Assembly (NCBI GenBank): GCA_951406725.2
Contig: OX597815.1
Location: 211,296,001-211,360,000, forward strand
Length of the DNA: 64,000 bases
From: Octopus vulgaris
Lineage: Eukaryota
Direction: 5' to 3'
The notes under the pieces: model-generated
What the model was told of the DNA's origin: nothing
Databases searched by the model: none
The model's input: the letters and a program-made list of their open reading frames with translations, nothing else
Part shown: positions 1 through 64,000 of the stretch, one piece after another
How positions within the stretch are numbered: the stretch's first letter is position 1
Layout of the letters: the number at the start of each line of letters is the position of its first letter
Program-made: the position numbers and the translations under genes

Positions 1-689
1 GTAAACAGGAGGACGAAAGAGAGATGATGTACTGCTGGGTAGGTTGCAAGAATGTTTGGAGAAGAGAAACAGACACAGTGTTTAAGGAGAGTATAACCGT
101 TTGGTAGAAGAGAAAGTGGTGATGGTGGTGGTGGTGGTGGTGATGGAGGAAAACAGTGACATGGAACTTGCTTTATGTTTTTTTTACAATTCCATGTTGA
201 TATTCAAAAAAAAATCTTTCGTTTTTACAATTCCAAATCCATTTTTTTCACCTAGTTTTAAGAATTATATACTGTACTGAGGTGACTTCTTCAAAATAAA
301 TTTATATATTTGATTTCAAAAGTTATGCATGCACACACACACACAAACAGAATCAGACATGTATGCACATGTACGATTGTCATCACATTTGAATTTCAGT
401 CAGTCTTCCTTGGTGAGTGCTTATGTGATATGGTGTGAAAATCTATTTAGATGTGCATACATCTAAGTATACATACGCTAACAATAAAAACATACGAGAA
501 AATATGCATGCATATACACACATGTGAATGTGCAGAGATATATAAGTACGAGAGTGTGTGGTGTGTGTAATATATATATAGATATTTATGTATATATATG
601 TATATAACTTATATGCAGAGAGAGTGAAGAGATTTGATCTGATGTCAGTCTTATATATTAATTTAACACACACACACACACACATACAC

Positions 690-725
<36 letters not shown>

Positions 726-800
726 ATGTATGAATGTATAAAGACAACATATATATAATATATGCACACATACATCCACATATATATAACTGTGTGTGTG

Positions 801-863
<63 letters not shown>

Positions 864-947
864 TTGATATTTATTTATATATGTATGTATATAACTTCAG
901 AGAGAGTGAAGAGATTTGATCTGATGTCAGTCTTGTATATTAATTTA

Positions 948-995
<48 letters not shown>

Positions 996-1328
996 ATATA
1001 AACACAACATATATATACTATATGCACATATACATACACACATACATCCACATATATATAACATTGTGTGTGTGTGTATTCTTGTATGTATGTATGTATG
1101 AATGAATGAATTCATATTATATGTGTAGTATTTTAGTGTAAGAAGAGGCAAACATTTTTTACAAATATATTTTGTCATTAAAATTAAATAGTATCATACT
1201 GATACACTGTATAGTTTACATTATAAAAACAGTCTATTTCAGGAGAGTAGCGTAGAGGTGTTTTCGAATTTGTTATCTTCTGATGGAATAACAGCAAGTT
1301 TTGGAAAATATATCTCTATTATATATAA

Positions 1329-1752
1329 GGAGTAGCTGTGTGGTAAGTAGCTTGCTAACCAACCACATGGTTCCGGGTTCAGTCCCACTGCGTGGCATCT
1401 TGGGCAAGTGTCTTCTGCTTCTGCTATAGCCCCGGGCCAACCAATGCCTTGTGAGTGGATTTGGTAGACAGAAACTGTCGTATATATGTATATATATATA
1501 TAGAAGCCTGTCGTATATATGTATATATATATATATATGTATGTGTGTTTGTGTGTCTGTGTTTATCCCCCTAGCATTGCTAGACAACCGATGCTGGTGT
1601 GTTTACGTCCCCGTCACTTAGCGGTTCGGCAAAAGAGACCGATAGAATAAGTACTGGACTTACAAAGAATAAGTCCCGGGGTCGATTTGCTCGACAACCG
1701 GCGGTGCTCCAGCATGGCCGCAGTCAAATGACTGAAACAAGTAAAAAAAAGA
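1329..1752 (+). mobile_element. tRNA-derived SINE family A, near full length (internal TA/TG microsatellite)
   Basis: A-box-like TAGCTGTGTGG and B-box-like GGTTCAGTCC head. Body is near-identical to copies at 52388, 23878 and 19943. Confidence 0.85.
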
Positions 1753-2485
1753 GTATATAAATGATATGCAGTGAGGATCAACAGATTTGATCTGATATCA
1801 GTTTTATATATTAATTTATGGAAAAGGTGGCAAGGTTTAGCACCAGGACGAGCATCTGGCTATAAAACAATACTTCGAATAGCAGATTTCTCCAACCTAT
1901 GCAAGCATGAAAACAGATGAACAAATGGTATAGGCTCTTGTTCAGTCAATTTGACCATGATTCAGTTAGTGTGCTGTATATGGTGAAGTGAACCAGGAAT
2001 TGGAGAAGGTGAGTTGGTGGATGAATTCACCAGATTTCAAAAGGTGAGTGGGAGCTAGAGATAGAGAGAAGGGGAGGGCTTTGAGAGGGGCATATTGTGT
2101 GCAAGTAGATAGGTGGTTCTGTGAAGAAGAATGGAGGGCGAGGGAGCAACGGTGGTGAGTATGTATGGGAAAGGAATGGGTCATGAACATGGACTTTGCT
2201 TTGTTGGATTTCTTCTAAAGCACAGCATTTTATTAATTGTCTTGGTCAAATTGTCTTGGTTTGATAGAAGAGACCAACAGAATAAGTACCAGCTCTAAAA
2301 CAAAAATGCATTAGGGTCAATTCATTCAACTAAAACCCTTCAAGATGATGCCTCAGTGTGGCCACAGCCCAATAACTGAGTCCTTTTTAAAGATACTTGA
2401 GTAAGGGAGAGATATAACAACTGAATGATTATGTAGAGGCCCCTACATAAGCTCATCTATTTCTCTTTCTCCAGCTCTCTATATC

Positions 2486-2516
<31 letters not shown>

Positions 2517-3214
2517 GCATGTGTGTTTGTGTGTTTGTGTGTGTGGAGACCCCCACAGGGTGGGAGCGACTTGCAGCACGGGGGGAGGTTTAGTGAGACT
2601 ACATCCAGAAAACTACAAGCAACTTTGAGAAGGCCAGATGACAAACATCAAAGGTTTCATCCTCAAAATCCCCATTCGACCAAAGACTACATATTTGCCC
2701 ATAGTAAACCATAGCTTGCCATTCAAGGGATCAGCTGACACAGTTACTTAAAGACCTGTTGCTTTATCCTCATGATCTATGGACATGAAGAACTATCATC
2801 ATCATCATGTATGTCTGTATGTATATTATGAATGGAGAAATATAAGGAACAGAAGCCAAGTTAGTCTTATCTGAGGAGCAGTCAACAAACTATGAAATAG
2901 TTTATCAGGGGACTCTCTCTCATTTTCAAACGGTAGTGCCCCAGCATTGCCACAGCCTCTAGCTGGAACAATTAAAAGTAAATACATACACACACATATA
3001 TATAAATGTAGACGTTATCATTGAAGATGAAGTCGTATATCAGTTGTTGTGAAATGAAAAATAGATGTTTACAAATATAATCATTTTAGTATAAATATTT
3101 TTGTTTATTAAATTAATATAAATTTCAGACAGAGATTAAAGCAGCTTATAAAATACCAAGCCTTTATACAAGATTAATATTTAGAAATTTAAAAATAAAC
3201 TTAAGACTTAATTC

Positions 3215-3257
<43 letters not shown>

Positions 3258-3469
3258 GGATAATCATTTTTCCTAAGAATATTTTTACATAAAATTGTGT
3301 GTGTGTTTTTCAGAGTGTTCTTGTGTGTACGTGCAGGTATATACATGCTTGTTGGATAATATATACCATTGCTTGCCCAAATTCAGAAGCTGGTGGATAA
3401 TTAGTTATATTACAATGTGTATCAGTATAATAATGTACAGTGAAATTATCCCAATAATAATAAAAATCC

Positions 3470-4240
3470 TTGCTACTATAAGCACAAGGCCTGGCATTTT
3501 GGGGGAGAGAATAGTCGATTGCATCGACCCCAGTACTCAACTGGTACTTATATTATCAACCATGAAAGGATGAAAGGTAAAGTCGACCTTGGCAGAATTT
3601 GAACCCAATGCAAACACAAATGCCACTAAGCATTTTGCTTGGCATGCTGATAATTCTGCCGTCTCAGGTACAAGGCTTGAAATTTGGCAGGGTTATTCAG
3701 CTACATTGACCCCCCCAATGTTTGACTGGTACTTATTTTATTGATCCCATAAGAATGACAGGCAGAGTTGAGCAGCATTTGAACACAGAACATACAAGCG
3801 AAATGTTGGTTAGGATTTTGTTCAAAGTGGTAACGATTCTGCCACCTTTCCACCTAAATTAATAATAATAATAATAACAATAGCAAGAGAACTCAGAGAT
3901 CACAAACCTCTGCCAAGGCAACACCAACGTCCTCTCGACACATTACTACTACTACTACTACTAATAATAATAATAATAATACTTTGATGACATACACTGC
4001 TCTCTCACTCAATAATAATAATAATAATCCTTTCTAGTATAGACACAAGGCCAGCAACTTTTGGGGAGGGGATGAGTCGATTACATCGACCCCAATGCTT
4101 GGTTAGTACTTTTACCATCAACCCCCAAATGATGAGTGGCAAAGTTGACCTAGGCAGAATTTGAACACAGAATGTAAAATGGATGAAATGTCCCTGAGCA
4201 TTTTATCTGACAGGTTAACAATTCTGCCATTTTGCTACCT
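3470..4240 (-). mobile_element. Three diverged copies of SINE family C
   Basis: Repeated core GAGTTCAAATTC..GGTCGACTTTGCCTTTCATCC..AGTACCAG on the minus strand, matching 29340-29560. Confidence 0.7.
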
Positions 4241-4241
4241 T

Positions 4242-4242
<1 letters not shown>

Positions 4243-4307
<65 letters not shown>

Positions 4308-4374
4308 AAGAAGAAGAAGAAGAAGAAGAAGAAGAAGAAGAAGAAGAAGAAGAAGAAGAAGAAGAAGAAGAAGA
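4243..4374. repeat. Compound (AAT)n(AAG)n microsatellite
   Basis: Seen directly. Confidence 0.97.
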
Positions 4375-4795
4375 ATGCAAAATTGTTTGGGATTTTCCAG
4401 ACATAACAATAATAGATAAAGAAAAGCAAAGTTGCTTACTAATTGATCCCTCATGTATATTTGATTCCAGGATTGTAAAGAAAGAGGATGTAAAATTTAA
4501 AGAAATGCAACCCCTTAAAATTTGAAATTGTAAGAATTTGGAGTATGAAAACTGTAAAATTGGGCCTGTAATAATTGGTGCATTAGGAACTGTGAGTAAA
4601 GATATAGACGAATGGTTGAAGGAGATTGGAATAGAATATCTTGTAGAGCTGCTACAGAAAGCTTTGCCTCTTAGGAACAAGATTATTGAGCACTGGAAAG
4701 ACTATTGAAAGCTTGTGGATACCTAAGGTTTACACGTAGTAACCTGGTACCCACATAAATTCTACAGGAATAAGAAGAAACCTGAGTCAGATCAA
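4375..4795 (+). mobile_element. 5'-truncated RLE-type non-LTR retrotransposon (R4/Dong-like) 3' end
   Basis: Frameshifted PD..IID..LLID..C..KYxxLKFEI..IW..PVIIGALG restriction-like endonuclease C-terminus; ends in CAA/AAT repeats. Confidence 0.75.
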
Positions 4796-4964
4796 CAACA
4801 ACAACAACAATAATAATTAATTCTGGTTTAATAATAATAATAATAATAATGATGATAATAATAATAATGATAATGATAATAATGATAATGAATGACGCCA
4901 CCCCGTTGGCTAAGCGAGCAGGCCAAAAGAAGAAAGAGTGGGAGAAAGAGTGGTGAAAGATATA

Positions 4965-5365
4965 GTTGTCAGAGATCATGAAGGAAAAAATGCTTTCTAA
5001 TTGATGTATCAATACCGGCAGATGACAACGTGTCTCTAAAAGAAATGGAGAAACTCTCAAAATACAAAGACCTGGAAATAGAGGTAACTAGAATGTGGAA
5101 TCTGAAAACAGAAACAATTCCTATCATAGTAGGTGCATTAGGCATGATAAAAAAATATTCAGACAAATACATAACAAAAACACCAGGACTTACAAACACA
5201 TATAACATACAGAAAATTGCACTACTAGGCACTGCACACATCCTACACAGAACACTTTCAATACAATAACCATCAGAGCATCACAACAAATCATACCCAA
5301 GGCACACAGAGCTACGCTCGATAGTAAGTGAAAGCACGCTATAAAAATAAAACGACGGAATAATG
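4965..5365 (+). mobile_element. Second RLE-type (R4/Dong-like) 3' fragment
   Basis: KCFLIDVSIPADDNVSLKEMEKLSKYKDLEIEVTRMWNLKTETIPIIVGALG (ORF 5030-5269), followed by a 3' UTR and a TAA/TGA tail. Confidence 0.82.
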
Positions 5366-5899
5366 ATGATGATGATTGTTGAAATAGTCAATCAAAAGAT
5401 TCAACTGGAAGGAGAGACAAATTCTACAGAAATATTACATGGCAAAAAAAAAATCACAACCACAATCAAAGAATGCCTATAACTAGTCTTTACTGTATCT
5501 CAAAGAATACATTGTAATGAAAAGTGAACATAATTCTTTAAACAAAATAAACAGTTCCACTGCGACCAAAAACGATTTTATCAAAAAGTGGGCAAAAATA
5601 AAATAGAAATCGATGTAGTGCTAAGAACACAAGAAGTAAAAGTATTTTGTGGAGAAGTACAAACAACAAACAAATATGCAGGGATGAAAATGTTCAAAAC
5701 AAACAAGTGCAGAACCCAAACAACTGTGAGAAGCAATAACAGTACAAAATTAGCTTCGACACTACTAAAACCAAATAAAACTAAAACAGCGATACTAAAG
5801 CATCGGAAATTGATAAAAAATTTCCAGACTTCTGATTGAAATATTTCATATGCGCATATAAATATTTAATTATCTTAATGGAAACAAAAAAAAAAGGAA

Positions 5900-7560
5900 A
5901 GAAACAAAACTTGAATAGCTCACCAAAAGGAAAAACCATCTTAATCCTAGAGATTTAAAAGACAACCATCAGAATCGAAGTCATTCCCAGAGGAACGGAA
6001 AGAATGTTGCAATGGTTCGTGGTTGTTCTAACGCTCAATGTCTGATCAACAAAGCTAAATCAGATAAAGACTTATAGAAGGAGAAAGAAGAGTTCGACTA
6101 TGGCATGGATTGATTTCCAAAAGATCTTTGGCAGACTTCACTGCTTGTACTTACAAAAAGTATTAACCATGTGTCAGGAAACACCAATAAGAAGCAAGTA
6201 CCCGAAATGTGTTACGGATAAATGAAAACCGATTCTGCGGATACAAACAAAAAATGAATTTTCATTAGATATACTGGCGAAAATAAATTTAAGACCGATG
6301 ATAAAAGTTCTATTTCTTACAAAATATTTTGTTACTAACACCATACAAATTATTTTTATCTTTTACACCTTATGCAGAATTTATTTCTCTTTTGAATGAT
6401 GCAGAGGATAACTATTTTTGTACAGAACTTTTATCATCGGTCTTAAATTTATTTTCGCCAGTGTAAGTAATATTGTAAGGGGACACTCTTTCTCCATTTC
6501 ATTTCAAACTAGCATTAAAACACTTTCAATCAATGGGCTGGACTCAGATATAGATGCTCGGAGAAAGCAATCAATATATTTTTTTAAAGCATAGATGACA
6601 CGAAGTTGTACGCTGCCAAGCACAAGGTCCAGTCCTTGCTGCAGTGTGATGGCTTGTGTGTCATATTGATCCTAAGAGCTATGCCAATGGAGTGTAAGCT
6701 CCTGGTAGGTCCTCTCATTATGGACAGGTCAAAGGATTAGAGGCCAGACTAATATGGACCACCTCTTCTCAAACGTAAAAATTGGTTTGTGTCGAGTGAA
6801 GGTATAGAAACATCGATGACAATTCAGAACCAGCAGGACCTGGGAGAGGAGGGCCTTCCTTCAGGGAAACATATGACGTTGGGAAATGAAATCCGAAAGG
6901 GAGTTGCACGGAAGAACAGGGGCCCAGGTGGAGAGAAGCAGAAAACAGTGCAGAACACTAGCGTAGCCAGAGTGTGTGCCGCCCGATGCGACCCTCCCGT
7001 TTGCTGCCTCCAGACCCCACAGAAAGTCATATTGCCTACAGCAAACCCAAAAGTGGTGTCACTTTAAAGGTACCGCCCCTATCGCACACCTCCCCTCCAC
7101 ACTAATACACACCTCCTCCAGCTACGCTAGTAGTCTAGAGTCGAAAACAGTAGAGATTGATCATCGACAGCCTACGTTCCACAGAGACCGAAGGGCTTAA
7201 GTAAGTTGTACAATGCAGGTAATAAAGAGCTGGAAGCACTCTTTTTTTTTACAAGAATACAAAGAATCTGTATAGAAATTTGGTTTTGAAAAATGTGTAA
7301 ATGCAACATTTGAAAGGAAGCAGAGTAACGGAAAATAATTTTAAAAAACAAATTTTAGATAAAGAAACGGAGATCGGGGAATTAGATTAACCACGGGTTT
7401 ACAAATACATAGAAACTACACAGGGTACAACCCACTCAAATGAAAGAGATTAGGAAAGAATATTTTAGGTGCATTAGATTAATCCTTAAAACCGAGCAAA
7501 AAAATAACATAATAAATATCATTACGCAAGTGATTCTAGCAATAAGTTACCGTATTCTAA
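5900..7560 (+). mobile_element. Highly decayed reverse transcriptase of an RLE-type LINE, broken by insertions
   Basis: Ordered RT remnants across frames: (K)GKTILI ~5925, QCLINKA ~6035, MAWIDFQK ~6100, GDTLSP ~6480, IDDTKLYA ~6592, FGFEKC ~7278, YKYI ~7400. Confidence 0.6.
6640..6790 (+). mobile_element. RTE/Expander-like LINE 5' UTR fragment
   Basis: GGCTTGTGTGTC..GATCCTAAGAGCTATG..CTCCTGGTAGG..CAGGTCAAAGG..GAGGCCAGAC resembles RTE-clade 5' UTRs (recalled similarity, not a search result). Confidence 0.45.
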
Positions 7561-8424
7561 CTGTAAAATAAGAAAAATAACGAATAAAGTTAGATTACAC
7601 AATTGTAATTTCATTCGTATTTGTGGATGTGTGCAGATGTCTGATCCAGGAATTTCATAGGGCGTGGTCCCTTAAGCATTTAACATGTATGGATGGATGG
7701 ATGGATGGATAGATGGATGGATGGACGGACGGACGGATGAATGGATGGATGTATTATGCAGCATAGCTGTGTGGTTAAGAAGCTATGTTTCTGAGTTCGA
7801 TCTGAATGGATGACACCTATATTCTATATTATATTGTAATCCAGGGTTAACCAATGTCTTCCACTTGGAATCTGGTAGTCGAAAACCGCACAGAGGCCTT
7901 TGGTGTGTATATCTGTACGTGCACCTGCACGTGTGTGTATGTGTGTGTGTGTGTGTCTGTGTGTGTATGTGTGTGTGTGTATGTGTACCATTTTAACAAA
8001 AGCTACATCGAGCTGCATCATTTTCCGTCAATATGGTCGACTACAAATATATTGAAGATGATGCACTAACATCACCGCATATATATACATATATACGCTA
8101 GAAGAAAATCCTCTAAGATCTCACTACAAAGAAAGAATGTTCTCTAGAGAAATTCAGCAAACACTAGAAGATAAGCGGGTAAGACATGAAAATATAAAAA
8201 ATACATTTCTTCTAGCATATTGGATGTCCACCAAGTGGTCATTCCTTATTATACGCAGGTATTACGATTTTTCTGAATTTTCAGATTTTTCTGTACAACC
8301 GTTTCTTGCCAATTGTGTGAACTGGAGCAACATGCAATAAAGTGACTTGCACAAGGACGCAATGTGCCGCCGAGTATTGAACTCACGACCTTATGATTGT
8401 AAGCCAAATATCCTAAACATGATG

Positions 8425-8479
8425 TGCATATATATATATACATACACATATATATATACATGCATATATATATACATGC

Positions 8480-8510
<31 letters not shown>

Positions 8511-8632
8511 CATATACATATACATATATACATATACATATATATATATACATATACATATATACATATACATATATATATATACATACATACATATATA
8601 TATACATACATACATATATATACATACATACA

Positions 8633-8672
<40 letters not shown>

Positions 8673-8785
8673 CATACATACATATATATATACATACATA
8701 CATATATATATATATACATACATATATACATACATACATATATATATACATACATACATATATATACATACATACATATATATAC

Positions 8786-8840
<55 letters not shown>

Positions 8841-8875
8841 CATATATACATACATATATACATACATACATATAC

Positions 8876-8914
<39 letters not shown>

Positions 8915-8975
8915 CATACATATATATACATAAATATATCCGTATGTATATATATGTACGCATATATATATATAC
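8425..8975. repeat. ~550 bp compound (TA)/(TACA) microsatellite
   Basis: Seen directly; source of several spurious Y/I/M/C ORFs. Confidence 0.97.
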
Positions 8976-9610
8976 TTTTGTGTGTATGTGTGTGTACATA
9001 TCATGTATGATAGTTTCTGTTTGTCTTTAATATTTTTCATTAGTGACTTCGAAGTTTCTTCGGTCGTTGCCCTCTCAAGTTGTAGACAGTCCAAGTAGGT
9101 AGGAGGGGCGTTCTTTATTTATTTTCATGGATGGGTGTGTTAAATACAACGTGGGAGGAGTTGGATCCAATAATGAAATTGGTTTGGTCAGTATTATAAT
9201 TATTATTATTGTTATTATTACTGTTATTATTATTATTATTATTAGTTTACTTACTAAGTTTATTAAATGGTGGTAGTTCGCGGAAGTGAGCGAAAAGTGA
9301 TGGAAGGAGTAGTAGAGGAGGGGATAGAAGAAGCAAGAAATGGCATATTAATAACACAGAACGTGAAGACGAAAGAAGAGTAGATGAGAAAGAGAAGGGG
9401 CAGGAGTTGTGGTGAGTGTGGAAGATATGAAACGAAATTGAAGCAATTTAATATGTTTGAATTAGTAAAAGATAATTATTAATGCTCACAAATTATAAAT
9501 TACCATCAGTGACCATAATCTCACATACGGATGCACACACGCCACACACACATATATATATCGGTACACACACTACACACACACAAGCACATACACAAAC
9601 GTAAATATAT

Positions 9611-9658
<48 letters not shown>

Positions 9659-9750
9659 GCATATATATATATATATATACATATATATATTTATGTATGT
9701 ATACGCATATATGTTATATATATATATATATATATAAATAGTCATTACTG

Positions 9751-9902
9751 TAGTCAAGATAAAACTCTGAGTTTCAGATGCCGAAGTGGAAATCAGAGTT
9801 TTATCTTGACTACCGAGTAATGTAACATATTGTATAGATAATTTCCTCTATTTACATAATATTGAGGTCTCTTTCTTTCTTTTGTTATCTTACCGTTTTA
9901 TC
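9751..9902. mobile_element. Internally deleted copy of the foldback element at 46279-46538
   Basis: Near-identical blocks TAGTCAAGATAAAACTCTGAGTTTCAGATGCCGAAGTGGAAATC and TCAGAGTTTTATCTTGACTACCGAGTAATG...GTTATCTTACCGTTTTA. Confidence 0.85.
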
Positions 9903-10094
9903 AATATATATAAATATATATATATATATATTTACATACGCATATATGTACATATATGTATATGTACATATATATACACATATATATGTATATAGACGTG
10001 TATATATACATATATATATAAATATATATCGGAGTAAGCACATACAAGTGAAACAAGTTGGAAAAAAGAGTACTCAAATACCAGAGGTGGAGTA

Positions 10095-10277
10095 ATATGC
10101 TTTATTTAAAAGCAGCAGAAATATAACAAAAGCTGTTACTCAGAGTTTCATGTTCCCGTTCGTCGGACAGTTTTGTTATATTTGGTTCTATTTTAACAAA
10201 ACTGTCCGAAGAACGGGAACGTGAAGCTCCGAGTAACAGCTTTTGTTACATTTCTGCTGCTTTTAAATAAAGTATAT
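10095..10277. repeat. Foldback palindrome, ~84 bp arms with ~15 nt spacer; putative inverted Penelope pLTR pair
   Basis: Arms 10095-10178 and 10194-10277 are reverse complements with about 6 mismatches. Confidence 0.9.
10133..10170 (-). ncRNA. Putative minimal type I hammerhead ribozyme, CCGANGA core variant (mirror copy 10202-10239 +)
   Basis: CUGU-CCGACGA-ACG GGAA C(A/G)U-GAAA-CUC U GAG-UA-ACAG: stems I, II and III plus a GUA cleavage triplet. Confidence 0.6.
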
Positions 10278-10348
10278 AAATATATATATATGTGTATATA
10301 TGTAAATATATACGTATACATAAATATATCCGTATGTATATATATGTA

Positions 10349-10399
<51 letters not shown>

Positions 10400-10594
10400 G
10401 TATGTGTATATATGTACTTATACATATGTACGTATATATATATGTATGTATATATATATATATGTATTATATATATATGTGTACTTATACATATGTACGT
10501 ATATATATATGTATGTATATATATATATGTATTATATATATATATGTGTACTTATACATATGTACGTATATATATATGTATGTATATATATATG

Positions 10595-10640
<46 letters not shown>

Positions 10641-10816
10641 ATGTGTGTGTGTACATATGTACGTATATATATTTATATACTAGCAGCTAAGCCCGGTTTC
10701 ACGTCTACTTATATATATACGTATATATATGTATATATGTACATATTTATATATATATATATATATATACTTCTATTTATATACTTTAATATATATATAT
10801 ATATATACATGCATAC

Positions 10817-10857
<41 letters not shown>

Positions 10858-10905
10858 CTTCTATTTATATACTTTATATATATATATATATATATACATG
10901 CATAC

Positions 10906-10946
<41 letters not shown>

Positions 10947-11059
10947 CATATATACATGCATATATATATACATACATACACATACATATATACATGCATA
11001 TATATATACGTATGTGTATATATGTACGTATATACATATGTACGTATATACATATGTAC

Positions 11060-11097
<38 letters not shown>

Positions 11098-11131
11098 GTA
11101 TGTGTATATATGTACTTATACATATGTACGT

Positions 11132-11166
<35 letters not shown>

Positions 11167-11168
11167 CA
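10278..11168. repeat. ~900 bp compound TA/TATG/TACA microsatellite field with higher-order units
   Basis: Seen directly; the unit GTGTACTTATACATATGTACGTATATA recurs. Confidence 0.95.
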
Positions 11169-12201
11169 GAAAGGGGCCAGTTGGTCAGTGCATGACCTGC
11201 TGTAAGTAAAGGTTATAAAAACCAAAATAAGAGAAAGTTAAGGATAGAAAAAACACACACACAACCACAGATAGATGAGCATGTATAAGGAACTTGAAAA
11301 ATCTGGATCCAAACTTTTCATTTAAGAGAATTGATCTGAAAATGTTTTGGGAAACAAAATGAACTCCAACGTGTCCTATTTGTTTTCCTGGTAATTTTAG
11401 CATGTTGAACGACTCCTTGGAGAATGTCTCATTGCTTTAGAGAGGAAATATAAGTACATCATGCAGGCTTTGCTATGATAGGTATAGCTATGTGTTTAGA
11501 AGGGGATAGAGAAGCAGAGACCGTTGTAGTAGTGGTAGGGTGGCTGTAGAGATGAGACATCATATTGGCCAGTTATTGTTCATAGCATTTTCGTAAATGA
11601 ATGCAGCATCTTAACCACGTAAACACCATGCTGTTATTCCAATCTAATAGTCCTTGAGGGATCATAGCAGCTACGGGAACTGCAGCTCTCCTTCTTCGGT
11701 TTAACTAATAGTAAAAGAAAATAAAGGACATCAAGCGAGAGCAGCAGATAATTAGTAGTTTATGAGTTGATATGAGAAGTAACATTTCCAGCTATGGCTT
11801 TTGTCCCTCCCTCTTAAATTAATGACCACACACACACACACACACATGGAATCGTCTAGCATGAATCATGTGTTTTCATGAAAGAAATGTTAAATTATCT
11901 CAGAACACCACAGTCTCTTGCTAGATAATGATATAAAGAAGTCCAGCTGTTTCTTTACAAATGTCTCTTGTATTCTGTTTGAAACTTGTTTTGTACATCT
12001 TATTATATGTTTTATTTGTATATACAAAATGATTTGTTAAGAAGAAATAAATAGGTGTGTATAAATATGCATGAATGTATGTGCGGTTGTGTGTGTGTGT
12101 AATACCGCATGCAACCACATCTGTGATTTTTCAATGATAGTAAGACAGGAGGGCAAGTACAAGCAAAAACAGTGCTTCGTGTATTTATGCGTCAAACACA
12201 G

Positions 12202-12241
<40 letters not shown>

Positions 12242-12584
12242 TATATATATAAAGAGAGAGAGAGGAGAGAGAGAGAGAGATGCACACATACATATTTAAG
12301 GATATATATTTTGCATATACGTATGTGTGCGTGTGCACACGCGCAGGTTATCTTCTGTTTTTAATTATTTAAATTATTCATCTGAGGAAGGAGCTGCTTT
12401 CTAACAAAGATACAAAGCTCCGTCGTTGGAATGTAGATAACGAAAACAATGTCACATTTTAAACTTGAGAAAAGTGTTGCATTGTATTTGTAATATGCGA
12501 ATTAGTTGACTGATTTCCTCTTCTGAAAATCCAAGCTTGCGCACACTGTCAGTTAGGCATTTACTCACAAAAAAAAAAAAAACA

Positions 12585-13160
12585 AGTGCACCAATTATTA
12601 TTATTGCTGTAAACGTAAATTCGTAATCTGGATGTAACTGGAGGTTTCGAAGAAGTTATCCATAGTTATCCCCTTTCTAATTGATTTTCAAAGAGATGTA
12701 CTCATCAGCAGGACAGACGACCTCTATGACGCTACATACATTTTCTTGTTTGTCCCAAGCAATGAAATCCGGTTTGTTATGCTTACACTTGACTAATGCT
12801 TTGATGGAAATATTCCACCAGTATTCCTTGTGATGTTTCTGTATGTATTCAATAACAAGGATATTATCTATATTTATTCCAAGACAGTCTTTTTTCCGGA
12901 TGGCATTGATTGATTGATTGATTCTAGTTTCAGCTTATGAGCTGTGGCCATGCTGGGGCACCGCCATTATATACTGTTTTTGCAACAAAGTTGTGCCGCA
13001 TAAGTAGATGGTAGCTTGCTGTCATTTTTGGGTAGCTGCTAGCCACATGTGTGAGGTCTTCCAGAGAAGTATGACATAATCTACATTTTTGGTTGCATCT
13101 TGGAACCCCAAGGGCTTCACAGTCACTTGTGTTTCTTAGGTATTTAGTAGCAATCAGTTT
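12585..13160 (-). mobile_element. RLE-type non-LTR retrotransposon C-terminal fragment (CCHC zinc knuckle plus endonuclease), interrupted by a SINE tail at ~12907-12965
   Basis: CRLCHTSLEDLTHVASS(C>Y)P..RHNFVAK, then YWWN..KHNKPDFIAWDK..IEVVCPAD..IIIGAL. Confidence 0.75.
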
Positions 13161-13654
13161 GTAGCGCACACTCGAGTGTAATTCCTCTCTCCCCTTTATC
13201 ATATATACGTGCATCCGAACGTATCAGGTAACAGCTAGCCTTTGGCCGCTACTTGGACCCAGTTGTGTCCACTACTCTGATTGGTATTGGTACAATTTGT
13301 CCTTTACTATGTCGCGCCAATTTGCAGCATATAACCGATCGGAGCCTCTAAATAAAATCACGTGAGACAGCCTGTTCTCAACCCAATTTTGAGCCTACAA
13401 CTCCTTATAAAAATCCAGCTTCTCCGTGTCTTGAGGTCTTTGGTTTCAGGTCTTTTAATGTCTAGCCACTGACCACACAAGCCACAGCCAGTTCCAGCGA
13501 CAACACCACAGCAGCCACGCTGAGACTCACCAACTTCGTCCAACAGCATTCGGCGACCTCCATCACCACTGTCATCCTAACGTCAACATCTCTATGTACA
13601 TAAGTCAACAAGCAACTCGTCCAGGTTCCAACACTTCACTATTCATGAATTGGA

Positions 13655-14027
13655 AGCACTCCGTCGGTTACAACGATGAGGGTTCCGGTTGATCCGAATC
13701 AACAGAACAGCCTGCTCGTGAAATTAACGTGCAAGTGGCTGAGCACTCCACAGACACGTGCACCTTTAACGTAGTTCTCGGGGATATTCAGCGTGACACA
13801 GAGAGTGACAAGGCGAGCCCCTTGAAATACAGGTACAACAGAAACAGGAAGTAAGAGAAAGTTGTGGTGAAAGAGTACAACAGGGATCACCACCATCCCC
13901 TGCCGGAGCCTCGTGGAGCTTTAGGTGTTTTCGCTCAATAAACACTCACAACGCCCGGTCTGGGAATCAAAACCGCGATCCTATGACCGCGAGTCCGCTG
14001 CCCTAACCACTGGGCCATTGCGCTTCC
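13655..14027 (-). mobile_element. tRNA-derived SINE family B (head B, tail X)
   Basis: Head GGAAGCGCAATGGCCCAGTGGTTAGGGC..GGTTTTGATTCCC is shared with 24082 and 36590; tail is shared with 57830-58000. Confidence 0.8.
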
Positions 14028-14784
14028 ACATTCATGAATTACTTCACCATGGATCAACAGCAAGTATACAACCTGCAAGAACTCCTGTACCAAGTGACCC
14101 AGGCAGCAGCATCACAGCCACAACTTCACGTACGACATGTACCGCAACCGGCTCAGTGTCATGGCCGCAACTTCTTGATACAGTTTTTCAACTACCGTGT
14201 ACGATTGACTACGAACTGGTATTCTCATTCTTGTGTCTATGAATATTCTTCTAACTTCTCATTATAGACTCTTTCACTGCTTGCTTCTTCATTACTATTC
14301 TTATATGTACTTAACACACAAGCATACTTCCATGCCTATACACACATACATTATGTTTCAGGCCTATACACACATACATCACGTATCATGAAGGCCTGTC
14401 TATTATTCTGCATACATGACGCACACACAAACACACATGTTAACGTATCAATAGATTTTCTCTTAAACATTCTACTCGGCAGTGTCTCTCTTTTCCCTCT
14501 GGTACATATATGTATTATTCCTTTTATATTTATGGTAAGGGCTGTGTAATGTACTAAATACTCATTCTCGTTACCTCACATCACATGGTCCTTACAAGTA
14601 CTTGGATTGCAAATGCATAGCCTTCGATCTGATGTAGCGGTCACGAGTCCAAGAGACGATTTGCTTTAAGTCAATATTACTGTCTTCTAAGGCTGTGAGC
14701 TGACAAAATCATTAACACATTGGGCAAAATGCTTAGCAGCATTTTGTCTGTCTTTACGCCCTGAATTCAAATGCTGCCGGGCTC

Positions 14785-14836
<52 letters not shown>

Positions 14837-14854
14837 TATATACATTTATATTCA

Positions 14855-14901
<47 letters not shown>

Positions 14902-14946
14902 CTAAATAAAATATATATACATAAATCTAAATAAAATATATATACA

Positions 14947-14979
<33 letters not shown>

Positions 14980-15542
14980 GCATATACATATGCATCTATA
15001 TATATACATATATATGTGCAGATGTATATACACATATATACATGCATATATATAGATAAAAACTTGTGTGTGTATGCATGTATATATGTAAGTGAGATAA
15101 GTATCCCTTTTAATAGTTTCAATATTAATAGTTAAATTTATATAACAGTGAAAGTATTAAAACTGAAAGTATCTCACATTACAATAGAGAAGTTATTGTT
15201 TCACTTTTGACACGTAATACTGAATTAGTGTAAGAGATAAGAGATTGCTTCGGGCTCGAATTAAGCGAGAAGTTGAAAATTATTTGCAGCCCATGACACT
15301 GCATGGACATTAAGTAAGGCATGTGTAAAATTTGAATGAAATTGGTTGGGTAGTTCCTGAGTTTAATGATCCACACATACAGATGCACAGATGGATAGAC
15401 AGATAGACAAACACACATTCACATTTTTATATACATAGATTCATTCACACACACACACACACATATATATATATGTACACACACATCTATATATATAAAA
15501 CTGAGAATGTGTATGTATGTCTGTCTGTGTGTATATAATAAT

Positions 15543-15767
15543 TATGATTTCGTAAATAGAGCTAATTAATATTTAACCAATACCAAACCCGTAGAGCTTT
15601 TTTATAATGGTGTACTTAATGAAATATTCTAGATACCAAACACCTGTTGTACCATTGTGGACAACAGGTGTTCGGTCTCTAGAATATTTCGGTAAGTACT
15701 CCATTATAAACACTCCACAGTTTTGGTTTTGGATAAATATTAATTAGCTCTGTTTATGAAATCATAA
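15543..15767. repeat. Foldback palindrome, ~110 bp arms
   Basis: TTATGATTTCGTAAATAGAGCTAATTAATATTTA...ACACCTGTTGT pairs with ACAACAGGTGTT...TAAATATTAATTAGCTCTGTTTATGAAATCATAA. Confidence 0.85.
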
Positions 15768-16139
15768 GTGCTATTCAGGTTGTTGACATATTGGGGATTC
15801 CTGTTTTACTTTAGCACTAGTTTTATCCTACGACTATTCATACACCTTGGAAACCCTACGTAAAGAGATGACCCATCAATTATTTCTCAAGCTCATTTGT
15901 TTGCTCACTATTTTGCCTGTCGACTTCAAGCTTCATAATGCAATATGGTATGATTCTAATATATTGAGCCTTCTGGCCTCATCTCGAGGCCCATTTCTTT
16001 CTGCTTCCCTCTTCTCTTCATTTATTTTGTTTTATATATTTTATGTATTTGTATTCACTCTGATGAAGCTCCATGTACTAGATCGAATGTGCTATAAAGA
16101 TGGTGACTATTATTTCGGAATTATCTTTGATAGCACAGA

Positions 16140-16610
16140 ATGATATCAGTAGCCAAACAAATGGCAGAGCTTGAAGCAGTCCAATGCGACTACACTAAAA
16201 AGATTGAAATAGTGCAGTGTATGAACTACAGAGATAGGCTCAGAAAACTACAGCTTTACTCCCTAGTGCAAAGCCATGAGAGATATGTAATAATATACAT
16301 ATGGAAAATCCTAGAAGAGCTACTACCAAACTTTAGCATTGAGTGTTATACAAATGCCAGAACTGGCCACCATTGTACTGTACCAAAGGTGCCATCTAAA
16401 TTCAGGCTCATGTATTGCAACAGTCTACAGTTCAAAGGCCCACAGATCTTCAATGCCCGGCCACAAGAATTAAGTAATTTGCATAAGGTGAAAGTAGACG
16501 TCTTCAAAAAGGAATTAGACATCTTCTCCTCCACAATATCAGATGAACCAACAGTCCTATATGAGGTACAGACAAGGGCAGCGAAATCAAACTCCATTAT
16601 ACATAAAAAT
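16140..16610 (+). mobile_element. LINE (CR1/L2-group) ORF2 C-terminal fragment
   Basis: ORF 16140-16670: LEAVQ..YTKKI..NYRDRLRKLQLYSL..ERYVIIYIWKIL..GPQIFN..FKKELDIF, the typical post-RT region. Confidence 0.75.
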
Positions 16611-19129
16611 TTTCTAAATTTTATTGCTACCCTGGAATTTATTGATAATGATATAATGATTTTTGGCTAATTTTGGAAGAAAATCGGCATTTTTTGTATT
16701 TGCTGCCGATAAAAAAACATGCTTGTGAGGTGGATTTTGAAAAATTATAACATATAAACACAAGGCATATTCTGTATCGCCCCATCTTTATATGTTAATT
16801 TTGGCTTTCCTGCTGACAAGAGCTTCACCAAGTAAATTATTTTATTTGCTGAATATTGCTTGAAACCATGGTACAGGAAATAAAGGGTAAATGTTTTTAT
16901 TTTTCATTCCTTTTCAAAATTACACCTAATAGTGGTTTGGAGTTTAACTACTCCTTCTAGTGGGTCAGATGTCCTGTTATGGCCATCTCTTGTGTGTTTA
17001 AATGTACACTGTATTTTTATATGAATAATATATCGTGTATTGACTAGTCTTTTTCTTCTTGCTAGACAACTGGTAGCAAAGAATGGTGCAGCCTCCTGGC
17101 TTACTAGTCCCCAGTCAAACCATCCAAACTATGCCAGCATGGAAAACAAATGTTAGATGATGATGATGATGATGATGACATACATCTATGTATATCAGCA
17201 CTGGCATGGCTGTGTATTTAAGAGATTATTTTCACAACCATATGGCTTCTGATCCAGTCTTACAGTCTTGGATAAGTGTCCTCTTCTACAACCCCAGGTT
17301 AATCAATGCCTCTGAGTGAAATTTAATGAACAGAAACTGTAAAGATGATCATTATACACATACTGATACACAGTTATGAATGAATGAATGAAATGCATGT
17401 ATGTATGAATGTATGAATGAGAGTGTGTGCGTGTATGAGTGAAAATGTATGTGTTTGTCTCTGCCTATCTTCATATTGACACTGGTGACACTAGTGATCT
17501 ACTCCTATGCCCATTACAATCAAGGCATCACATAGACCATTATTTCAGTATATGAAAACTTGTGGGATGAAATTATATTAACTGAAAACAGATACAGATT
17601 GGCTTCAGGGAGTGCATCCAGCCATAGAATACCGAAGCAATACTTCTTGACCAAACTTTGAGGAAAAAATATGGCCATAAAAATGAAAATGAAAAATTTC
17701 TACATTTTATTTCCATCAATTTCATCTCCGATCTTTGTCAGTTGTTTTATTCCTGAATGTATGCAGAGAACTGAGAAGATTCATAGATCAAATCTATTAG
17801 TTTCTGTTTTCACATTTAGGAATAAGACATCTGATGATCAGTAATTAGCTAATCAAAACATAGTGTATATCTTAGTATAAAGAAAAAAGTTTCTGGTTTA
17901 ATAATCCAAAAACTTATAATTGTATTAATTACAAATTATCTCAGGTATTTATACAGACATTTAATTAATTACGGTGGCTGGTATTAGGCAACTATGTAAT
18001 TAAATTTTATCTGTAGTGTCTTAATTTATATTGCTATCTTTGTCAGCTTTTCATCGACTGAGGATTGCTAGTATCTATTCACATACACAAATAATACAGT
18101 TTTTTCGAGACTCAGGTATATTGGTTTGCCAACTTACATATCCACATAATATATATTGAGCCAATAAAGAAGCCAAGTCTACCACAAATAATATCCTGCC
18201 AGCTTAAGAAAAAGTTAGCAGATATGGCCCCAGGTTCCTTGCAAGTAGAAAAAAAAAGACAAAAGTCATGGTTGGATAGTCTGCTCAGTCAGGGTTGATC
18301 TGAGACTGAACAGGTAGCATAAATATGACCTTGACATCACGTGATAGTTGTAAATGAGTGTCACCATCATGCAAGTGGTGTTTGTCCTTTCCAATCTTTC
18401 AAGAAAACTTGCTTACTTGAAATCAAGTGAGGGCTGGTGACAGGAAGGGCATCCATCCAAAAAGAACCTGCCTCAATAAATACTGTCCAACCCATGCAAG
18501 TATGGAAAAGTAGACATCAATATGATTATGATGATGATGATGCTATACCATATAATGCTACTTATCTTACAGCCATTCCATTTGATGGCAAGTAGACTTA
18601 ATTAATCATCGAGCCTTTACAGATCAAAGACCTGATCTAAATGATTGCAACAAGATCCAAGATGCCAGTGAGAGTGCTAAACTCAGTAGAGATTAAATTT
18701 ACCAACCAAGTAATATATGGAAAGATCTGAACTCAGACAACAAAGATCCAGAACAAATACTGCAAGGCATCTACTCTGGCATTCTGACATCATCATCATC
18801 ATCATCATTATTTAATGTCCGTCTTCCATTCATGGGTTGGACAGTTTGACAGGAGAGGGGACTAGTTGATTACAGTGACTCTAGTGTTTCACTGGTACTT
18901 AGTTTATCGACCCTGCAAAAAGATTAAAGGCAAAGTCGACCTAGGTAGAGTTTGAACTCAGAACCCAAAGACTGACAAAGTGCTGCTAAACATTTCACCC
19001 AGCATGCTAATGATTCTACCAGCTCACAAAATAAATAATATGAAAACTATAGAAAGCTGTATAACACCTGTTATAGAAATCAAAGACACAAAACAAAATA
19101 TAAACAGAAGTGACAAGAAAACATCTTAC

Positions 19130-19250
19130 CACTGCCTTTAGTTTCATTGAATTGATCTTTTATTGTCTTGCATGTGGAGCCATCTCCATGACATACACCA
19201 CATCGGTCCTCCTTGGCTGAAGATTCCAGAACCCAGTCGCAGCCAACACG
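19130..19250 (-). CDS. ADAMTS exon: end of Cys-rich domain and start of spacer, RVGCDWVLESSAKEDRCGVCHGDGSTCKTIKDQFNETKGS(G)
   Basis: TTCCTTACAG acceptor, GTAAGA donor; 121 nt, phase 0/1. VGCD..EDRCGVCxGDGSTC motif; lies within ORF 19080-19310. Confidence 0.95.
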
Positions 19251-19484
19251 CTGTAAGGAAGAAGAAAGTTTATTTTTCAACAGTGAATATGCAATGTGTA
19301 TAAGTGGCAATATGAATAGGAGACATGGGCAATGGAAACGACAACGAGGTTGACAACAAGGAGAAACTTGATGATGATGATTACAATGGTAGAGGTGAAG
19401 ATGATGGTAATGAGGACAATTATTGTCATATTGGTGAAAAGACTCAAAATTTGCGTGTATAAAATCAAAGTAGGTGATTATTAA

Positions 19485-19878
19485 TCTTTATATATAAAAA
19501 TGAGGTTGTGTGCTGTCTGTCTCCTACGATTTAGATTCCTAACTACTCCCACATTTTGCGGTGCAGTTTAACCAAAACCGGGTATCTTATAGTTGTGATT
19601 CACATCGAGCCCTTCTGGGTATTAGCGCACGTCTACGATGAGTCTACGATTTAAAAAAAAATTTACCATCAATTTTTTCCATTTTTAATGCATTTTTGGC
19701 ATATATAAGGGAAGTAACTCTCTAAAAAGTTATTAAATCTCAGAACGCAAAAAGCTACAGTAACACCCCCCACTTTGTGGTTAGCCATATTGAGATGGCT
19801 ATTATACTTTATATCTCTAAAAATGCTTATATAGTTATTTCCCTTACAAACCCGAGCAACGCCGGGCGATACTGCTAG
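19485..19878 (+). mobile_element. Non-autonomous Helitron
   Basis: A|TC 5' end, subterminal CCCGAGCAACGCCGGG hairpin, CTAG|T 3' end, no TSD. Confidence 0.8.
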
Positions 19879-19942
19879 TTTTATATAATTTATATAAACA
19901 GTTGATTATTAATTCCATATAATTTATAAGTACTTACCATTG

Positions 19943-20345
19943 CTCTTTTACTCTTTTACTTGTTTCAGTCATTTGACTGTGGCCATGCTGGAGCACCGCC
20001 TTGAGTCGAGCAAATCTATCCCAGGACTTATTCTTTGTAAACCTAGTACTTATTCTATCGGTCTCTTTTGCCAAACCGCTAAGTTACAGGGACATAAACA
20101 CACCAGCATCGGTTGTCAAGTGATGTTAGGGGGACAAACTCAGACACACAAACATATACACACACACATACATATATATATGATGGGCTTCTCTTCAGTT
20201 TCCATTTACAAAATCCACTCACAAGGCTTTGGTTGGCCCGAGGCTATAGTAGAAGACACTTGCCCAAGGTGCCACGCAGTGGGACTGAACCCAGAACCAT
20301 GTGGTTCGTAAGCAAGCTACTTACCACACAGCCACTCCTACGCCT
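19943..20345 (-). mobile_element. SINE family A, full length
   Basis: Reverse complement of the 52388-52830 element. Confidence 0.85.
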
Positions 20346-20939
20346 ATACCATTGTCAATATAAATTTAATCTTGAGCAAGAAACATCAATTCACTTGCCA
20401 AGCTAGAAACCTCTGATTATTCTTGTATGAAAGATGCACTTAGGCAATATGGACGATAGGTTGTGATGGTTCACATTCTGTCACTAAGACTAATATATAG
20501 TTCCTAACAAAAGTACTTGACTTGCTCTAGTTCAGTCCACATTTCGTCTTCATCAACACCCATTTTCTCCGCTGGACTATAACATAATTATATGAAATAG
20601 TGTGCTGTACTGCACAATTGTGTAGCAATGCGTAGCAATGCATCAAAAATACTCCCATGATCTTGAGAATAAAGACAATAAGTAAAACCATCCTAGAGTA
20701 ACCTTACTTGATGCCTTATATATTTTATATCATATATTTCATGAGTAATAGAATTGTTGAGGATAGGTTTCCAAATGGATCACTGCACTTTCAAAGACGA
20801 TAATGACAAGAAAATACCTGTGCAACACAGGTGGATTAAATGTCACAAGGTTGTTCTCTTCAAATACACCAGTTTGTTTGTTCTTTCATTAATGGTTATA
20901 CCTTTTACCAATATATACTGGGGAAAGCTATACACACAT

Positions 20940-21392
20940 TCTCCCAACCACGTGTTTGTGGGTTCAATACCTGTGTAGCTACTGGGGCAAGTGTCTTCTA
21001 TTATAGCTCCAAATCAACCCAAGCTTTGTGAAGGGATTTGGTGGACAGAAACTAAAAGAAGCCTGTTGGCACCATCTGAGCGTCATCGTTGCCAGAGCAG
21101 CTAACTGGCTTCCGTGTTGGTGGCACGTAAAAGGCACCATTCGAGCGTGATCGTTACCAGCGTCGCCTTACTGGCACCTGTGCTGGTGGCATGTGTAAAA
21201 AGATTCGAGCGAGGTCATTTCCAGTACCCACTACACTCTCAGAGTGGTTGGCATTAGGAAGAGCATCGAGCTGTAGCAACTCTGCCAGATCAAGATTGGA
21301 GCCTGGTGCAGCCATCTGGTTTGCCAGCCCTCAGTCAAAATCGTCCAACCCATGCTAGTATAGAAAGCGGACGTTAAACAATGATGACGATG
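20940..21392 (+). mobile_element. SINE A head joined to family D repeat ending in (GAT)n
   Basis: Family A head to ~21065, then GGTGGCACGTAAAA units and the GGAAAGCGGACGTTAAACAATGATGA tail. Confidence 0.7.
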
Positions 21393-21891
21393 ATATATAT
21401 ATATATATATACATACATACATAGAACAGACAACTTTCAGTTTCTGTCTACCAAATCCACTCACAAGGCTTTAGTTGATCTAGAGCTATAATGTGTGTGT
21501 GGGTGTTCAAGAAGCCTCAGTTTCTTGCTTTTCCCCTCTCCCCCACATACATTTTATAAATATAAAAGAATTTATAATTTAATAAAAATTTGGAGTGGGA
21601 CTCTATAGACATAAAATATCCTTGGCTCTTGAACTCTGAATTCTTATAATGCTGTGTTCATCTTGTTTACATTGTTACATCACCAATATTTATTATTTCA
21701 GTTTAACTCGTCAGAAAGCAGGTGTCTGTTCTTCTATAAATCAGGTAATTACAAATTCTGAGAAACCACATTACAGTGGATGATTTATCTTTATTATCTG
21801 CTTAAGGCTACAAAGATCAGAGTTAAATGTTGGTTGGCTAGTTGAAGCATTGGAGTTCAAGTGAGGGTTAAGTGTAACAGTTTTGTCTTAC

Positions 21892-22019
21892 CCGGCATTG
21901 TCCATTAATGCATATGTTACGACCAATCAAGGAACAGCGGGTACCATCAGCTGCCATATCTGCTTTCAGCACTGAGAGCTTGACACCTCGAGTTTTGCAA
22001 TAAAGTTGACATGGAGAAC
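21892..22019 (-). CDS. ADAMTS exon: Cys-rich domain, (S)SPCQLYCKTRGVKLSVLKADMAADGTRCSLIGRNICINGQCR
   Basis: TTCACAG acceptor, GTAAGA donor; 128 nt, phase 1/0. CxLYC, DGTxC and CINGxC motifs. Confidence 0.94.
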
Positions 22020-22141
22020 CTGTGAATGTGAAAAATATAATTAAACCTTAAGTAGAGTAGACTAATGTTCAAATTAAAGACGGTTTTTGCTTCCCCAGCA
22101 ACGAAAGAAAGTAATGTTTGTGATGGCAGCAGTTGCAAATG

Positions 22142-22202
<61 letters not shown>

Positions 22203-22285
22203 GGTGGTGGTGGTGGTGGTGGTGGTGGTGGTGGTGGTGGTGGTAGTGGTGGTGGGTGGTGGTGGTGGTGGTGGTGGTGGTGGTG

Positions 22286-22329
<44 letters not shown>

Positions 22330-22448
22330 GGTAGTGGTGGTGGTGGTAGTGGTAGTGGTGGTTGTGGTGGCGGCGGTGGTAGTAGTAGTGGTGGTGGTAG
22401 TAGTAGTGGTGGTGGTGGTGATAGTAGTAGTGTTAGTAGTAGTAGTAA
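22142..22448. repeat. (GTA)n/(GGT)n compound microsatellite about 120 bp upstream of an exon acceptor
   Basis: Seen directly. Confidence 0.97.
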
Positions 22449-23084
22449 TATTAAAAAGGTATAGGTAGTAGTTGCCATTATAATTGTTGTATTATAGTGA
22501 TAGAAACATTTTGTGGTGTTGTCTCTTCCTATAACCATTTATAATTCAAAGACACAATCAATATAATTCTTGTCTTTCGGAAACTTATTGCAAATACAGT
22601 CAATAATGCTTCTGCAGCGATAACTTGAAACCTTACCGCTAGATAATCAGACACTACAACCAAACCTCCATAGTTCCACATAATTGGTAAATTAATTGAC
22701 CAATCAGCCTGAGGCTGAGGTGTAATATTGTTTATTCAAATGTTCTTATTTCCTATTTAAAAAAAAAAAAAACTATTTTGCTACTCAATTAATTGCAATG
22801 TGTTGAAGACAGCCAAGTGACTTGTGCCTCCACTCTTGTTATGGGCATTTATGCAGACATCTTCACATTCTCAGCAAACCCATTCTGAACTCTCATACCA
22901 TGTCTCATAAGTAACTTCTACAGACATGGCGTTCTCTCTCTCTCACAGTCAGCAATTATTTACATTCACTTGTGAAGACCCGTTGAGGCAAGTGGAAATC
23001 GGAAATCAAAATCAAATCAAATCAAATCAAATCAGAAATCAGAACCAAAATCGAAGTTGATCAACATCAATGGAAATTGCTGCT

Positions 23085-23474
23085 GCGATACCAGTGCCGG
23101 TGACACGTAAGTGTACCATCCGATAGTGGCCGTGGCCAGCGCCGCCCCGACTGGCCTCCGTGCCGGTGACATGTAAAAAGCACCATCCAATCGTGGCCAT
23201 TGCCAGCCTCGCCTGGCCTCCGTGCCAGTGGCACGTAAAAAGCACCATCTGTCCGTGGCCGTTTGCCAGCCCTGTCTGGCACCTGTGTGGGTGGCACGTA
23301 AAAAGCTCCCACTACACTCACGGAGTGGTTGGCGTTAGGAAGGGCATCCAGCCGTAGAAACACTGCCAGATCAGACTGGGCTTGGTGCAGCCTTCTGGCT
23401 TCACAGACCCAGGTTGAACTGTCCAACCCATGCTAGCATGGAAAGCGGACACTAAATGATGATGATGATGATGA
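23085..23474 (+). mobile_element. Retroposon family D with internal ~60 bp tandem units and (GAT)n tail
   Basis: Four GCCGGTGGCACGTAAAAAGCACC-like units, then GTTGGCGTTAGGAAGGGCATCCAG...CATGCTAGCATGGAAAGCGGAC. Other copies at 33400, 55045, 38432, 38805, 39223 and 60232. Confidence 0.8.
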
Positions 23475-23877
23475 TTGCAAACCACCAACACCAAATATCT
23501 TCGTGTCTGGCATTAAATACACAGTTAAATGTTTGTGAGCCGTGTCAGTTATTATGCACTCACCTAATGAAATATATCTTCATTTACCTGCTATTCAAAC
23601 AAACCACTATTGCGACACTTCTATTATCAGAACTGCTTCTGCAATAGGTGTTACAGTCACTCTGTGTTTGTTGCTTTTTTTTTATTAATTAGTCACTAAA
23701 AAAAGATACCTACATCATCCATAGCTTTGATAGGTCCTGCAAGATCAGTGATAGAGATACAATTGATGTTTATCTAAAATATATGTTCTTTGAAACTTTT
23801 GGAAAAAAAGAGAGCAGAAAGTGTTTTCCAAAGAGTTGCAATTTTCAGGAAGAATTTTCAAGAAAATTATCTATATA

Positions 23878-24637
23878 GGCATAGGAGTGGCTGAGTGGTA
23901 AGTAGCTTGCTTATGAACCACATGGTTCTGGATTCAGTCCCACTGCGTGGCACCTTGGGCAAGTGTCTTCTACTATAGCCTTGGGCCAACCAAAGCCTTG
24001 TGAGTGGATTTGGTAGACGGAAACTGAAAGAAGCCCGTCGTGTATATGTGTATATACATATATATATATATGTATGTATGTGGAGATGCAATGGCCCAGT
24101 GGTTAGGGCAGCGGACTCGCGGTTGTAGGATCGCTACTTCGATTCCCAGACCAGGCGTTGTGAGTGTTTATTGAGCAAAAACACCTAAAGCTCCACAAAG
24201 TTCCGGCAGGGGGGAGGTGGCAATCCCTGCTGTACTTTTTCACCACAACTTTCTCTCACTCTTTCTTCTTTTGGCCTGCTCGCTTAGCCAGCGGGGTGGT
24301 GTCATTTGAAGGCTAGAACAATGTGAAGCACATTGTGACCAGCGATGTGTAGCAACATCTGATAGCCTGGTTGGTCAAAGTGATCACGGTGATATATATA
24401 TATGCATGTATGTGTATATGTTTGTGTGTCCATGTTTGTCCCCCCCCCCCCCAACATTGCTTGACAACCGATACTGGTGTGTTTACGTCCTCGTAACTTA
24501 GTGGTTCAGCAAAAGAGACCGATAGAATAAGTACTAGGCTTACAAAGAATAAGTCCTGGGGTCGATTCGCTCGACTAAAGGTGGTGCTCTAGCATGGCCA
24601 TAGTCACATGACTGAAACAAGTAAACGAGTAAAAGAG
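23878..24637 (+). mobile_element. SINE family A with a family B SINE nested in its internal microsatellite (24082-24392)
   Basis: Family A head and tail flank a complete family B head with a different tail. Confidence 0.85.
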
Positions 24638-25066
24638 AGAGAGAGAGAGTGTGTGCTATTTAGTGGATGAGGCAAAATAAGGATGGATGACAGATACAAC
24701 TGAAGCTAGTACACAGAGTATTCTGGATCAAAGGAGTAAAGAATGTGATAATGATATAAGAGCAGGAGGAAAGCGACTATTTATTCCTCAATAATAATTA
24801 TTATTATTACTATTGTTACTTTTCTTTTCCAGTGTAGCAAGGCAGAAATAATGATATAAAAAAATCATTATTTGGATTGGACATGAACTGGTTTTATATC
24901 AAACTATGCAGGGTTCCACCAAGCTCTAAGTTAAGTCCTGCAGAGGATGGAATTCATCTCTGATACAAGTGGCAACTTTGTACAATTGGCAGATGATCTA
25001 CTAGTTTACAGTGCTTGATACTTTAACCATAGGACAGAGGAGATATACTTTATCCTTCTAATCTAA

Positions 25067-25460
25067 TCTATATATATATATAAAGCTGAAGTTGTCTGAG
25101 TATGGCAGGTTTGGTAGCCTTCAACTAACACTGTCTCCTCCGAGACCCTGCAGTGCAAGTTGACCAAAATTGAGAGTATGATAGAAGAAGGCTTGCTCTT
25201 CCTTCCGTAGAAGAAAAAATTCAAATCGGACCATGTTAACACCAAAAATTATTTACATCAAAAAGGTGCTTTTTTTCTATGAAAATCCCTATTTTTTACG
25301 ATTTTTTGACTGCTGTGTTGCCATTTTTCGGTGTATTTCAACCAGAAAAATGTTCACTTAAAGAGAATAACAAGCTACATAATGCAAAATTTTTACTTTT
25401 CAAAAATTCCAATTCTAAAGGGTCGAAACAAACCTGAGCAATGCCGGGTGATACAGCTAG
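25067..25460 (+). mobile_element. Non-autonomous Helitron, family 2
   Basis: A|TC...CCTGAGCAATGCCGGG..CTAG|T; highly similar copy at 27871-28251. Confidence 0.82.
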
Positions 25461-25559
25461 TGCTAAATAAAACTGAGATAAATCACCAATCATGTAGATT
25501 CTCGAAAATTCAGATAAGAATTAGCAAGAAATATAGAATGTAACAGAATATATACTTAC

Positions 25560-25665
25560 TTTGCATTCTGACTGGTTCCCACTGGTACAACTGACCGTCA
25601 TACTCTATGTTGTTGTACTTGGCACACTGCTCTTCACGGAAAGTACGGCTACCTTCAGGACATGG
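25560..25665 (-). CDS. ADAMTS exon: start of Cys-rich domain, PCPEGSRTFREEQCAKYNNIEYDGQLYQWEPVRMQ(S)
   Basis: TTTTGTATAG acceptor, GTAAGT donor; 106 nt, phase 0/1. PCP..FRxxQC motif. Confidence 0.93.
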
Positions 25666-25819
25666 CTATACAAAATAGAAACACAAAACATAGAAGAGAG
25701 ACCATCATAACATAAACTATTTAGCTTCTTTCATATGTACAAAGTCAATGGTATACATGATATTCCCTAGATCAATGGTATAATAAGTGTATTAATATTT
25801 TCAGTATTCATTCAGTATT

Positions 25820-26106
25820 CTTCACTCCTGCTCCAGAGCGTCGGCTGCGGGGTCACTCCGAAAAGCTCTATCTGCGACGATTTCATCTCAATCGAAGGAG
25901 AGGGGCTTTCTCCGTCCGGGTTGCAGATCTGTGGAATAAGCTGCCAGACGAGATGGTGAAGATGCCGACGACCGCTCGGTTCAAAGTCTCCCTTGACCTC
26001 AAGTGGCCTGAACTCTTTACATGAACACCACCCTGTACATAACTCCATGTCCCCCTACATGGCCTTGCTTTTTGCTTTTTGAGCCAAAAAATTAACTAAC
26101 TAACTA
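25820..26106 (+). mobile_element. CR1-like LINE 3' end with (AACT)n tail
   Basis: GHSEKLYLRRFHLNRRRGAFSVRVADLWNKLP..FKVSLDLKW, the CR1 C-terminal motif, followed by a 3' UTR and short tandem tail. Confidence 0.8.
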
Positions 26107-26110
26107 CTGT

Positions 26111-26620
26111 GGAGGCACATGGCTTAGTGGTTAGGGTATCAGCATCATGATCGTAAGATTGTGGTTTCGATTCCTGGACCGGGCGACACGTTGTGTTCTT
26201 GAGCAAAACACTTCATTTCACGTTGCTCCAGTCCACTCAGCTAGCAAAAATGAGTAACGCTGCGATGGACTGGCGTCCCATCCAGCTGCGGAACACATAC
26301 GCCATTGAAACCGGGAAACCGGGGCCATGAGCCTGGCTAGGTTTTAAAAAGGGCGCATTTATTAGTGGAGGCACATAGCTTAGTGGTTAGGGTGTCAGCA
26401 CCATGATCGTAAGATTGTGGTTTCGATTCCTGGACCGGGCGACGCGTTTGTGTTCTTGAATAAAACACTTCATTTCATGTTGCTCCAGTCCACTCAGCTG
26501 CCAAAAGTGAGTAACGCTGCGATGGACTGGCGTCCTGTCCAGCTGGGGGGAACACATACGCCATAGAAACCGGGAAACCGGGCCCATGAGAATGGCTAGG
26601 CTTTAAAAGGGCACATTCAT
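26111..26620 (+). mobile_element. Head-to-tail dimer of SINE family B'
   Basis: Two ~255 bp units starting GGAGGCACAT(G/A)GCTTAGTGGTTAGGG at 26111 and 26367. Confidence 0.88.
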
Positions 26621-27129
26621 TATTATTATTATTATTCATTCTACTAAATTCAAAAGTGATCAACTGCAAAGATGACTCTGGAACTATAATAATAACAAAT
26701 GATGAAGATAGCAACACTTTATATAATACTCATTTTTTTTCTACTCTCTGTCAAATACTAACACATACATTATGATGTTTTATGCTCTAAGTTATTGGCA
26801 AATGATGATAAATAACATAACTGTAGTAGCAAAAGTCAAGGATATTTCAATTCAGGTCTCTGAAATTTAATTTCAGTCACTTCATCTAGATGTGTTATAT
26901 TAATGGCTATAAAACTAACTTTATTATTTTCCCTTTGAATTTGAAGTGTTTTATCGTCATCTTATTTGTATCACTGTTAGAAATTTCCAAATTAGAGAAA
27001 GCTCAAATACAATACATTTCATTCATTTGTCTTCAATTTTGATATATTATTTTAATTCCTTTAAAACAATGGCTTTCCTGGAAAAATATTTTTCTAATGC
27101 AGAGAGAGTATATTGAATGATGACACATG

Positions 27130-27520
27130 TACAAGGTGCGATGGATAAGTTGTAAATTTCAGATTTTTAATTTTGTGCATGTGCCTTGTTTTTGATTTTG
27201 TCACCTACACAGTATAGTAGGGTCAGTTGGGTACTGTCTGTGAGAAAAACAGCACCATGACGCAATTCATTCTGCCAGAAATTTGCAAACAACATACTGT
27301 ACTGGTTAGCATTTGCACTGGAAGCTTCAATACGAACAGATGGTGAACACAAAGAACAAGTGTTGGCTTGCTGTGTCTCCAAAACATGTACTGAGAGAGA
27401 TAAACATCACACATCCAGTCAACATCATGGTGTTTGGAGTGATCACTAGTGATGGCAATGTTATGCTTCCATTCATCTTCCCACACAGCCTCAGACTCCA
27501 CACAGAGGCCTGCATCAAAA
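27130..27520 (+). mobile_element. Decayed Tc1/mariner-superfamily (maT/DD37D-like) transposon fragment
   Basis: TA-CAAGGTG end; HPVNIMVFGVITSDGNVMLPFIFPHSLRL resembles the region between the first and second catalytic D. Confidence 0.55.
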
Positions 27521-27870
27521 TAAGTACCAGTCAAGTACCTAGTGTCAATGTAATTGACTTTCCTCCCCTCAAAAACTGCTGGCCCTGTGCTAAAATTTGA
27601 AACTGTTATTGTAGTTTTTGGTGAACGTATGACTAAATACATTGAATGAGGTGTGGACAGAAATGAAAAGTAAAAGTAACGATATGCTGGAGGTATGTTC
27701 CACATTATAGTGTTAATTTGACAGCATCCAATGTTTAAGAGACAACTTCCCCACTGAAAAAAATATATCAGTTTATGTAAGTCTTTATTTTTTCCACAAA
27801 AGGATTTGAACTCATCATTGCAAACTAATGGAATACTGCCTCTCTATCTAAAGCTAGAAAGACAGTGTTA

Positions 27871-28251
27871 TCTATATCTATAAAGCTGAAGTTGTCTGTG
27901 TGTGGCAGGTTTGGTAGCCTTCAACTAACACTATCTCCTGCGGTGCAAGTTGACCAAAATTGAGAGTATGATAGAAGAAGGCTTGCTCTTCATTCCGTAG
28001 AAGATAAAATTCAAATCGGACCATGTTAAGACCAAAAATTTCTTTACATCAAAAAGGTGCTTTTTTTCTATGAAAATCCCTATTTTTTACGATTTTTTGA
28101 CTGCTGTGTCGCCATTTTTCAGTGTATTTCAACCAGAAAAATGTTCAATTAAAGAAAATAACAAGCTACATAATGCATTATTTTTACTTTTCAAAAATTC
28201 CAATTCTAAAGGGTCAAAACAAACCCAAGCAACGTCAGGCGATACTGCTAG
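27871..28251 (+). mobile_element. Non-autonomous Helitron, family 2 (second copy)
   Basis: A|TC...CTAG|T; matches 25067-25460. Confidence 0.82.
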
Positions 28252-28711
28252 TTTATAACAAAAGCGATATCTTCAAGTTGTAGCTATTAACAATATGGTA
28301 TGTGGTGATTGATTTTACAAAAGGTATATTGCAGAAGCTAAATGATTTCTTAGTGAGTTAAGTTGCTTCAGTATAAAGAATTACCTTGCTTCCTAAATCT
28401 CTGTAGTATTCTTGGTCAACCACCTGCCTTATTTTTAATCTAGCTATGGTTTATACACTGCTTTGGAAAACACATTACGCCCAGTAAAAAATTTGCATAT
28501 AATCTATGCATATGCAATTTATATATATATTTAAATATGTGTCTACATGTGTATATGTACAGGCCTATTTGCTTCATTCTTAGCAATGTCACTAAAACAT
28601 AAAGTTATTTTCTATTTTCTTATTTTTTCATAATTGAATATTTTAAACTGTTTGTAGCTCAAACTCAAAATTTTTTCTTCTGGTTTCTTCAACTTTCATA
28701 TGCTTTCACTT

Positions 28712-28768
<57 letters not shown>

Positions 28769-29339
28769 CCTACAAAAGAAAAAGGGAAACATTAGGATCT
28801 AGCAATAAATCTTTTTAATGTTACTAGGGCTGAGCAAATAAAAAAGTATTACTGAAAAATCTGTCCAAGGTAAAATGAATTATTCTTCTTTATAAATGGT
28901 AATTTATTCTATGTAAATCCACTAGAACATTTTCATATAAAGCAATATATTTTAGACTCTTCACATCTTCATTCCTTTTAGGACAGAGCTGTATAAATTT
29001 TAGTCAATAAAATATACACACATATTCTTAATCTAATCATGTGAAGGTTTTGTAGGTGAGGCATATTGTCAATGGAACCAAGTCAGGTACATTACTAGTA
29101 CTTAATATACAAATACAATAAAGGCTAAAATGTTAAAATTGATTTGGGAAGGGATCAACCTGAAAGCATAAAGGAAACACAACTAAATATGGTAAAGCAT
29201 ATATTGTAAAACATTTGGTGAAAAGCTATGTAAATTATGCTGGTTCACTGTCATTACACATCTATACATAATAATGGTCTCTGAAGTTGATTCTTTGTCA
29301 CTTGCTAGGAAACATGTTGTTTCTATGAATAGTTATATA

Positions 29340-29560
29340 TTTGTTTACTACCCACAAGGGGCTAAACACAGAGGGGACAAACAAGGACAGATTAAGTCGA
29401 TTACATAGACCCCAGTGCGAAACTGGTACTTTATTTATCGACCCAGAAAGAATGAAAGGCAAAGTCGACCTCGGTGGAATTTGAACTCGGAACGTAACGA
29501 CAGACGAAATACGGCTACGAATTTCGCCCGGCGTGCTAACGTTTCTATCAGCTCGCCGCC
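29340..29560 (-). mobile_element. SINE family C, young full-length copy
   Basis: GGCGGCGAGCTGATAGAAACGTTAGCACGCCGGGCG head, B-box GAGTTCAAATTC, core GGTCGACTTTGCCTTTCATTCTTTCTGGGTCGATAAATAAAGTACCAG. Confidence 0.82.
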
Positions 29561-32296
29561 TGTGAATAGTTATAGTGTAGTTGCAGCTTAGTAAAACTAG
29601 AATAATTGGTATCAGAGTAATATTGCCTGTATACATGTGATTCTTTGCATCTCAGCTTACTACCTGACGATGCAACCTAGGATTGGTCTAATTGATTCTA
29701 GTTTATATTTATTCATTGATCTTTATCAATAGCTGAAACAATCATAATGGATATGAAATACCAACACTTTGTTTCGTGCCATAAGGCTTCATTTCCACAC
29801 ATCCCAGCTGAATTCAATTCGTCCCCAGTCGAAAGACACCTGTTGTTATGTCCTGTTATTATTGTTATTATTATTATATTTATTTTTTCATTGTATTTTG
29901 TATTTATATTTGTGTAACATCGTCTGTTTTTCCGTCCTTGTTTTCATATACATTCGATGCTTTCTTCCAAGGAATCTAATGTGCTTAGCTTAGTTTTTCC
30001 TTGGGGCTGGCCAGATTGGAGCAATCTGAAGATTAATCAGCCGAAATTGCAAGGATGATCGGGTTCTTGACTGAGGATAGAAAGCTTTGAATGACCTGTC
30101 CTTGTTTTTTTGTATCGTTTATTTTGATGTTTTGTTGTCCCTTTTTGTAATTACCTAGTTGTCCGGATGTTTTGCATTCTTGTCCCATTTTGTATCTTAT
30201 ATATACATACACACACACACACATATATATAAATGTAAAGAAACAAATATTTGTTCTTTTATTAGCAACATCTAAAATGTGCATTGTACAATACAAATAT
30301 GAAGACCAGGCATTGTGAGTGTTTATTGAGCAAAAACACCTAAGCTCCACGAGGCTCCGGGGGGGGGGGGGGGTTTAAACCCCGCTGTACTCTTTCACCA
30401 CAACTTTCTCTCACTCTTTCTTCCTACTTCTGCCACAAAGCAGAGGAACCATGGTGTGTAACCCACTATGGTGTCGTAAACTTTCAGACCTTAGTCTAGA
30501 TTGCGAATCCTCTGTACCCCAGAATGATTCAGCTCTCCACCCATAAAAAGCCACCGTTTACGGAATGAGGATAACAGTGTAGCTTTCGTACCCATGCAAC
30601 CGCCTGTCTATCGCATGTGGTGGGTGGATCTTCAAGTTGCCACACGCATTCTTAGTAGCTTAGAGTAAGTTCGAATTAGAGATTATTCTTTGTGGCTAAT
30701 GGCATGAGTCCTGATTGGAGGAAGAGGAGGAGGAGAAGAAGAAGAAGACAACAGTCGCCTCACACTGTTTCCAACGATTGGAAAATGTGTGTGTATGTAT
30801 TTTCTTATACAAGAATGATGTTGACAGTAACTTCTAAAGATTATGTTAAAAAGCCCCTATCACATATTACTTATATGTAAATCTCAATGCCAAATATTTC
30901 AACATATCTCTTATGATTTCTGCCTGATTAAATATTGTTAAGGTATAAAGGGAATAAGGCATTTCAAATAAGGTTGAAGTTATTATTCTAGTTATATATG
31001 CAATATAATTTTGAATAAGCAATTCATTGAAAAAGAAGCTATGAAAGATCTGGAATAATTCCTTTTGTAATGGGTTACTGCTATTTTACTCCTATTTCTA
31101 ACACAACCCAATCTAGTGTTGTCACCAGCTGCTTATGATATTTATGCAATTTACGAAAATCTCATCAGAAGTACACACACACACACATATACATACATAC
31201 ATACATACAAGACACACAAATTCCTAATTTTTTTTGTTTTGTTTTTGTTTTTTTGTCTTTTATTTGGTTATTTTCTTCATTCAATTTATCTATCACTCGA
31301 AGAACCGCACTGATTCTGCCAGCTTTCTTCTCCATTACACTCTGGGATAGTCTTTAACAAAATATTCCTTGGCCAACTAAATCACACACTTTGTGCCAAA
31401 AGGAATGGAAAAAAAAGTAAATAAAATTAAAAAAATAAAACAGGTAACAAGGAAAGAAATTCTATTATTTCACCAAATGAAAATGATACAATTCTTTCAT
31501 CTCATTTGGACAGCATTCAAAGACTTTAGAGATTTTCTCCCCATTACATTCACAAGAATGAACAAAAATAAATGGAAATATGACATGTGAGTTACCAATA
31601 AGAAATAAATTTACTAAAACTATAGTCAAGATTGTATTGTTTCTTTATTACATCTTTATCCATCTATATTTCTTTCTATCAACCTAATTTCATATCATTC
31701 TATCTATTTATCTGTCAGCTAACTCACACACACACACACACATACACACATACATACATATGCCTCAAATAACTGTGCGACCCAGGCAAGTAAAGAAAAT
31801 GGATGTTGATGATGATGATGATTATGACACAAACATACAGACACATACATATGTACATACATAGATGTATGTATGTATGTATGTATCAGTCAATTTAGCT
31901 AACTCAATATCCAGCTATAAATCTATCTATCTACCTATTTTTTTTATCTACCCTTTTATAAATGCACTTACCTATTATTTATCCAGTAAGCAATTTTCAT
32001 ACAATTAGGCATTACACACAGGTACATACACACTCCATACATAAACACACACATGAGAATATATATATATATATATAGATGACAGTAGTGAATGTACTGG
32101 CCACATCGGACACACGGAGAAGAGCACCCTCGGAGGAACCGTGTGGGCTGAAACGACTGGCAGGTGGACGTGCTACCACAACGTGAACAGTGATGCCCGA
32201 TGACACCTGCCTCTAGGCTCCCACACTGACCCATGTGACTCACTCTGCCCTATCTTCACCCATCCAGTTTCACACCTGAGAATATATATGATAATA

Positions 32297-32345
<49 letters not shown>

Positions 32346-32405
32346 CAGGACAAATACATATGTTCACTCTCACATACATCACATGCATTCTCATATATAT
32401 ATATC

Positions 32406-32447
<42 letters not shown>

Positions 32448-33097
32448 GATATATGACCGTCCAATAATACTATATTTCTTCCATGTCCTCGCGTTGCTGT
32501 GTTTTTTTGTGCTTTCATGTTTGGATTAACTTTATATATATATATATATATATATGAGAATGTGTGTGATGTATGTGAGTGTGTGAGAGTGAACATATGT
32601 ATTTGTCCTCCTGTTATATACTCTCTCCATGTGGTTTTATGACAAACGAATAACAAACCTCATATTTCTTCAGTGACTCACTAATGTTAGTCTCATTAGT
32701 ACTGAACAACACCAAAATATAGTTGTACATTCAAACAACCAATTAGATCCACTGTTTTCTCTCTTTCCCACCCCCTTAACACCTACCGTATCAATAACAT
32801 TATAATATCACTATGAATCCGTTGATACATTCCACTATATTTCTTTTGAAATCTACAAATAAAAGAGGCCCCTAATAAAAAAAGGAGAAAAAAAGAGAAA
32901 GAAACACTGCTTTGTCACATTTTGGGAGCGTTTCCATGAAATCTTCCTTTAGATGTCCCAGATGCTTTTGTTTATTTTTTTTTTTTTGTGGTTTCTTGAT
33001 TTTACTGAATGATCACCTGTCTGTTAGTGTCAGTGTAATTTAATAGAATAGATAAAAATAACTATTAAAAATTTGTTTAATTAATGTTCAACATATA

Positions 33098-33778
33098 GGT
33101 GCAGGATTGGCTGTGTGGTAAGTAGCTTACTTACCAACCATATGATTCCGGGTTCAGTCCCACTGTGTGGTGCTTTGGGCAAGTGTCTTCTACTATAGCC
33201 TCGAGCTGACCAAAACCTTGTGAGTGGATTTGGTAGAAGCTCGTCGTATATATGTGTGTATGACCCCAACATCACTTGACAACCAGTGCTGGTGTGTTTA
33301 CATTCCTGTAACTTAGCAGTTTGGCAAATGAGGCCTATAGAATAAGTACTAGGTTTATAAAGAATATGTCCTGGGATCGATTTGCTTGACTAAAGGTGGT
33401 GCCTATGATGCATAAAAAGCACCATTCGAGTGTGACCGTTACCTGTGTCACCTTACTGGCACTTGTGCTGGTGGCACGTGTAAAAACATCCGAGCGAGGT
33501 TGTTGCCAGTGCTGCTGGACTGGCTCCTGTGCAGGTGACACATAAAAAGCACCATTTGAGAGTGGCTGCTGCCAGTAGTGCCTGAGTGGCCCTCATGCCG
33601 GTGGCACGTAAAAGCACCCACTACACTCTTGGAGTGGTTGGCTTTAGGAAGGGCATCCAGCTGTAGAAACACTGCCAGATCAGATTGGAGTCTGGTGCAG
33701 CCATCTGGTTCACCAGACCTCAGTCAAATCGTCCAACCCATGCTAGCATGGAAAGTGGACGTTAAACGATGATGATGA
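33098..33778 (+). mobile_element. SINE A joined to family D
   Basis: Family A body to GACTAAAGGTGGTG (~33400), then family D units and tail. Confidence 0.75.
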
Positions 33779-34159
33779 CATACATAGACATACATACAGA
33801 CCTATACAAATATATGTGTCTGTGTGTGTATTCTGCTACTGAAGCTGAAAAAACTTCAACTGTTAATCAATGTTTTACTTGACTGTACATCAGACAGTTC
33901 TGATAATACAAAATAATGAAATTTTATAGATTTTGAGTACATAAAATATTTTGCTGATACCAGTTCAACAAATAAGCAATTAAATCCGATTGGGTAAACT
34001 AATTTGAAAACTAACAGTACATCTATGGCTGCAAGTGGGGATTCACGACAACAGAGAAATAAATATAAACAATAATTGAATAAAAAAAGAAACTTAGTGA
34101 GAAACTAGTAAAAAAATAATGAATATAATAGACTATATATGTATAAATATTCTTTAAAT

Positions 34160-34359
34160 TTGTTTCAGTCATTTGACTGCCGCCATGCTGGAGCACCACC
34201 ATTAGTCAAGCAAATCAACCCCAGGACTTATTTTCAGTTTTCATCTACCAAATCCACTCAGCCTGAAGCTATAGTAGAAGATATGCAGTGGGACTGAACC
34301 CGAAACCATGTGGGTGGTAAGTAAGCTACTTATCACACAGCCACTCCTGCACCTATATA

Positions 34360-34399
<40 letters not shown>

Positions 34400-34552
34400 G
34401 ACAGGCTTCTTTCACTTTCCATCTACCTAATCCCAAATCCACTTACAATGCTTTGGTCAGCCCGAGGCTATAGTAGGAGGTGCTACACAGTGGGACTGAA
34501 CCCAGAACCATCTGGTTGGAAAGCAAGCTTCTTCCCACACAACCATGCCTGC
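34160..34552 (-). mobile_element. Two deleted SINE A copies in tandem
   Basis: Two reverse-strand heads ending at ~34352 and ~34552. Confidence 0.7.
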
Positions 34553-35327
34553 ACTGATTGACAGACAGATAGATGTGGGAGGAGTGGGGATGTGTGGTGG
34601 AAAGGTGTATCATAGTAGGTGGGCGGGTATGTAGGCAAATCGGTAAAACACACTCTTACACAAACATGTCTCCTTTCCAACGATGCCATACAATGTTGAA
34701 TAGAAGTGTAGTGTGCATTTTATATTTTGTTTATTTATTTTATTCATTTATTTATTTTGCTCTCGTAAATAAACTTGACGGGGAAAGAGCAGTATTTTCA
34801 ATATTTTCATGCCTCAAGTAGATGTTACTTTATAACTGAAGTTCACAATTTATTCGAAGATTTTCTAAATTCAAATATTTCCCATATTAGCTGTTCATGT
34901 TGTTCTTTTTCTTACAAGACCTGCCATCTGGTGCGGTAAGAACATAGGAACAGAGCCAAAACGTTGTTGATGAATTGTGACAGTCATCTCCAAAGAGAAT
35001 TAATCGATGTAAAATTTGGAAGTGACCCATACTTCCAGTACATTCAATATGCTATACTTCAAGAACACTCAGTCGTTCAATGTTTGGTTTATGTAGAGGA
35101 TAGTGTCAATACATGTTATATAGAAGCTGCTTGTTATTATTCACTATGTTTCTAAGTGAAGAGAGATTTTGTAGGTGATTGCTGTTCAGTCAGATAAAGT
35201 GGTTGTTTTATTTAGGATTGAAAATTCAATACAGCAATATGAACCTATCGACATAAGGAAATCATTTCAAATGAAGATTTACTTAAACAGAGTAAGAAAT
35301 GTAAATGATGGAAGCATATTATAACAG

Positions 35328-35672
35328 AGCGCAGGCATGACTGTGTGGTAAGAAGCTTGCTTCCCAACCACATGATTCTGGGTTCAGTCCCACTGCGTGG
35401 CACCTTAGGCAATTGTCTTACACTTTAGCCTCAATCTGGTCAAAACCTTGTGAGTGGATTTTGTACATGGAAACTGAAGAGAAGCCTGTCATGTACATAT
35501 CTATATGTGTGTGTGTGTGTGTGTGTGTGTTTGTGTGTACATGTGTTTGTGTGCGTCTTTGTGTCTGTGTTTGTCACCCACCACTGCTTGACAACTGGTG
35601 TTTGTGTGTTTATGTCCCCATAACTTAGCAGTTCAGCAAAAAGAGACCAATTGAATAAGTACCAGGCTTAAA
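35328..35672 (+). mobile_element. SINE family A
   Basis: Head and body match the family consensus. Confidence 0.8.
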
Positions 35673-35704
35673 ATAAAATTAGTAATTTCATTCAATTAAG
35701 ATTC

Positions 35705-36510
35705 AACTGGTGCTTATTTCATTGACCCTGAATGGATGATAGGTAAAGTCGACCCTGGTGGAATTGGAACTCAGAACACAGAGATGGACAATAAACCACT
35801 AAACATTTTGCCTGGCATGTTTAATGATTCTGCCAGGTCACTGCCTTAATATTAATGGTCTCAAATTTTGGCACAAGGCCAGCAATTTCAGGGGAAGGAG
35901 TAAGTTGATTACATAAACCCCAGTGCTCAACTGGTACTTATTTTATCGACCCCCAAAAGGATAAAAGGCAAAGTTGACCTCAGCAGAATTTGAACTCAGA
36001 ACATTAAATTGGGAGCTAAACTCTGGTGTGCTAATGATTATGTCAGCTCACCACCTTAATAAAAATAATAATAGTAATAATAATCATCCTTTTTCCTACT
36101 ATAAGCAGAAAGCCTGAAATTTGGAGGGAAGGGTATATTCGATTACATCGACCCCAGTGTTTCACTGGTACTTTGCTTTTCATCCATTTGGGGCCAATAA
36201 ATAAAGTTGACCATGGCAGAATTTGGACTCCAAATGTAGCTACGAGTGAAATACTACTAAGCCTTTCATCCAGCATGCTAACAATTCCACCAGCTCACCA
36301 CCTTAATAATAATGGTTTCAAATTTTGACACAAGGCCAGCAATTTCAGAGGAAGGGGCAAGTTGATTACATAAACCCCAGTGCTCAACTGGTACTTATTT
36401 TATCACCCCGAAAAGGATAAAAGGCAAAGATGACCTCAGAGGAATTTGAGCTCCTAACATTAAATTGGTGTTAAATTCTAGTGGGCTAATGATTCTGCCA
36501 ACTTGCCACC
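35705..36510 (-). mobile_element. Array of four head-to-tail SINE family C copies separated by (TAA)n
   Basis: CCCCAGTG..CTGGTACT..AAAGTTGACC..GAATTTG recurs four times at ~200 bp spacing. Confidence 0.8.
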
Positions 36511-36589
36511 TTAATAATAATGATGATAATGATGATGATGATGAGGAGAAGGAGGAGGATGATAAATTTATGCATATATGTGTGTGTGT

Positions 36590-36892
36590 GGAGGCGCAAT
36601 GGCCCAGTGGTTAGGGCAGTGGACTCGCGGTTGGAGGATCACGGTTTCGATTCTCAGACCGGGTGTTGTGTGTGTTTATTGAGCAAAAACACCTAAAAGA
36701 TCCACGAGGCTCTGGCAGGGGATGGTGGCGACCCCTGTTTTACTCTTTTGCCACAACTTTCTCTCACTCTCCCTGTTTCTTGAGTAACGCTACGATGGAC
36801 TGGCATCCCATCCAGCTTGGGGGAACACATATGCCACAGAAACCTGGAAACTGGGCCCATGAGCCTGATTAGGCTTGGAAAGGGCGACGTTT
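36590..36892 (+). mobile_element. Chimeric SINE (head B, tail B')
   Basis: Head as at 24082; tail GAGTAACGCTACGATGGACTGGCATCCCATCCAG as at 26111. Confidence 0.8.
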
Positions 36893-37194
36893 ATCATTTT
36901 TATATATATATATATGTATATATATATTATATTGTTTGCTGTATAGTTGGATGAACTTAGATGTATGTACACCTGAATATTTGTACTGAATCCTACCAGA
37001 ATACCTTCCTAGTTACATCTATTTTATACATATGAGAATTAGTATATCAATCACTGTGTTTTACACTGTTCCTGTTGTGGCCACTGCTCCTCAGAGCTGG
37101 CTGATCACATATCACCTCCATACATTCACTCCTAACCACTACAACCACAACTACCAGCAATTCACTAACCTCTAGAATTCGCTCTCAGCTCATC

Positions 37195-37590
37195 TTCTAT
37201 CTTTTACTTGTTTCAATCATTAGACTGCGACCATGCTGGAGCACCACCTTCAAGAGTTTTAGTAAAGGTTATCAACCCTAGTACTTGTTAATTTTTTGTA
37301 AAGCCTGATATTATTCTATCTACCTCTGTTGCTGAACCACTAAGTGATGGGGATGTAAATACATGAACATCAGTTGTCAAACAGTGTGGGGTGGGGTGAC
37401 AAGTACATACACAAAGACACACGCACACACGATGGGCTTCTTCAAGTTTCCGTTTATCAAACCAACTTGCAAGGCTTTGGTCAACTCGAGGCTATAGTAG
37501 AAGATGCTTACCCAAAATGTTACACCATAGGACTGAACCCAGAACCATGTGGTTGGGAAGCAAACTTTTTGCCACACAGCCAGGCCTGCA
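37195..37590 (-). mobile_element. Diverged SINE family A
   Basis: Reverse-strand match to family A. Confidence 0.72.
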
Positions 37591-37592
37591 CA

Positions 37593-37631
<39 letters not shown>

Positions 37632-38545
37632 TATTTATTTTTTTTTTTAAATTCTTCTGCAGGCAGAACTTTTAGAAGGTCATTCATAAGCCTCAAACTT
37701 ACTGGTCTTAGAAAACCCCTTTCCTCGGCATCAAATCATTAAAAAAAAGTGTATTTGAATATGCTTCTTGCTTTGTTTACAAATTCACAAAATGCACAAA
37801 ATCAAATAGAATACGAAGTAGATTATTTAAAGCAAGAAGCATTCAAACAGCTGAAGTTTAGTTTACCATCAGAATTTTAAGCAACAGCACCAGCAGACGA
37901 GATTTAATTTATCGTGTTTTATTTCTTCGTTTCTTTTATCACAGAATTTTACCAATTTAGGAATTGTAGGTGGAGTTCTTATACTGACGTAAAGTTTTTA
38001 TATGAAATTTTCCTTGCTTCATTACAACAATTCACCTTATATGAATGCATTGGTGGAAGTGACAGTGTGTATGCCATTCTGTGTGAGTGTGCATGCATAC
38101 ATATATATCTGTGTATGTGTGTGCATGCATGTGTAGTTATACACGAGTGAGTGTATGTATCTGCATATTTGAGTGGTGTGATTAATATTCCATCTTTACT
38201 ATCTTCAACCATCTTGCTTTTTTTTTTTATTCTTCGTCTGTTGCTTTATATATTTTTCAATTACATTTTTCAACTTAGTTTCTAAGTTGTTTGTGTGTTC
38301 ATTTCCATATGACAGTATGTGTGCATGCATGCATGCATGCATGCATGCATGTGTGTGAATGGGTACATATGCATGTATATATATGCCTGTATGTATGCAT
38401 GTGTATAAATAGTGTGTATGTATGTATATATATCATCATCATCATCATCGTTTAGCGTCCGCTTTCCATGCTAGCATGGGTTGGATGGGTCAACTGGGGT
38501 CTGTGAAGCTGGAAGGCTTCGTCAGGCCCAGTCAGATCTGGCAGT

Positions 38546-38587
<42 letters not shown>

Positions 38588-40837
38588 GAAATATGTTTTG
38601 AAAAAAAAATAATAAAATACACGTGGAAATGTAAGGGTAAAATATGAAAAATCAACGAAAATGCATATTGTAGATAGAAAAAGGCTATTTATGGTAGGTA
38701 GTGACAAATATATACATTTAGAGTATTACCAGTCAAAAAGGTCATTATTATTGATGATTATAAGAAGTTAATAATAATAATAATAATAAGGTAATATATA
38801 TATTGCCAGATCTGACTGGCCTGGTGCAGCCTTCGGGCTTGCCAGACCCCAGTTGAACCGTCCAACCCATGCTAGCATGGAAAGCGGACGTTAAACGATG
38901 ATGATGATGATGATGATGATATATATATATATATATATTATGCACGTGCATAAATAGTGTGTGTGTAAGTCTTTGTATATTATGCATGTGTGGGTGTGAG
39001 GTAAGAATATAGGCACAGGTGTGTGTGTGTGCTAAGAATTTTACTTCCCATACACTAATATGCACTCTCAAGGTTATCCACACACACACACACACACACA
39101 CACTCAAACACACACGCACTCACATGAAATTTCTGGTTCATCTCCACTTATATAAACTAAGCAATAAATTTGATCACTTCTTGACCTGTCAGAGCCAATG
39201 GTACTGATTGATTAGTACCAGATCATCATCATCATCATCATCATTTAACATCCGTTTTCCATGCTAGCATGGGTTGGATGGTTCAACTGGGGTCTGGGAA
39301 GCCAGAAGACTGCGCCAGGCCCAGTCTGATCTGAAAGAAATTGATATATCCCTTATCTTGATATATCAAATGAAAGAAATTGATATATCCCTTATCTTTA
39401 TTATCCATCTACTTTTCACTCCAATGAATCTGATATTCTGAACCCTACCATGTCTGACTATATTTATTGGAAATAACTCAAAATATATTTACTATAATTA
39501 GTGTAATTTGGTCCTAAGAGATGGTTAGTGGTACCTTCAGAGTTTATTGTATAGACTTACATAACTTTTTATATGCTTAAAGCAGCATGAAAATTGATGA
39601 AATGGTTCCACTAACTACTGAAATGATCATAACCATTTAATGAAGATATATAATATCATTATCCATCTTCCTTCCTTCCTTCTTTTGTCTATATTCTATT
39701 ATACTCTGTGAGGAGTGCACCAACTGCTTAAATGGTAAATTTCCTCAGATTTACAGTTTATATAGAATGCCTTGCAGATTCAAAGAATATGATTTCTAAT
39801 TCTCATCCTTATACATTTTGTTAGCCAGGATTTTGCATTAAGTGCTGATTAAGGCATCAGGCCAAATTCCCAAATTCCCTACTTTCTCTCACTACATATG
39901 TATGTATGTATGTATGTATATGTCTTAAGGCTGTATCATGCGCGGGGACATAGAAATAATCGGACTGAATACCCGATCGCGCGATTAAACCATTGGGAGT
40001 GAAGGACTCCTAGCCTTTGTTAGGACATCCTTCTAGGAGAAGGTAACTCAGGTAACTGGGATAACTGCGACATAAAACCTGCGGCTCAGTGGTTACCAAT
40101 GATGTTGACTTGTTCTTCTTTTCGGATTATGGCTGCTGTTGCTTAGTGAGTGGGATTGACTCAGTGCACAGCCTTTCCTCACTTTAAAAGAAAATTTCTT
40201 GCACAGGCATTGCACGATAACATTGATTAAGCTTCGTGCAATGGCCATACTCGATAACGAGGGGACAGCCTGTATGTATGTATGTGTGTGTGTGTGCATG
40301 AATATTGATATTAGGCAAGTCACCATTTGAACAAAATACCATTAATGTTGACATTCATCGTTAACATTATAACTGGTCAATTTGCAATTTCAAAGACCTA
40401 TAAAATATAAGAAGCTCTTTCCTGCAAAACAGGTGAGGGCTGGTGACAAGAAGAGCATCCAAATGTAAAGTCCTGCCTCAGAAATCAATTCCCTTGCAAA
40501 GTTATATAAGTATGAGAAAACAAACCTTAAACAAATAAATGAACAATATATGTATAGACGCATGTGTATATGTATCTGTGAGTATATGGAAGGATGTCGA
40601 AAAAAAAAAAGAAAAAAAAGAAGAAAAGTGCACTCAATACATTTCATTCAGTAAATATTTATTTTTATTAAGAGTTTGACCCTGAATTGCATTGCCTAAA
40701 GATTCACAGATATGAGTAAAATGCCCAGAGATATCTTACTCACTTCAGTGAAATTTAAGTAAGGTGTTTCCAAGCCAAACTTTTAATACACATACACATG
40801 TGTGTGTGTGTATGCATGCATATATATATATGTATGG

Positions 40838-40869
<32 letters not shown>

Positions 40870-42114
40870 GGGTATGTATGTGTGTATATAGATGTATTTG
40901 TGTGTATTTGAGTATATATATATATTTGTGTGTATATGTGTATGTATGAGTGTGTCTGAGCATGCATGTGTGTATATAAATATCTATGTTTGTATGTATG
41001 TGTGTGTATACATATATTTGTGTGTATATGCGTATGTGTGCATGTTTGGAATAGTGAAACTCAAAGTAAAAAAAGACACGAATAGTAGTGTGTAAATATT
41101 GGGTTAAAAATACCTTTGGTTTGGAAAAGTCAAAGGCCCAACTGTTGCCCCTCTCCCACACAAAATAAGAATTATTTCACATTCTCTCAAAGTTTCTAAA
41201 TTCTTACAAAGTCAACAATATACATATATATATCATTATATTATATTGTATTATATTATGCACACATACACACACATCTACTGCTTGCTAACATCCTTCC
41301 AAACAACGCTCTTCTCTTTCCATAGTCATATAAGCCATTTATAGTCATTAAATGTCTACCGGTATTTTCTATCAATGAACAACACTAACCAGCGACACAA
41401 TTTTCAGACAGTTAATCACAAGGTCTCTCTCTCTCTATTATTATATTTCTTCAGTTGAATACCTACATATTGACCAAGCGACTGATCACTCATTACTAAC
41501 TCTGTAATTCTAATGATATTAAATGTTTCCATAGGTGTAAAGAACACACAACACGAGTGTGTTACCGCTACGTATGTGTGTGTGTGCATGTGTGTGTATG
41601 TGTACACCTGTGTGTGTGTGTTTGAATGCCTTAACCAGATTTAATATCAGCATTATGTTGGCACTATCATATATCTTTTGTGGTATATGTTACAGCCATT
41701 GTTATTAAATGTTATTGTGACTGCTATAGATATCAACATTTGAAATCATGACTTTACCACCACCACTACCACCACCACCATTACCATCATCAGCAGCAGC
41801 AGCATATCAGACTATGAAAAAGAAAAAGTTTTGTCTATCAACCTCACCAGAAACACAACAATAACTACCACCAGCACCTCCAACACATCATCAACATCAT
41901 GATTGTTATTATTATTATTATGGCAACCAGATTATAAGAAACACTCAGAACACTGAAATAAAGGCCTTGGTTTCATTAGTCAAATATTGTTGTTCTGTCT
42001 TGGTTCTAGATATTCATTGTTCAAATCCCATTGTGGTTGGTATTGGTATATAGTCTTTCAAGGTGGATGAAAGTAATGCACTGAGACTGAACTAATGAAT
42101 TGAGTCTCTATTCC

Positions 42115-42810
42115 TTATTTCTTTATTACCCACAAGGGGCTAAACACAGAGGGGACAAACAAGGACGTACAAAGGGACCAAGTCAATTAGATCGATTCCA
42201 GTGCATAACTGGTATTTAATTTATCGACCCCGAAAGGACGAAAGGCGTGGGCTGCTGGGTCACTCCAAAAAGCTCTATCTACGACGATTTCATCTCAATC
42301 GAAGGAGAGGGGCTTTCTCCGTCTTGGTTGCGGATCCGTGGAATAACCTGCCGGACGAGATAGTGAAGATGCCGCCGACCGCTCGGTTTAAAGTCTCTCT
42401 TGACCAGAAATGGCCTGAACTCTTTGTATGACCACCCTCCTGTACATAACTCCCTGTCCCCCCTACATGGCCTTGCTTTTGCTTTTTGAGCCAATAAAAA
42501 TTGAATTGAATTGAAAAAAAAAAAAGGCAAAATCGACCTCGGCGGAATTTGAACTCAGAATGTAACGGCAGACGAAATACCTATTTCTTTACTACCCACA
42601 AGGGGCTAAACACAGAGAGGACAAACAAGGACAGACAAACAGATTAAGTCGATTATATCGACCCCAGTGCATAACTGGTACTTAATCTATCAACCCCGAA
42701 AGGATGAAAGGCAAAGTCGACCTCGGCAGAATTTGAACTCAGAACATAACGGCAGACGAAATACCACTAAGCATTTCACCTGGCGGGCTAACATTTCTAC
42801 CAGCTCACCT
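42115..42810 (-). mobile_element. SINE C tandem copies; the first is interrupted by a CR1 3' fragment (42247-~42520, +)
   Basis: The SINE C sequence resumes after the insert, with AAAGGC duplicated on both sides. The insert encodes GHSKKLYLRRFHLNRRRGAFSVLVADPWNNLP. Confidence 0.82.
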
Positions 42811-43636
42811 TTTGTTTTTTTTTATGAGTCTCTATTCCACCAAGGTCATCTTTGCCTTTCGTTCTTATGGGGTCAATAAAATAAGTATCAAATGAACAGT
42901 ATAATCAAGCCTTGTGCCTATAGTAAATAGAATTATTTGTGATTAATCTATATTTTGTCTCTTTTCATTTGTCTTACTCTCTTACGTTCTGGCATTTGCT
43001 AAAATTTTCTTGAGAACATTCCTTTCTTAGTGGTAAGACCATAGCGGATCTACTTCTAGGATAATGGATGTCCACATAGTGGTCATCCCTCTTATATGTA
43101 TGTAATATAATTTTTCTGTATCTTCAGATTTTAATATGCTAGACCACTGGTTTTAAATTGATATTAATCAAATTAATATTCAATTTTTCACCCTTATTAT
43201 TTTAAATTTAAATATGTTCTTTAACCGGCAAAATTCACTGCAGAAATTTATTTTTAACGTGCCAAAAAAAGACTTTTGAAAGATAACCCCAAGTGTAATT
43301 GGTAGAACTCTATACATGATCAATCTCATGTGGATGTCTCATGTATAGTTCTGCAAATTATAATTGCAAAGACAATCACACTGATGAGCTACAGACAATT
43401 ACGTGAGTAATTATGTAAATTTATGATCCATTTGTCTTGCTCGCTTACATTCTGGCGTTTGCTAAAATTTTCTTGAGAACGTTCCTTTCTTAGTGGTAAG
43501 ACCATAGCAGATCTACTTCTAGGATAATGAATGTCCACGTAGTGGTCATCCCTCTTATATACATGCTTATACATATATATATATATGTCCTTATATATAC
43601 ATACACACATTGTATTCACATCCATATAGATATGTA

Positions 43637-44790
43637 CATGGTTTGGACAAAAATAATGGAAACATCTAGCACCATAGCATCATAATTTTAAAATATCTAT
43701 AAAACCATCAAAAGCTTGTTTACTTTTTTTTTATTTATTATTAGTGTTGCTTAATATGTTTTGATAAAATTGCTGTTTCTTTTTGGATATCATGAAATAA
43801 AGGTAATTAAAATTCATTAAAATGACACATCTATCGGACTTTCGAAGCAGTCAAATTGTTGATGCTCATATAGCAGGTGCTAGCGTAACAAAAATAGCTG
43901 AAATGTTTGGTATATCAAGAAGTGCTGTCTCAAAAGTAATGACAGCCTTTAAGAAAGAGGGAAAAACCTCGTCGTCGAAACAAAACTCCAGAAGAAAACC
44001 AAAACTTTCAGATAGGGACAGTCGGACTCTTTCAGGCATTGATAGAAAGGACCACAGAAGTATAGTTCCCAAAATTACTGCAGAGCTTAATGACCACCTC
44101 GAGAATGCAGTTTCAACAAAAACTGTTCACCAAGAGCTGCATAAGGCCACATTTTATGGGAGGGCTGCAATTAGAAAACCACTTACTTTCAAAAACAAAC
44201 GTTGCAAAGCGTTTAGAGTGGAATAAAACCCTACGGAACTGGTCCCTAGAGCAGTGGAAGAATGTTATTTTCTTAGACGAGTCATCCTTTACCCTATTTC
44301 CGACCACCGGCCATGTATACATGTGGAGACATCAAAAAGAAGCATTTGACCCAGGCTGCCTTCTTCTAAGTGTTAAACATGGAGAAGGATCTGTTTTGAC
44401 CTGAGAGGCTATATCTTGGAAATCCACTGGCCCAATGGTTTCCCTTCATGGCAGAATTAATAGTCAACACTATTTAAGCATTTTATCTGATCAAATTCAT
44501 CCTCCAGTTGCAGAACTGTTTCCAGGGAAAAACCCAACCTTTCATGATAATAATGCACCAATTCACACGGCAAAAGTTATTACTGAATGGCATGAGGAAC
44601 ATTCTAGTGAAGTTGAACATCTTATCTAGCCACCACAGTCCCCAGATCTCAATATTATTGAATATTTATGGTGCATTTTAGGAAAACAAGTAAGGAGTCG
44701 AATTCTCCACCATCATCACTACAAGAATTGGAGACTGTTTTAGCTGAAGAATGGACTTGTACAATTCAAACTTGGTACAAGTCCATACCT
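43637..44790 (+). mobile_element. Tc1-like transposon fossil (DD36E spacing); transposase pseudogene 43822-~44790
   Basis: TA-CATGGTTTGGACAAAA left end; HTH region (ORF 43822); VIFLDES, FHDNNAPIH and SPDLNIIE motifs; a frameshift and two W-to-stop changes; right TIR not found. Confidence 0.88.
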
Positions 44791-45406
44791 CAAAGAATTC
44801 AAGCTGTCTATTTATAAATGTTCTAAAATCTTTCAGTGGAAATATTTATGCAGATTCAAATCTATGTCTTGTGCTGCTTTCTCTAATATAATTCCAGTAC
44901 AAGTTGTACATATAAATGATGACTGATGCAGTATTGAACGAAATTAAATATAAAATCTAGGAATACTTTTTTTTTCCAGTATGTCTGGCATCAAAGTTTA
45001 TAGAACATTAAGGTCACCCTTCATAGAGGAGCAAAGCTGAACTTTTGAATGGCATCATACTCAACATTTTGCTATGGACTGCGATACTTGACTTAGTGTG
45101 GTGACAGCCATCATCAAACACAAATATACAATGATAAAGAGGAATTTGTTAAGATTCATGGTTCCATTATTTACATATTTATAGATTAACATCAAGACAG
45201 GGAAGATAACAAAATGGAAATCTCTATAGTCAAACCTTTAGAGTTTATTTGAATGGAAGCAGCTCAAGTAGTTTAGATATAATGTTGTACCATGTTTATA
45301 TGATTTCCAATTCAATATAATATAGCTTGCTTCAGACTTAAAATCTTCATTATATACACACATGCACACCATCTGTCTGTCTGTATGTATGTATATATGT
45401 ATGTGT

Positions 45407-45447
<41 letters not shown>

Positions 45448-45671
45448 TGGCAAATATACTTCACGATGTCGTGCAGCAACTGTTTATTCCTCGCTCAGAG
45501 ATTTAATATTACTTATATATATGCACTATTTCATATGAATCAATGTCACACTGGGGTCACTTCACAAAGAGACTGATAAGAGAAGAGGTAAAAAGGGAGA
45601 AAGAGAATGAGTAATTGAAAGATGACACTTTGTAACATTCAACACATGCTTTGAAATAATAATAATAAATG

Positions 45672-45710
<39 letters not shown>

Positions 45711-46006
45711 GAAGATGAGAAAAGAATGACACTGCTTTGTAACAATGACACTCATTTACAACTTTTATGTGATGTCAAAACAAAGAGGCACAAATCCACA
45801 CACAAACATATACACAAACACACACACACACACACACATATATATCTATATTTACGGAGTTAACTGGTACTCCTCAATAAAATAAGTTATGCTTCTAATT
45901 TTAATAAATTTTTCTTTAATACTATTAAATCTTATTGATTATTTCAAAATGTATAGTTTAATTATAATGTCTTCATTTATGTTGTAAATTTATTTTATGT
46001 TATTTA

Positions 46007-46113
46007 GACCAGAAGAGTGGCTATGTATCTTTGGATCGAAGAATTATTCATTTTTGAGATTATCAATCTTGATATTGTCAATTTAAATATATCGTCACGA
46101 AACATGCGTCGTC
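46007..46113 (+). ncRNA. Putative type I hammerhead with long stem II and one core mismatch
   Basis: GAC-CAGAAGA-GTGGC...GTCAC-GAAAC ATGC GTC-GTC. Confidence 0.45.
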
Positions 46114-46241
46114 ATTTTAATGTGTATTATTTACTATAATAATTTCTAGTACAATATTGATAACATATTTAAATGTATATTTTATTATGGATAATATTTT
46201 TCATTATTAATTGAATTACTTTATGGAGGTTCTGTCTTTAA

Positions 46242-46278
<37 letters not shown>

Positions 46279-46281
<3 letters not shown>

Positions 46282-46538
46282 TAAAACGGTAAGATAACAA
46301 AAGAAAGAAAGAGACCTCAATATTATGTAAATAGAGGAAATTTATCTATACAATATGTTACATTACTCGGTAGTCAAGATAAAACTCTGAGTTTCAGATG
46401 CCGAAGTGGAAATCCACAACACCATCTCTTCGGTTATCTGGTTATGTTTCCAGATAACCGAAGAGATGGTGTTGTGGATTTCCACTTCGGCATCTGAAAC
46501 TCAGAGTTTTATCTTGACTATCGAGTAATGTAACATAT
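46279..46538. mobile_element. Foldback element with near-perfect ~89 bp arms (46353-46441 / 46450-46538); putative inverted Penelope pLTRs
   Basis: Reverse-complement arms with one visible mismatch and an 8 nt loop; flanked by (TA)n; second copy at 9751. Confidence 0.88.
46452..46514 (+). ncRNA. Putative hammerhead ribozyme, CCGANGA variant (mirror copy 46377-46439 -)
   Basis: AGAUAA-CCGAAGA-GAUG...CAUC-U-GAAA-CUC A GAG-UU-UUAUCU. Confidence 0.55.
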
Positions 46539-47083
46539 ATAGATATATATATTATAATGAATAAGGAATGAAAATGATGTCTATGTGACGATCAAGAATG
46601 GCTGTTTATATTCTACTTATGTTACACATATGGAGATTGTTAAATGTTGCATAACAATAAAACAAAATGTCCATTTCATTTCATCAGGTGTTTTGTAGAA
46701 TCATCAAAACAGTTCGCATCTTACTACTTCATTAACAAGGCTTTGACCAACCTGAAATTATTGTAGAAGACAATTGCCAAAAGTCCCACTGTGCAACACT
46801 TTGGGAAAAATGTCTTCTTTGTGCAAGTTTTTGGAAGCAAACTTCTTGAAAGCACACCCGCATCCCCTACATCTCCTTCTTGCCTTGCATAACAAAAAGT
46901 ACAAGTCTTTATGTTCTATTGTTATTTGTGGGAATTTGATTTAGTAATGTATTTATGTAAAGAAATAGATTGCTCAATAATAGGATAAGGTTTATGAAAT
47001 AAATGACATAGGTTTTCATAACACTGTACTTTTTCAGAAGTAGTACTGCAAATATTAAATGATAAATATGTAAAATTATATAG

Positions 47084-47452
47084 CTACGAGCAAAACACCC
47101 CCGTCCAATGGACAGTGCTGAGTTGTCAAACATTTAAACCAAATTTTCTCAAAACAACTTGTCTGACCGTCCCATAGGCCACCCCTTTGAGAAACACTGA
47201 TTTAATCTAAATTTGAGACACCAGCAAAAGATGGATTTCAACTGATGTATTTGCATGTACAAATGCACGTTTCCACGGCTTTATCGATCGCATTCTCACC
47301 TGGAATCGATTTTTGTAATTCTTTCAAGACTTATACACGCCCTGATACCGTCGGTATCTGTATAGCAAATTTGAGCACAATCAGATGGAGGATGCCCGAG
47401 ATCCTAGAAAACACACAGACAGACAGACAGAACGGATTTTATATAAAAGATT
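47084..47452 (-). mobile_element. Helitron-like non-autonomous element, family 3
   Basis: 5' TC plus (CTGT)n; 3' hairpin GTCCATTGGAC; ends CTCG|T; copy at 62332-62791. Confidence 0.7.
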
Positions 47453-47757
47453 AAAGTTTATGGCATATGTAGCACAATCGACGATTCTTAGGATATAAAA
47501 TGCTCTTCATTGTTTAATTTTTTATTTTTATCATTACCCAATTTCTATTGAAATACATTGATTTTGTTTCAGTTAAGTTTGAAATTAAGGAAGAATTTAG
47601 AAAGTTTATTTTGTCATTATTAAGTGTTGGGAACGTAAGTCAACATGAAATTTTGGTGGAAGGTTTTAGCTTAAATCACTTTAAAACAGGAAGTTAGTAT
47701 TATAGAATTAGGGACAGTCGCAAGCAGGTTGGTATCATAAGGGTTAAGGAAATTATC

Positions 47758-47981
47758 TTAACCCTTTCATTACCAACCCGGCTGAAACCGGATCTGGCTC
47801 TGAGTACAAATGTTTTATTTTCATAAGTTTTGAATTAAAATCCTCCACCAAACCTCAGTCACAATTTATGTTCCTAACACTAGCTGAATGATAACTAAGT
47901 TATTTTACTAAATTCTTTGTTATATTTAAAGTAATTGAAAGAAAGAGCATCTCAACAGAAATACAGTAACAAAAGGGTGAA
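47758..47981 (+). mobile_element. piggyBac-like MITE
   Basis: TTAA-CCCTTTCATTAC...GTAACAAAAGGG TIRs; copy at 50938-51172, fragment at 51474, and an inverted diverged copy ending at ~47747. Confidence 0.75.
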
Positions 47982-48480
47982 AGTTACTGATAGAAAATAA
48001 AATTAGATTGTAGATTTGCTGGCCGGCTGACTGGTTGGCTGGATGGACAGACAGATGTAGAGACAGACAGATGGAGAGATGGATAGATGGATAAATGGAG
48101 AGAATGATGGATAACTGAATGGTAGAAGGAGATGAGAAAGAAGAATAAATCCCAGTTCTTGAGCAATTGTTTATTTCTTGATGCTTAAGTTATGAAAAAA
48201 TTGAAGTTGACTTTAATATGCTCTCAGCTCAGACTACAAAGAACCAAAATAATTTCAACAAACCGTTTGTCTGATGATTCTGCCAATTCACCTACAAATT
48301 TTATAACAACTTTTTTTTTGGTAACTCACCTTTTTCTCTTTTGTTAAACTTCATTTAAAAAAAAAAAATTCCTTTGCTATTTAACTATACAAGTTGTAAC
48401 TGGAATGAGATTTGTAGAAACAAAATTTTTTTCCCTACTAGGTTGTCATAACCAAGTTATTATCAAATAGATATACTCAC

Positions 48481-48544
48481 CTCTGTATTACAGATTCTGT
48501 ATCGTTTCCTCTCCCCAATACAGTATTTTCCTCCATGAGAAGGT
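48481..48544 (-). CDS. ADAMTS exon: second half of TSR1, (P)PSHGGKYCIGERKRYRICNTE
   Basis: TTTTTTAG acceptor, GTGAGT donor; 64 nt, phase 2/0, which fits both neighbours. GGKYCxGERKRYRxCN resembles ADAMTS6/7/10/12. Confidence 0.93.
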
Positions 48545-48878
48545 CTAAAAAAGGGAAAGAAATACACATACACACCATGAGTAAATATCAAAGTAACTAA
48601 ATGAAATGCTATATATGTAAATGAGAATGAGTGTTTAATACTGCATTGACGGATAAAAATTCTTTATTTTTATATTAAGGTTATCATTGGTTTCATGTCA
48701 AGAAATATCTTAACAAATTTTCAAGCCAATCACTAAGAAAAATTGGTATTTTACTCCAAAATGGAGATGAACACTCATTCCCTTTTTGTGATTAGCATGA
48801 AAAATTGATAAGATATTTCTTAACGTGAACTCAATGGTAGCCTTAATACACAAAAAAAGTGTATGTGTGTGTATATAT

Positions 48879-48922
<44 letters not shown>

Positions 48923-48994
48923 TGTGACCGTGTGTGTACCGTTGGCGCCTTTTTTTCCTCTGTCTTCCCTTCTCTGGATCTTTCCTTCTCCTAT

Positions 48995-49029
48995 GTTTCT
49001 GACGAAGAGCTCCGCTCGAAACGTTAAAC
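48995..49029 (+). ncRNA. Canonical minimal Penelope-type hammerhead ribozyme in a pLTR-like remnant (48920-49130)
   Basis: GUUU-CUGACGA-A-GAGC UCC GCUC-GAA-ACGU-U-AAAC with palindromic stem III. The downstream flank recurs at 32457-32535. Confidence 0.72.
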
Positions 49030-49129
49030 CCTCCTTCTTTCCTTCTTCCCTGAGCGTCCAATAATACTATATTTGTTCCATGTCCTCGCTTTGTTGTGTT
49101 TTTCTGTGCTTTCTTGTTTGGATTAACTT

Positions 49130-49189
<60 letters not shown>

Positions 49190-49190
<1 letters not shown>

Positions 49191-49836
49191 TGGGTCATCC
49201 TATAAATAATGCAGCTTTTCAATTGCATGAACTAAGAGTCGGAGGGGAATGGGATAAACTACGTACATCAACTTGCTATAAAAGCAGGTAGTAATTTTGC
49301 CTTGTATTTATTCTTAGTGCAAGTTTAAAAGAGTGCAGTTCAATTTTAACAGTTATTTTTTCAAAGCTGGAAGTGACAAAGGAGCATATTCAGCAGATCT
49401 TGCTTCATGAATTCAATAAAGGCAACAACACAATGGAAAATGTGAGGAATATTAACGCAGTATATGGGGATTGGACAATAAGCCAGTGTGAACAGTGATT
49501 CCAGAAATTCTGAGCTGGAACCTACAGCCTAGAAGCTGAGCCTTCTCCTGGAAGATCTGTAGAGCTCAGCAAGGATGCTCTGCCAGGAACAAAATCCAAT
49601 CATAACTATTGAGGAACTAGTAGAAAAGCTTGGATTTGATCCTTCAACCATTCATTGACACCTGTGTGCCATCAGAAAAGCCAACAAATTGGATCAATGG
49701 GTTCCTCACAAACTCTCCGAGCCTAATCACATGCAGAGAGTGAATGTGTGCTCTTCTTTGCTGTCACATCTCACGAATGAACCTTTTTTGGACTGAATAG
49801 TGACTGGTGATGAGAAATGGGTTCACTAAAAAATGT
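49190..49836 (+). mobile_element. Mariner transposon fossil (5' half), truncated by a SINE A copy (49850-50160, -)
   Basis: TTGGGTCATCC end after (TA)n; LLHEFNKG, WVPHKL and IVTGDEKWV motifs with in-frame stops. Confidence 0.85.
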
Positions 49837-50937
49837 CATGCCCCGAGTAAGCCTAGTACTTATTCTATTGGTCTCTTTTGCTGAACTGCTAAGTTACGGG
49901 GGACATAAACACACCACCATCGGTTGTCAAGCAATGCTAGGGGGACAAACACAGACACACACACACATACATACATACATATATACATACATATATACGA
50001 CGGGCTTCTTTCAGTTTCTGTTTACCAAATCCACTCACAAGGCTTTGGTCAGCCCGAGGCTATAGTAGGAGACACTTGCCCAAGATGCCATGCAGTGGGA
50101 CTGAAGCCGGAACCATGTGGTTGGTAAGCAAGCTACTTACCACACAGCCACTCCTGCACCTACCAAAAAGTGCAAACATTAGATAAATTTTTTTCAAATT
50201 CTTGGAAAGCTCCCTAGAAATAGATGATATCTTCTTTTACCTAAATGAACTAATCAGCTGTGTCCTGAAAGCATAGCCAGAGTAAGAGTGAGCTGGAGAA
50301 AAGTTCAATGAGCTATTAGTCCTATTGGTAACAAAGGAATTTTCTCTTTCAATGGAGAACATATTTTATGGAAATTGTGTATAAAATGCAATTTTGCATA
50401 ATAGCAAAATATGAGTATGGGATGTAGAGTTGAACAAAGGCTGGAAAGAAATTGGGCAAACAGGTTTTGTTGGATGTATAATGTTAATGAGCATGAATGG
50501 CAGAGTTCAAATGAGTTGAGAGAAACACTAGATCTAAAGAGAAATCAGATGTAGTGTTTTAAGGATAAGAGCTAGCTGTTATGAATGTGTGAAACATGTG
50601 GAGGATTACAGATGGGTTGGGAGGTGCCAAGGGATTCAGATATAAAGAACCCAGAGGAAGAGGACGACTGAGGAAGACCTGACAAGATATAAAAAGGGTT
50701 AACCACCAAGAGCTGAACCTCATGAAGGAGATGACAAATCACTGCTAGAAATGGTGAGACACTGCTTTGGTAAAAACTCACCCAACCTACACATAAAAAT
50801 GATGGTAATGATATCATTATGCTTACCATTCGGCAACATTATCATCATCATCATGATTTTCATCAACATTTTAGTTCAATATAGCATGGCCTATCACAAA
50901 ATAGCAGCCAAAGTCCTTCAAGCTACACTATAATGTC

Positions 50938-51172
50938 TTAACCCTTTCGTTACCAACCCGGCTGAAACCGGCTCTGGCTCTTGCTCTTTAGTACAAATGT
51001 CTTGTTTTCATAAGTTTTGAATTTAAATCTTCCACCAAACCTTAGTCACAATTTATGTTCCTAACACTAGCTCAATGATAACGATGTTATTTTACTAAAT
51101 TCTTTATTATATTTAAAATAATTGGAAGAAACACAGAGAATCTCAAAATAAATACAGTAACGAAAGGGCTGA
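50938..51172 (+). mobile_element. piggyBac-like MITE (second copy)
   Basis: TTAA-CCCTTTCGTTAC...GTAACGAAAGGG. Confidence 0.78.
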
Positions 51173-51723
51173 ATAAATAAAAGTCACTTTGGACAATGTT
51201 GTCCAGCACACTTCTAAAAAGACAGGATGGTCATGGAACCCTTACCTTTGACCATAAATCTGCTCAGTTAAGATTCCCCTGGAACTAAACTACAACTCCT
51301 CTGTACATTTTCACACAACAAATGTTAGTCATTTGCATAATCCTTCAAACCACTTCCACTGCACATACTGGCTAATGATCAAAGGTATTCTAACCATGAC
51401 CATCCCATCTTTTCCAGCAGAGTTTATCTCAGACTACATTATCCGCTATGTCCTTCCTTTTTTTTTTTTGTTATTAACCCTTTCATTACTGTATTTATTT
51501 TGAGATGCTCTGTGTTTCTTTCAATTAATTTTAAATATAACAAAGAATTGTCATTTCTGTTTTTTTTTTTTCCAGAACACCAGCTCTTCGGAGTGTTCTG
51601 CTTATGTCTTATGGGTACCTAAACAACAGCATCTGTTGTTCCGTTGCCAAATGGTGAAGGGGTACAAACACAAAGCCGAAAACAGACAGACAGACAGACG
51701 TAGATAGCTAGCTACCTAGATAG

Positions 51724-51754
<31 letters not shown>

Positions 51755-52387
51755 GATAGATAAGTTTCTTTATTGGCCACACAGGGCTGCACACAGATGG
51801 GACAAATTACAAGGTAGAGCTTTTCTTTTTGGGGATGAAAAAAAAAACAAAAAACAAAAAAGAGAAACAAAAAAAAAGTGGCTTAGGTTTTCGATCAAAA
51901 GGGATCGTGAAAGGGGAAAAAAGAAACAAAAGAAAAAGGAGAAAAGAAGAAAAAAGAGGAAAAAAGGGGAAGAGGAAAAAAAACCCAAAAGAAACATCAA
52001 TAGGGATCGTGTATCCCAGTGTCATGATGTACGGTGTAAAGTGGATGTATGGATGGATGGATGGATGGATATGCAACGTATTTTGCTATATTCAATCTTG
52101 TTATTTTAAGTATGTTGGAAAGGGAGCAAAAGAAAGAAAACAATAAATAAAATGATGGGAATACAAGGGAAATAAACCAAGCAAGAACTTAATGCTTTTA
52201 AGAGTTGCTTCCCTTTCAGATAGTATTTCTTTTTATTTTAATCTTTTTTTATAAGATGTGTTCGTTTACATAAAGAAGAGTTCAGTTGTGCTATTTGAGC
52301 TAGGGCCTTTCTCCAAACAACTTGAGAATAAAGTGTAAGGGGAAAAGTAAGAAAAGGTAAAATTCTATTTGAATATATACAGATACA

Positions 52388-52552
52388 GGCGCAGGAGTGG
52401 CTGTGTGGTAAGTAGCTTGCTAACCAGCCACATGGTTCCGGGTTCAGTCCCACTGTGTGGCATCTTGAGCAAGTGTCTTCTGCTATAGCCCCGGGCCGAC
52501 CAATGCCTTGTGAGTGGATTTGGTAGACGGAAACTGAAAGAAGCCTGTCGTA

Positions 52553-52604
<52 letters not shown>

Positions 52605-52830
52605 CGCGTGTATGTTTGTGTGTGTCTGTGTTTGTCCCCCTAGCATTGCTTGACAACCGATGCTGGTGTGTTTACGTCCCCGTCACTTAGCGGTTTGGCA
52701 AAAAGAAACCGATAGAATAAGTACTGGGCTTACAAAGAATAAGTCCTGGGATCGATTTGCTCGTCTAAAGGCAGTGCTCCAACATGGCCGCAGTCAAATG
52801 ACTGAAACAAGTAAAAGGGTAAAGAGAGTA
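52388..52830 (+). mobile_element. SINE family A, full length
   Basis: GGCGCAGGAGTGGCTGTGTGGTAAG head through the GAAACAAGTAAAAG tail. Confidence 0.88.
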
Positions 52831-53828
52831 TACAATGGTATACTGACGAGCAAGAGAGAGTAAGAGAAACAAAAGAAGAGAAAGAGACAGCATCTGCATG
52901 GTCATTGGGCATGCTAGAAATAGCAGCTAAATTCCTCTTAATCACTTAGATAATGTAGTCGACAAAGACAAGGTGGTCACAGCTCAAGTCCCTTTGATCA
53001 TAGAACTGATCCAAGACTACACAACAACAGTACACGGAGAAACCTAATATAGAAAAATAGGCATTGCTTGAGTTCCAAAATATAGATGATTCTCTCCCCA
53101 AAACACACCCTAATGTCTTATAAAAGGAAGGTGATACTGAATAACATATACTTAGATATACCACTAATGAAATTAAAGGTGTGTTAATATTTACCACCCA
53201 AGTGAACACACAAAACAGAGACTTTGTACACAACCCAAAATGGAATGGGTAGCCTGTTGATATTGAAGGATGTACTATTCTATACAGACTAGTAATTATT
53301 GATATCAAAGTGAGAATTGAAACAGACTTTGAAACACTGTCAATGTTTTATATAACAACTTCTCAAACGTTTTGAGCATGTTTTTGATTTGCAGACACTT
53401 TAGTTCTATGGTTAAGTATACTTAAGGAATTTTATTTAATTCTTTCGCAGGAAGGACTAGTTCGACGAGACGTGTTCTGTCCTCACCTTCGAAACACGCT
53501 GGAGTTGAACTAGGGACAGCTGATGAAGGGGATTTTTCCTTGTGTAGTTGTCTTGTACTCTGTTTTTTCGTTGTTAAAAAAATGGTCCATTCCATGCTGT
53601 TTTTACGTTTTCGTTTCTCGTTGAGTTCTACGTCTATTTGTGGTGTCCTGTACACACGTATATATATTTATATATGCATGTATATATACATGTAGATGAA
53701 GGTACGTACATATATGTTTGTATGTATGCATATATTTTATTTATTACACTATTGTATGACTGAGCGCCTTTGCGTCGATTTGATTCGATTGGATTGGTTT
53801 CGTTTCATTTCTTCTTCTTCTCTAAGCT

Positions 53829-53863
<35 letters not shown>

Positions 53864-54093
53864 GGAGATAGAGGTTGTGAGCACAACCCACCATGGGATA
53901 ACATATATCCCATGCCAGTAAAGCAAGAACATCTATATGTATATTGTTGTATATTATTAGGTATATGTGTATATATATATATAGGAACATGGGTATATGT
54001 ACTCATATGTATGTGTATATTATATATTATGGGTATGTACCCACTCTTGTATGGGTGTACCTCCTCTTATATTCATATTTGGATTGTACTTTA

Positions 54094-54224
54094 TAATTTC
54101 TGAAGAGGCCTAAGGATATTTTTGTAAGTGTCTCATTTATAACCACATATTAACTTATCACACCTAGCTAATATGAGCAAAATGAGATACCCATATCTAC
54201 ATGGCTGAAACAGCTGTAAGGTTA
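54094..54224 (+). ncRNA. Type I hammerhead ribozyme with ~90 nt stem II insertion (Penelope-type)
   Basis: UAAUUU-CUGAAGA-GGCC...GGCU-GAA-ACAGCUGU-A-AGGUUA with palindromic stem III; internal helix GTCTCATTT/AAATGAGAT. Confidence 0.65.
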
Positions 54225-54422
54225 GTTTATATATATATTTATATATATTCACTTATACATATTGTACTTATTGTATCATATTACTCATTGATGTGCATTG
54301 TTTTGTTCTGTACTATTATGTTTGACCTTGATGTTCATATGTAGTTGGTTAATAAATTATGTGATTGGGTATTATCTGGTAGTTGATTATTGATTAAGGT
54401 GTATTTCTCCATTTTCTTATTT

Positions 54423-54467
<45 letters not shown>

Positions 54468-54471
<4 letters not shown>

Positions 54472-54824
54472 GTAAAATTAATTAGTCAATTAATAATTAA
54501 TAATTTTACCAAGTAGTTTGGTATGTTAAAAGAACCATTATCAGTAAACTTATACAAAAATTCTGTAATTATAAACATAATTATAATTAGGGTTCAGCAA
54601 AATTGCTTCACATTTTTTCTCTTTGCCTGCATAAATTGGGAGTAAGTATTTCAACTGCTATTTCTAAATTTCAGTATGTGGTGAAGCAATTTTGCTGAAC
54701 CCTAATTATAATTATGCTCATAATTATAGAATTTTTGTATAAGTTTACCGATAATGGTTCTTTTAACATACCAAACTACTAGGTAAAATTATTAATTATT
54801 AATTCATTAATTAATTTTACCCTT
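54468..54824. repeat. Inverted repeat, ~143 bp arms with ~70 bp spacer; third partial arm at ~54950-55035
   Basis: AAGGGTAAAATTAATT...TGCTTCAC pairs with GTGAAGCA...AATTAATTTTACCCTT. Confidence 0.9.
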
Positions 54825-55044
54825 TATTATTATTGATAATACAATTGACTCCATGATAGTAAACTGCAGTTTCTGTGGGATTACTCATAGCACATGTGGG
54901 GGATTGAGGAAGAATGCGAGTTGGGAGTATCGCTCTCTTATGTTAGTGGAATAGTATTTTAACTGCTATTTCTAAATTTCGGTATGTGGTGAAGCAATTT
55001 TGTTGAACCCTAATTATAATTATGCTTAAAATTGTAGAAGTCGA

Positions 55045-55388
55045 TGCCAGCACCACCTCGACTGGCTTCTGTGCCGGTGGCACATAAAAAGCACCATCCG
55101 AATGTGGCCGATGACAGCGCCGCCTTGGCTGGCTTCCGTGCCGGTGGCACGTTAAAAGCACCAACCAATCGTGGCCGATGCCAGACTCCCCTGGCACCTG
55201 TGCTGGTTGCACGTAAAAAGCATCCACTACACTCTCGGAGTGGTTGGCTTTAGGAAGGGCATCCAACTGTAGAAACACTGCCAGATCAGACTGGAGCCTG
55301 GTGCAGCCTCCTGGCTTCCCAGACCCTGGTCAAACCGCCCAACCCATGCTAGCGTGGAAAACGGACGTTAAACGATGATGATGATGAT
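55045..55388 (+). mobile_element. Retroposon family D
   Basis: Three internal units plus the (GAT)n tail. Confidence 0.8.
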
Positions 55389-55715
55389 ATATATATACAT
55401 ATATAAACAGAACACTGGGTTATCTAGTATTGCTACAACTGTTTCATTAGCAGTCTTTACAGTGATATAATACAATTAGTTAAGATGGCATGCCATGTTA
55501 TGTAACTCCCAACACAACCAAATTAACAAATGGCAGAGACTTGTTGATTAATCTACAAATCATCAACAATTAGAATTGTGGATTACATAACAACAATTAG
55601 AACTTCACTCATTAATTCATCCTCTGCCGCAATAATTTTTTTCTATCCAATTCATGTGGCATGCTTTACTTTGATATGCCTTGATCCGTTATGGATCCCC
55701 TGTAATCAAAGCTAT

Positions 55716-55754
<39 letters not shown>

Positions 55755-56916
55755 TGCCAAGATTAATCAGCTGAAATTGTGAGGATGATCCGGTTCTTGA
55801 CTGAAGATTAGAGGCTTCGAATGACCCGTCCGTTTTTTGTGTCGTCTATTTGAGTGTTTTGCGTTCTTGTCCCATTTTGTATTTTTATATATATATTTAT
55901 ATGTATATATATATATATATATATATCATATGTATATGTATATACACACACATACATACATATGTACACACACACATTACTTGTCTCTGTCCTTAGACTT
56001 CAGCCATGCTGGGACATCTTGGAAAAATTTAGTCAAATGAAATGACCCCAGTTCTTCTTTTTAATCCAGGTAGTTATTTAATTTTATCAGTGTTTTTGTT
56101 ACAACGATGTAAACAAACCAACACTAGTTGTCAAACAATAGTGGGGAACACACATACAGTGACACCACGCACATATATGTATGTATGCATACGATAGGCT
56201 TCTTTCAGTTTCCATCTACCAAATCTACTCATTAGGTTTCTGTTGGCCCACTGCTATATAGCAAGGTGCCACACACTGGGACTGAAACCTGGTTGGGAAA
56301 AAAGCTTCTTTATTTTATCAAATTTGCCATAAAGGCAGAACATAGATTAAGGTAGCTTGCGGGTTGGACACGGACATTAATGAGGTAAATGATAATGATA
56401 AAAGGATGGGAGAAGACGAAAAGCACCTGCCGACTTTTGCTTCTCTAAAACATTGTTCTTTTTTAAAAAATACTGAATGGGAAAGAAGCTTCTTACCAAA
56501 CAGCTATGCCTGCGCCTATTTAGGATTATTTTGTCTGAGACAATTTCTCTATTGTTGGTGCCACTGTAAAGAATAGAGACACTGTAAACTCTACAATATG
56601 GTTTGGGACTGGAATGACATCCTGCAGGTGAAAGCAAGTCAAAGATGGCTCTTGTGAGGAACACTGGAACACCAACCATAAACCAGATTGCATTTTGAAT
56701 GTCTCAGAGGAAAAACTCTCAGAATAAGAACAGATGTAGGGTGGAGGACATGAAATAATTTTTCTGGTGACAACAACATCATAAAACGTATTCAGTGCGT
56801 GTGAGTGTATGTGAGGTGGGAGGCAAAGATGACATAGACCGCGTGGATAAAAGGCAATAAAATGATGACAATGGTGATAAAGATGATGATGAAGATGATG
56901 TGTTAAAGCTACTTAC

Positions 56917-57062
56917 GGTGGGTTGTCACAGTAACGCTGCCGGTTAGAAACGCCAGCACCACAACTCGTTGTGCATTTCGTCCACTCTCCCCATTCGCCC
57001 CATTCTCCGTTGATAGATTGAGGTCGGTCACCGATAGTGACGCATTCACCGTCGAAACACCA
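56917..57062 (-). CDS. ADAMTS exon: end of disintegrin-like domain and first half of TSR1, WCFDGECVTIGDRPQSINGEWGEWGEWTKCTTSCGAGVSNRQRYCDNP(P)
   Basis: CATTACAG acceptor, GTAAGT donor; 146 nt, phase 0/2. WxxWxxW and CxxSCG thrombospondin type-1 motifs. Confidence 0.95.
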
Positions 57063-57829
57063 CTGTAATGTTGAGAAAATATCAGAGATGATGTGACAGC
57101 AAAGAAAATATTAGTTTTATCAAAAATTTGGAAGCTGACTAATATTTTCGGTCAGGTTTTTACCATAGAGTTATTTCCCTTAATAAAGATTACCTTAAAA
57201 GTTATTTCCCTTGCTATATTTTCGCTTAATATTTTGTATCTTAGTTAAGAACACTACTCGCTTTTATTCATATTGGTTGATTAATACATTTTAAGGAAAC
57301 AAATCGCGTCATTGCACATAGAAATTTTGAAATTACATTTTCAGGACACACATCAGCAAATGAAGGAATTTAAATGACTGCATATAATCAAGTCACTTGG
57401 CTTGACATATACATACATACATATATATGTGTCGGCCTTTTGTGACCTATACTACTTTAACAAATCTCTCCTTATGACTAAATATATGGCATTATTTGAC
57501 CTGATGCTAGTTGTTTGTCTGGTTATTCTTTTATTATATTATTCATGTACCTACCCAACTGAAACACTACCAACAACCAATTTACATTCGGCAGCTTTAA
57601 CATACCTGCTTTTTTAGTTGCAGCTGGAATTGGGGTTTAGGCAGTAAGTCAACCTAACCACTGCTTGGAAGTACTTATTACCCTACATCATCGAACATAA
57701 TATTACCTGAATTATATATATATTTGCCACCTAAATGTGGCTATGGGTTGATGCTATTGATGCTTGTAACCCCAGAAAGACATCATCTCCAGCTGGCTAC
57801 TGACACACTATCTGAGTCCTATCGAATTA

Positions 57830-58122
57830 AGGAGCACTCCATCGGTTACGAAGACGAGGGTTCCAGCTTGCTTGTGAAATTAACGTGAAGTGACTGAGCA
57901 ATCCACAGGCACGTGTACCCCTAACGTAGTTCTCAGGGAGATTCAGCGTGACACAGAGTGTGACAAGGTTGACCCTTTGAAATACAGATACTACTCATTT
58001 TTGCCAGCTGAGCAATGTGAAATAAAGTGACTTGCTCAAGGACACAATGCATTGCCGGTAATCGAACTCACGACCTTACAATCGTGAGCTGAATGCCCTA
58101 ACCACTAAGCCACGCACCTTCA
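57830..58122 (-). mobile_element. SINE (B'-like head, tail X)
   Basis: GTGGCTTAGTGGTTAGGG..GAGTTCGATTACC head; tail shared with 13655-13830. Confidence 0.75.
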
Positions 58123-59361
58123 CAGGAGCTAGGAAATCACTTTCATTGGGTTACAGTCGTTTATGTTATGAAGAACATTACACTCAGACCTGAGTACTTG
58201 TGTAATATCTTACAGCTTCCTCAGAGCCATTTGGATGATGTTTATGTTTATACTGGCAACTAAACCTATTTCCCTACTTGGTTTACCAGGTGAAAAATGT
58301 GTTGTGGAGACTGCAGGTTTAGTACAAGACCTGTCAAAGGACGGTTGCTCTCTTCATGAACCATCAGCCAATCACACAAGTGATGTCTTGTAAAAACATC
58401 CTGCATCTGGTCTAAGACTGTAGCCATGAAAGCCCCAATGAAAGACATACTGTGCAGGAGCTGACATCCATGAGTGCTGTGGTGTAGAGCAAGGAGAAGA
58501 CTTATTTGAAGATGCTATTTGCCTCCTTATTATAATAACATACTCTTCAAAAGACAAACATTCCTCCAAAGAAACTTTTAATTAGTTGCAGTCTAAAGCA
58601 AAATTAAAAGCAAAAGTTTGTTAAGGGAAATGGAAAATTGAATTAAGCCATTTATTGTGACTGAAGCAGAAAGGTCGTTATGGCATCAGATGCTGAATTA
58701 GAGTGAGAGCTTGTTTCATTTCCATTACAGTTAATATAAACCATAACACAGTGACTGAAACGGATCATTGTGGTGCAGCTTCTTTACTTTAAAGGTTTAC
58801 ATGTAGAAAATACTAGCATCAAGGCGAGTTTTGTTAATTTGCAAACACTAAAGTTATTAAAAGGTAATAGGATGATTAATCGAAATTAAATTAGCATGGG
58901 TTTAAGTAAATGTCATTAGAATGCAGTTAAGAGCATAGATACAGGGTCTTTATTCATTAATCAAGAAATGAGAGGTATTTGACTAAAGAACTTATAGTGT
59001 GAAGCTATCCATTCCAGAAAGGGACACTGTATCAAAAGTAACTTTTGATATCAGCAGAGAAGTGAAATTACTACAAGAAGTGAGTATGTAAGTATGTATC
59101 ATGCTAGTACTTTTTCTTCTGATACGGTTCAAAGTTATACAAGAGTGAGAAATCCATAAAAGAGTAAAGTCCATGCATTGAGTATTCTGGCAATTTAGCA
59201 TATTCTTAAGTAAAAAAAAACAAAAAAAAAACATTGGTTCTAATCAAGACCTTAGTTTTCTTAATCGCAGTTGTTTGGGATTATCAATTATTGCAAATGA
59301 TTTTCATTTCGGAGATGTACTTGCATAGCAAGTGACCTGATCTGACTTCGTGTGCTGGAAC

Positions 59362-59668
59362 AAAATCAATTGCAGTGTGGAAGGTGTTTGTAAGCCATTT
59401 AAGAAACACACAAAAGCTGCTCGATTCACTTCAACATTTAAGTTTAATTTGTCAAAATATTTTTGTCGCTAAAATCCGCGACCTGTTCACTGACAAGAAT
59501 TCGTGCTGCATCTCTTGATGCAGCACGGATTTTTGTCAGTGAACAGGTTGCGGTCTTAAAGCGACGAAAATATTTTGACAAATTAAACTTAAATGTTGAA
59601 GTGAATCGAACGGCTTTTGTGTGTTTCTTAAATGGCTTACAAACACCTTCCACGCTGCAATTGATTTT
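59362..59668. repeat. Foldback palindrome, ~150 bp arms, 4 nt loop
   Basis: Centre GCTGCATC-TCTT-GATGCAGC; the mirror-image ORFs 59444 (-) and 59463 (+) reflect this symmetry. Confidence 0.93.
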
Positions 59669-61749
59669 CATTTCAATAATTGTTCAATGATCATACTGAA
59701 TTGTGCTATTAAAAAATTTAACAAATTATGGATGATTACATAGATTGACCCACAACTGTTATTCACTTTTGATTTATCTGAACCTTAATTCTAATATTTC
59801 TTAAATTTCACCAAATAAAATGTTTAAGGGAGTGAGCAAGTCAATTACATTGACCTCCAGTACACAACTGGTACCTATTTTATTGACCTCAAAAGGATGA
59901 AAGGCAATGGAGATTTGACTACATAGTCTCCTTCAAAAACAGCACAAATATTGATATCAATAGAAAAGTTTTGATACATGACCAGTCACAATCTGGGTCT
60001 CATAACACTGCTTATCTCTCATGGTAACACCATTTACATAACATTGCCAAAACAGCATCCTTAAGGTTAATTTACATCTTCTAAGCCAGACGATGCTCAA
60101 AAGACCTTATCAGCCCTGAAATAAGAACCATGTACAGATCACAGGTTTGAGACAATGCTGCTGCCGAACACAGAGGTGCATACCTGACCACATCCAAAAT
60201 AAAACCTGTTAATCAGGTGGCAAAGAATTAATCATCATCATCATCATCATCATCGTTTAGCGTCCGTTTTCCATGCTAGCATGGGTTGGACGGTTCTACT
60301 GGGGTCTGTGAAGCCAGAAGGCTTCATCAGGCCCAGTCAAATCTGGCAGTGTTTCTACGGCTGGATACCCTTCCTAACGCCAAAATTACAGACTATATTC
60401 CTAACAATAACAGACTATATTCCTAGCTCTCAGGTATGCACTTTCTTCACCTGGTCTCTTCTGCTGTAACTACTATCGCCTCTGTCCTAAACAAACTAAC
60501 TGCATAACCAAAACAATTTCTCCTTCTCTTGCATCACTTTGTGCATCAATGTTTCATCCTTCTTTCTCAGATATTTCTTCTCCATCCACGTTTTCATTGC
60601 AGATATTCAAACTGTATACCGACCACACAATTTCACCAGCCTGAGGCATCTAAAAAGTTCCTCTCTATTGCCCCTCCACCTCTAACTAACATTTACAAAA
60701 GACTATTGATTAAATAACTTCAGCAGCTTCTTAATTTTATTGCATCTTTCCAGTGCCTGTGGAAAATATCTTTAGCTCAGACTGATATATTAAAACTTTC
60801 CAGAATCTGAAGAGTTTAATGATAGAATTGCTTTTAAGTACAAGTTGCAATTAGCATGTAGTTTATTTTTCACCATTCAGCTGAATAAAAAAGAACTATA
60901 CTAAAATTACATAATTTGAAGAAAACAGTTTATGTAAGAACTATTGTAAGTAGTAAGTGGCACTCTAAATAATGATGTACACATGAAGAATACAGTTTTA
61001 TGAAAGTATTTCTCACTCATGTACAATGACAGAATAATTCTACAAATTATATTATATTTAATCAATTATCTGTTAAGTTAAGCCATGAAACAAGAAACTA
61101 TGATTAGATTATAATTTTTCATGCTATTAATTTCATCTGTAGAGGCTAACATATTTCAATATTTACATCTACACTATACTTTCATAAATTTTATCTCTGA
61201 TCATTAGGTGTCTTGGATACTGTACAAAGTATCAGCCCTAATTAGAAGTAGGGAACTTTTTCTTTTAATATTTTTAATTTAAGCACCACTAGTATAGGGG
61301 ATATGAAATTAGTACTCTTGGTTTAAAAATAAAGCTTCCTAGTTCACATCTAATATGGTGCTGTTACATAAATATTTAGAAATAAGACATCTAATGATAT
61401 CTGGAAATCAAAGTAATTAAAATATAGTGTAGATGTAAATATCAGGAAAACAGTTTCATGCCTAAAGGATTGTAGTATAAAAAAGGATAATCTTACAAAT
61501 AATAACTTATCTCAGACATATAGACAATTAAGTAAGAAACTAATTCTAAATTTACCATCCAAAAGCCACGTGCGCAAAAATCTCAAATTTAAACAAAGAG
61601 AGTATAGTCAACAATTTGACCTTATTCTCACCAGGTACTTGTTTTAACAAATTAACAGGAGATAGGGCAAAACTTATTGTAAAGGATTTGGTCAAATAGC
61701 GTTTACACATTTTTTGATTTCTCCAATTAGAGGAATAATATTGATTTCA

Positions 61750-61955
61750 AATTTTGGTACCAGGCCAGCAATTTAGGAGGAGGGGCTAAGTCAATTATAT
61801 CAGTCCCAGTGTTCAACTGGTGCTTATTTTGTTGACCCCAAAAGGATGAAAGCCAAAGTCAACCTCAGCAGAATTTAAACTCAGAACATAAAGACAGGCA
61901 AAAAGCCACAAAGCATTTTGTCTGGCAGGTTTACAGTTCTGCCCGTTTGCTGCCT
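61750..61955 (-). mobile_element. SINE family C
   Basis: Family core present on the minus strand. Confidence 0.72.
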
Positions 61956-62331
61956 TAATTAGAGGAGTGATATTACCATCGTTAAAACTTCACAGTCTAC
62001 ATGTATATACAGAATTGAATTATCTCAATACTTGTAATAATTTGTCAAATTCCTCCTATTGTTTTGAATTAGATCATCTACAGAGATGAAGAATTGGGCA
62101 TGGATGATCTATAAAGGTAGATATCTGGTTACTTTTACTACAAAGTAGCTGTGTGGTTTTAAAGAATTTATTTGCATCCACACATTCCTGAACATGTGTC
62201 TTCTAGTTGAGCCTTGATTCAACCGAAGTGTTTTGAATGAAATTTGGCAAAGAGAAACTGTCGTGACGTTCTTGTCAATAAGTGTGTGGGATGAACAAAA
62301 ATCACTATGTCAAACAAGAAGTATTTTGAAA

Positions 62332-62791
62332 TCTATTATATAAAATCCATTCTGTCTGTCTGTGTGTGTGTTTTCTAGGATCTCGGGCATCCTCCATCCG
62401 ATTGCGCTCAAATTTGATTTGTAGGTACCGACGGTATCAGGGCGTGTATAAGTCTTGAAAAAATTACAAAAATCGATTCCAGGTGAGAATGCGATCGATA
62501 AAGCCGTGGGAACGTTCATTTGTATGTGCAAGTACATCAGCTGTTGTGATGTACTTACTGGTACTTTAAACTCTTCAGTTGCATATTTGTGAGAATAAAA
62601 TCATTTTTCTTTCGAATAGAAAAAAAGTCTGTTTGTTTCTTCTTTTGCTGGTGTCTCAAATTTAGGTTAAATCAGTGTTTCTCAAAGGAGAGGCCTATGG
62701 GACGGTTGGACAAGTTGTTTGGAGAAAATTTGGTTTTAATGTTTGACAACTCAGCACCGTCAATTGGATGGGGTGGGGGATGTTTTGCTCG
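62332..62791 (+). mobile_element. Helitron-like element, family 3
   Basis: A|TC start, CCGTCAATTGGATGG hairpin, CTCG|T end; inverse match to 47084-47452. Confidence 0.7.
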
Positions 62792-63078
62792 TAATTAACT
62801 AAAACTTAAATTATATCCTTTTATACCAAGTTTGAATTCAATTTTCGCCCCTAATGAAAATGATAAAATAAGTACCAGACAAGGTAATATGGTCAATACC
62901 ATTGACTACAACCCTCTAAGTTGTTGCTCCAGCATGGCTGCAGTGCAATGATTTAACCCAGTAAAAACAAAAAAATTAGTATATAAGTCATATGGCAAAA
63001 ACCATTTCCGGCCAGATAATTTCAGCAAAATCTTCTTTGAAAGTCTAAAGTTAGTATGCAACCATACTTGCCATGTAC

Positions 63079-63171
63079 CTTGTTCCTGCCACAGATAGTG
63101 CCTTCTGCAGCAGGCTCACGCTTTGTTGTACAAGTCTTGTTTACGTGACACCACAGGTAAGAGCAAATATT
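63079..63171 (-). CDS. ADAMTS metalloproteinase exon (first in window): disintegrin-like domain, NICSYLWCHVNKTCTTKREPAAEGTICGRNK
   Basis: Manual minus-strand translation. TTTGTAG acceptor and AAG|GTACAT donor; 93 nt, phase 0/0. The LWC...AAEGTxCG motif is typical of the ADAMTS disintegrin-like domain. Confidence 0.9.
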
Positions 63172-63290
63172 CTACAAATATAGCAACAAAGAAATATTAG
63201 CAAATAGAACAATACACATATATACATTCATACATATTTCATTTTGGGATTTGGTCTGCAAGATTCTTTATATGAGTTCGTGTGTTGAAG

Positions 63291-63581
63291 CATATTCTGT
63301 TGTGTCTGGGGTATCACATTCTCTTTTAGTGCCTTATAATTTAACACACTCACCAGTAAAATTTCCACTTATTTCTTTTTTATTTTTCTAAAATTTTCAT
63401 TGCATCTTGTAACCTTTTCAATAGTTTTTTTTTTTTTTTATGAAAGTCAAAACTATTGAAAAGGTTACAAAATGCAACGGAAATTTTAGATAAATAAAAA
63501 AGAAATAAGTGGAAATTTTACCAGTGAGTGTGTTAAATTATAAGTCGCTAAAAGAAATGACTCTCCCCAGACACAACAGAA

Positions 63582-63585
<4 letters not shown>
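63291..63585. repeat. Foldback palindrome, ~137 bp arms, about 120 bp upstream of an ADAMTS exon acceptor
   Basis: ATTCTGTTGTGTCTGGGG...TTTTCAATAGTTTT pairs with AAAACTATTGAAAA...CCCCAGACACAACAGAAT. Confidence 0.92.
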
Positions 63586-63637
<52 letters not shown>

Positions 63638-63898
63638 TGTATATATTTACGAAGTCTAGACAGATATCTTCAGCTAGCAGGCCATGCTACTCTAGACTGG
63701 TGACGGGCAAGACCCAGAAACATGCGTGTCTCTAGATGCAGGCCTAGCTGTTGGGGGTGCTTGTCTCCCCTTTGTAAATATATAAGGACACAGGAAATGT
63801 GTTAAGGCCAACAGGAAGCGTCGATGCTTCCTAGGGCTAAACAGCGGTGGTGCAATTCCCTTACAGGACTGTCACGTTAAGTTGACAGTATGCAACCA

Positions 63899-63937
<39 letters not shown>

Positions 63938-64000
63938 AATACATGGGTTTGAAGGGTCTATGCAACATTGTTTGTTGTGTGTGTGCAGCAATGTTCTCAC

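Follow-up and report, generated by a model that had tools for sequence, protein, structure and literature searches.

Is the hairpin at positions 46353-46538 of the window (64,000 nt of Octopus vulgaris DNA, contig OX597815.1, 211,296,001 to 211,360,000, forward strand) a foldback system with a variant hammerhead ribozyme of its own, and what does the C that it carries at core position 4 (C4) mean, where the canonical hammerhead has U (U4)? The near-perfect 89-bp hairpin described in the first-pass annotation was borne out: 46353-46441 pairs with 46450-46538 over 89 bp around an 8-nt loop, with a single G/T mismatch (46370/46521), and its predicted minimum free energy of -170.3 kcal/mol (z -32) was reached in 0 of 200 shuffles. 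The motif AGAUAA-CCGAAGA-GAUG...CAUC-U-GAAA-CUC-A-GAG-U-U-UUAUCU lies at 46439-46377 on the minus strand (with C3 at 46433 and the cut predicted 3' of 46383) and at 46452-46514 on the plus strand, where both the descriptor match and folding place stem I at 46452-46457/46509-46514, the core CCGAAGA at 46458-46464 (C4 being 46459), stem II at 46465-46494 plus one additional U, GAAA at 46496-46499, the palindromic stem III ACUC-A-GAGU at 46499-46507, and H17 as U at 46508. The motif is present in both arms, as had been claimed, but as one motif duplicated, with one copy per strand, and not as two independent instances; what had been marked as a branch in stem II is the hairpin itself, continued irregularly. 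A type I descriptor with position 4 left free matched only these two sites in the whole window, 46458 (+) and 46433 (-), as against 0.02 matches per shuffled window when any core was allowed and none in 50 when the hairpin's own core was required, and the pattern CCGANGA..GAAAC.....GTH was found 3 times in the window with 0 expected.

The two arms are of unequal length. The long arm (46278-46445, minus strand) matches the final 168 nt of a full unit of a Hydra-clade Penelope-like element (PLE) at locus L099, with 98.8% identity over 168 nt. It is the 3' end (pLTR) of such an element, 5'-truncated just upstream of the hammerhead and reaching the long version of the 3' end, +155 from C3. The element runs about 75 bp further left than the hairpin, to 46278, on one arm only; this tail of about 60-75 nt (46278-46340, minus strand) is recognised from the sequence and from the existence of two 3'-end classes. 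The short arm (46450-46538, plus strand) repeats this 3' end in inverted and 5'-truncated form, without the tail, at 95% identity to the unit over 102 nt, and alignment of the arms places the inversion junction at the 8-nt loop (46442-46449). On the left the insertion is flanked by a (TA)n target microsatellite (46244-46277), as are most of the copies displayed, and its right end also abuts a short TA run at about 46539-46553. The hairpin, in short, is no separate foldback system: it consists of the terminal 3' part of a young Hydra-clade PLE and an inverted 5'-truncated copy of that part, inserted in (TA)n. By sequence match, a second insertion of the same family lies at about 9745-9904 (minus strand), with the inversion junction inside stem II and the core lost. 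The window also holds a likely exon of an ADAMTS-like gene at 19080-19487 (minus strand; PF19236, E 0.0007, just under the cut-off) and a fragment of a Tc1-like transposase at 43807-44226 (plus strand).

A DNA search of the octopus's own genome (2.8 Gb) returned 627 candidates, and the 40 that were scored were 96-100% identical to the query. Among the 20 loci listed, 12 contain an inverted copy and 7 extend upstream, 6 of them into a shared 3' UTR and coding sequence and 1 into the UTR alone. A link to Penelope RT/GIY-YIG ORFs had been suspected, and indeed copies continue upstream into such an ORF. At L099, motifs at 318 and 2907, 2,589 nt apart, flank an ORF of 708 aa; the period of the unit is again 2,589 bp, and L294 holds four units head to tail. 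A non-LTR retrozyme, which consists of non-coding tandem repeats of about 170-400 nt, is ruled out by this unit of 2.6 kb with coding capacity. Internal stops are missing from 100 of the 103 scored protein matches and the full 717-codon frame is present in 10 of the 103, a sample biased towards intactness in that it consists of the best-scoring copies.

The single 708-aa ORF encodes an RT followed by a C-terminal GIY-YIG domain, with YKDD and IIY..KYVG present; its C-terminal 403 aa match PF01541 weakly (E 0.028, below the cut-off), a Pfam search with the whole protein gave no match, and the protein is 42-52% identical to the 120 homologues listed. According to Craig et al. (2021; PMC8557442), the Hydra clade is marked by RWK, DKT, CxCx5C, the lack of CCHH, and CxxC/CxH. 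The protein of this lineage (lineage A) has RWK (KRMRWKAFFF), DKT in place of DKG (FSDKTKNLY), the linker CSCRNKELC for CxCx5C, no Cys between IIY and YVG and hence no CCHH, and CGLC..E..N..CPH, that is, CxxC and CxH around a conserved E and N, near the C-terminus. The unit, too, is that of the C-terminal EN+ PLEs of the Hydra clade: it is shorter than 3 kb, forms pLTR tandems, is flanked by TA, and shares with the elements of that paper, which also describes an inverted 5'-truncated copy and a one-sided tail, the (TA)n target, these two features, a type I hammerhead in the pLTR, a short palindromic stem III, frequently a further base ahead of GAAA, and a U at position 17. Our RT tree was built from Hydra-like relatives only, with no published reference or outgroup, and the resemblance of the N-terminus to Hydra-1_Obim was judged by eye only. 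The hammerhead sequence of lineage A differs from that of Hydra-1_oBim, which resembles a separate O. vulgaris family (L177).

The 3' ends of the copies fall into two classes, +155 from C3 in 35 and +81 or +93 in 24 of 70 motif copies (a sample that includes overlapping loci), and both are represented in the window copy, one per arm. All copies include both sides of the predicted cut site, and neither class of 3' end falls there. By eye, 25 head-to-head pairs account for 50 of the first 100 young-family motifs listed. These findings bear on a reading that we consider extremely improbable, namely that the locus is a MITE-like DNA transposon or a microRNA-type hairpin with a chance likeness to a hammerhead. 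Such a reading would fit a near-perfect hairpin in TA and the weak microRNA matches, below the gathering score, among the matches listed; it does not fit the unequal arms, the variation of the junction from copy to copy, the many copies that continue into the RT ORF, or the fact that the motif occupies the position of Hydra hammerheads, and the ORF-linked copies refute it for a MITE or microRNA hairpin as such. The head-to-head junctions crowd just upstream of the hammerhead, with a gap below 50 nt in 6 of 25 lineage-A pairs and in 14 of 23 pairs of a second lineage, U4 and C4 alike (both counts by eye, from pair spacings, as BLAST 5'-end distances can be shortened by divergence); this crowding may reflect a transcription start or a stop of the RT at the base of the extended stem I.

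That second lineage (B) is represented in the window by the element at 10030-10260, which the first-pass annotation had called the 10095 element and held to be otherwise unrelated to the hairpin. Family comparison assigns it to an older C4 subfamily with the same layout. Lineage B leads to full ORFs of 727 codons, and because the protein is 44% identical to that of lineage A, the two families are distant relatives, both of them Hydra-type PLEs. In the lineage-B protein (L250:1501-3681, minus strand) the Hydra linker is reduced, CxC being replaced by CN; the unit measures about 3.35-3.4 kb, owing to a 3' UTR of some 1.1 kb.

The motif itself has the parts of a type I hammerhead in the right order: a stem I of 6 bp, a stem II of 4 bp plus the extension, and a stem III of 3 bp as a monomer or 4+4 bp as a dimer. 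Of the canonical core (C3 U4 G5 A6 N7 G8 A9, G12 A13 A14, A15.1-U16.1, H17), everything is present except U4, which is C. The Rfam hammerhead models matched neither the C4 motif nor a U4 relative and so do not discriminate between them. Folding of the full-unit RNA predicts stems I and II. Stem III alone is predicted to be unstable (+2.1 kcal/mol) and its self-duplex stable (-7.4 kcal/mol), predicted values that would fit the dimer model of Cervera and de la Peña (2014; PMC4209133). The monomer hammerhead fold is predicted to lie 4.8 kcal/mol above the ensemble, and likewise 4.8 kcal/mol in the U4 relative; having C4 does not make the fold costlier (4.8, against 7.4 with U in that position). 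A lock in which C4 would hold the RNA off-fold, CCGAAG pairing with CUUCGG in stem II, is not the predicted fold, and stems I and II stay. In a transcript of the foldback the hammerhead fold is predicted to be about 98 kcal/mol less favourable than the 89-bp duplex, and because the transcript is predicted to form that duplex, RNA ends at 46508/46509 would be a poor test of cutting.

The frequency of the motif is far above chance, as the first-pass annotation had supposed. Across the genome, CCGANGA..GAAAC.....GT matched 13,093 times, against 1,612 for its control, and the same pattern with CTGA 25,655 times, against 2,314 for its control. With stem III fixed as ACTC-N-GAGT, we counted 10,552 motifs with C4, 8,801 with U4 and 392 with a purine at position 4, and 1,345 with a base other than G5 and 684 with a base other than G8 (the latter only with U before C3). 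Because 10,552 C4 and 8,801 U4 motifs stand against 392 with a purine, C4 is a family-level state, and the earlier view that it does not stem from decay of single copies holds. C4 is fixed at the level of families, yet it is not conserved. Older lineage-A subfamilies have T at this position in 94, C in 4 and A in 2 of the first 100 of 2,994 matches, and the youngest subfamily has C in 97, T in 2 and G in 1 of the first 100 of 3,752 (both by eye); divergence from the majority within lineage A is 12.6% (14 copies), 4.8% (12) and 0.5% (41). The 12 young C4 rows sampled form one clade with support of 100/100, nested in U4 rows. Among the first 100 lineage-B matches listed, 51 make up one identical U4 subfamily, and the other 49 have C (44), T (2) or G (3); in the tree of this lineage U4 rows sit among C4 rows, with weak support (81/84). 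All 72 lineage-B motifs in 48 loci chosen by ORF match, some of them overlapping, were U4 and belong to the intact-ORF subfamily of lineage B, the query having come from the U4 subfamily itself. A third family (C), small and old, with ACUC-N-GAGU (loci L124, L133 and L304-L316; 106 matches), is a roughly even mix of C4 and U4. A further repeat, in two copies (L296:2218, minus strand, and L297:2061, minus strand), has the core CCGAUGA with intact stems, here a 5-bp stem I and ACAC-G-GUGU as stem III, and tblastn found no Hydra ORF near these motifs.

Outside this genome the picture is uniform. Hydra-like metagenome loci carry a motif in 63 of 78 cases and none in 15, and among the 52 distinct motifs 51 matched as U4; the lone C4 match, at L321, belongs to a neighbouring element and L321's own motif is U4, so that U4 is found in 52 of 52. 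The candidate for a C4 Hydra element outside the O. vulgaris genome was thus rejected, the C4 belonging to a neighbouring DKG-type ORF; on that metagenome contig a C4 hammerhead motif lies at L321:2161-2210, 3' of a 640-aa DKG-type PLE-like ORF, with a single copy seen. All 25 Hydra families tabulated by Craig et al. (2021) (26 rows) have the CUGA core. C4 is therefore absent from the 25 published families and the 52 metagenomic motifs, 77 in all from outside this genome (two sets that may overlap). Both states occur in each of lineages A, B and C. Stem III in the form ACUC-N-GAGU is found in 9 of the 52 distinct metagenome motifs listed and, as ACTC-N-GAGT, in 5 of the 25 published Hydra families (Craig et al., 2021). 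Independent conservation of C4 in two families, as proposed in the first-pass annotation, is contradicted by the presence of U4 and C4 within each lineage, with switches that ran in opposite ways. Nor can we uphold a variant hammerhead class or an undescribed system: Hydra PLEs have already been reported with this architecture, ACUC-N-GAGU included, and U4C occurs naturally in a viroid.

Two other sources of the variation were considered. CpG decay of C4 to U4 was rejected for lineage A, where CUG is found in 87 of 100 older copies with no CCA among them and other CpGs are intact, and also for the identical U4 subfamily of lineage B; it may account for part of the mixed state in the old family C. 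A-to-I editing as a source of U4C was rejected as well, just 3 of 14 older-to-young changes being A>G or T>C.

Our preferred explanation, to which we give a probability of about 60%, is that a young PLE 3' end was joined head-to-head to an inverted copy in (TA)n, and that a recent U-to-C change at position 4 likely weakens cutting and is likely tolerated, as new copies would come from uncut RNA. The element identity, the ORF, the tandem and inverted layout, the two 3' ends and the position-4 state of each subfamily are its observed part. For the rest, the RT-endonuclease would nick both strands of AT-rich DNA and reverse transcription would start at two sites inside the RNA, so that only one of the arms would have the tail, by analogy with an in vitro study of another PLE (Frangieh, 2024; PMC11167929); joining of the two cDNAs at their truncated ends would produce the foldback. 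In full tandem transcripts the motif would fold stems I and II, formation of stem III would need a partner motif or the element's protein, and a slow cut would follow GUU; in the foldback copy itself the 89-bp duplex is predicted to block the ribozyme fold. If new copies are made from uncut RNA, weak cutting would be tolerated. By analogy, then, the C4 motif is most likely a weakly cutting, tolerated variant, the activity figures cited for U4C coming from other hammerheads. What plain tolerance leaves unexplained is that C4 is found here in three or more Hydra-type lineages and in another repeat besides, but in 0 of 52 distinct Hydra-like motifs elsewhere; because U4 is invariant across this wide outside sample, cutting should normally matter.

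The same element could also carry a C4 motif that is catalytically dead and persists by its youth, or as a structure for packaging or reverse transcription. In lineage A, C4 came with 13 other changes over 185 compared positions, some of which weaken the stem II extension; the intact-ORF subfamily of lineage B is U4; and another PLE can do without cutting in vitro (PMC11167929), all as a dead motif would have it. We nevertheless regard this as unlikely: in lineage B, C4 persisted across several subfamilies whose N7, loop II, loop III and position 11.1 changed and whose other core positions did not; motifs with a purine at position 4 (392), or without G5 (1,345) or G8 (684, restricted pattern), are much scarcer and, among the first 100 listed, resemble scattered decay; and the viroid U4C retains some activity (PMC3088659). 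Quite unlikely, in our view, is the opposite reading, in which C4 is a selected, fully working or tuned variant of this animal lineage, rescued by dimers, extended stem I/II contacts or the element's protein; of all the readings it comes nearest to that of the first-pass annotation. It draws on the excess of C4 over U4 among ACUC-N-GAGU motifs (10,552 vs 8,801), on the recurrence of C4 in families unrelated in sequence, on the fact that only pyrimidines reached family level, and on the CpG that C4 creates, kept while the same master lost other CpGs. Yet both states occur in each lineage, B reverted to U, the C4 families share no compensating core change, and selection cannot be shown from one or two events per lineage. 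Copy counts stem from a few master elements and not from independent events, and the independent switches are too few to decide for or against selection.

U4C considerably lowers activity in vitro and still permits viroid infectivity (Perreault, 2011; PMC3088659, which cites Ambros and Flores, 1998, as the original report). This is the same natural substitution as in lineage A; in the viroid it is rare and of reduced activity, whereas in the youngest lineage-A subfamily it is fixed across thousands of retroelement copies in the genome. Single mutants in CUGA were low in a mutational scan (Roberts, 2023; PMC9901934). The lineage-A motif resembles the minimal type I hammerheads of metazoan PLEs in its pLTR location, its palindromic stem III suited to dimers, its dual opposite-strand motifs and its high variability within a genome, and low in vitro activity is reported for those hammerheads; the core variant in the text of that paper is U3-A8, not C4 (Cervera and de la Peña, 2014). 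For the Anolis PLE Poseidon, ribozyme-dead mutants inserted normally in vitro and cutting depended on the element's protein; nicking and extension took place on both DNA strands, and the tail was delimited by two internal start sites (Frangieh, 2024). Lineage A is like Poseidon in the two ends that define the tail and in its AT-rich targets, and the use of uncut RNA as template by Poseidon is what we liken our proposal to; unlike lineage A, Poseidon belongs to another clade, has the canonical core and begins its ORF inside the hammerhead. Unlike the published Hydra families with their CUGA (Craig et al., 2021), the youngest lineage-A subfamily has CCGA. The element type, the foldback and the architecture have been described before. 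Dimers of PLE hammerheads are reportedly the subject of work by Lünse et al. from 2017. Our literature search found no fixed U4C hammerhead in retroelements, a result on which Lünse 2017, which may report position-4 variants, or the supplements of Cervera 2014 may bear, and the main text of a 2026 octopus repeat annotation (PMC13282606) contains neither "Hydra" nor "ribozyme".

The role of the hammerhead in PLEs is considered open (Craig et al., 2021; Frangieh, 2024). In this genome two Hydra-type families have amplified recently and have intact ORFs, one U4 and one C4, each with older subfamilies in the opposite state, and this pair offers a natural comparison of whether cutting helps, hinders or does not affect spread. 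One speculation, which we hold to be doubtful, is that position 4 is a tuning knob that cephalopod PLEs have flipped repeatedly between U (fast) and C (slow). If so, a slow ribozyme would leave more uncut template and favour amplification, and this would explain both the thousands of C4 copies in several unrelated families here and the absence of C4 from Hydra elements elsewhere. For ribozyme surveys, descriptors fixed on CUGANGA overlook about 10,500 motifs in this genome. The commonest match to the CTGA pattern on C1 (L152-L178) is a repeat that reads CUGAUGA-AGGCUG...CAGCC-GAAAC, with stem I unpaired in type I order.
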